Below, in pieces: positions 1 through 32,000 of a stretch of 32,000 nt of DNA. Each line of letters opens with the position of its first letter. Positions within the stretch are counted from its first letter, which is position 1. The stretch is from an archaeon (GTDB lineage Archaea; Iainarchaeota; Iainarchaeia; Iainarchaeales; 1-14-0-10-31-34). Under the pieces are notes generated by a model. It was not told the origin of the DNA and did not search any database. It saw only the letters and a list, made by a program, of their open reading frames with translations. The stretch lies in assembly GCA_024277355.1 (NCBI GenBank), contig JAJRVL010000005.1:60001-92000 (forward strand), given 5' to 3'. The position numbers and the translations under genes are program-made.

Positions 1-351
1 TTCTTTTATTTTTTTTTCTACCATTGGAGGAAAAGCTTTTGGTCCTGTTACTGCTCCTGAAATTCCTGCTACTCTTCCTGATAATAAATGTCTTTTTTCT
101 TTTGTTCTTGGTCTTCTTGCTCTTCCTGTGTTAATGCTTCTTCCTGAAGCAGGATAAGCTCTTGCACCAATATATACCGCAGTTGTTTTTCTTCCTGCTC
201 TTATATCTGAACCTTTTTTCTGGAATGAATTTGATTCAATTGATAAAACATCTCTTTTAATTAAGTCAGGATTGTATTCTGAATCAAATACTTTTGGAAG
301 TTCTATTTCCTTGACTTTTTTTCCTTCAACTGAAACAACGTTTGCTTTCAT
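1..351 (-). CDS. rpl4: 50S ribosomal protein uL4 (N-terminal part; gene runs off the window start)
   Basis: The ATG at 349-351 lies 4 nt after the L3 TGA stop. My translation is MKANVVSVEGKKVKEIELPKVFDSEYNPDLIKRDVLSIESNSFQKKGSDIRAGRKTTAVYIGARAYPASGRSINTGRARRPR..., which is typical of archaeal uL4. It also fits the conserved rpl3-rpl4 order. This ORF is not in the supplied track. Confidence 0.8.
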   Translation of the reverse strand, partial: MKANVVSVEGKKVKEIELPKVFDSEYNPDLIKRDVLSIESNSFQKKGSDIRAGRKTTAVYIGARAYPASGRSINTGRARRPRTKEKRHLLSGRVAGISGAVTGPKAFPPMVEKKIKE

Positions 352-355
352 TTAA

Positions 356-1318
356 TCACTTTATTATATTTACATCCACTACTTTCATTGTTTTTGCTTT
401 TGTTTTTCTTATATTATGTCTTAATGCAATGCATCTTTTTGGTGTTCCTGGAATGCTTCCTGCAAGTAAAATATAATCATTTTTTATTTTTCCGTAATTT
501 TTTAATTCATTTAAGTCTTTTCCTTCGCCGACTAAAAGAATTTTTTTGTTATATTCTGTTCTTGTATGGTAACCCATTTGTCCTGGTCTTGCTACAGTAT
601 ACATTACTGTTGCTGGAGTCCAAGGAGAAATTGAACCAACAGCTCTTCTCTTTTTTGCTTTTGGTCTTTCCATTTTTACGCCAAATCTTTTAATGACTCC
701 TTGCATTCCTTTCCCTGTTGTTACTGCTTTAACATCAATAAATTGGTTTTCTTTTAATACGTCTTTTATTTTTAATTCTTTTCCTAATTTTTCTTTTGCA
801 AACTCAAACTGCTTTTCTTTTTCACCTGATAATCTTACTTCACTTACATCAGGTTTTTTCTTTCCCATTCCTGTTTCATAAGGAGATGAATGAACTAATA
901 AAGAAACATAAACTGCTTCACTTAATTTTTTTTCTAAATCTTCAACTGAATGTTTTTTCTTTTTTCTTGTAATACTTTTAATTTTTCTTTCTAAATGCTT
1001 GTTTGTTTTTTCAATTAAAACTTCTCCTAAAACTTTTTTTCCTGAAGTTGTTTTTTTGTATAATCTGATTCCAAAAACATTTAACACAGGGCATTCAATT
1101 ATTGTGGCTGAATAAACTCCTTCCTGTCCAAATCCAACTGATTTTTTTTGGTCATTTTTTGCTGTAACTGAAATCATTCCTGCTTTATAACCTAAAAAAT
1201 TTAATGGCTGGGTTTCTTTTAATTCAGGAAAAGTCTGGAAAGTAGGTGTTTCTTTTTTGGCTTTTTTTCTTGGATAATAAGCCATTGAACCTGAGTGCGG
1301 TTTATGTTTTTTTCCCAT
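356..1318 (-). CDS. rpl3: 50S ribosomal protein uL3
   Basis: The 320-aa ORF starts MGKKHKPHSGSMAYYPRKKA and contains ...GKGMQGVIKRFGV...SISPWTPATVMYTVARPGQMGYHTRTEYNKKIL, which are archaeal uL3 signatures. It ends on TGA, followed directly by rpl4. Confidence 0.95.
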   Translation of the reverse strand: MGKKHKPHSGSMAYYPRKKAKKETPTFQTFPELKETQPLNFLGYKAGMISVTAKNDQKKSVGFGQEGVYSATIIECPVLNVFGIRLYKKTTSGKKVLGEVLIEKTNKHLERKIKSITRKKKKHSVEDLEKKLSEAVYVSLLVHSSPYETGMGKKKPDVSEVRLSGEKEKQFEFAKEKLGKELKIKDVLKENQFIDVKAVTTGKGMQGVIKRFGVKMERPKAKKRRAVGSISPWTPATVMYTVARPGQMGYHTRTEYNKKILLVGEGKDLNELKNYGKIKNDYILLAGSIPGTPKRCIALRHNIRKTKAKTMKVVDVNIIK

Positions 1319-1380
1319 TAAATCACGTTTTTTTCCTTCAACATAAAGAATGCTGAAGTTTATACAGTGAAATCTGCTTT

Positions 1381-1388
1381 AAAAAAAA
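1381..1388 (-). terminator. Oligo-T tract (T8 on the coding strand), a candidate archaeal intrinsic terminator for the surface-protein gene
   Basis: The plus strand reads gcttt-aaaaaaaa-ctaag, so T8 is on the minus strand. It sits about 100 nt downstream of the 855-aa ORF stop and upstream of a TATA-like TGTATAAAC (about 1360-1368) preceding rpl3. Confidence 0.35.
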
Positions 1389-1483
1389 CTAAGTTTCTTT
1401 TCTAGCATTTATGCTCCTTAGAGCACAGTCTACTATAATAAGTAGTAATACTATTTTCTGCTGTAAAACTTATTTAAAGCTTT

Positions 1484-4051
1484 CTATTGCTTTTTCACAA
1501 GCATTACTACTATTATAATTATTATTGCAAGCAATCCAATTGTTACTGCTGCATTTTGTCCTAATGAAATTAACGCTGTTGCTGCTCCTATTTCTTTTGT
1601 TTCTGATTTAGTGTTAATTTCTTTGCCATTATCAAGAACAAATGAAACAGGAATTTCTTTTTCTGTTCCATTTGTTTTTAATTTAAAGAATACTTCTTTT
1701 GTTTCTCCTGCTTTAACTTCCACTTTAGTGTTTCCTTCTAGTGTCCATTCTTCTGGAATTTCAACAATCAAATTTCCATTGATTCCTTCTGCTGTTTCAT
1801 TTTCAATTGTTATTTTTAATTCTGTTTCATTAAATACTTTTTTTGTTGTTTCAGCGGAAATTTTTATTTCTTTTTCTTCAACAATTAATTCTATTGCTTT
1901 TTCAATTCTTTTTCCTGCTGATTCAACTACAAGAACTGCATTATATTTTCCTGAATTTTCTGCTTTAATTTCAATGCTTATTGTTCTATTTGAATTAGCC
2001 GGAATTACTATGCTTTTTTCATTTGCTTTTAATAAACCTAAATCTTCCATAAAAACTCTGAATTCTTTTGATGAAGAAGAATTATTAATTAAAGTAAAAG
2101 AAATGCTGTCATCTAAAGAAACTATTTTTTTTGAAGGGAAATCAGTTACTTCAAAAGCCTGTTCTGAAGAAATTATTTTTGTGGTCTTTGACTGAACATT
2201 ACATTCTGTTAATGAAACATCATAAACCAGATAATTTTCTTTCCCTTCTAATAATTCAACTTCAATTGTTTTTGTAAAAGAATAATTTTTTGGAATGTTA
2301 ATTGAATAAGGGCTTACACTTAAATTTGTTCCGTTAATTTTTATTGTTCCTGTTTTGCTTAAAGGATTGTTTATTTTTAATGTAATTTTTTCTTTTCCTA
2401 AAACACTTTTAATGCTAGGGACTTCCAAAGAAAAATCTGAACAATTGTCTGTTGTTTCCTGTTCTTCTTCATCTTCATTTCCTGTGTTATTGTTATAGTA
2501 ATCTGAATTATTTACTTTTAAGTTAAAACTTTTTCTTGTATCTGAAAAAGAACAAGTTTCTCCATTTTCAAATTTTCCTTTTACTTTAAAATAAGCAGTT
2601 GAAGTTTTATCTGAACTTACATTATCTGTTTTTACACTAAAAGAAACATTTTTTTCAGAGTTGTTATTTATATAAGAAGGAAAATCAATGTTTCTGAATT
2701 CTGCAAAAGAAGTAAATTCATCAAAGTCTATTCCTTCAATGTAAAATCTTTCATTTGAATTGTTTTCGACTGAAAAAGAAGCTGAAAAATAATCGTTTTC
2801 ATTTAAATTTAAATTTTTTGTATTTAAGTAAATGTCATTGCATTCTCCTTCATTAAAATAAGAATTTTCTACTGTAATGTTTACTGTTTCTTCTCTTATT
2901 TCTGAATAAGAACAGTAATTTCCGCCGGAATAATGCCCTGAAATTCTAATGTAAATTTTTCCTGTTTCATTAAATGAAACTGAATTACTGTTTATTTTGT
3001 AGTCAAATTCTCTTGAAGAGTTTTTTGGAATTAAGCTTGGATTATAACTTTCTGTTGCATTAAAATAAGAACTATTATCTAATACATCAAAATCATCAAT
3101 ATAAAAAGCTGAATCAGAATAATTTCTCACAGTAAAAGAAAAAGTTTCTGAGTCATTTTCCTGTATTCTTTCATTTGAAGCACTAATACTTATGTTTCCG
3201 CATGAATTATCAAATGAGTTATCTGAAACTCTTACAATAAAATCTTTTTTTATGTCTGAATAAGAACAGGTTTTTCCTGAAGCAAATTCTCCTTTAATTT
3301 TTAAAGTTGCAGTTCCGGTTCTATCTGAATTAACTTCAGAACTATTAACTTTCAGTCTTACTTGTCCTAAACCATCTGAAGCAATAGATGAATCATTTGA
3401 ATTAGTAAAAACTCCAAAAAATGATTCATATTCAACTGGTGAAACTCCTTTAATGTAAAATCTTTCATTTGAATTATTTTTTATATTAAAAGTAACAAAT
3501 TCTGTTTCATTTTCATTCATTGCAACTGAATTAGAAAAAATTTCTATATCGTCGCAATAAGAATCAAAACCTGAATTAACTAAATCTACAAAAGCAATAT
3601 TAGAGCCTGAATTATAATAATCAGTTGAATTTTCTGCATAAACAATTACTTTATATTTTGAATAATAATCATCAATAAAAAATGCGTCATACCAGTAAAC
3701 TGTCTTGTAATTAAGATAATTTAATGAAATATTTCTTGTATTAGTTGTCTTTAAATAAACCCAGCCGTTATTGTAGCCGTAAATTTCAGCATAAGCTTGA
3801 ATCCAGTCGTTGTAATAATAGTCGCCGTAATAATTATAATAATCCAAAAAAAGTTCTGCTCTTATGTCAACTGCATCGTTGTCGTTTACATTAATTGAAT
3901 TACTCCAATAAGAATCATAATCGCTTCTTAATTCAACTGAAGAAACTTCAACAAAAAAAGGATGCGAAGTATCAGTAAACACAGCTGAATTCACATTAGA
4001 TAAAATAAAAATTAAAAGCATTATTATAGACAAAAACTTTCTCATAAACAA
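1484..4051 (-). CDS. Large secreted, C-terminally membrane-anchored surface protein (S-layer/CARDB- or NEW3-like Ig-fold repeats), probably heavily N-glycosylated
   Basis: There is an N-terminal signal peptide (MFMRKFLSIIMLLIFILSNVNSA) and a C-terminal TM anchor followed by KKQ (VTIGLLAIIIIIVVMLVKKQ). The N-domain is Tyr/Asn-rich (YYNYYGDYYYNDW). Three repeats of about 118-120 aa each carry a Cys pair. The C-terminal modules fit the pattern ...IPEEWTLEGNTKVEVKAGETKEVFFKLK..., typical of archaeal cell-surface Ig-like domains. I hand-counted about 30 N-X-S/T sequons. Confidence 0.7.
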   Translation of the reverse strand: MFMRKFLSIIMLLIFILSNVNSAVFTDTSHPFFVEVSSVELRSDYDSYWSNSINVNDNDAVDIRAELFLDYYNYYGDYYYNDWIQAYAEIYGYNNGWVYLKTTNTRNISLNYLNYKTVYWYDAFFIDDYYSKYKVIVYAENSTDYYNSGSNIAFVDLVNSGFDSYCDDIEIFSNSVAMNENETEFVTFNIKNNSNERFYIKGVSPVEYESFFGVFTNSNDSSIASDGLGQVRLKVNSSEVNSDRTGTATLKIKGEFASGKTCSYSDIKKDFIVRVSDNSFDNSCGNISISASNERIQENDSETFSFTVRNYSDSAFYIDDFDVLDNSSYFNATESYNPSLIPKNSSREFDYKINSNSVSFNETGKIYIRISGHYSGGNYCSYSEIREETVNITVENSYFNEGECNDIYLNTKNLNLNENDYFSASFSVENNSNERFYIEGIDFDEFTSFAEFRNIDFPSYINNNSEKNVSFSVKTDNVSSDKTSTAYFKVKGKFENGETCSFSDTRKSFNLKVNNSDYYNNNTGNEDEEEQETTDNCSDFSLEVPSIKSVLGKEKITLKINNPLSKTGTIKINGTNLSVSPYSINIPKNYSFTKTIEVELLEGKENYLVYDVSLTECNVQSKTTKIISSEQAFEVTDFPSKKIVSLDDSISFTLINNSSSSKEFRVFMEDLGLLKANEKSIVIPANSNRTISIEIKAENSGKYNAVLVVESAGKRIEKAIELIVEEKEIKISAETTKKVFNETELKITIENETAEGINGNLIVEIPEEWTLEGNTKVEVKAGETKEVFFKLKTNGTEKEIPVSFVLDNGKEINTKSETKEIGAATALISLGQNAAVTIGLLAIIIIIVVMLVKKQ
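2444..3556 (-). repeat. Three tandem intragenic domain repeats (about 118, 120 and 133 aa) inside the surface protein
   Basis: The repeats start at C166, C284 and C404. The partner Cys residues are C262, C380 and C500, exactly 96 residues later in each copy. Shared motifs are NERFYI(K/E)G and C-S-(Y/F)-S-(D/E). A 24-nt block, aatgtaaaatctttcatttgaatt, is identical at 2738-2761 and 3452-3475. Those are 714 nt apart, which equals two repeat units. Confidence 0.8.
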
Positions 4052-4143
4052 CCACCATTAACCACTCAAAAGTGGTAAAATTATATATAAGTCTGTAATT
4101 TAATGTATTTAAACATAATGTTTGAGTTTTTTACTTCTTTTTT

Positions 4144-5574
4144 TTAACCTTTTACAACTCCAATTGGAGTTAATCTTGCAACTTTTTTTGCTATTCCGCT
4201 TACTTCTAATGAATTAATTACTTCATCTATATCTTTGTATGCTTCAGGCATTTCTTCAGATAAAGTTTTTGGAGATCTGGACTTAACAAATCTTCCGTTT
4301 TCTTCCATTTCTTTTTTTACTTGTTCCCCGTTTTTTGTTTTAATTGCTTTTGTTCTGGACATTACTCTTCCTGCTCCGTGGGCAACAGAACCAAAAGTTT
4401 CCTGTAATCCTTTTTCTGTTCCTATTACAATCCATGATGAAGTTCCCATTGAGCCAGGAATAATTGCCGGATGTCCTGAATCCAGATAACTTTTTGGGTT
4501 TTCTTTTTTTCCTGCAGGAAAAGCTCTTGTTGCTCCTTTTCTATGAACTAATAATTTTTCTTTTTTTCCGTTTAATTCATGTTCTTCAAATTTAGCAATA
4601 TTATGTGCTACATCATAAACTAACTTCATTTCCATTTCTTCTGCTTTTTTTCCTAAAACTTTTTCAAAACTTTTTCTTGTCCAGTGAGTAATTAACTGCC
4701 TGTTTGCAAAAGCATAATTTACTGCACAAGCCATAGCTTCTAAATAATCTTTTCCTTCTTTTGAATTAATTGGAGTGCAGGCTAATTGTTTATCTGAAAC
4801 GTTAATTGAATATTTTTTCATTGCATTTTCCATTGTCTCTAAATAATCTGATGCAATCTGATGTCCAAAACCTCTGCTTCCGCAATGAATCATTATAGTT
4901 AAATTTCCTTTTTTTAAACCGAATTTTTCTGCTGTTTTTTCATCAAAAATTTTTTCTACTTTTTGTATTTCTAAAAAATGATTTCCTGACCCTAATGAAC
5001 CTAATTGTTTTACTCCTCTTTGAACTGCTTTTTCTGAAACTTTTTTTGGATTAGCATTTTCTAATTTTCCGTTTTCTTCTGTGTTTTCAATATCTTGTTT
5101 CCATCCAAAACCGTTTTCTACTGCCCATTTACTTCCTTTTTTCATTACTTCAATTAACTGCCTTTTATCTATTTTTAGTTGTCCTTTTGAACCTATTCCT
5201 GCAGGAACTTGCTTAAACAATTCTTCTAGTAATTCCTGTTCTTTTCCTTTAATGTCTTTTTCAGTTAAATTTGTTTTAATTAATCTTACTCCGCAGTTAA
5301 TGTCAAACCCTATTCCTCCTGGAGAAACAACACCGTTTTCTGAATTAAATGCTGCTATGCCTCCAATTGGAAAACCATAACCCCAATGACAGTCAGGCAT
5401 TGCAATTGAATATTTTTGTATTCCTGGAAGTTCAGCTACATTAACTAATTGTTGTATTGCATTTTCTTCTATTTGTTCAAGTAATTTTTTTGTTGCATAA
5501 ATTCTTGCAGGCACTAACATTTTTCCTTGCTTTTCTATTTCATAAATTCCTTTTTTTATTTCTTTTAAATTCAT
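4144..5574 (-). CDS. rtcB: RtcB RNA 3'-phosphate ligase (tRNA-splicing ligase)
   Basis: The 476-aa ORF carries RtcB metal and GTP-site motifs: MPDCHWGYGFPIGG, GFDINCG, GSGNHFLE, HCGSRGFGHQ, HNIA, HRKGATRA and HGAGR. The length is canonical, so there is no intein. Confidence 0.95.
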   Translation of the reverse strand: MNLKEIKKGIYEIEKQGKMLVPARIYATKKLLEQIEENAIQQLVNVAELPGIQKYSIAMPDCHWGYGFPIGGIAAFNSENGVVSPGGIGFDINCGVRLIKTNLTEKDIKGKEQELLEELFKQVPAGIGSKGQLKIDKRQLIEVMKKGSKWAVENGFGWKQDIENTEENGKLENANPKKVSEKAVQRGVKQLGSLGSGNHFLEIQKVEKIFDEKTAEKFGLKKGNLTIMIHCGSRGFGHQIASDYLETMENAMKKYSINVSDKQLACTPINSKEGKDYLEAMACAVNYAFANRQLITHWTRKSFEKVLGKKAEEMEMKLVYDVAHNIAKFEEHELNGKKEKLLVHRKGATRAFPAGKKENPKSYLDSGHPAIIPGSMGTSSWIVIGTEKGLQETFGSVAHGAGRVMSRTKAIKTKNGEQVKKEMEENGRFVKSRSPKTLSEEMPEAYKDIDEVINSLEVSGIAKKVARLTPIGVVKG

Positions 5575-5586
5575 TTTGTCTTCACT

Positions 5587-6021
5587 TTAAACATCAACTA
5601 ATACTTCTGCTGTCCATTCTTCTTTTTTTTCTACTTTGAATTCATGTTTTGTTATTGCTTTGATTTCTGTTTTGATTTCGTGTTTGTCTAAATTAATTTT
5701 TTCTCCTAAACAGAAAACTATTAATTTAAATTCAGTTTTTTCATTGATTTTTTTTTCTGTTAATTTTTTTATTTGAAATTCAGAAAAAATTAATTCGTTT
5801 GCATCAATTTCAAATAATAATTCCTGCAAAAATTTAAATAAAAGTTGTTCAAATGATTCTGCTTTAATTTCAATTATTCCTTTTCCTTTTTTTTCTATTT
5901 CTTTTAAGTCAATAATTGAATTGCATAAAGCTTTACCTGAATTAATAATTAGTTCTTCTTTTGTTTTGCCGTAAGCCTTAAATTTAATGTCTGCTGTATG
6001 CTCTAAATATTCATATTGCAT
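5587..6021 (-). CDS. Archease (RtcB activator)
   Basis: The 144-aa ORF has the N-terminal MQYEYLEHTADIKFKAYG signature (Y-x-EHTAD) typical of archease. It lies 12 nt upstream of rtcB on the same strand. Confidence 0.85.
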   Translation of the reverse strand: MQYEYLEHTADIKFKAYGKTKEELIINSGKALCNSIIDLKEIEKKGKGIIEIKAESFEQLLFKFLQELLFEIDANELIFSEFQIKKLTEKKINEKTEFKLIVFCLGEKINLDKHEIKTEIKAITKHEFKVEKKEEWTAEVLVDV

Positions 6022-6040
6022 AATAAAAGAAAGGAAACCA

Positions 6041-6052
6041 GCTTTTATTAAA
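6041..6052 (-). promoter_or_regulatory. TATA-like box (TTTAATAAAAGC on the minus strand) upstream of archease; the spacing suggests a leaderless or near-leaderless transcript
   Basis: The element is centred about 26 nt upstream of the archease ATG (6019-6021). This matches the usual archaeal distance from TATA box to transcription start. Confidence 0.4.
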
Positions 6053-6070
6053 GGTTTTTAAAATTAGAAA

Positions 6071-6379
6071 TTATTCCTTTAATTCAATTTCAACGTGAAC
6101 TTGTTCTGGGATTTCTACTCTCATTATTCTTCTTAAAGTTCTTTCGTCTGCTTCAATGTCTAATAATCTTTTATGAATTCTCATTTCCCATTTATCAATT
6201 GAACTTGTTCCGCCGCCAGGCATTCCTTTTCTTGTAGGAACAGTTAATTTTCTTGTAGGTAAAGGAATACTTCCTGAATGCTTTACTCCTGTTCTGTTTG
6301 CGACTTCTTTAATTTTTTCACAGATATCTTCAAGTAATTTGAAGTCAGGGCTTGTTAATTTAATTCTTGCTTTTCTCAT
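6071..6379 (-). CDS. rps10: 30S ribosomal protein uS10
   Basis: MRKARIKLTSPDFKLLEDICEKIKEVANRTGVKHSGSIPLPTRKLTVPTRKGMPGGGTSSIDKWEMRIHKRLLDIEADERTLRRIM is a classic archaeal uS10. I chose the start at the fourth ORF codon (MRKARI); the ORF track extends to 6388. Confidence 0.93.
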   Translation of the reverse strand: MRKARIKLTSPDFKLLEDICEKIKEVANRTGVKHSGSIPLPTRKLTVPTRKGMPGGGTSSIDKWEMRIHKRLLDIEADERTLRRIMRVEIPEQVHVEIELKE

Positions 6380-6455
6380 ATATATCAATATTCCTTTGAT
6401 TTAATCTTTTCTAAAATAGCTTAAAAAAGATAAAAGAAATGAAAGCTTAAAGCCT

Positions 6456-7721
<1,266 letters not shown>

Positions 7722-7729
7722 TTGAAATA

Positions 7730-7736
7730 CACCTCC
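7730..7736 (-). promoter_or_regulatory. Shine-Dalgarno sequence (GGAGGTG) for tuf
   Basis: Plus-strand cacctcc at 7730-7736 gives GGAGGTG on the minus strand, with an 8-nt spacer to the ATG at 7721. Confidence 0.6.
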
Positions 7737-7890
7737 AAAGGTAAAATTCACTTTAATGTTTGAACATTTAATTTTGTAAAAAAACACTTTAATTAAAGAA
7801 AATAGTGCTTTCTCCAATTATTATTCTTTAAAACAAAAACTATTTAAATGCTTTTATAAAGGATTCTGGATTCTTTTAACTTAAAAAACA

Positions 7891-7906
7891 TATTTTTAAA
7901 TTAAAG
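7891..7906 (+). promoter_or_regulatory. TATA-like box (TATTTTTAAATTAAAG) for the plus-strand orphan gene; probably a leaderless mRNA
   Basis: The element is centred about 27 nt upstream of the ATG at 7925. No Shine-Dalgarno is visible between it and the ATG. Confidence 0.4.
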
Positions 7907-7924
7907 TTTGAAGTTAATTATTTT

Positions 7925-8662
7925 ATGCCAAAAGGAAAAAACAGGCTGCCTAAAAGCAGGTTAGTGGAAGTTCTTTCAGAGAAAAAAAAAGTGTTGGAAA
8001 TAAAAAGACCTAAATCAATGGAAAAAAGCAGGATTATTTCTCCTAAACTGGCTTTAAAGACTGCAGTAACTTTTTTAAATGATGCGACAAAAAGAAATTC
8101 TAATAATTCAACTAAATTTTTTCATAAATTAAAATCTTCAAAAAGTACAAGTTCTTTTGCTATTTTTGGTTTTGGTGGAAGAAATATTAACAGAGGAGCT
8201 TTTGTTCAAAGAATTGAATCCATATTAAAAGGAGATGATTTAACTGAAGTTAAAAGACAGTTTGAAAGACAGTTTAGTAAATTAACAAGATATTCTTTGG
8301 CTGATTTAGTTGAATTAAGCGGAAGTCCTTTGTTAGGTTCAAGAGGAACCGCTAAAGTTGAAGTTACAAAAAAAAATGGCGTTAATAATGTTGTTTTGCT
8401 TGGTGCGGCTGTTCCAAGTTTTAAAAGAAATTCTACAGTAGTTGAAAGAAATAAGCGTTTTCTTTATGAAAATTTAATTAATAATGTTAGAAGGGTTTAT
8501 GGAAAAAAAACTAATTTTACAATTAGAATTCCAAAAGAAGATTCAAGAATTGCAAGTTATTTAGAAAGCAAATTTGTTATTGAAAAAACTGAATCAATGC
8601 CTAATATTATAAGTTTAACAATAGACTTAAGTAAAACATATAAAAGAAAAAAAGGAAAATAA
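7925..8662 (+). CDS. Hypothetical basic protein (245 aa), no family recognised
   Basis: This is a clean ATG-to-TAA ORF and the only plus-strand gene within the first 20 kb. It has its own TATA-like box and a T9 tract after the stop. The composition is Lys/Arg/Ser/Asn-rich, with no Cys and a single His. I recognise no catalytic motif. Confidence 0.55.
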   Translation: MPKGKNRLPKSRLVEVLSEKKKVLEIKRPKSMEKSRIISPKLALKTAVTFLNDATKRNSNNSTKFFHKLKSSKSTSSFAIFGFGGRNINRGAFVQRIESILKGDDLTEVKRQFERQFSKLTRYSLADLVELSGSPLLGSRGTAKVEVTKKNGVNNVVLLGAAVPSFKRNSTVVERNKRFLYENLINNVRRVYGKKTNFTIRIPKEDSRIASYLESKFVIEKTESMPNIISLTIDLSKTYKRKKGK

Positions 8663-8671
8663 TTTTTTTTT
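8663..8671 (+). terminator. T9 tract immediately after the orphan gene stop, a candidate archaeal oligo-T terminator
   Basis: The sequence taa-ttttttttt occurs at 8660-8671. The tract overlaps the convergent fusA stop codon (8670-8672). Confidence 0.35.
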
Positions 8672-10865
8672 AATCAAAAAAGAATTCTGCTTTTTTTGGT
8701 TCTGGATCCATTCCTTTTCTTTTTCTGATGTCAACAATAGTGTTGTGCTGTAATTCTCTTGGAAGCATTTCATATCCTGCATATTCTGCTGTCCAGATTG
8801 CTCTTCCTTGTGTTGCGCCTCTTATTGCTGCACTAAACCCAATTAATTCTTTTACTGGAGCTTTTCCAATTATTATTGTTTGATCTCCTTCGTGTCTCAT
8901 GTCAGTTATTTGTGTTCTTCTTGCGCCTAATTCTTTGCTTACTGATCCCATGAAATCTTCTGGAACAATAATTGATAAAGTTTGTTTTGGTTCAAGCAAT
9001 ACTGCATCTGACTGCAGCATGCATGCATAAATTCCTCTGGTAATTGCAGGCAATACTTGTGCTGGTCCTCTGTGAATTGCGTCTTCGTGCAATTTTGCGT
9101 CAGTTAAAACTACTTTTACTCCCTGACATTTTTCTTTTGATAATGGTCCTTGATTTGTTGCATCATTAAATGCCTGCATAACTAATTCTCTTACTTCAAA
9201 TAATGCTTCAATTCCTTTTGTTGCATTAACAATATAACAGTTGTTGTTTACTGTCCAAATTCTTTTTGCTTCATCTCTGTCTATTCCCATGTCAATAAAT
9301 TGCTGAACTAAATGCTTGTCTTTATCTCTTATTTTTCCTTGAATTTTTGATTCATTTAATTGTTTTAATATTTCTGCAGGAATTGGCTCTACATGCATAT
9401 AAAATTTATTGTGTTTGTTTGGTGTTTTTGCTTCATGTTTTTTAGGAGATTCTTTTGTTATTGTTTCTCTATATACAACTATTGGAGCACTTACTGTGAC
9501 TGGAATTTTATGGTCTACTTCAATTCTATGCTGTGTTACTTCTAAGTGTAGTTCTCCCATTCCTGAAAGCAAATGTTCGCCTGTATCCTGATTTATTGTT
9601 GCTTTAATATTTGGGTCTTCTTTTGTTATTTGTCTTATTGTTTCAATTAATTTAGGTAAATTTTTTGCTTCTTTTGCTTCAACTGAAACAGTCATTACTG
9701 GTTCAGCATTAGACATAAATGATTCAAATTCTTTCATTTTTAAAGTTGAAATTGTTTCGCCTGCATAAACTTCTTTTAATCCTACTAATGCTGCAATATT
9801 TCCTGCTGGAATTTCGCTTACCTGGACTCTTTCTGGTCCCATAAATAATGCAACTTGTTGTACTCCGATTTCTTTTTGTGATCCAATTAATTTTACAGTT
9901 GTTCCTTTTCTTACTGTTCCTGAATAAATTCTTCCTGTTGCTACATCTCCTGCATGAGGGTCAACACTTATATCTACAACCATCATTGCTAATGGTCCGT
10001 TTGGATCGCATGCAAGCATTGCTTTTCCTTCTTCGCTTTCTATTTCTCCTGTCCAAATTTTTGGTATTCTGTATCTTTGTGCAATTAAAGGATTAGGTAA
10101 ATGTTGTATTACTAATTCAACTATTGCTTCATATAAAGAACTTTTTTCTGCAAGAGTTTTTTGGTCTTTGTTTTTACAGTAATTGTATACATCTTTAAAT
10201 GAAATTCCGGTTTTTTTCATGTGCAAAGCTGATATAGCCCAGTTATAATAAGCTGAACCAAATACTACTGAACCGTTTTCTACTTTTACTTTCCATTTTT
10301 CTTTAAATTGTTCTGGAGCATTTTTATCTATTAATCTGTTAACTTGAGTTATTGTTTTGATAAATCTTTCCTGCATTTGTTCTGGAGTTAACTGTAATTC
10401 GTTGACTAATCTGTCAACTTTATTGATAAATAAACATGGTTTTACATTTTCTTTTAATGCCTGTCTTACAACTGTTTCTGTTTGAGGCATTACTCCTTCA
10501 ACTGAATCCACAACTAATATTACGCCGTCTACTGCTCTCATTGCTCTTATTACTTCTCCTCCAAAATCAATGTGTCCTGGAGTGTCAATTATATTAATTA
10601 AGTGGTCTTTGTCTTGATATTTTTGAACTATTGAAACATTAGCTGAATTAATTGTTATTCCTCTTTCTTGTTCTAATTCATAGTAATCCATGAATTGTTG
10701 TTTGCCTGCTAATTCAGTTGAAATTATGCCGGATGCAGCAATTAAATTGTCGGTCATTGTGGTTTTTCCATGGTCAATATGGGCAACAACACCAATGTTT
10801 CTGATGTGTTCTCTTGAATTCATGAATTTTTCTGCATTTCTTGCTACGTCTTCTCTTTTACTCAT
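8670..10865 (-). CDS. fusA: Translation elongation factor EF-2
   Basis: The 731-aa ORF has AHIDHGKTT, DTPGH and NKVD GTPase motifs. It also has the diphthamide-site context LHEDAIHRGPAQ. The length is canonical, so there is no intein. Confidence 0.95.
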   Translation of the reverse strand: MSKREDVARNAEKFMNSREHIRNIGVVAHIDHGKTTMTDNLIAASGIISTELAGKQQFMDYYELEQERGITINSANVSIVQKYQDKDHLINIIDTPGHIDFGGEVIRAMRAVDGVILVVDSVEGVMPQTETVVRQALKENVKPCLFINKVDRLVNELQLTPEQMQERFIKTITQVNRLIDKNAPEQFKEKWKVKVENGSVVFGSAYYNWAISALHMKKTGISFKDVYNYCKNKDQKTLAEKSSLYEAIVELVIQHLPNPLIAQRYRIPKIWTGEIESEEGKAMLACDPNGPLAMMVVDISVDPHAGDVATGRIYSGTVRKGTTVKLIGSQKEIGVQQVALFMGPERVQVSEIPAGNIAALVGLKEVYAGETISTLKMKEFESFMSNAEPVMTVSVEAKEAKNLPKLIETIRQITKEDPNIKATINQDTGEHLLSGMGELHLEVTQHRIEVDHKIPVTVSAPIVVYRETITKESPKKHEAKTPNKHNKFYMHVEPIPAEILKQLNESKIQGKIRDKDKHLVQQFIDMGIDRDEAKRIWTVNNNCYIVNATKGIEALFEVRELVMQAFNDATNQGPLSKEKCQGVKVVLTDAKLHEDAIHRGPAQVLPAITRGIYACMLQSDAVLLEPKQTLSIIVPEDFMGSVSKELGARRTQITDMRHEGDQTIIIGKAPVKELIGFSAAIRGATQGRAIWTAEYAGYEMLPRELQHNTIVDIRKRKGMDPEPKKAEFFFD

Positions 10866-10880
10866 TAGTATCCCTCTTAA

Positions 10881-11486
10881 TTATCTTGAGCTGATTGCAA
10901 TTCTTTCTACTTCGTTTTTTCTTTTAACTGAAAAAGAATTTGTATCGTTTTTTGAAGCTAAAATTAGTTCTTTTGCTAAAGTCTGGGCTGCATCAACTTT
11001 TTTGTTAAATGAAGATGCAAACGCAGCTAAAGCTAAATTCTTTAATGCTTCATCTATTCTTTTTAATGGAGATAAATCCACTGAAATTGTATAAGCTATT
11101 CCGCCTTTTTTTATTCTTGTAATGTCTTCTCTTGGAGCAGAATTTTCTATTGCTTTAACTAATACCTGCAAAGGATTTTGTTTTGTTTCGTTTTCTATAA
11201 TTAAAAATGCGTCTTCAATTATGTTCATTGCCTGTAATTTTTTTCCACAACTTTTTCTTCCTCTAATATATTTTCCTGATAATTTTCTTTTTCCTTGTCC
11301 TGAACGCATTACTTTGTTTATTAGTCTTTCAACTATGTTCAGGCTTCCTTTTGCAAATCTTTTTCTTGTTTTTTTTCCAAAAGTGTGTGGAATGATTTTA
11401 TCTTCAAAGTTAATGTATTTAACTAAGCTGATGTCATCTATTTTTACTGGTTCTGAATCCCATTTATCAAATAATAGTGTTTTCAT
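10881..11486 (-). CDS. rps7: 30S ribosomal protein uS7
   Basis: The 201-aa ORF contains ...IVERLINKVMRSG...NPLQVLVKAIENSAPREDITRIKKGGIAY...KRKNEVERIA. It sits in the conserved rps12-rps7-fusA position. Confidence 0.93.
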   Translation of the reverse strand: MKTLLFDKWDSEPVKIDDISLVKYINFEDKIIPHTFGKKTRKRFAKGSLNIVERLINKVMRSGQGKRKLSGKYIRGRKSCGKKLQAMNIIEDAFLIIENETKQNPLQVLVKAIENSAPREDITRIKKGGIAYTISVDLSPLKRIDEALKNLALAAFASSFNKKVDAAQTLAKELILASKNDTNSFSVKRKNEVERIAISSR

Positions 11487-11491
11487 TTTAA

Positions 11492-11923
11492 TTACCTTTT
11501 AACTTTTTCTTTTCTTCCTGATCTTAGCATTTCTAATGATTGATTGTTTACTTTTATTACTTTAAATTTTACTCCCCAAAGGTCTCCTTTTGCTCCTTTT
11601 TTTCTTCCTCCGCCGCCTTCAATTAAGACTTCGTCGTGTTCATCAATAAATTTAATTGCCCCGTCAAATGGAGCTAAAGCAGTTAATTGTTTTCCATTTT
11701 TAATTAACTGTACTCTTACACATTTTCTTATTCCTGAGTTTGGCTGTCTTGCTGTTACTCCTCTTTTTTCTAATACAATTCCTCTGGCTTGTGGAGAACC
11801 TTCCATTATGTCTTTTAGTTTTTTCTTTTTTCTTCTTGCCCTTATTTTTTCTTTTGGGTTTTTCTTTTTCCATTTTTTTCTTTTTTTTTCAAGACTTTTT
11901 GCACTGAATTCTCCTCTTGCCAT
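11492..11923 (-). CDS. rps12: 30S ribosomal protein uS12
   Basis: The 143-aa ORF contains ...[61 protein letters not shown]..., the archaeal uS12 core. Confidence 0.95.
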
Positions 11924-11927
11924 TGTT

Positions 11928-12341
11928 TCACCTTATTTTAATGTTTTCAATATTATAATTTCTTTTTAGTATTTCTTTTATTTTTCTTATTTTGTTTCCT
12001 TGGCTTAAAATTTTTCTTTTATTTTCTGCGTCAACAGACAATAAAAGAATTTTTTTTCCTTCTTCTTTGTTTTCTTTTATTTCTTTTATTTTTATTTCTT
12101 TTAGTGAATTTTTCACTAAATTTTCTGGGTTTTGTGTATAACCATAAATTTCAATGTTTTTGTTTAATTTTTTTCTTAATTTATTTATTGTTTCTCCTTT
12201 TTTTCCTATTGCAGTTCCGACATATTTTTCGTTTACAACAAAAATTATATTTTTGTTGCTTATTATACAGTCTCTTGCGGTAACGCCTGAGAAATTCTGT
12301 AATGCATTAATTAATAAAATTTCTTTGTTTGAAATTTTCAT
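11928..12341 (-). CDS. nusA: Archaeal NusA homologue (two KH domains)
   Basis: The 137-aa ORF has the KH GXXG motif ([13 protein letters not shown]). It sits in the conserved rpl30e-nusA-rps12 position and overlaps rpl30e by 4 nt. Confidence 0.85.
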
Positions 12342-12691
12342 TTCTTTTTCACTGTCTTTTTTGGTTTTCTGGTTTTTTTTGCTGTTTTTTCTTCTGGTTT
12401 GTTTATTTCAAGTATTTTTGATTTTCCTTTGTTTAATACTGTTAAAACTGAAACCGGAAAAGGTTTTCCGCAAACAGAACCCAATTCAACTGAAGTTCCT
12501 TTGAATTCATAAAAAGGAATTTCGCTTAATTTTGAATAATGTTCCAGTTTTTCTTTAACAAGTTTTTTTGTATTGGAACTAATAATAATTAATTCTCCGT
12601 TTCCCTTTAAAATGTTTTTCTCTGTCTGATTTTCGCCAAAATCGACTTTTCCTGTGTCAACTGTCCTTCTGATTTCAATGTTTATATTCAT
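12338..12691 (-). CDS. rpl30e: 50S ribosomal protein eL30 with a Lys-rich C-terminal tail
   Basis: IRRTVDTGKVDFGENQT...LIIISSN...YSKLSEIPFYEFKGTSVELGSVCGKPFPVSVL is the eL30 core. It is followed by the tail [20 protein letters not shown]. Confidence 0.9.
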   Translation of the reverse strand: MNINIEIRRTVDTGKVDFGENQTEKNILKGNGELIIISSNTKKLVKEKLEHYSKLSEIPFYEFKGTSVELGSVCGKPFPVSVLTVLNKGKSKILEINKPEEKTAKKTRKPKKTVKKK

Positions 12692-12696
12692 TGTTA

Positions 12697-16556
<3,860 letters not shown>

Positions 16557-16560
16557 TTAT

Positions 16561-18375
16561 TTACACCTTGTCCTTAATCATTATTTTTGGCATTATTCCT
16601 AAAGATTTTAATTCATCTAATAATAATTTGAATCCATAACTCATTTCAACTGGATAAACTGCACTTGAATTGCATATTGGACAGTATTTTCTGTTTCTAA
16701 TTTGATCGTTAATTGCAACTATTCCGCATTTTTCGCAGATAATTTCAATTAATTTATCTGAGTCTTCAATTAATTTTTCCTGTAATAACATTGCAGCTCC
16801 GTGTCCTACTAATGTTTCTCCTTCCATTTCTCCAAATCTTAATCCTCCTTCTTTTTCTTTTCCTTCTGTTGGCTGTCTTGTTAAGATTTGGACTGGTCCT
16901 CTGCTTCTTGACTGCATTTTATGTGCAACCATGTGGAATAATCTTCTGTAAGCAACAATTCCATTAAATATTTGGCCTTCTAATTTTTTTCCGCTTAAAC
17001 CATCATAAAATGTTTCTTTTCCATCAGCTCTAAAGCCTGCTTCTTCAAGCATTTTTCCTATTTCTTGTCTTGAAACTGAACTAAAAGGAGTTCCATCAAT
17101 TTCTTTTCCTTTTAGTGATGCTGCTTTTCCGCCTAACATTTCAATTAAATGTCCTATGGTCATTCTTGAAGGAATTGAATGGGGATTTAAAATTAAATCT
17201 GGTTTTATTCCTTCTTCTGTAAAAGGCATGTCTTCTTCTGGAATAATTGAACCAATAACTCCTTTTTGTCCGTGTTTTGATGAAAACTTGTCTCCTACTT
17301 CAGGAATCATTAAGCTTCTGATTTTTATTTTAACTAATTTGTTTCCTTCTAAATCTTCTGCAATAAAAACTTTATCTACAAAACCTGGTTTTCCTTTTCT
17401 TACGGTCATTGAACTTTCTCTTCTTTTTTCTTGTACTACTCCAAATTCTGATACTTCTTCTAAAAATCTTGGAGGAGAAGTTCTTCCAACTATTACATCT
17501 TTTTCTGACACAAATTCTTCTAATTCAACTAATCCGTCTTCGCCTAATTTTTTATAGAATTCTTCTCCTAAAAATCCAATTGTTTCTTCTTTTGGGATTT
17601 CAAATTTGTCTATTTGACCGCCTGGATATCTTGTTTCTGCAGTTTCATAAGTTCTAAAATAAGCACTTCTTCCAATTCCTCTGTCTACTGCTCCCTGATT
17701 TAATATTACGGCATCTAAAGTATTAAATCCATAATAAGGCATTATTGCTACAACGAGATTTTGTAATTGAGGTCTTTTATCTAATTCCATTAAATCGCTG
17801 GTTTTTGTTTTAACTATTGCTTTTTGAGGATAATGTAATAAGTGGCCTTCAGTATCAGTTCTTAAATTATAATTTATTCCTGGAATTCCTAATGCTTGTT
17901 TAAACATTTTTGCTCCATGCAATGATTTTCCAGCCATGTTGTGTTCTAAATAAGGAATTAATGAACTTACAACAGATAAAATTCCTGCTGAATCAATTTC
18001 CATATGAGTGTGTTTTTTTGTTATTTCTTCTTCGCTTGTTGCAATTAAAGTGTTTTCTTCTTCTTCTGCATCTAAGTATTCAATTATTCCTTCTTTTAGT
18101 AATACATTCCAATTAGTTTTTCCTTCTTTTAATGCTTTAATATGTTCTTCTTTTATTTTTAGTTTTCCGTTTTCTATTATTAACACAGGTCTTTGAACTC
18201 TTCCTGCATCTGAATTAATATAAACTTCTCTTGTGTCTTCGTGGAATGCAATATTAACCTGAGGATGGATTTTTCCTTTTCTTCTTTGCTGAATTAATTC
18301 TTTAGTTAATTGTTCTGGTTCTTTATGAAAACCAATCAATCTTCCGTTAATATATACTTTTACTGCTGAAACCAT
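16561..18375 (-). CDS. rpoB1: DNA-directed RNA polymerase subunit B' (C-terminal half of a split RpoB)
   Basis: The 604-aa ORF contains GDKFSSKHGQKGV, ILNPHSIPSRMTIG, GEMEGETL and a C-terminal Zn motif (CEKCG...CPIC). Confidence 0.95.
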   Translation of the reverse strand: MVSAVKVYINGRLIGFHKEPEQLTKELIQQRRKGKIHPQVNIAFHEDTREVYINSDAGRVQRPVLIIENGKLKIKEEHIKALKEGKTNWNVLLKEGIIEYLDAEEEENTLIATSEEEITKKHTHMEIDSAGILSVVSSLIPYLEHNMAGKSLHGAKMFKQALGIPGINYNLRTDTEGHLLHYPQKAIVKTKTSDLMELDKRPQLQNLVVAIMPYYGFNTLDAVILNQGAVDRGIGRSAYFRTYETAETRYPGGQIDKFEIPKEETIGFLGEEFYKKLGEDGLVELEEFVSEKDVIVGRTSPPRFLEEVSEFGVVQEKRRESSMTVRKGKPGFVDKVFIAEDLEGNKLVKIKIRSLMIPEVGDKFSSKHGQKGVIGSIIPEEDMPFTEEGIKPDLILNPHSIPSRMTIGHLIEMLGGKAASLKGKEIDGTPFSSVSRQEIGKMLEEAGFRADGKETFYDGLSGKKLEGQIFNGIVAYRRLFHMVAHKMQSRSRGPVQILTRQPTEGKEKEGGLRFGEMEGETLVGHGAAMLLQEKLIEDSDKLIEIICEKCGIVAINDQIRNRKYCPICNSSAVYPVEMSYGFKLLLDELKSLGIMPKIMIKDKV

Positions 18376-18379
18376 TTTA

Positions 18380-19846
18380 TCACAATTTTTTCAGTTTTAC
18401 GCCCATTTCATCCAGCATTTTTTCTACTGGTTCTTCAGGGGTGTCAACTGTAACCTCTGCTAATATACTTAAATTTTTAACTAAACCGCATTGAGGTCCG
18501 TCTGGAGTTTCAATTGGGTCTAATCTTCCCCAATGAGTTCCATGAACATCTCTTGCTTCATATAATTCTCTGTTTTTATCTAATGGGCTTTTGACTTTTC
18601 TTAAGTCAGTTAATGGAGCTAAATAATTAACTCTTTCCATGAATTTTGAAACACCTGTTGCTCTGCCAATCCAGTTTCCTGTTGACATTGCAAACCTGAT
18701 TCTTTCGCTTATTGCTCCAGGTCTTACAACAGTTGAAATATTTAATTTTCTTCTTCTTGTTACTGTTCTGTCAATCTGGAATTTTAAGTCTTTAATAAAA
18801 TATTTAAATGAATATCTAAACAAGTGTTCCATTAATTTTCCGCTTAATTCTAATCTTTTGTTTTTGTAATGGTCTTTGTCGTCTTCTTTTCTTATCCCAT
18901 AACTTAATTCAATTGATTTTGTTGCCATCATAGCTAAATAATATGCTTTAGCTAATCTGTCTTCTGCTCTTTGACCAATATGCGGAAGCAAAAAAGCATC
19001 AATTACTTCTTTTGCTCTTCTTAATCTGTATTCGATTACTTGTCCTGGTGCTACATATTTTCCTATTTTATCTAATGCATCATTTTCTTTTTTGATGTCA
19101 TCTAATTCTAAATTTAATAAAATGTCATTTGTTATTTCTTTTTCATTAGGGAAAGCGCCAATAATATCTTTGTCGTTTACTAATCCAAGTGCTTTAAGTA
19201 ATACAAATAATCTTAATTTTCTTGGAGAAGAAGGAAAAGTTACATATAATACTCCATCAATACTTCTTGTAATTCTTACTCTTCCTTTAAATGCGCCTTT
19301 GGTTGAAATTACTTCTGCAATCCATTTATCTAATTGAGTTGAAACTAAAACTCTGTCTGAAGACAATACTTCTTGTGTCATTAATGCTTTTTCTGAACCA
19401 TTGATAATAAAGTAAGCTCCAAAGTCCATTGGGTCTTCTCCTGATTCAGTTAATTCTTCTTCATTTAATCCTTCAAGCCAGCATCTGTTTGATTTAAGCA
19501 TTACTGGAAGTTCTCCAATATACGCTCTTTTTTCGTCTTGTTCTACATCTCTTCTAAGTAATTTCATTGTTAAAAATAAGGGTCCTGAATAAGTTCTGTT
19601 TCTTGTTCTTGCTTCCATTGGAAAAAAATTAGCTCTAGGACTTCCATCTGCTTCAATTATTTTTGGTTTTAATACTTCAATGTTTTCTAATTCAATTTTT
19701 ACTTCTTCAATTTTAGGAACAATAGTTTTGTTTTCTTCTACTATTTCGTCTAATTTAACATCAACAAACTGATTAAATGAATCAATTTCCTGTTGGGCAA
19801 TGTTTTTTGTATTAAAATAAGATTTAATTAAAGGCCAGCCATTCAT
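18380..19846 (-). CDS. rpoB2: DNA-directed RNA polymerase subunit B'' (N-terminal half of a split RpoB)
   Basis: The 488-aa ORF contains ...FIINGSEKALMTQE... and ...HGTHWGRLDPIETPDGPQCGLVKNL.... It lies directly upstream of B' with a 4-nt gap. Confidence 0.95.
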   Translation of the reverse strand: MNGWPLIKSYFNTKNIAQQEIDSFNQFVDVKLDEIVEENKTIVPKIEEVKIELENIEVLKPKIIEADGSPRANFFPMEARTRNRTYSGPLFLTMKLLRRDVEQDEKRAYIGELPVMLKSNRCWLEGLNEEELTESGEDPMDFGAYFIINGSEKALMTQEVLSSDRVLVSTQLDKWIAEVISTKGAFKGRVRITRSIDGVLYVTFPSSPRKLRLFVLLKALGLVNDKDIIGAFPNEKEITNDILLNLELDDIKKENDALDKIGKYVAPGQVIEYRLRRAKEVIDAFLLPHIGQRAEDRLAKAYYLAMMATKSIELSYGIRKEDDKDHYKNKRLELSGKLMEHLFRYSFKYFIKDLKFQIDRTVTRRRKLNISTVVRPGAISERIRFAMSTGNWIGRATGVSKFMERVNYLAPLTDLRKVKSPLDKNRELYEARDVHGTHWGRLDPIETPDGPQCGLVKNLSILAEVTVDTPEEPVEKMLDEMGVKLKKL

Positions 19847-20061
19847 TTAACCACCATTCTGTAATAAATAGTTTTTCCTGCAGTAGGAGTCTCTCTTGTA
19901 ATTCTGATTAAGTTTCCTTTTTCTGCACCTAATTCTTCAATTACAGGATCAGACAAAAGAATTTGAGGAAATTTTTCTTTTTTTCCACCGAATTTTTTTA
20001 TTATTTCTTCTGTTTCTTCTTCTTGAACAATTTCATGAATTGGAACAATTAAATGATTCAT
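19843..20061 (-). CDS. rpoH: DNA-directed RNA polymerase subunit H (Rpo5)
   Basis: MNHLIVPIHEIV...LPQILLSDPV...G...IRITR.S.TAG....YR.VV is the RpoH pattern. It overlaps rpoB'' by 4 nt. I preferred the ATG at 20059-20061 over the TTG at 20085 used by the track. Confidence 0.85.
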   Translation of the reverse strand: MNHLIVPIHEIVQEEETEEIIKKFGGKKEKFPQILLSDPVIEELGAEKGNLIRITRETPTAGKTIYYRMVVK

Positions 20062-20133
20062 TATAGAACTTAACTTTTTTATCAAGAGACCATCTCCGAG
20101 AGAAAAATTTTTTTTTGAGAGAATATAAAATAA

Positions 20134-20169
20134 ATTTAAATCATGAATTGAATACTTAATGATTTAAAT
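20134..20169. promoter_or_regulatory. 11-bp inverted repeat (ATTTAAATCAT / ATGATTTAAAT, 14-nt spacer) in the rpoH-rbkR divergent intergenic region; two palindromic TATA-like boxes or an operator
   Basis: The arms are at 20134-20144 and 20159-20169. The second arm sits in a perfect 12-bp palindrome, TGATTTAAATCA (20160-20171). A separate TATA-like GCTATTTAAGC at about 20259-20269 lies 37-47 nt upstream of the rbkR ATG. Confidence 0.35.
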
Positions 20170-20305
20170 CAAAAGCCATGAAAATGACTAAGTAATGTAA
20201 GTCTAACAAATTAGCTTCAGAAAAGAATTTAAAGCATTATGTTTACTTTGTTTTTTTGCTATTTAAGCTATTATTTTTTTAATCTGATTTTCCTTTTATT
20301 CTATT

Positions 20306-20962
20306 ATGAATACTTTTCCTGAAAAAGATTTTTATCTTTTGCTTATTATTGCAAAAAAATCGGAATTAAATAATTCAATTAAAGCTTCAACTTCAGAACT
20401 TGCATTAGACTTGAATATTTCTCAACAGTCTGTTTCAAGAAAACTTTCTTTTTTGGCTGAAAAAGAATTAATTGAAAGAAAAGTTTTAGCTTCAGGAAAT
20501 ATTATTTCTTTAACTGAAAAAGGAAAAAATTTTTTACTTAAAAGAAAGAATGAATTAGACAAAATTTTTTCTTCAAAAAAAAACAATAAGCTTTCAGGCA
20601 AAGTAAAATCAGGATTAGGAGAAGGAAAATATTACATTAATCTTCCAGGATATCAAAATCAATTCAAAAAAAAATTAGGAAACAGGGTTTTTCCCGGAAC
20701 ATTAAATATTAAAATAAATGAATTTGAATTAAATGATTTTCTTTCAGAGAAAAAAAAGATTTCAATTAAAGGTTTTTCTGATAAACAAAGAAGTTTTGGT
20801 CCGGCTTTTGTTTTCAAAGTAAAATTAAACGGCAGAATTGATGCTGCTGTAATAATTCCTGAAAGAACTAATCATCCTGAAAATATTCTTGAATTAATTT
20901 CTTCTTTTAATTTAAGGAAAAAATTAAAATTAAAAGACAATGCTTTAGTTTTTGTTTCTTAG
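20306..20962 (+). CDS. rbkR: RbkR-like fusion: N-terminal winged-HTH DNA-binding domain plus C-terminal archaeal CTP-dependent riboflavin kinase
   Basis: The C-terminal half, GKVKSGLGEGKYYINLPGYQNQFKKKLGNRVFPGTLNIKI...IIPERTNHPENILELIS, closely parallels the Methanocaldococcus MJ0056-type riboflavin kinase (GxVxSGLGEGxYF...PYxGTLNLKL...T.H...IEII). The N-terminal roughly 90 aa, STSELALDLNISQQSVSRKLSFLAEKELIERK, is a typical wHTH. Confidence 0.8.
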   Translation: MNTFPEKDFYLLLIIAKKSELNNSIKASTSELALDLNISQQSVSRKLSFLAEKELIERKVLASGNIISLTEKGKNFLLKRKNELDKIFSSKKNNKLSGKVKSGLGEGKYYINLPGYQNQFKKKLGNRVFPGTLNIKINEFELNDFLSEKKKISIKGFSDKQRSFGPAFVFKVKLNGRIDAAVIIPERTNHPENILELISSFNLRKKLKLKDNALVFVS

Positions 20963-21453
20963 TTTTTTTTGAATGACTTTTTCATTTTGTTCAAAAAAGA
21001 TTCTTTTTTCTTTTTTTCATTTTTTCTTCCTGTAAACTGAATTCTTCCTAATTCTTTTTCTGTTTCTTCAACTAATTTATTTACTTTTTCTGTTAATTTA
21101 TCTTTTTTTAGTTCTGCATCTTCATCTGTTTTAAGCAATCCAATCATTTTTTCAATTGCTTTTTCTTGTTTTGTTTTGAATTCGTTTTTTTCTTGTTTTT
21201 GATCAAACTTTTTTGAAAAAGTTTGTTGGCCAATTGCTTTTTCTTGTTTTGTTTTGAATTCGTTTTTTTCTTGTTTTATTTCAGGTTCTTTATTTTCTGT
21301 TTTTTGCTCCTGTATTTCTTTGTCTTGTTTAACTTTTAATTTGTTTTCTTGTTCTGTTTTTTCTGTTTTTGTTTCTTCTTTTTGAGTTTTCTTTCCTTTA
21401 ATTAAATCTATCATTTCATTTATTTCTTCTTCTTGTTTTTTTTCTTCACTCAT
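20959..21453 (-). CDS. Hypothetical highly charged Lys/Glu/Gln-rich protein with an internal 26-aa duplication
   Basis: This 164-aa ATG-started ORF lies 11 nt downstream of the lipoprotein-like gene. It looks like a low-complexity coiled coil (EKNEFKTKQEKAI occurs twice). Its stop codon overlaps the convergent rbkR stop. Confidence 0.55.
   Translation of the reverse strand: MSEEKKQEEEINEMIDLIKGKKTQKEETKTEKTEQENKLKVKQDKEIQEQKTENKEPEIKQEKNEFKTKQEKAIGQQTFSKKFDQKQEKNEFKTKQEKAIEKMIGLLKTDEDAELKKDKLTEKVNKLVEETEKELGRIQFTGRKNEKKKKESFLNKMKKSFKKN
21153..21277 (-). repeat. Perfect 47-bp direct repeat (2 copies, 78-bp period) inside the K/E-rich gene
   Basis: The sequence caattgctttttcttgttttgttttgaattcgtttttttcttgtttt occurs identically at 21153-21199 and 21231-21277. 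It encodes KQEKNEFKTKQEKAI in both copies. Confidence 0.9.
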
Positions 21454-21464
21454 TTTTTTCCCTT

Positions 21465-22394
21465 TTATTCAATTTTTAAGTAATTTTTTAATTCCATTTT
21501 TTTATTGAAAACAACATGGTATTTTCTTATTTTAATCATTACTTCTGCTTCATATCCTAACGGAGTTTTTTCAAAATTAAGTATTTGGATTTCTGTTGTT
21601 GCTAAACCATTAGTTAACTCTTTTTTCATTCTTTGTTTTATATCTTTTTCCAAACGTGGAAATAATTCTTCAGGATTTCTTTTTCTCCAGACAACAAATA
21701 TGACTCCTGTTGCAACAAGCAGAATAAATCCTGCTGCAACAAGCAGGAAAGGAAAATCTGCTGGTTTTTCTTTTCTGAATTCTATTCGAATATAATTTGC
21801 ATCAATGTTTTTTGTATCATAAAACAGTATAAACCCGTCTTTAATTGAATATCTTTCAGGATTAATTTCAACAATTTCTCCTCTGACTTTAATCCTTAAA
21901 TTTTCTTTGCTTATTTCAGGAGAAAAATAATCTTTTATTTCCGGTTCAATTATCAAAATAAACTGCTCTTTGTTTACGTCAATTAATGCAAACCCGTCTT
22001 TTATTTTGCTTAATTCTTTTATTATTTCTCTTGAATTGTCAAAACTTAATTTTAGTTTTCCATAATATTCATCTTTTTCCATTGTGCATTGAAATGAATT
22101 TTTTACTTCTTTTAAAAAAATTAATTCTGCTTTTGCAGTGTCTCTTGTGTCTTTGTCTAAGCTGTTAATGTTTGCTTCTAATGATGCTTCAGTTGAAGGA
22201 AAAAGTTTCTTTAATTCTTTTTTGCAGTCTTTAATTTCTTTTCCTTTTTCTGTTAGTTTTCCTTCATAAGTTAATTCAGTTGAAATTATTTCTTCTTTTA
22301 TTTCAATAGTAGTCGTTTTTTCTGCTGACTCAAAATAACTAATGCATCCGCTGAATAAAAGCAGTAAAATTAATACAGGGATTATTTTTTTCAT
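21465..22394 (-). CDS. Hypothetical lipoprotein-like membrane protein: lipobox signal, extracytoplasmic domain, one TM helix, and a cytoplasmic tail of about 70 aa
   Basis: The N-terminus, MKKIIPVLILLLLFSGCISY, has a lipobox-like LFSGC. A TM helix, FPFLLVAAGFILLVATGVIFVVW, is followed by RKRNPEE. I recognise no family. Confidence 0.6.
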   Translation of the reverse strand: MKKIIPVLILLLLFSGCISYFESAEKTTTIEIKEEIISTELTYEGKLTEKGKEIKDCKKELKKLFPSTEASLEANINSLDKDTRDTAKAELIFLKEVKNSFQCTMEKDEYYGKLKLSFDNSREIIKELSKIKDGFALIDVNKEQFILIIEPEIKDYFSPEISKENLRIKVRGEIVEINPERYSIKDGFILFYDTKNIDANYIRIEFRKEKPADFPFLLVAAGFILLVATGVIFVVWRKRNPEELFPRLEKDIKQRMKKELTNGLATTEIQILNFEKTPLGYEAEVMIKIRKYHVVFNKKMELKNYLKIE

Positions 22395-22430
22395 TTAATA
22401 GAATTAGTTCTGTCAAATTAATAAACTTTA

Positions 22431-22607
22431 TTATAAGCGCATAAACGCAATTACGCCAAAACTGATGAAAATATAAGATAAAACCATTCCCTGTGTGCTG
22501 AAAATTAATTCATTAAAAAAAGAAATTTCAAGCAGGTTTAATGCTATTAAAACCATATAAAATAAAATCCAGAAAAAAAGCCCCTGAACCATTGAATTTT
22601 TTATCAT
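22431..22607 (-). CDS. Small membrane protein (58 aa, about 2 TM), paralogue of 22970..23140; not in the ORF track
   Basis: My translation is MIKNSMVQGLFFWILFYMVLIALNLLEISFFNELIFSTQGMVLSYIFISFGVIAFMRL. Its ATG (22605-22607) directly abuts the TAA of the upstream 119-aa gene. It shares MIK..., LNLLEI and a C-terminal F-x-RL with the 56-aa sORF. Confidence 0.5.
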   Translation of the reverse strand: MIKNSMVQGLFFWILFYMVLIALNLLEISFFNELIFSTQGMVLSYIFISFGVIAFMRL

Positions 22608-22967
22608 TTAAAACACGCCCATGCTGTATAAAAATATCATTAAGAAAAAATAAATTGTTAAAACAAAAGGAATTTTTCCCTGTAATTGAGGAATGTTTTC
22701 AGTAAAAGTCAATAAAATTACTTCAATTATATAATACACAAACAAAAATCCGCCAACTAAAATAACTATTCCTGCTGTTTCAAAAAATTCTACTGTGGAA
22801 AAAATCATAATTAATATAATTAAAAAGAACCTTAATGAAAATTTTTTGTTGTAAACAAAAGTAATCATCAATATTGCAAACACCCAGAAAATGTTATTCA
22901 TAGCTAACTCTACAAACCACTGCAAGTCTAAACTTGCTAATTTTGGAATCCATTCAACTGACAGCAT
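22608..22967 (-). CDS. Small polytopic membrane protein (119 aa, about 4 TM), paralogue of 23145..23510
   Basis: It shares an invariant 17-aa block, SLDLQWFVELAMNNIFW, with the 121-aa paralogue, plus ITFVY, LVGG, LTF and IP motifs. By eye the two are roughly 40% identical. Confidence 0.6.
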   Translation of the reverse strand: MLSVEWIPKLASLDLQWFVELAMNNIFWVFAILMITFVYNKKFSLRFFLIILIMIFSTVEFFETAGIVILVGGFLFVYYIIEVILLTFTENIPQLQGKIPFVLTIYFFLMIFLYSMGVF

Positions 22968-22969
22968 AA

Positions 22970-23140
22970 TTACAACCTTGCAAACATTACATTAATTATA
23001 AAAAATAAAACGCCTAACCCCATCATTTCTGCTGAATAAAGTGAATCTGCAAAAATCCTTATTTCTAAAAGATTAAGGATAAACAAGACACTGAAAAAAA
23101 CAAACATTATTTTTATTCCGTCTAATACTGATTTAATCAT
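22970..23140 (-). CDS. Small membrane protein (56 aa, about 2 TM), paralogue of 22431..22607; not in the ORF track
   Basis: My translation is MIKSVLDGIKIMFVFFSVLFILNLLEIRIFADSLYSAEMMGLGVLFFIINVMFARL. Its ATG at 23138-23140 is 4 nt after the TAA of the 121-aa gene. Its TAA at 22970-22972 is 2 nt before the ATG of the 119-aa gene. Confidence 0.5.
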   Translation of the reverse strand: MIKSVLDGIKIMFVFFSVLFILNLLEIRIFADSLYSAEMMGLGVLFFIINVMFARL

Positions 23141-23144
23141 TTTT

Positions 23145-23510
23145 TTACACCAAAAACAAATTATATAAAATTAATATTGTAAAAAACTGAATCAGCATGA
23201 CTATTGGAAGCCTGTTTTTAAGTGAAGGGATTGCTTCAGCAAAAGTCAACACAATAAGTCTTGCTGTATAATTAATGAAAAGCAGTCCTCCAACAAGATA
23301 AACTAATCCAAGATTTCCAATAAAAGGAATACTAATCCAAAACCAAAAAATAACTACAAAAAAAGTTTTCCAGTTCCATTTTAATTCGTGATAAACAAAA
23401 GTAATCAAAATAAACAAAAATAACCAGAAAATATTGTTCATAGCTAACTCTACAAACCACTGTAAATCCAGTGAAAGCAGTCTGACAAAAAATTCAATTG
23501 CTAAAGACAT
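23145..23510 (-). CDS. Small polytopic membrane protein (121 aa, about 4 TM), first gene of the duplicated cassette
   Basis: The ORF starts with ATG and begins MSLAIEFFVRLLSLDLQWFVELAMNNIFWLFLFILITFVY.... It is hydrophobic throughout. A TATA-like TTTATACATAAATA lies in the 85-nt gap to uppP. Confidence 0.6.
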   Translation of the reverse strand: MSLAIEFFVRLLSLDLQWFVELAMNNIFWLFLFILITFVYHELKWNWKTFFVVIFWFWISIPFIGNLGLVYLVGGLLFINYTARLIVLTFAEAIPSLKNRLPIVMLIQFFTILILYNLFLV

Positions 23511-23595
23511 TTAACTAACCCAAAACCCTCTATTTATGTATAAATTGGGCAAAGAAAAGCTTAAATACTCTTTTTTTAACTGGACTAAGTGAATT

Positions 23596-24345
23596 TCAAA
23601 TAAATGCGATTATCAAATAAAATATTCCTAATCCAAAACAAAAATAACTAAAATTAATTTTTTTTGCTATTTCAAGCAGATATTTTATGCTTAAATAACC
23701 ACTTACAAAAGCCACTAATACAGCAATCAATAAATTCCATTCAAATGCAATTCCCTCTTTTAAGCCAAACAACACTTCAGCTAAAAAAACTGAAGGAACT
23801 GAAAGCAAAAAACTTAACTTAAATGCTTTTTGCGGAGTAAAACCTTTAAATAACAAAACTGAAGTTGTTATTCCGCTTCTGCTTATTCCTGGAAGAACAG
23901 AAAACCCTTGTCCCAATCCAAGCAAAAATGCATTTTGTTTGGTTTCTTCTGTTTTTTTTTCTTTTTTGTTTTTCCATTGCAGTATTCCTGTTCCAATTAA
24001 CATTAATCCAATTAAAACTGAAAGATAAAATGAACTAACTGAAATTTCTTTCAAAAACAAATACATTGGAATTCCGGTTATTGCAGTTGATAATACTGCA
24101 ATTAAAATAAACTGCATTAAATTCCTGTTTTTTAATTCAATTATTTCTCTGAAATCTTTTCTGAAATAAATTAAAGCAGAAAGCATTGTTCCTGCATGAA
24201 GTAAAACTGAATAACTAAAAGCTGTTTCTGAGTCAATTCCAAAAACTTTTATTGCAGTAATTATTGTTTGTCCCTGCGAACTGATTGGAAGCCATTCAGT
24301 TATTCCCTGCATTAAACCTAAAACTATTGCCTGAATTAAATCCAT
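23596..24345 (-). CDS. uppP: Undecaprenyl-diphosphate phosphatase (UppP/BacA family)
   Basis: The 249-aa polytopic protein has the N-terminal GLMQGITEWLPISSQGQ motif (compare E-(F/W)-LPISSSGH). It also has the second conserved motif, PGISRSGITTS. Confidence 0.85.
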   Translation of the reverse strand: MDLIQAIVLGLMQGITEWLPISSQGQTIITAIKVFGIDSETAFSYSVLLHAGTMLSALIYFRKDFREIIELKNRNLMQFILIAVLSTAITGIPMYLFLKEISVSSFYLSVLIGLMLIGTGILQWKNKKEKKTEETKQNAFLLGLGQGFSVLPGISRSGITTSVLLFKGFTPQKAFKLSFLLSVPSVFLAEVLFGLKEGIAFEWNLLIAVLVAFVSGYLSIKYLLEIAKKINFSYFCFGLGIFYLIIAFI

Positions 24346-24350
24346 TTACT

Positions 24351-24614
24351 TCACTGCTTTTTGTACCATTTTTCATATTGCTTATGATTTCCTGCAAACA
24401 TTATTATTCTTGTTTTTTCTTTTTCTTCAAAGCATATTCTGTATTGCCCTGATTCTAAAACAAAAAAAGGTAAACCATGTTTTAAGTGCCTTGCTTTTTC
24501 AATTGTCTTTAACTGTATTATTTTTTTCCATAGTCTTTCTTTTTCCTGTTTGTCAATTTTTCTAAAAAACTTATCCCATTCTTCAGCAAAACTTATTTCA
24601 AACAAGAAAATCAA
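24351..24614 (-). CDS. Type II toxin, RelE/ParE superfamily
   Basis: The 87-aa ORF fits the toxin pattern: ...FRKIDKQEKERLWKKI..LK.......LKHGLPFFVLESGQYRICFEEKEKTRIIMFAGNHKQYEKWY. That is a small basic protein with the G-x-YRI-x-(F/Y)...I...I.....H...Y layout. It has a TTG start overlapping the antitoxin TGA (TTGA). Confidence 0.65.
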   Translation of the reverse strand: MIFLFEISFAEEWDKFFRKIDKQEKERLWKKIIQLKTIEKARHLKHGLPFFVLESGQYRICFEEKEKTRIIMFAGNHKQYEKWYKKQ

Positions 24615-24874
24615 AACCCGTATTTTTTCTTTATTTGTTTTTCAGTTAAAACTTTTCTTTTTCCTTTTTTTATTTCTTCACTGATTTTCTTCATTTTTCT
24701 TAAAGCTAATTGGTCTTCAATTTCTTTAACATTTTTGAAAACACCATAATCTTTTCCTAATTCAAGTATTCCTGCTCTTATTACTTCGCTTTTGGTTTTG
24801 AATATTCCTGTTTCAACTAATTTATCAAGAATTATTTCTTGTGCGCCTTCAAACCTAACTAAAGTTTCTCCCAT
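24611..24874 (-). CDS. Ribbon-helix-helix (CopG-like) antitoxin
   Basis: MGETLVRFEGAQEIILDKLVETGIFKTKSEVIRAGILELGK has the RHH layout: a beta strand, helix A, then the (S/T)-K-SE-x-IR helix B. The ATG at 24872-24874 is preceded by AGGTGA, 4 nt upstream. It overlaps the toxin by 4 nt. Confidence 0.65.
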   Translation of the reverse strand: MGETLVRFEGAQEIILDKLVETGIFKTKSEVIRAGILELGKDYGVFKNVKEIEDQLALRKMKKISEEIKKGKRKVLTEKQIKKKYGF

Positions 24875-24913
24875 AAAATCACCTATCAATTTGTTATCAA
24901 AAAGATATATAAA

Positions 24914-26341
24914 TTAATTGCTTTGTTTTAATTCTTTTGGAATCCATAAATCTGTTTTGTAAATTATTATTGTTATTACTGCACCAATTACGGCAGAAAA
25001 AAGTAATGAATACCATATTCCTTTTAGTCCATAAATTTCTTTTAAGAAAAAAGATAAAATAACAATTAAAATCCAGTATCCTGCTGTCATTAACATTGAA
25101 AGAAAAGTATTTCCTGCTCCTTGAAAACCTGAAGAAATAGTCATTAAAATTCATCTGAAAGGATAAGAAAAAGCAGCAATTGACAAATATACTAATCCAA
25201 TTGAAATCACTTCTTTATCTGCAGAAAATAATTTAAAAAACGGTTCAGGAAACAAAACAAATATTACTGCAACAATTCCCATTAAAAAAGCTGAAATTGC
25301 AGTGGAATAAAAAATTGTTTTTTTTGCTCTTTCAAGTTTTTTTGCGCCAATATTCTGTCCAACCATTGCAATTGTAGCACTAATTAATCCAATTACCGGC
25401 AGAATTGCAATTGAATCCAATCTTGTTCCAATTCCATAAGCTGCAATTGATAATACTCCAAAAACTCCTACAAAACTCATTATAACAGTTAAACCCAAAG
25501 AAATAGTTAAATGCCCAATAGAAGCAGGAGCCCCCAAAAAAATTATTTTTTTCATTATTCTTAAATCAAAAGAGAAATCTTTTGGATTAATTTTAATTAA
25601 ACCTCTTCCTTTTAAAATATAAAAAATATTTAGTCCTGCACCAACACTTCTGGATAAAACAGTTGCTAATGCAGCCCCAAAAATCCCTAAAGCAGGAAAA
25701 CCAAACAATCCAAAAATCAGTATTGGATCTAAAATAATATTTAACATAACACTTATTGCCATATTAATCATTGGGGTTTTTGAATCTCCTTCAGCCTGCA
25801 TTATTCCTTGTGAAATAAATCCAATAAACAAAAAAATAAATCCAATAAAAATTGTGTTAGAATAAAGCAAAGTTAATTCAAGTATTTCAGGAGTTGCCCC
25901 CATAAAAACAAAAATTGGTTTTCCAAAAATAATTCCTAAAACAGCAATAATTATTCCAATAACTCCAGACAGCATTAAAGAATGCTCTGCAATATTATTA
26001 GCTTTAGAATAATTTTTTGCCCCAACTGCCTGCGCAACTAAAGTAGTTGAACCAACACTTAAACCTGAAGCAAAAGCAATGAAAATAAATACAACAGGAA
26101 AAGTTATTGCAACAGCAGCTAAAGCTTCAGTTCCAAGCATCCCGATAAAAATTGTGTCAATTACATTAAAGGCTGTCTGCAAAAGCATGCCAAGCATTAT
26201 TGGCAAAGCTAAAAAAATTAATGTTTTAAAAATGCTTCCTTCAGTTAAATTATTTTTTTTCTTAATAAAAATCAACTCTAAAATAAAAAGTGAAAATATT
26301 ATGTATAATTTAGGCTTGCCTAAGTACTTGCTGAAGAACAA
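24914..26341 (-). pseudogene. MATE-family efflux transporter interrupted by a single in-frame TGA (25151-25153), with no ATG start
   Basis: The 396-aa ORF (ALPIMLGMLLQTAFNVIDTIFIGMLGTEALAAV...) and the 76-aa ORF (MTISSGFQGAGNTFLSMLM...) are in the same frame. They are separated only by TGA-ATT-TTA. Together they would make a protein of about 453-475 aa, a normal MATE length. The only upstream start candidates are TTG at 26341 or 26275. Confidence 0.6.
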
Positions 26342-26382
26342 ATGCTACAATTCATTTTTATTTCTTTTCTTCTTTTCCTTTA

Positions 26383-28107
26383 ATGATTTTAATGAAAGAT
26401 TTTGTTAACTGGAAAATCGGCGGAGAAGCAGGATATGGAATTCTTTCTGTTGGCGTAATGTTTGGCAAGTTCTGTACAAGAAACGGATTATTTGCTTTTA
26501 ATTCAAGTGAATTTCCTTCTTTAGTTAGAGGCGGGCATAACACAGTCCAGTTAATTGTAAAAAAAACTCCTGCTCTTTCTCAGTATTTTGAAGTTAATCT
26601 TTTAGTTGCATTAAATGCTGAAACAATTGAAAAGCATTTAAATGAATTAAGCTCTGATGCAGCAATAATTTTTGACGGAAAAGAAATTGACATAAAAAAA
26701 TATAAGACAAAAAAATCTCATGTATTAATTGATATTCCTTTAACTGAAATTGCAGTAAGGCATGGAAAAAAAATTATGAGGAATACGGTTTCTTTAGGGG
26801 CGTCAATTGCATTGCTTGGATTGGAATTTGATAAACTAGAACAATTAATCAAAGAAGCTTTTGCAGGAAAAAAAGATGCATTAATTCCAATTAATATTGC
26901 TGCAGCAAAAGAAGGATTTAATTTTATTAAAAACAGGAATATTAAATTTAATTATCAATTAAAAGAACAAAAACAAAAAAACCATATTTTCATTAATGCA
27001 AATGATGCTTTTTCTTTAGGTGCAGTTAAATCAGGATTAAAGTTTGTTGCAGAATATCCTATGACTCCTTCTTCTTCAATTCTTTCTTTTATGGCTGCGC
27101 ATGAATTGCAGTATGATATTGTTGTAAAACAGACTGAAGATGAAATTGCGGCAATGAATATGATTATTGGAGGAGGTTTTGCTGGAGCAAGAAGTTTAAC
27201 TGCAACTTCTGGCGGAGGATTTTCTTTAATGGTTGAAGCTTTAGGTTTAGCCGGAATGACTGAAACTCCTGCTGTTGTAGTTGAATCTCAAAGACCCGGT
27301 CCTTCAACAGGACTTCCAACAATGACTGAACAAGGAGACTTAATGTTTGCATTAAATGCTTCTCAAGGCGAATTTCCTAGAATGATTATTGCTCCAGGAG
27401 ATGTAACTGAAGCATTTGAAGCAGGATTAAATTCATTTAATTTTGCAGAAAAATATCAATTATTAGTATTAGTTTTACTGGATAAATATATTTCTGAAGG
27501 AAATACAACTGTAAAAGAATTTGATTACAGTAAATTCAAGATTAACAGAGGAAAACTTTTAACTAAAGCCCCAAAAAATTACTTAAGATATGCTTTTACT
27601 TCAGATGGAATTTCTCCAAGAGTTTTACCCGGAACTTTAGGAACAGTTTACAAAGCAAACGGAGATGAACACAATGAAAAAGGAGTTTCAGATGAAAGCG
27701 AAGAAAACAGAATTAAAATGATGAATAAAAGAATGAAAAAATTAGATGTATTAAAAAAAGAACTGCCTGAACCAAAATTATACGGAGACAAAAACGCAAA
27801 AATTTCTTTGATTGCATGGGGTTCAACTAAAGGAATAATTCTTGAAGCAATAAATGAACTGCAAAAACAAAAAATAAAAGTTAATTTTTTGCATTATAAT
27901 TATGTTTTTCCATTAAAAGAAAAAAAATTACTTGAATTAATAAAGAAATCAAAAAAAGTTTTATTAGTTGAAAATAATATGACTTCCCAGTTTGGAAAAT
28001 TAATTGCACAAGAAACAGGAATTTTATTTAAAAACAAATTATTGAAATATACAGGAAGACAGTTTTATCCGCATGAAATTGTTAATGCAGTGAGGAAATT
28101 AAAATGA
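26383..28107 (+). CDS. 2-oxoacid:ferredoxin oxidoreductase, fused gamma-alpha subunit
   Basis: The N-terminal gamma-like domain is WKIGGEAGYGILSVGVMFGKF...SLVRGGHNT. The alpha domain follows: AEYPMTPSSSIL...QTEDEIAAMNMIIGGGFAGARSLTATSGGGFSLM.E.LGLAGMTETP.VVV..QRPGPSTGLPT. It overlaps the beta subunit by 4 nt. Confidence 0.85.
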   Translation: MILMKDFVNWKIGGEAGYGILSVGVMFGKFCTRNGLFAFNSSEFPSLVRGGHNTVQLIVKKTPALSQYFEVNLLVALNAETIEKHLNELSSDAAIIFDGKEIDIKKYKTKKSHVLIDIPLTEIAVRHGKKIMRNTVSLGASIALLGLEFDKLEQLIKEAFAGKKDALIPINIAAAKEGFNFIKNRNIKFNYQLKEQKQKNHIFINANDAFSLGAVKSGLKFVAEYPMTPSSSILSFMAAHELQYDIVVKQTEDEIAAMNMIIGGGFAGARSLTATSGGGFSLMVEALGLAGMTETPAVVVESQRPGPSTGLPTMTEQGDLMFALNASQGEFPRMIIAPGDVTEAFEAGLNSFNFAEKYQLLVLVLLDKYISEGNTTVKEFDYSKFKINRGKLLTKAPKNYLRYAFTSDGISPRVLPGTLGTVYKANGDEHNEKGVSDESEENRIKMMNKRMKKLDVLKKELPEPKLYGDKNAKISLIAWGSTKGIILEAINELQKQKIKVNFLHYNYVFPLKEKKLLELIKKSKKVLLVENNMTSQFGKLIAQETGILFKNKLLKYTGRQFYPHEIVNAVRKLK

Positions 28108-28961
28108 CTGAATTAAAAGACTTAAATACAAAAGAAATTCCAACCTGGTGTCCTGGTTGCGGAGACTTTATGATTTTAGCTTCAATTAAAAAAGCTGTTG
28201 CAGACATGAACTTAAATCCAAGTGAAGTAGTAGTAGTTTCAGGAATTGGCTGTTCAGCAGGACTGCCGCACTGGATTGAAACTTATGGTTTTCATTCAAT
28301 TCACGGAAGAGCTATTCCTGTTGCAACAGGAATAAAATTAGCTAACCATGGATTAACTGTTATTGTTGTTTCAGGAGACGGAGACGGATATGGGATTGGA
28401 TTAAATCATTTAATTCATGCAATGAGAAGAAATTTAGATATTACTTTTATTGGGCATAATAATCAAATTTACGGCTTAACTTTAGGGCAGACTTCTCCTA
28501 CTTCAACTCAAGGAGCAAAAACTGTTTCAACTCCTCATGGTTCAATTGAAACTCCAATTAATCCTTTATCTCTTGGATTAGCTTCTGGTGCAACTTTTGT
28601 TGCAAGAGGTTATGCAGGCAACACAACTCAATTAACTGATTTAATTGTTAAAGGAACTAAACACAGAGGTTTTGCTTTAATTGACGTATTTCAGCCTTGT
28701 GTTACATGGAATAAAATTAATACTTTTGATTTTTTCAAGCAAAGAGTTTATGATTTAAATTCAGAAAAATTTAATACTTCTGATTTAAATGCAGCTTTTT
28801 CGAGATGCCAGGAATTAGGTGAAAGAATTCCAACAGGATTATTTTATCAGACAGAAACAGACACTTATTCTGATGACTTACCTCAACTAAAAGAAAAACC
28901 TTTAGTAAAACAAAACATAACTAATGTTGATATTAAATCTGTACTGAACAAATACAAATAA
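28104..28961 (+). CDS. 2-oxoacid:ferredoxin oxidoreductase, beta (TPP/[4Fe-4S]) subunit
   Basis: WCPGCGDF, GIGCS and a later QPC supply four Cys residues for one cluster. The GDGDGYGIG...N.IYGLT TPP-binding motif is present. No delta (2x[4Fe-4S] ferredoxin-like) subunit is nearby, consistent with the two-subunit OFOR type. Confidence 0.9.
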   Translation: MTELKDLNTKEIPTWCPGCGDFMILASIKKAVADMNLNPSEVVVVSGIGCSAGLPHWIETYGFHSIHGRAIPVATGIKLANHGLTVIVVSGDGDGYGIGLNHLIHAMRRNLDITFIGHNNQIYGLTLGQTSPTSTQGAKTVSTPHGSIETPINPLSLGLASGATFVARGYAGNTTQLTDLIVKGTKHRGFALIDVFQPCVTWNKINTFDFFKQRVYDLNSEKFNTSDLNAAFSRCQELGERIPTGLFYQTETDTYSDDLPQLKEKPLVKQNITNVDIKSVLNKYK

Positions 28962-28983
28962 AACCTTTTTAGAAAAAAGGTTT
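28961..28983. terminator. Perfect 10-bp stem / 3-nt loop hairpin between convergent genes, a candidate bidirectional terminator
   Basis: The hairpin AAACCTTTTT-aga-AAAAAGGTTT starts at the last base of the beta-subunit TAA. A second short hairpin, AGGGA-taaa-TCCCT, lies at about 28995-29008. Confidence 0.4.
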
Positions 28984-29038
28984 ATCAAAAAGCAAGGGAT
29001 AAATCCCTCTTAAACTTTTTTAGGAGAAATCCAAACAA

Positions 29039-29611
29039 TCAGATTACTTTAATCAATTCAAATAAGTAAATGATTATTCCTACTAGTATTCCTGCACCGA
29101 TCATTTCTATTCCATGAATTATGTGTTTTTCTTTTGCTATTTCTCCAATAAAATAACCTAAAGCAAATAATGCAATTATAATTAATCCAATGGAAGAATA
29201 ATATGCAGTCATTTTGTCAATTAAATTTAGTTGAGCTAAAAAAAACGGGATAATTAAAATAAATGAAACAATAGTTGAACTTAAACCATTAGCTAAACCC
29301 ATTGCTAAACTCATTTTTTTGTATTGTGTTTCAATTTGAGTTTTACTTAAATCTCTAAGCAAATGTTTTTCTAATTCTTTTAAATTTCTTTTTCGTTCAG
29401 CTTTTTCTGCAGAATAACCGCCCCAGATTCCTGAAACGCCTGTTGCAATAATCACTCCAATAGAAGAAATAATAACAATTCTTGATTCCATTGCTCCTGC
29501 AACTAACATTGCAATAACTATTCCTAAAATAGTTAATACTCCGTCAAAAGAATTCATTACAATATAACGCCTAATTATATCGTTTTTTTTAATTAATTCC
29601 AGGAAAATCAT
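29039..29611 (-). CDS. VIT1/CCC1-like (VIT family) membrane protein, a putative Fe/Mn transporter
   Basis: The 190-aa ORF contains MNSFDGVLTILGIVIAMLVAG, resembling the VIT-family (F/S)-x-DG-(L/V)-x-T-x-LG-x-V-x-G motif. A central charged helix (EKAERKRNLKELEKHLLRDL) and C-terminal TM helices follow. This call comes from motif memory only. Confidence 0.55.
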   Translation of the reverse strand: MIFLELIKKNDIIRRYIVMNSFDGVLTILGIVIAMLVAGAMESRIVIISSIGVIIATGVSGIWGGYSAEKAERKRNLKELEKHLLRDLSKTQIETQYKKMSLAMGLANGLSSTIVSFILIIPFFLAQLNLIDKMTAYYSSIGLIIIALFALGYFIGEIAKEKHIIHGIEMIGAGILVGIIIYLFELIKVI

Positions 29612-29627
29612 TTTTTTTCACTCAGAA

Positions 29628-29951
29628 TTATTTTGTTATTTCCTGTGTATTAACTTTTGGGACGTCAATTACTTTTTTCTTTCCAACAATTACTTTGTCT
29701 ATTGAATGAATTACTGCGCCGTAAGTGTCAATTATTTTCTGGACTTCATCAAAGTCAATGTTGTCTCCTTCTAATGCTGCCTTAATTGATTCAGTTTTTT
29801 CATCTATTGCATAAACTGTAATATTTGCAGTCTGAACTGACTTAACTTTGCATAACGCCTGTCCTAATTCAACTATTGTTGGTTTATGAGGTTTTAGTAC
29901 GTCAACTTCCACTACTTTGATTTTTTGTTTAGCTGATTCTTTTTCTGTCAT
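29628..29951 (-). CDS. DUF211/COG1888-family protein (archaeal conserved, function unknown)
   Basis: VVEVDVLKPHKPTIVELGQAL...V..ANITVYAIDEKTESIKAALEG.NIDFDEVQKIIDTYGAVIHSIDKV matches my memory of the DUF211 consensus (LDVLKPH.P...ELA...I.V.E.D..TE...I.IEG..ID...I...IE..G..IHSIDEV). The start is the ATG at 29949-29951. Confidence 0.65.
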   Translation of the reverse strand: MTEKESAKQKIKVVEVDVLKPHKPTIVELGQALCKVKSVQTANITVYAIDEKTESIKAALEGDNIDFDEVQKIIDTYGAVIHSIDKVIVGKKKVIDVPKVNTQEITK

Positions 29952-30002
29952 CAAATAATAACACTGTTGAACTTAAAAAAACTTTTCTTTTCTTTTTTTC
30001 TT

Positions 30003-31067
30003 ATGAATAAAATAAAAATAGACTTAGTTTTTCTTCCTTCAGAAGCAACAGGTCAAACAATTTATTCAGAAAACCTTTCAAAAAAATTAACTAATTTAAC
30101 TGACTTGAAATTAATCAACCCAAATGAAATTTTTTTATTTAAATTAACCAACCATTTCAATAATTCTTTAGCATTAAAACTGCTTCCTTTTTTAATTCAA
30201 AACAAAATCAGAAAACAAAGTGTTGTCCATATTACAAACCAAGAACTTTTTTTTCTTATTCCTTCAATTAAAAACAAATTAATTATTACTTTATGTGATT
30301 TAAGTTTGTATTCTTATTACAAAATCTGGAAAAAAAAAGATGTTTTCTTGTTTGATAAAGCAGAAAAAATAATCTGTATTTCTAATTCAACTAAAAATGA
30401 ACTACTGAAAAAATTTTCTTTATTTGAAAAAAAAGCTGAAGTAATTTATTTAGCATCAGAAGAAATAAAGAAAAGCAGCAAGGATGTAAGAAAAAAATAC
30501 AATTTAGGAAAAAACAAAATCATTTTGTTTGTTGGAAGCGATGACCCTAAAAAAAACTTTTCTTTTTTGCTAAAAGCTTTTTCTGAATTAAAAAAAGAAA
30601 ATTTAGTTTTAGTTAAAGCAGGAATTCCCTGGAGTACGCAAAAAAATCAAAGAAAAAAATTTAAAGAATTTATTGAAAAAAACAACCTGCAAAACAAAGT
30701 GAAGTTTTTGGATTTAATTCCAAGACAGGATTTAATTAACCTTTACTTTGAATCTTTTGTTTATGTCTGCCCTTCATACTACGAAGGTTTTGGATTGACT
30801 TTACTTGAAGCAATGTCTGCTGGAATTCCGGTTATTTCAGCTAATAACACTTCTTTGCCTGAAGTTGCAGGAAATTCAGGTTTATTTTTTAATGCAGACA
30901 ACTATAAAGAATTAAAAGGAGAATTAGAATTAATTTTATCAAAAGAAAAATTAAGAAAAGATTTAATTCAAAAAGGATTTCAAAACATTAAAAGATTTAA
31001 CTGGAATAAAACTGCAAAAGAAACTTTTGAAGTTTATAGAGATGTGTTAAATGAAAATAAAAATTAA
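30003..31067 (+). CDS. Glycosyltransferase, GT4 family (GT-B fold)
   Basis: The C-terminal donor-binding signature is present: VCPSYYEGFGLTLLEAMSAGIPVISANNTSLPEVAG. I placed the start at the ATG at 30003 (MNKIKIDLVFL...) rather than the TTG at 29967 used by the track. Confidence 0.85.
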   Translation: MNKIKIDLVFLPSEATGQTIYSENLSKKLTNLTDLKLINPNEIFLFKLTNHFNNSLALKLLPFLIQNKIRKQSVVHITNQELFFLIPSIKNKLIITLCDLSLYSYYKIWKKKDVFLFDKAEKIICISNSTKNELLKKFSLFEKKAEVIYLASEEIKKSSKDVRKKYNLGKNKIILFVGSDDPKKNFSFLLKAFSELKKENLVLVKAGIPWSTQKNQRKKFKEFIEKNNLQNKVKFLDLIPRQDLINLYFESFVYVCPSYYEGFGLTLLEAMSAGIPVISANNTSLPEVAGNSGLFFNADNYKELKGELELILSKEKLRKDLIQKGFQNIKRFNWNKTAKETFEVYRDVLNENKN

Positions 31068-31728
31068 TGAAATGTTTTATGATGTTTTGCAAAGATTAGG
31101 GCGGAAAATAAAACCACCTGAATTTATCAGACAACATAATGAGTTCATTGAATTATTTAATAAAATTAAATCTAATGCGTTATTAAGTATTGAAAGAGCT
31201 TTTTTTTTGTTTCAGTTTTCAAAACAAGTTTCAACTTTGCAGGGAGAAGTAGCTGAAATAGGAGTTTACAGAGGAGGCGGAGCAAGAATTTTAGCTGAAG
31301 TTTTTAAGTCAAAGCAAATTCATTTATTTGATACTTTTGAAGGCATGCCTGAAGTAGATAAAAAAGAAGATAATACTGAATACCAAAAAAAAGGATTATA
31401 TAATGATACAAGTTTAAGTTTAGTTAAAAATTTTTTAAGTGAATTCAATAACATTAAATTCTATAAAGGCCTATTTCCTGAAACAGCTGATTCAGTAAAA
31501 AACAAAAAATTTTGTTTTGTTCATATTGACACAGACATTTATCAAAGCACTAAAGCCTGTTTAGAATTCTTTTATCCTAAAATGGTTTTAGGAGGAGTAA
31601 TAATTTGTGATGACTTTAAATCTCCTGAATGCAAAGGAGTAGAAAAAGCAGTTGAAGATTTTCTAAAAAACAAAAAAGAATTTCCAATTAATACTACTCA
31701 ATTTCAATGTGCAATAATTAAATTATAA
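31051..31728 (+). CDS. Class I SAM-dependent O-methyltransferase, TylF/MycF-like
   Basis: GEVAEIGVYRGGGARILAE is the glycine-rich SAM loop. LFDTFEGMPE and VHIDTDIYQSTKACLEFFYPKMVLGGVIICDD are typical of TylF-family sugar O-methyltransferases. The gene overlaps the GT4 gene by 17 nt. Confidence 0.75.
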   Translation: MKIKINEMFYDVLQRLGRKIKPPEFIRQHNEFIELFNKIKSNALLSIERAFFLFQFSKQVSTLQGEVAEIGVYRGGGARILAEVFKSKQIHLFDTFEGMPEVDKKEDNTEYQKKGLYNDTSLSLVKNFLSEFNNIKFYKGLFPETADSVKNKKFCFVHIDTDIYQSTKACLEFFYPKMVLGGVIICDDFKSPECKGVEKAVEDFLKNKKEFPINTTQFQCAIIKL

Positions 31729-31757
31729 AAAAAGAAAAAGAAGAAAATTGCTGTATA

Positions 31758-32000
31758 TTATCTTTCATAATTGTTTTCTTTTGTTTCTGCAATAACTAAT
31801 TTTTTTATCAGGCTTAAGTCATTTAAAGAGTTAGCTAAAATTTTGTTGTTTGAAATTGTATATAATACATCTTCAATAAACAAACTTCTTTTGACTTCGT
31901 TTCCTCCTGAATAATAATAGTAACCTGATTTTTTTGCTGCTTGATTGTCATCTTCATGAGTTATTGTTCCTTTTAATTCAAATCCATTTTCTAAAGACAA
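31758..32000 (-). CDS. C-terminal fragment of a probable secreted beta-propeller-domain protein (COG4880-like); gene runs off the window end
   Basis: ...YYYYSGGNEVKRSLFIEDVLYTISNNKILANSLNDLSLIKKLVI resembles the C-terminal R-S-L-Y-I-x-D-x-LYT-(I/V)-S...I.A..L.DL ending I recall for archaeal beta-propeller-domain secreted proteins. Only about 80 aa are visible. Confidence 0.4.
   Translation of the reverse strand: MSLENGFELKGTITHEDDNQAAKKSGYYYYSGGNEVKRSLFIEDVLYTISNNKILANSLNDLSLIKKLVIAETKENNYER

Follow-up and report, generated by a model that had tools for sequence, protein, structure and literature searches.

A Cys-pair Ig-repeat surface protein encoded between rtcB and rpl3 in Iainarchaeales, a candidate envelope stalk

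Surface proteins composed of an array of Ig-like domains and a transmembrane (TM) anchor are already well known as a general kind. In Sulfolobales, the stalk protein SlaB (PDB 8QOX; eLife 2024, PMC10903991) joins a C-terminal TM anchor to Ig-like β-sandwich stalk domains and a long coiled coil; its gene lies beside slaA, and it partners a lattice protein without an anchor of its own. Pyrobaculum PySLP (bioRxiv 10.64898/2026.08.21.746120), a protein of 292 kDa and 19 domains, has a tandem Ig pillar, a TM helix, and a basic C-terminal tail, with a domain number that depends on the lineage, and also forms the lattice. Acidic, heavily N-glycosylated Ig-like arrays are likewise found on the archaeal surface in csg of Haloferax volcanii (PMC8640222) and NmSLP of Nitrosopumilus maritimus (PMC11153153). 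Here, we analyzed a surface-protein gene of an archaeon of the order Iainarchaeales, located in a window of 32,000 nucleotides, which is the whole stretch of DNA under study. Iainarchaeota (Diapherotrites) are, to our knowledge, uncultured, and our literature search found nothing experimental on the Iainarchaeota envelope.

The ORF at 1484-4051 on the minus strand was confirmed to be real, with 855 codons counted from a TTG (4049-4051) and a stop codon at 1484-1486. Its neighbors are those claimed in the sequence-only reading, namely rpl3/rpl4 on one side and rtcB/archease on the other. An ATG two codons downstream of the TTG (4043-4045) is the likelier start, because GGTGG (4052-4056) lies 6 nt ahead of it and because the orthologues and the database copy begin there. 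Two TATA-like sequences, TTTAAATA (4106-4113) and TTATATATAA (4081-4090), were found further upstream, and this region is probably the gene's own promoter and ribosome-binding region. The spacer on the other side contains TTTAAATA at 1471-1478 and a T8 tract at 1381-1388, elements that likely serve as the terminator of the surface-protein gene and as the promoter or leader of the rpl3 operon. The gene is single-copy in the source genome. Its codon-adaptation rank was 210 of 1050; however, the S-layer gene itself ranked only 698 of 1050, so codon adaptation is uninformative as an expression proxy here and was dropped.

Table 1. Features of the surface-protein gene and its flanks in the window. 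Residues of domains and Cys pairs are numbered on the 855-aa ORF counted from TTG.
Feature	Position	Strand	Basis
Candidate promoter and ribosome-binding region	4052..4113	(-)	sequence read; putative promoter function
Surface-protein CDS	1484..4045	(-)	853 aa from ATG; database copy P0002 = 853 aa
Sec-type signal peptide	3986..4045	(-)	MRK, hydrophobic core, VNS then A; AF2 helix 2-22
N-terminal Tyr/Asn/Asp-rich β-sandwich "head", residues 23-154	3590..3985	(-)	AF2 strands 30-157
Cys-pair Ig-like repeat R1, residues 155-272, C166/C262	3236..3589	(-)	sequence, BLASTP
Cys-pair Ig-like repeat R2, residues 273-392, C284/C380	2876..3235	(-)	sequence, BLASTP
Cys-pair Ig-like repeat R3, residues 393-512, C404/C500	2516..2875	(-)	sequence; single-domain AF2 model
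Acidic linker, residues 513-535	2447..2515	(-)	alignment with orthologues; AF2 pLDDT below 50 at 515-533
Shorter Ig-like domain D5, residues 536-630, C537/C617	2162..2446	(-)	sequence
Ig-like domain D6, residues 631-735, Cys-less	1847..2161	(-)	hhalign
Ig-like domain D7, residues 736-820	1592..1846	(-)	sub-threshold NEW3 and FixG_C similarity; AF2
Juxtamembrane TAL(I/V)SLGxN, transmembrane helix and KKQ tail, residues 821-855	1487..1591	(-)	sequence, orthologues, AF2
Spacer to rpl3, 165 nt	1319..1483	(-)	sequence read; putative function

The AF2 model of the whole chain showed seven β-sandwich domains and a C-terminal helix at 821-852, and it was all-β apart from this TM helix. The signal peptide (MRKFLS...VNS-AVF) and the C-terminal hydrophobic helix with KKQ were found as described earlier, and the Tyr-rich string and the acidic linker were both there as quoted. 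The signal-peptide cleavage region reads VNS-A here and VNA-A in orthologues. In the head, the Tyr-rich loop was of low confidence (pLDDT below 50 at 71-78), and no Pfam or PDB relative of the head was found by sequence and profile searches. Repeats R1 to R3, ~120 aa each, proved homologous to one another by BLASTP (28-39% identity, E 1e-20 to 2e-27), in line with the three tandem Cys-pair domains that had been claimed, and the exact spacing of 96 residues was verified in each pair. A fourth pair, located in D5 with its residues 80 apart, had been missed; this domain is membrane-proximal and the best conserved among orthologues, and its spacing of 77-80 residues recurs in minimal family members. 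D6 is a diverged copy of the repeat (hhalign of CysRep against D6, probability 92.9%, E 3.6e-7). In the alignment, all close orthologues have a fourth Cys-pair repeat at the position of the acidic linker, indicating that the linker marks a lineage-specific in-frame loss. This anatomy supports a secreted, membrane-anchored surface protein made of Ig-like modules.

Next to described folds, the repeat is generic. R3 modeled alone by AF2 gave a pLDDT of 87.8 and a pTM of 0.79, with Cys13 and Cys109 of the single-domain model falling within confident regions. Foldseek placed the single repeat in a generic Ig-like fold nearest to the VesB/HYDIN/PapD type; its best matches were the Ig-like C-domains of VesB and VesC and PapD/MSP domains, at TM-scores up to 0.63 (VesB, E 2.4e-4, 0.60), and the whole chain matched only generic Ig, MG, or ASH arrays, including the HYDIN/CFAP65 type. 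Against the HYDIN/CFA65/VesB-like Ig family (PF22544; wider PapD-like/ASH/MSP β-sandwich group), paralogues scored 23.4-25.2 bits for a cut-off of 25.5, and the window protein gave no match. In contrast to PF22544, the Cys-repeat family has its own invariant Cys pair and NNS-x-RF motif. No Pfam family was above threshold for the surface protein, and PDB sequence and profile searches with the whole protein, the repeat, and the head returned nothing significant.

The C-terminal modules had been called CARDB/NEW3-like, and they do share a general β-sandwich shape with CARDB (PF07705) and NEW3/NPCBM_assoc (PF10633). The NEW3 part of this label stands below threshold, in D7, with NPCBM_assoc at 15.7 bits against a gathering threshold of 24.4 and the similar FixG_C at 14.5 against 25.6, whereas CARDB had no match in the window protein. 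Orthologues reached best E-values of 9e-6 and 9e-7. The Haloferax protein csg is lipid-anchored; in contrast to it, the tail of the window protein lacks a motif of the archaeosortase type (PGF-CTERM and the like). No sortase was found, and the C-terminal motif shared within the source genome is LPETN, which occurs in at least six other proteins and not in the surface protein.

The Cys pairs are nearly invariant across the family, with both residues retained in 351 of 353 repeat instances. In addition, a DsbA-like thioredoxin domain is fused to repeats in the paralogue P0080, and among the proteins of the source genome are three DsbA-like ones with membrane anchors and CPFC/CPAC motifs. The earlier suggestion that each Cys-pair repeat would hold one disulfide is well supported by these observations, albeit indirectly. 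Such a bond may tie the segment just ahead of strand A to the F-G hairpin, and the membrane-anchored DsbA-like oxidoreductases would form it extracellularly. The hand count of about 30 N-X-S/T sequons came out at exactly 30, compared with 17.2±3.5 in composition-matched shuffles, of which 1 in 2000 reached 30. Sequon enrichment was found in each of the 11 orthologues, every domain having one conserved sequon; their pI is 4.2-5.1, and AglB is encoded in the source genome; the surface protein is probably N-glycosylated. Disulfides and a conserved N-glycan site in each domain could together give a stiff, protease-resistant rod on the membrane. Although csg and NmSLP are similarly acidic and glycosylated, they have no sequence relationship to the window protein, and Cys pairs are not reported as their feature.

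The family was confined to the order Iainarchaeales, with matches in 161 of 201 genomes of the class, all of that order, and it is small, accounting for 247 clusters in a set of 1.84 billion representatives. The order rtcB-gene-rpl3 on one strand was observed at 18 of 20 and 15 of 20 loci spread over many families, and also in two genomes first scored negative (G013 and G074), whose repeat genes in this slot were false negatives of the whole-genome screen. Even at ~40% L3 identity, a Cys-repeat gene still separates rtcB from rpl3 and shares the strand of the latter. The gene had been described as inserted at this locus; instead, it holds the rtcB-rpl3 slot throughout the order. The supposed fast evolution was likewise not supported, since family-level orthologues are 52-67% identical, evenly along the chain, and the rate is close to that of the S-layer gene. 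A well-characterised family at a conserved position had been named as counter-evidence to the sequence-only reading; the position is indeed conserved, but the family is uncharacterised. Its invariant core is composed of a signal peptide, one or more CysRep Ig domains (Cys-96-Cys), a shorter Ig domain (Cys-~79-Cys), and a TM anchor. Lineages extend this core with further repeats and an N-terminal head, and the protein length ranges from ~295 to 1350 aa across the order; both Cys spacings are preserved even in the minimal members of ~295 aa.

The slot is variable in a few genomes. Three tandem paralogues occupy it in G055, while G015 and G040, both of one genus, have an unrelated short ORF there and keep the same anchorless S-layer protein. 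Together with the gene's apparent own promoter, the T8 tract ahead of rpl3, and other clade-specific genes in the supercluster, such as a 245-aa gene between EF2 and EF1α, this variation would fit an rpl3 adjacency that reflects low rearrangement of the ribosomal supercluster, the gene then encoding an ordinary lineage-specific membrane protein, e.g., a sensor or substrate-binding protein. We regard this as improbable because it leaves the near order-wide retention with invariant Cys pairs unexplained; moreover, it is compatible with any functional reading rather than being a true alternative.

The signal peptide, tandem Ig-like domains, acidic pI, many sequons, TM anchor, and order-wide conservation are features that have been used to nominate S-layer proteins (bioRxiv 10.1101/2024.05.28.596244), and on these grounds the window protein might be the main or a second lattice-forming S-layer glycoprotein, like the Ig-domain proteins csg, NmSLP, and PySLP. 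Table S1 of the same preprint gives an Iainarchaeota S-layer candidate of 1039 aa (UniProt A0A2G9N319); P0080 of the Cys-repeat family is also 1039 aa long, but its accessions differ from that entry. However, searching with PF05124 revealed that another locus of the genome carries a canonical S-layer gene (G000:C2:446613-449453 (-), 50.8 bits), whose relatives are named S-layer protein or TIGR01564, and genes of this type were present in 56 of 61 genomes of the order. By Pfam and NCBIfam, the surface protein matched none of the S-layer families TIGR01564 / PF05123 and PF05124, and its two-domain relatives of ~295 aa are unlikely lattice formers. The Methanosarcina-type S-layer tile (PF07752 / TIGR01567) had no match anywhere in the source genome. 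As the canonical gene is encoded elsewhere, the S-layer identity proposed for the surface protein is very improbable, and this candidate was dropped once that gene had been found. PySLP resembles the window protein in architecture; it is far larger, and the window protein coexists with a separate canonical S-layer gene.

The PF05124-type S-layer protein of the source genome and 105 relatives have no C-terminal TM helix, indicating that this protein needs a membrane partner. Our best explanation, tentative and falling somewhat short of probable, is that the window protein forms a rigid, glycosylated, membrane-anchored envelope stalk and possibly an S-layer tether. It would be a type-I membrane protein with a Sec signal peptide, an ectodomain of ~800 aa in seven Ig-like domains, a TM helix, and a short basic tail, acting as a constitutive structural stalk or spacer between the membrane and an S-layer that comes from a different, anchorless gene, and it may tether that layer. 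The even conservation along the chain and the strong conservation of membrane-proximal D5 support the stalk. As in SlaB, a TM anchor and β-sandwich domains accompany a lattice protein without its own anchor. In contrast to SlaB, no coiled coil was seen in the AF2 model, the S-layer gene is on a different contig (C2, with the surface-protein gene on C3), and no sequence similarity between the two proteins was detected.

Other observations weigh against the stalk or tether. The wide length range would be unexpected in a spacer of fixed width, the gene lies apart from the S-layer gene, and G015 and G040 retain the anchorless S-layer protein with an unrelated ORF in the slot. Two other proteins are alternative tethers: a membrane protein of 203 aa, encoded immediately downstream of the S-layer gene, and a TM-anchored one of 1508 aa, present in 59 of 61 order genomes. 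A bolder version, in which the anchorless TIGR01564-type S-layer of Iainarchaeota has its missing tether in this protein, a disulfide-stapled Ig rod defining the distance from membrane to S-layer, with the rpl3-operon location coupling envelope growth to ribosome synthesis, appears doubtful.

An adhesin role is a close rival to the stalk, possible although rather unlikely. Here, the Ig stalk would be a display platform for the Tyr/Asn/Asp-rich head, whose binding target beyond the S-layer would be a host cell, a partner, or a polymer. The family architecture of a signal peptide, a variable head (20-726 aa), repeats, and TM argues for it, as do paralogues in which this stalk is topped by a different head (a DsbA-like domain, or Big_9/He_PIG), the Tyr-rich loop that AF2 leaves disordered in a head without known relatives, and the 20-30 nm that seven domains could span. 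According to PMC11329633, many DPANN archaea are ectosymbionts, which also counts toward an adhesin. However, the gene is single-copy and keeps its place in a housekeeping cluster throughout the order, and among orthologues the variability of the head does not exceed that of the stalk (52% versus 52-67% identity). Furthermore, minimal members in the slot have no head at all; thus, the conserved function cannot reside in the head.

The protein represents a domain family confined to one order and missed by every Pfam model. The family's signature is Cys-96-Cys followed by Cys-~79-Cys, and the place of the gene between rtcB and rpl3 is a stable landmark. Extracytoplasmic disulfide use in a DPANN archaeon becomes testable here, with a DsbA-like fusion supplied by nature. 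Finally, the canonical S-layer protein of this lineage has no membrane anchor, which raises the question of what holds that layer.

The surface-protein gene at 1484-4051 (-) lies in AT-rich DNA (GC of the window ~29%), and its frame is open from a TTG for 855 codons, the length given by the sequence-only reading. An ATG is found two codons downstream of this TTG, preceded at 6 nt by GGTGG. Because of this motif, and because the database copy P0002 (853 aa) begins at this ATG, as do the orthologues, the product is likelier to be 853 aa than 855 aa. On one side, the neighbours of the gene are rpl4 and rpl3; the opposite side carries rtcB, archease, rps10, EF1α, a 245-aa gene, and EF2. Besides the GGTGG motif, two TATA-like boxes (4106-4113, 4081-4090) are present, and a T8 tract (1381-1388) is located upstream of rpl3. 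Thus, the gene probably has a promoter of its own, and co-transcription with the rpl3 operon is not implied.

This gene had been taken for a fast-evolving insertion between rtcB and rpl3. The order rtcB, surface-protein gene, rpl3 was found on three independent contigs, and L3 and/or RtcB were encoded within the 1.5-kb flanks in 18 of the 20 best loci. In other families, rpl3 was immediately preceded by a co-oriented repeat gene in 15/20 further regions, even at an L3 identity of 40-50%, and rtcB was upstream of the repeat gene wherever the fetched region included it. In one genus, a short unrelated ORF occupies this position, and at locus L045 (G055:C3:67419-83236) the family has expanded locally, with three Cys-repeat genes in tandem (frames of 1087, 1062, and 731 aa). 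The synteny across many regions therefore indicates an ancient, conserved position, not a variable insertion. Nor is the protein unusually fast-evolving: within the genus it shows ~66-69% identity, about as much as the other two large surface proteins, with L3 and RtcB at ~80%. Conservation among orthologues is even over the whole chain (52-67% identity), the membrane-proximal Ig-like domain D5 being best conserved. In one relative, rtcB and the surface-protein gene are separated by a divergently oriented GT4-type glycosyltransferase gene (L002:6565-7821, -). The window RtcB (4144-5574) is without an intein; a close relative's RtcB (L004:2493-5435) has 980 aa with an intein (PF14890), and split RtcB matches suggest inteins at loci L037 and L055 too.

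A word-indexed search recovered full-length relatives at 43-67% identity, labelled Candidatus Iainarchaeum and Diapherotrites, with a few as Micrarchaeota or plain archaeon, and only 247 clusters emerged when 1.84 billion representatives were searched exhaustively with a profile. By whole-genome search, the family was present in 161 of 201 Iainarchaeia genomes, all within the order Iainarchaeales, and in none of ~20 from other orders; this search under-counts, as two genomes without a match do hold repeat genes between rtcB and rpl3. One such genome encodes a 1047-aa protein there, with Cys pairs spaced 98, 102, 100, 83, and 79 residues. The 2.5-kb contig L031 (JAHFUX010000055.1), labelled Nitrosarchaeum sp., encodes a four-repeat member and is probably mis-binned, the family being otherwise restricted to Iainarchaeales. 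The organism's own genome (1.13 Mb, 11 contigs, 96% complete) carries a single copy.

The Cys pairs 166/262, 284/380, and 404/500 are each exactly 96 residues apart, as first read; a fourth pair, 537/617 (spacing 80), had been overlooked. The three ~120-aa segments are true repeats (28-39% identity, E 1e-20 to 2e-27). All close orthologues have four Cys-pair repeats and ten Cys, and the window protein has lost its fourth repeat in frame, the "acidic linker" occupying its place. AF2, given the alignment of these orthologues, returned an all-β chain comprising the N-terminal head, three repeats, a disordered linker, three further sandwiches, and a C-terminal helix (821-852), with domain pLDDT of ~80-90 and a low pTM, as expected for beads on a string. 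A single repeat (26 sequences) was modelled with seven strands (pLDDT 87.8, pTM 0.79). Foldseek matched it to generic Ig-like sandwiches only, the best being the VesB and VesC C-domains, a sialidase linker domain, and PapD/MSP domains (TM score ≤0.63); the whole chain best matched HYDIN/CFAP65 and α2-macroglobulin arrays. No Pfam or NCBIfam model exceeded threshold for the Cys-repeat family, and paralogues scored just below the cut-off of PF22544 (HYDIN/CFA65/VesB-like Ig domain). By profile-profile comparison, D6 is a copy of the repeat that lacks the Cys residues (probability 92.9%), D5 being more weakly related to D6, and the head had no detectable relative.

Among 353 repeat instances that an HMM of the repeat detected across the family and that cover both Cys positions, 351 keep both, one lacks both, and one lacks one. 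Even ~295-aa members, with nothing but a signal peptide, a single repeat, a D5-type domain, and a TM helix, show the 96-residue spacing followed by a pair 77-80 residues apart. In Ig-like folds, the segment before strand A and the F-G hairpin are at the same end of the sandwich. The single-repeat model has the first Cys immediately ahead of strand A and the second within the F-G hairpin, each in a confident region. In a paralogue cluster, P0080 (1039 aa; includes AJF59738.1, archaeon GW2011_AR10), three Cys-pair repeats and a TM anchor are joined to a DsbA-like thioredoxin domain (PF13462, 7e-22) and a Big_9 Ig domain; this would be a disulfide oxidoreductase displayed at the cell surface by the same stalk module, and its gene is probably that in locus L036, 5500-8634 (-). 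The genome itself encodes three DsbA-like proteins (table), suggesting that this DPANN archaeon has a developed system for disulfides outside the cytoplasm. Invariance, spacing, and modelled placement of the Cys residues, with the DsbA-like fusion and proteins, are strong though indirect evidence and make the proposed one disulfide per domain likely.

The earlier hand count of 30 N-X-S/T sequons was exact; composition-matched shuffles gave 17.2±3.5, reaching ≥30 in 1/2000. Enrichment was seen in 11/11 orthologues, all acidic (pI 4.2-5.1), and seven sequon columns are conserved in at least eight of nine full-length orthologues, about one per domain, at an NNS turn after strand B. With AglB/STT3 encoded in the genome and the signal peptide and TM architecture, these results support the reading of the protein as a surface glycoprotein.

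Elsewhere in the genome, six or more secreted proteins share a C-terminal tail of LPETN followed by ~20 hydrophobic residues and then KK or KR. No sortase (PF04203) was found in the genome, which has two short exosortase/archaeosortase-like ORFs; the tail looks like a putative, undescribed archaeosortase sorting signal.

Features elsewhere in the organism's genome (G000; C, contig)
Feature	Location	Strand	Remarks
LPETN-tail protein	G000:C2:298209-301004	+	
LPETN-tail protein	G000:C2:19635-22277	+	
LPETN-tail protein	G000:C2:381315-383486	+	
LPETN-tail protein	G000:C2:267370-268998	+	
LPETN-tail protein	G000:C10:132095-133525	+	
LPETN-tail protein	G000:C3:6420-7580	+	
Exosortase/archaeosortase-like ORF	G000:C3:12061-12486		PF09721
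Exosortase/archaeosortase-like ORF	G000:C10:92022-92384		PF09721
Canonical S-layer protein (L083)	G000:C2:446613-449453	-	946 aa, secreted, signal peptide, pI 4.3; PF05124 (S_layer_C) 50.8 bits
1508-aa secreted protein, C-terminal TM helix (L056)	G000:C10:76249-80775	-	full-length in 59/61 order genomes, 31-45% identity
DsbA-like protein	G000:C11:42604-43386	-	N-terminal membrane anchor, CPFC/CPAC motif
DsbA-like protein	G000:C10:11070-11912	-	N-terminal membrane anchor, CPFC/CPAC motif
DsbA-like protein	G000:C11:36381-37010	-	N-terminal membrane anchor, CPFC/CPAC motif

An S-layer role for the window protein, one of the functions first suggested, was rejected, as PF05124 finds the canonical S-layer gene elsewhere (L083). 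NCBI and JGI label relatives of its product "S-layer protein" or "TIGR01564 family", and the protein occurs in 56/61 order genomes. A published survey names UniProt A0A2G9N319 (1039 aa) as an Iainarchaeota S-layer candidate (bioRxiv 10.1101/2024.05.28.596244, Table S1). A 304-aa protein (L084; G000:C6:13877-14791, +), kept in 9/9 genomes of the taxonomic family, shows an odd pairing of domains: it has an N-terminal winged-helix (HTH_20/TrmB) region and also matches the S_layer_C model (45 bits), over the model's C-terminal half. The L083 product lacks a membrane anchor, a C-terminal hydrophobic stretch was found in 0/105 of its relatives, and in five order members inspected directly the C-terminus was a conserved GxIVVAG(Y/F)..ADT motif. 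The lattice therefore needs a membrane partner. Candidates are the window protein, a 203-aa membrane protein whose gene immediately follows the S-layer gene, and the TM-anchored L056 protein, which had no match in Pfam, NCBIfam, or PDB and is predicted to be another core envelope protein.

The family architecture runs from a signal peptide and a variable head through one to five repeats and Cys-less Ig modules to a TM helix. Variable heads and protein length, the other tether candidates, and one genus without the gene would suit an adhesin or receptor, a role that we rank close behind a structural stalk or spacer. The minimal ~295-aa members have no head, which places the conserved function in the membrane-proximal, disulfide-stapled Ig core. 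A stalk or spacer, possibly also a tether, is tentatively favoured because of these headless members, the even conservation of a single-copy gene in a housekeeping location, and an S-layer protein without its own anchor. As a predicted stalk or spacer, the protein would stand in the envelope and may tether the S-layer.

Follow-up and report, generated by a model that had tools for sequence, protein, structure and literature searches.

What does a tandem array of four very short membrane protein genes do in an archaeon, are the two smallest of its ORFs genes at all, and does the array belong with the uppP gene beside which it lies? DPANN archaea have small genomes and a large share of uncharacterised genes, and their membranes constitute the interface with hosts and environment. 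The array considered here alternates large (L) and small (S) proteins and occurs in an Iainarchaeota (Diapherotrites) contig, within the 32,000-nucleotide stretch of DNA that was analysed as a whole and is hereafter designated as the window.

The four-gene cassette and its upstream region

The cassette is composed of four minus-strand ORFs in the order L1-S1-L2-S2, encoding products of 121, 56, 119 and 58 aa with spacers of 4, 2 and 0 nt, and a re-check of the ORFs returned exactly the coordinates, sizes and gaps given in a preliminary description of the locus. The first gene, L1 (positions 23145-23510), gave a match to the large-subunit family profile with E = 1.9e-37, has orthologues at 52-79% identity and corresponds to a derived paralogue, the L1 type, characterised by P62 and R84. 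It is followed, 4 nt past its stop codon, by S1 (22970-23140), whose product is a small subunit with a 2-TM hairpin. L2 (22608-22967), also supported by the family profile and displaying the alternative E62 and E84 combination (L2 type), shares 46% identity with L1 over 116 aa (E = 8e-34), and its product is identical to P0015 of a 108,869-bp NCBI contig. The TAA of L2 runs straight into the ATG of S2 (22431-22607; MIKxS..FMRL), an arrangement that suggests translational coupling. S2 is a paralogue of S1 (40% identity over 47 aa, E = 5e-7), and the paralogy proposed earlier for both the large and the small proteins was thus confirmed, as was the position of the cassette next to uppP. The latter gene (23596-24345) lies directly upstream, with an 85-nt spacer to L1; its product exhibits a full-length match to PF02673 BacA (residues 6-241, E = 1e-51) and was recognised by NCBIfam UppP models with E = 1.9e-42, yet under their equivalog cut-offs. 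A small two-gene pair is found between uppP and a MatE gene. The in-frame TGA of MatE raised the possibility of TGA-to-Gly recoding, which was rejected, as 12 of the 34 window genes end in TGA.

An exact look-up in the public gene calls of this contig recovered L2, UppP and a 309-aa neighbour, while S1, S2, and L1 as bounded here were absent. S genes were also skipped by gene callers in four related loci (L003, L005, L008 and L009), in line with the earlier remark that the small ORFs had escaped the ORF track. An intact S1 orthologue occurs behind every L1-type gene, and S2 orthologues, with 41-53% identity, are unbroken in all relatives, so that the disruption in relatives regarded at the outset as an argument against these ORFs was not encountered. 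The dN/dS ratio was 0.33 for S1 (dS ca. 1.3) and 0.23 for S2, and all four gene types fall within 0.23-0.33 with saturated dS (>1). Because both ORFs remain intact in every relative at dS >1 under such ratios, their conservation identifies S1 and S2 as real genes. Functional sORFs of less than 60 aa are often dropped from archaeal gene calls, and the cassette illustrates this loss.

Upstream of L1, the conserved block CACTTAGTCCAGTTAAAAAAAGAGTATTTAAGC (23559-23591, minus strand) contains an A-tract, the TATA-like sequence TATTTAAG and a short inverted repeat, which in relatives reads CACT..AGTG. In the window and in loci L001, L006-L009, L011 and L013, this block is conserved ahead of the first L gene, even in L001 where the upstream gene is not uppP, and it represents a putative operator and distal promoter of the cassette. 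Closer to the gene, a proximal TATA-like box, TTTATACATAA (23534-23544, minus strand), has its centre about 30 nt before the ATG of L1 and is conserved in the window, L001, L004, L006, L011 and L013. Since this position fits the spacing of about 26 nt known between archaeal TATA boxes and start sites, transcripts initiated there would have a very short leader or none. The cassette thus appears to carry its own promoter region, which would have moved with it in L001.

The large and small protein families

Clustered at 50% identity, the L family has about 140 representatives, which align end to end and in nearly all cases measure 117-125 aa; the named members of the family were all assigned to Diapherotrites/Iainarchaeota, Iainarchaeum or unclassified archaea. 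Neither L nor S had been attributed to a protein family in the preliminary description, and database searches led to the same outcome. Pfam gave no match at E<=1 for L1, S1, L2 and S2 and none at E<=0.1 among 129 members of the L family; NCBIfam gave nothing for the four window proteins, and for the 129 members the Pfam and NCBIfam scans yielded only scattered single weak matches. Searches of PDB sequences with the L and S profiles were also without a match, the best one for S being gamma-sarcoglycan at the level of noise (E = 0.78). A characterised family able to function without a partner was thus not found for L in Pfam, NCBIfam or PDB, and a literature search retrieved no description of the L/S family.

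The AlphaFold model of L (pLDDT 95.7) displays six helices, at residues 3-12, 16-25, 27-40, 47-66, 74-93 and 95-120, interpreted here as four TM segments preceded by a short surface helix at the N-terminus. Foldseek searches with this model yielded no match in PDB and nothing in BFVD. The K+R bias, calculated as loops 1-2 and 3-4 minus the N-terminus and loop 2-3, had a positive value in all of the 129 L proteins, with a mean of +3.4 and a value of +2 for both L1 and L2. Together with an acidic N-terminus, these values accompany a predicted N-out/C-out topology, in a single fixed orientation for all L proteins. Conserved polar positions in the 129 members are E6, D15, N26, K44, D/E62, G68, Y81, R/K84, E92 and N117. 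The invariant residue of TM1 is Asn26; the acidic residue previously proposed as conserved in the N-terminal hydrophobic block, E21, did not hold up, being acidic in only 43/129 members (E in 20, D in 23). Intramembrane Asn and charged residues of this kind could just as well mediate helix packing within a complex devoid of transport activity.

The S proteins consist of two hydrophobic helices joined by an acidic loop, and their predicted topology is N-in/C-in with this loop outside. The approximate counts of four TM segments for L and two for S put forward earlier are therefore about right, according to the AlphaFold helices and the hydrophobic helices of S. Conservation within the S family concerns the 2-TM architecture, an F-[ST]-x-x-G loop motif and N23. 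As a word-indexed search with S2 produced no candidate homologues, S sequences were collected by reading the L loci. Profile comparisons lend only moderate support to a common origin of the close and the distant S proteins (hhalign P = 63%, hmmsearch E = 0.002-0.7). An origin of S from an internal hairpin of L was considered and rejected (hhalign 0.5%).

Pairing and duplication of the L and S genes

In 19 independent loci, an intact hydrophobic 2-TM sORF was identified within a few nt after 33 of the 34 L genes, and the large-small adjacency noted in the window thus recurs in related archaea. Almost always, the S start codon falls between 4 nt ahead of the L stop and 9 nt beyond it. This adjacency is still present where L identity has fallen to 22-30% and all other neighbours differ; apart from S, no neighbour was conserved across clades, and the L-S module is self-contained. 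A divergent TrmB regulator, for instance, was adjacent in L004 and L019 only and lies about 4 kb away in L001.

Arrays hold one, two (the commonest situation) or three L-S units, the third copy being found in L018, and S types co-vary with L types. In a neighbour-joining tree, an old A/B split with a fixed gene order was observed in distant lineages, and a separate L1/L2 split in the clade of the window. The L2 type is the one found in the single-pair relatives L004 and L013, and the single pair of L013 is surrounded by the same flanking genes as the duplicated arrays. Arrays with only L or only S genes were not seen in the 19 loci, apart from one S copy in L015 that carries an in-frame TAA. 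By these comparisons there were at least two separate whole-unit duplications, and the proposal that a large and a small gene had been duplicated together is borne out by the tracking of L types by S types and by the existence of single, double and triple arrays.

The presence of an adjacent S behind 33/34 L genes in 19 loci and the growth of arrays by whole units strongly support the view that the L+S pair is an evolutionary unit and works as a functional pair, and across the sampled loci the pairing is conserved throughout the phylum Iainarchaeota (Diapherotrites). An obligate L-S heteromer, as suggested in the preliminary description, is a reasonable inference from this pattern. Charge complementation between L1 (R84) and L2 (E62/E84) was considered as a signal of an obligatory heterodimer of the two large proteins and discarded: the single pairs of L004 and L013 are E62/E84 only, and a simple L1/L2 model of this type fails with L2-type single-pair relatives devoid of a basic residue at position 84.

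Possible roles of the L-S module

The interpretation that we favour, at slightly less than an even chance, is that of a two-subunit, self-contained Iainarchaeota module in which L and S would form heteromeric protomers of a transporter- or channel-like kind. The two paralogous copies of the module would each supply an L (ca. 120 aa) and an S (ca. 56-70 aa) from the same transcript. L would expose an acidic N-terminal tail outside, cross the membrane four times and end outside, its loops 1-2 and 3-4 being basic and cytoplasmic, and S would be a hairpin whose two termini face the cytoplasm and whose acidic loop lies outside. Packing of L with S would generate a 6-TM heteromeric protomer. In the window organism, diverged L1S1 and L2S2 protomers may further associate into a hetero-oligomer on a 12-TM scale, for which single-pair relatives would have a homo-oligomeric equivalent. 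Several polar or charged conserved residues are situated in or at the ends of helices (N26, D/E62, Y81, R/K84, E92 and N117 in L; N23 in S), and because of these residues and of a uniformly acidic outer face, the transfer of a small solute, polar or cationic, through a transporter or a channel was deemed the most likely activity. L-S contact, stoichiometry and transport are what we infer, the last of these solely from residue conservation.

Partial counterparts of such a module exist. Fluc/CrcB channels resemble L in size (ca. 120 aa), number of TM segments (four) and frequent tandem duplication, and assemble as dimers. However, L has neither a PF02537 match nor a PDB fold match, Fluc proteins do not need a 2-TM partner, and the antiparallel arrangement of Fluc dimers contrasts with the single orientation of the L paralogues. 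The CbiM/CbiN and MnhF/MnhG (Mrp) systems follow the same logic, in that a heteromeric transporter requires a small subunit of 2-3 TM whose translation is coupled to that of a larger membrane protein, but they show no sequence relationship with L-S, which is not accompanied by an ATPase or any other core subunit; an Mrp subunit F model gave a weak match (E = 0.0034) in 1/129 L members.

The alternative that survives best, although we regard it as unlikely, is that L and S pair without moving a solute and instead scaffold or help to assemble other components, such as envelope or surface proteins, the 309-aa lipobox protein encoded immediately downstream being one candidate. In the clade of the window, two same-strand genes invariably come after the cassette. 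One encodes a protein of about 310 aa (309 aa in the window) whose N-terminus bears a lipobox-like LLFSGC signal and whose C-terminus contains a TM segment, and the other a K/E-rich protein of about 165-230 aa. A scaffold would also agree with the lack of a transporter signature for L in Pfam and Foldseek searches and with the conserved intramembrane Asn, residues of this kind being classic helix-packing determinants. Yet, neither downstream protein is encoded close to the cassette in L004 or in any distant locus, a conserved TATA-like box separates S2 from the 309-aa gene, and the presence of D/E62, R/K84 and E92 inside helices would be unusual in a pure scaffold.

It is less probable still that L and S are merely co-transcribed and act independently or as separate homo-oligomers. 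A single-sequence pseudo-fusion model of L2 and S2, X-joined and built with no alignment, was too poor to interpret (pLDDT 64.7, pTM 0.39). In favour of independence, S diverges much faster than L: identity to relatives is 41-54% for S, 52-73% for L and 74-81% for UppP, and distant S proteins, despite a conserved architecture, are barely recognisable by sequence. Independence is nonetheless difficult to reconcile with an adjacency that is maintained at such low L identity, with start/stop spacing kept at -4 to +9 nt, and repeated at each of at least three duplications, and with arrays from which, the stop-bearing S copy of L015 aside, neither partner is missing.

A flippase for polyprenyl-phosphate-linked substrates, similar to SMR proteins or ArnE/ArnF and working with UppP, appears very unlikely. 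The comparison had been drawn in the preliminary description, and there are points of resemblance. SMR pairs (the EmrE homodimer; the EbrAB and YdgEF/MdtIJ heterodimers; ArnE/ArnF, the undecaprenyl-phosphate-aminoarabinose flippase) consist of proteins of about 110-125 aa with 4 TM, like L, and have in common with the cassette adjacent paralogous genes thought to form hetero-oligomers and charged residues within the membrane; in the window, a glycosyltransferase and a MatE/Wzx-like gene occur within 8 kb. The genomic link to UppP is nevertheless local. uppP adjoins the cassette in 7/19 loci (the window, L006-L009, L011 and L013), all belonging to one clade in which synteny extends for more than 10 kb, from VIT1/POR/MatE through RNAP; an insertion of about 5 kb parts the two in L001, and uppP was absent within 4-6 kb of the cassette in the remaining 11 loci. 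As this adjacency is limited to close syntenic relatives, the cassette, which has its own conserved upstream block, is not tied to uppP and does not depend on it, and the linkage proposed earlier could not be extended beyond this clade. The proteins themselves also depart from the SMR model. SMR or DMT membership was rejected since no PF00893 (Multi_Drug_Res) or EamA match was obtained in 129 L members, and EmrE reached only 6.7% in an hhalign comparison with the L-family profile; no Foldseek match to L was found in PDB, although SMR structures are present there. SMR proteins possess an essential, conserved membrane-embedded glutamate in TM1 (E14 in EmrE), and SMR pairs are defined by dual or opposite topology. 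In contrast, L has an extra N-terminal helix, no conserved TM1 glutamate, and a K+R bias of the same sense in L1 and L2 and throughout the family, at odds with SMR-type dual topology; its partner is an unrelated 2-TM protein rather than a second 4-TM paralogue. GtrA-like translocases (PF04138) similarly have about 120 aa and 4 TM and are sometimes linked to lipid-carrier genes, but gave no HMM match in 129 L members and have no counterpart of the L-S pair, for which lipid-carrier linkage is not conserved.

A toxin/immunity, bacteriocin-like or holin-like pair, in which S would harm membranes and L neutralise it, or the reverse, with arrays expanding by conflict, is in our opinion highly improbable. 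Copy numbers of one to three, the rapid divergence of S, the location of several distant loci amid toxin-antitoxin genes (PIN/VapB, HEPN/NTase, HicA) and the small two-gene pair near uppP in the window would fit such a role. However, PADLOC and PHROG models gave no match for L1, S1, L2 and S2, no relative was found in 2.9 million viral contigs, and S lacks both a leader and a cleavage motif. The chromosomal position beside the RNA-polymerase operon is stable across the clade of the window, purifying selection acts on each of the four gene types, and the order of types in arrays is fixed. Finally, the idea that only the L genes are real and the small ORFs arose by chance in AT-rich DNA (genome GC ca. 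29%), as their length and absence from public calls might suggest, is refuted by the conservation of intact frames at dS >1, by the similarity of S1 to S2 and by the retention of architecture and loop motif.

The L-S module was previously unannotated and constitutes a new family pair for annotators to name, with about 140 sequence clusters in one phylum, a confident L model and no known relatives. The tempting transfer of an annotation such as SMR-like flippase working with UppP is removed as unsupported, and with subunits of about 120 and 57 aa the module offers a small and tractable experimental target. Returning to the transporter or channel interpretation, the module may, more tentatively, represent the first member of a new class of split small transporters or channels confined to one phylum, built from a 4-TM and a 2-TM subunit per protomer with a fold absent among solved structures. 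If this is true, one to three diverged protomers would serve an Iainarchaeota-specific role, such as the uptake of an ion or a metabolite that these archaea, with their reduced genomes, are unable to make.

A four-gene cassette with small membrane proteins

The ORF scan recovered on the minus strand exactly the four ORFs of the preliminary description, comprising two large membrane proteins, L1 (23145..23510, 121 aa) and L2 (22608..22967, 119 aa), each followed by a small partner, S1 (22970..23140, 56 aa) and S2 (22431..22607, 58 aa), respectively. Their successive spacers in the window sequence are 4, 2, and 0 nt, the TAA of L2 being immediately followed by the ATG of S2. Protein comparisons confirmed that both sizes are paralogous, with 46% identity over 116 residues for L1 and L2 (E=8e-34) and 40% over 47 residues for S1 and S2 (E=5e-7). 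The window itself (GC content ca. 29%) is archaeal, as indicated by split rpoB and rpoA, L30e, a NusA-like KH protein, S12, and S7, together with aEF-2, aEF-1alpha, RtcB, and archease. Its rpoB' (18380..19846) is devoid of intein, and rpoB' of the related locus L001 (GCA_018829335.1; 9667..12363) has an intein (PF14890), with more than 990 aa encoded.

As anticipated, the small ORFs had been missed by gene calling: public calls for this genome include L2, UppP, and a 309-aa neighbor, but neither S1, S2, nor L1 as delimited here. Both S-type ORFs were nonetheless intact and identically positioned in every close relative recovered from public assemblies, even where gene callers had left them out (L003, L005, L008, and L009). 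Synonymous divergence among orthologues was saturated (median dS 1.1-1.7), and dN/dS values among close relatives were 0.25 for L1, 0.33 for S1, 0.26 for L2, and 0.23 for S2. On sequence grounds, these small ORFs are real genes.

Pairing, duplication, and distribution of the L-S unit

The pairing census covered 34 L genes in 19 distinct loci, nine belonging to the clade of the window, with 45-79% identity to L1, and ten to distant lineages (22-36%). Behind all but one of these genes (33 of 34) came an intact ORF of 49-73 aa encoding a strongly hydrophobic two-helix protein, which started at a distance of -4 to +9 nt from the L stop codon, with L017 (+40) as the only exception. The sole unpaired case, L015, has an S gene (6341..6524) with an in-frame TAA at 6387 within an otherwise well-conserved S sequence, which may reflect pseudogenization or misassembly of this co-assembled MAG. 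S and L are unrelated proteins. S proteins from close and distant loci aligned in register (hhalign P=63%, E=7e-5) with marginal HMM scores, making their homology likely rather than proven.

The L-S pair is the conserved unit, with arrays of one to three units as the rule. Single pairs occur in L004, L013, L015, and L019, as well as in L023 on a truncated contig; double pairs in the window, L001, L006-L009, L011, L014, L016, L017, L020, L024, and L025; and a triple in L018. L018 also has two extra sORFs, non-hydrophobic and candidate genes only (58 and 61 aa; 2782..2958 and 3522..3707), located after S and before the following L gene, with a 4-nt overlap with the S stop. According to a neighbor-joining tree of L proteins, not to be taken as a robust phylogeny, the unit was duplicated on at least two separate occasions. 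In this tree, distant lineages display an old split between an 'A' type, invariably leading the array, and a 'B' type, invariably closing it, with one more A-type copy in L018, while the window's clade has its own L1/L2 split, separate from A/B; single pairs were L2-type in L004 and L013 and B-type in L019. Since S proteins sort into types matching those of L, each duplication copied L and S together, as first proposed. The one pair of L013 is flanked by the same uppP and 308-aa genes as in the window, so the window duplication (or a pair loss in L013) took place in situ.

While a word-indexed search returned 16 L clusters, exhaustive screening of 1.84 billion representatives with a profile detected 140 L proteins at E<=1e-3, including 69 at E<=1e-10, nearly all of them 117-125 aa long with matches over their full length. 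No Pfam or NCBIfam family was consistently matched among 129 aligned L members, in line with the unfamiliarity noted initially, and profiles of L or S matched nothing in the PDB. Members with an organism name were all Candidatus Diapherotrites, Iainarchaeum (phylum Iainarchaeota, DPANN kingdom Nanobdellati), 'Micrarchaeota', or unclassified archaeon. Judged from these profiles, L is a real, unannotated, lineage-restricted family.

Predicted architecture and candidate activity

The very confident AlphaFold model of L, built with the 129-sequence alignment (pLDDT 95.7, pTM 0.70), has helices at 3-12, 16-25, 27-40, 47-66, 74-93, and 95-120, read as four TM helices preceded by a short surface helix at the N-terminus; TM1 has a kink at the near-invariant Asn26. 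Across the family, K+R were located mostly in loop 1-2 (mean 1.7) and loop 3-4 (mean 1.9), with means of 0.12 K+R and 1.8 acidic residues at the N-terminus; this bias was positive in 129/129 members and equal in L1 and L2. Under the positive-inside rule, L is predicted to be N-out/C-out in a single fixed orientation, and S, with basic termini and an acidic loop, N-in/C-in. The L C-terminus and S N-terminus would therefore face opposite membrane sides, which would explain why they are never fused. An X-joined L2-S2 pseudo-fusion modelled without alignment gave a pLDDT of 64.7 and a pTM of 0.39, values too low for interpretation.

The initial analogy with SMR transporters such as ArnE/ArnF was not supported, as every defining feature open to test failed: L has no HMM match, an hhalign probability of 6.7% against EmrE, no fold match, and no conserved TM1 glutamate, contrary to the acidic residue initially pointed out in the N-terminal block. 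In contrast to the dual or opposite topology of SMR proteins, L has one orientation common to both paralogues. Conserved polar positions are E6, D15, N26, K44, D/E62, G68, Y81, R/K84, E92, and N117. An acid at 62 and a base at 84 are combined in 78 of 129 members, a combination that the window's clade splits between paralogues (P/Y/N62 with R84 in L1-type, E62 with E84 in L2-type).

Altogether, the data support a self-contained two-subunit membrane module, with S as the only constant partner. L and S would form a 4+2-TM heteromeric protomer and, in the window genome, two diverged protomers would form a hetero-oligomer. Based on the conserved intramembrane polar or charged residues and the acidic outer face, a pathway for a small solute or cation is the most likely activity. 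Rival readings, each less likely, are a non-transport scaffold, co-transcribed proteins acting independently, against which the joint duplication of L and S speaks, a flippase linked to UppP, and a toxin/immunity pair. PADLOC and PHROG gave no matches, and no relative was found in viral contigs.

Genomic context and possible regulation

A flippase linked to UppP is suggested by the window, where full-length UppP/BacA (PF02673, E=1e-51) is indeed encoded 85 nt upstream of the cassette. Yet, this adjacency is limited to seven loci, all of the close clade and sharing synteny with the window over the whole stretch from VIT1/POR/MatE to the RNA-polymerase operon; in L001, uppP and the cassette are seven genes (ca. 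5 kb) apart, and no UppP was found within 4-6 kb of the cassette in L004 or any of the ten distant loci, which leaves the link unsupported. The interval from uppP to L1 contains a conserved 33-nt block (23559..23591, minus strand; CACTTAGTYCAGTGAAAAAATGAGTATTTAAGC), which precedes the first L gene in eight close-clade genomes. It consists of a short inverted repeat (CACT..AGTG) with an A-tract and TATTTAAG, and is accompanied by a proximal TATA-like box. Both are retained by the L001 cassette, which uppP does not directly precede, indicating a separate promoter. The block may combine operator and promoter, and may loosely resemble TrmB-type operators. In two unrelated lineages, a divergent TrmB-family regulator (243-248 aa) directly adjoins the only L-S pair (L004, 5168..5899; L019, 3156..3902; both minus strand), and another lies ca. 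4 kb upstream of the cassette in L001 (1255..2001, minus strand). These three proteins are 30-35% identical to each other, and the 32-kb window has no TrmB gene; a TrmB-family protein may be the ancestral regulator of the module.

Directly downstream of the cassette, the 309-aa protein gene (21465..22394) and a 164-aa K/E-rich protein gene (20959..21453), both on the minus strand, are kept in the close clade only. Neither product matched Pfam; the former combines a lipobox-like signal at the N-terminus (LLLFSGC) with a TM helix at the C-terminus and a cytoplasmic tail of ca. 70 aa. A conserved TTTATTAA box (22418..22425) ca. 27 nt ahead of its ATG suggests a separate, leaderless transcript. 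On the other side, the MatE-family gene (24914..26341, minus strand) has an in-frame TGA (25151..25153), past which homologous sequence continues, corresponding to a GGA to TGA change relative to the Gly codon of the L007 and L008 orthologues. Recoding was ruled out, TGA being the ordinary stop of 12 of the 34 window genes, which leaves a nonsense mutation, a pseudogene, or a sequencing error. Two small ORFs of 87 and 92 aa with a 4-nt overlap (24351..24889, minus strand) lie between uppP and MatE and matched nothing significantly in Pfam; in L007 and L008, a PIN_2 and RHH_12 toxin-antitoxin pair occupies this slot, suggesting a variable TA-like insertion site. Neither an 855-aa ORF between the L3 and RtcB genes (1484..4051, minus strand) nor a 245-aa basic ORF adjoining aEF-2 (7925..8662, plus strand) matched Pfam.

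From the preliminary description, the observation itself and the pair as a conserved, co-duplicated unit were retained, and the uppP link and SMR analogy were not. Lineage-specific hypothetical membrane proteins are common. L and S make up a well-defined family of gene pairs, restricted to one phylum and not annotated before, for which a confident structural model is available but no relatives are known. Its strict pairing, repeated whole-unit duplication, and missed sORFs make it a clean, testable case.
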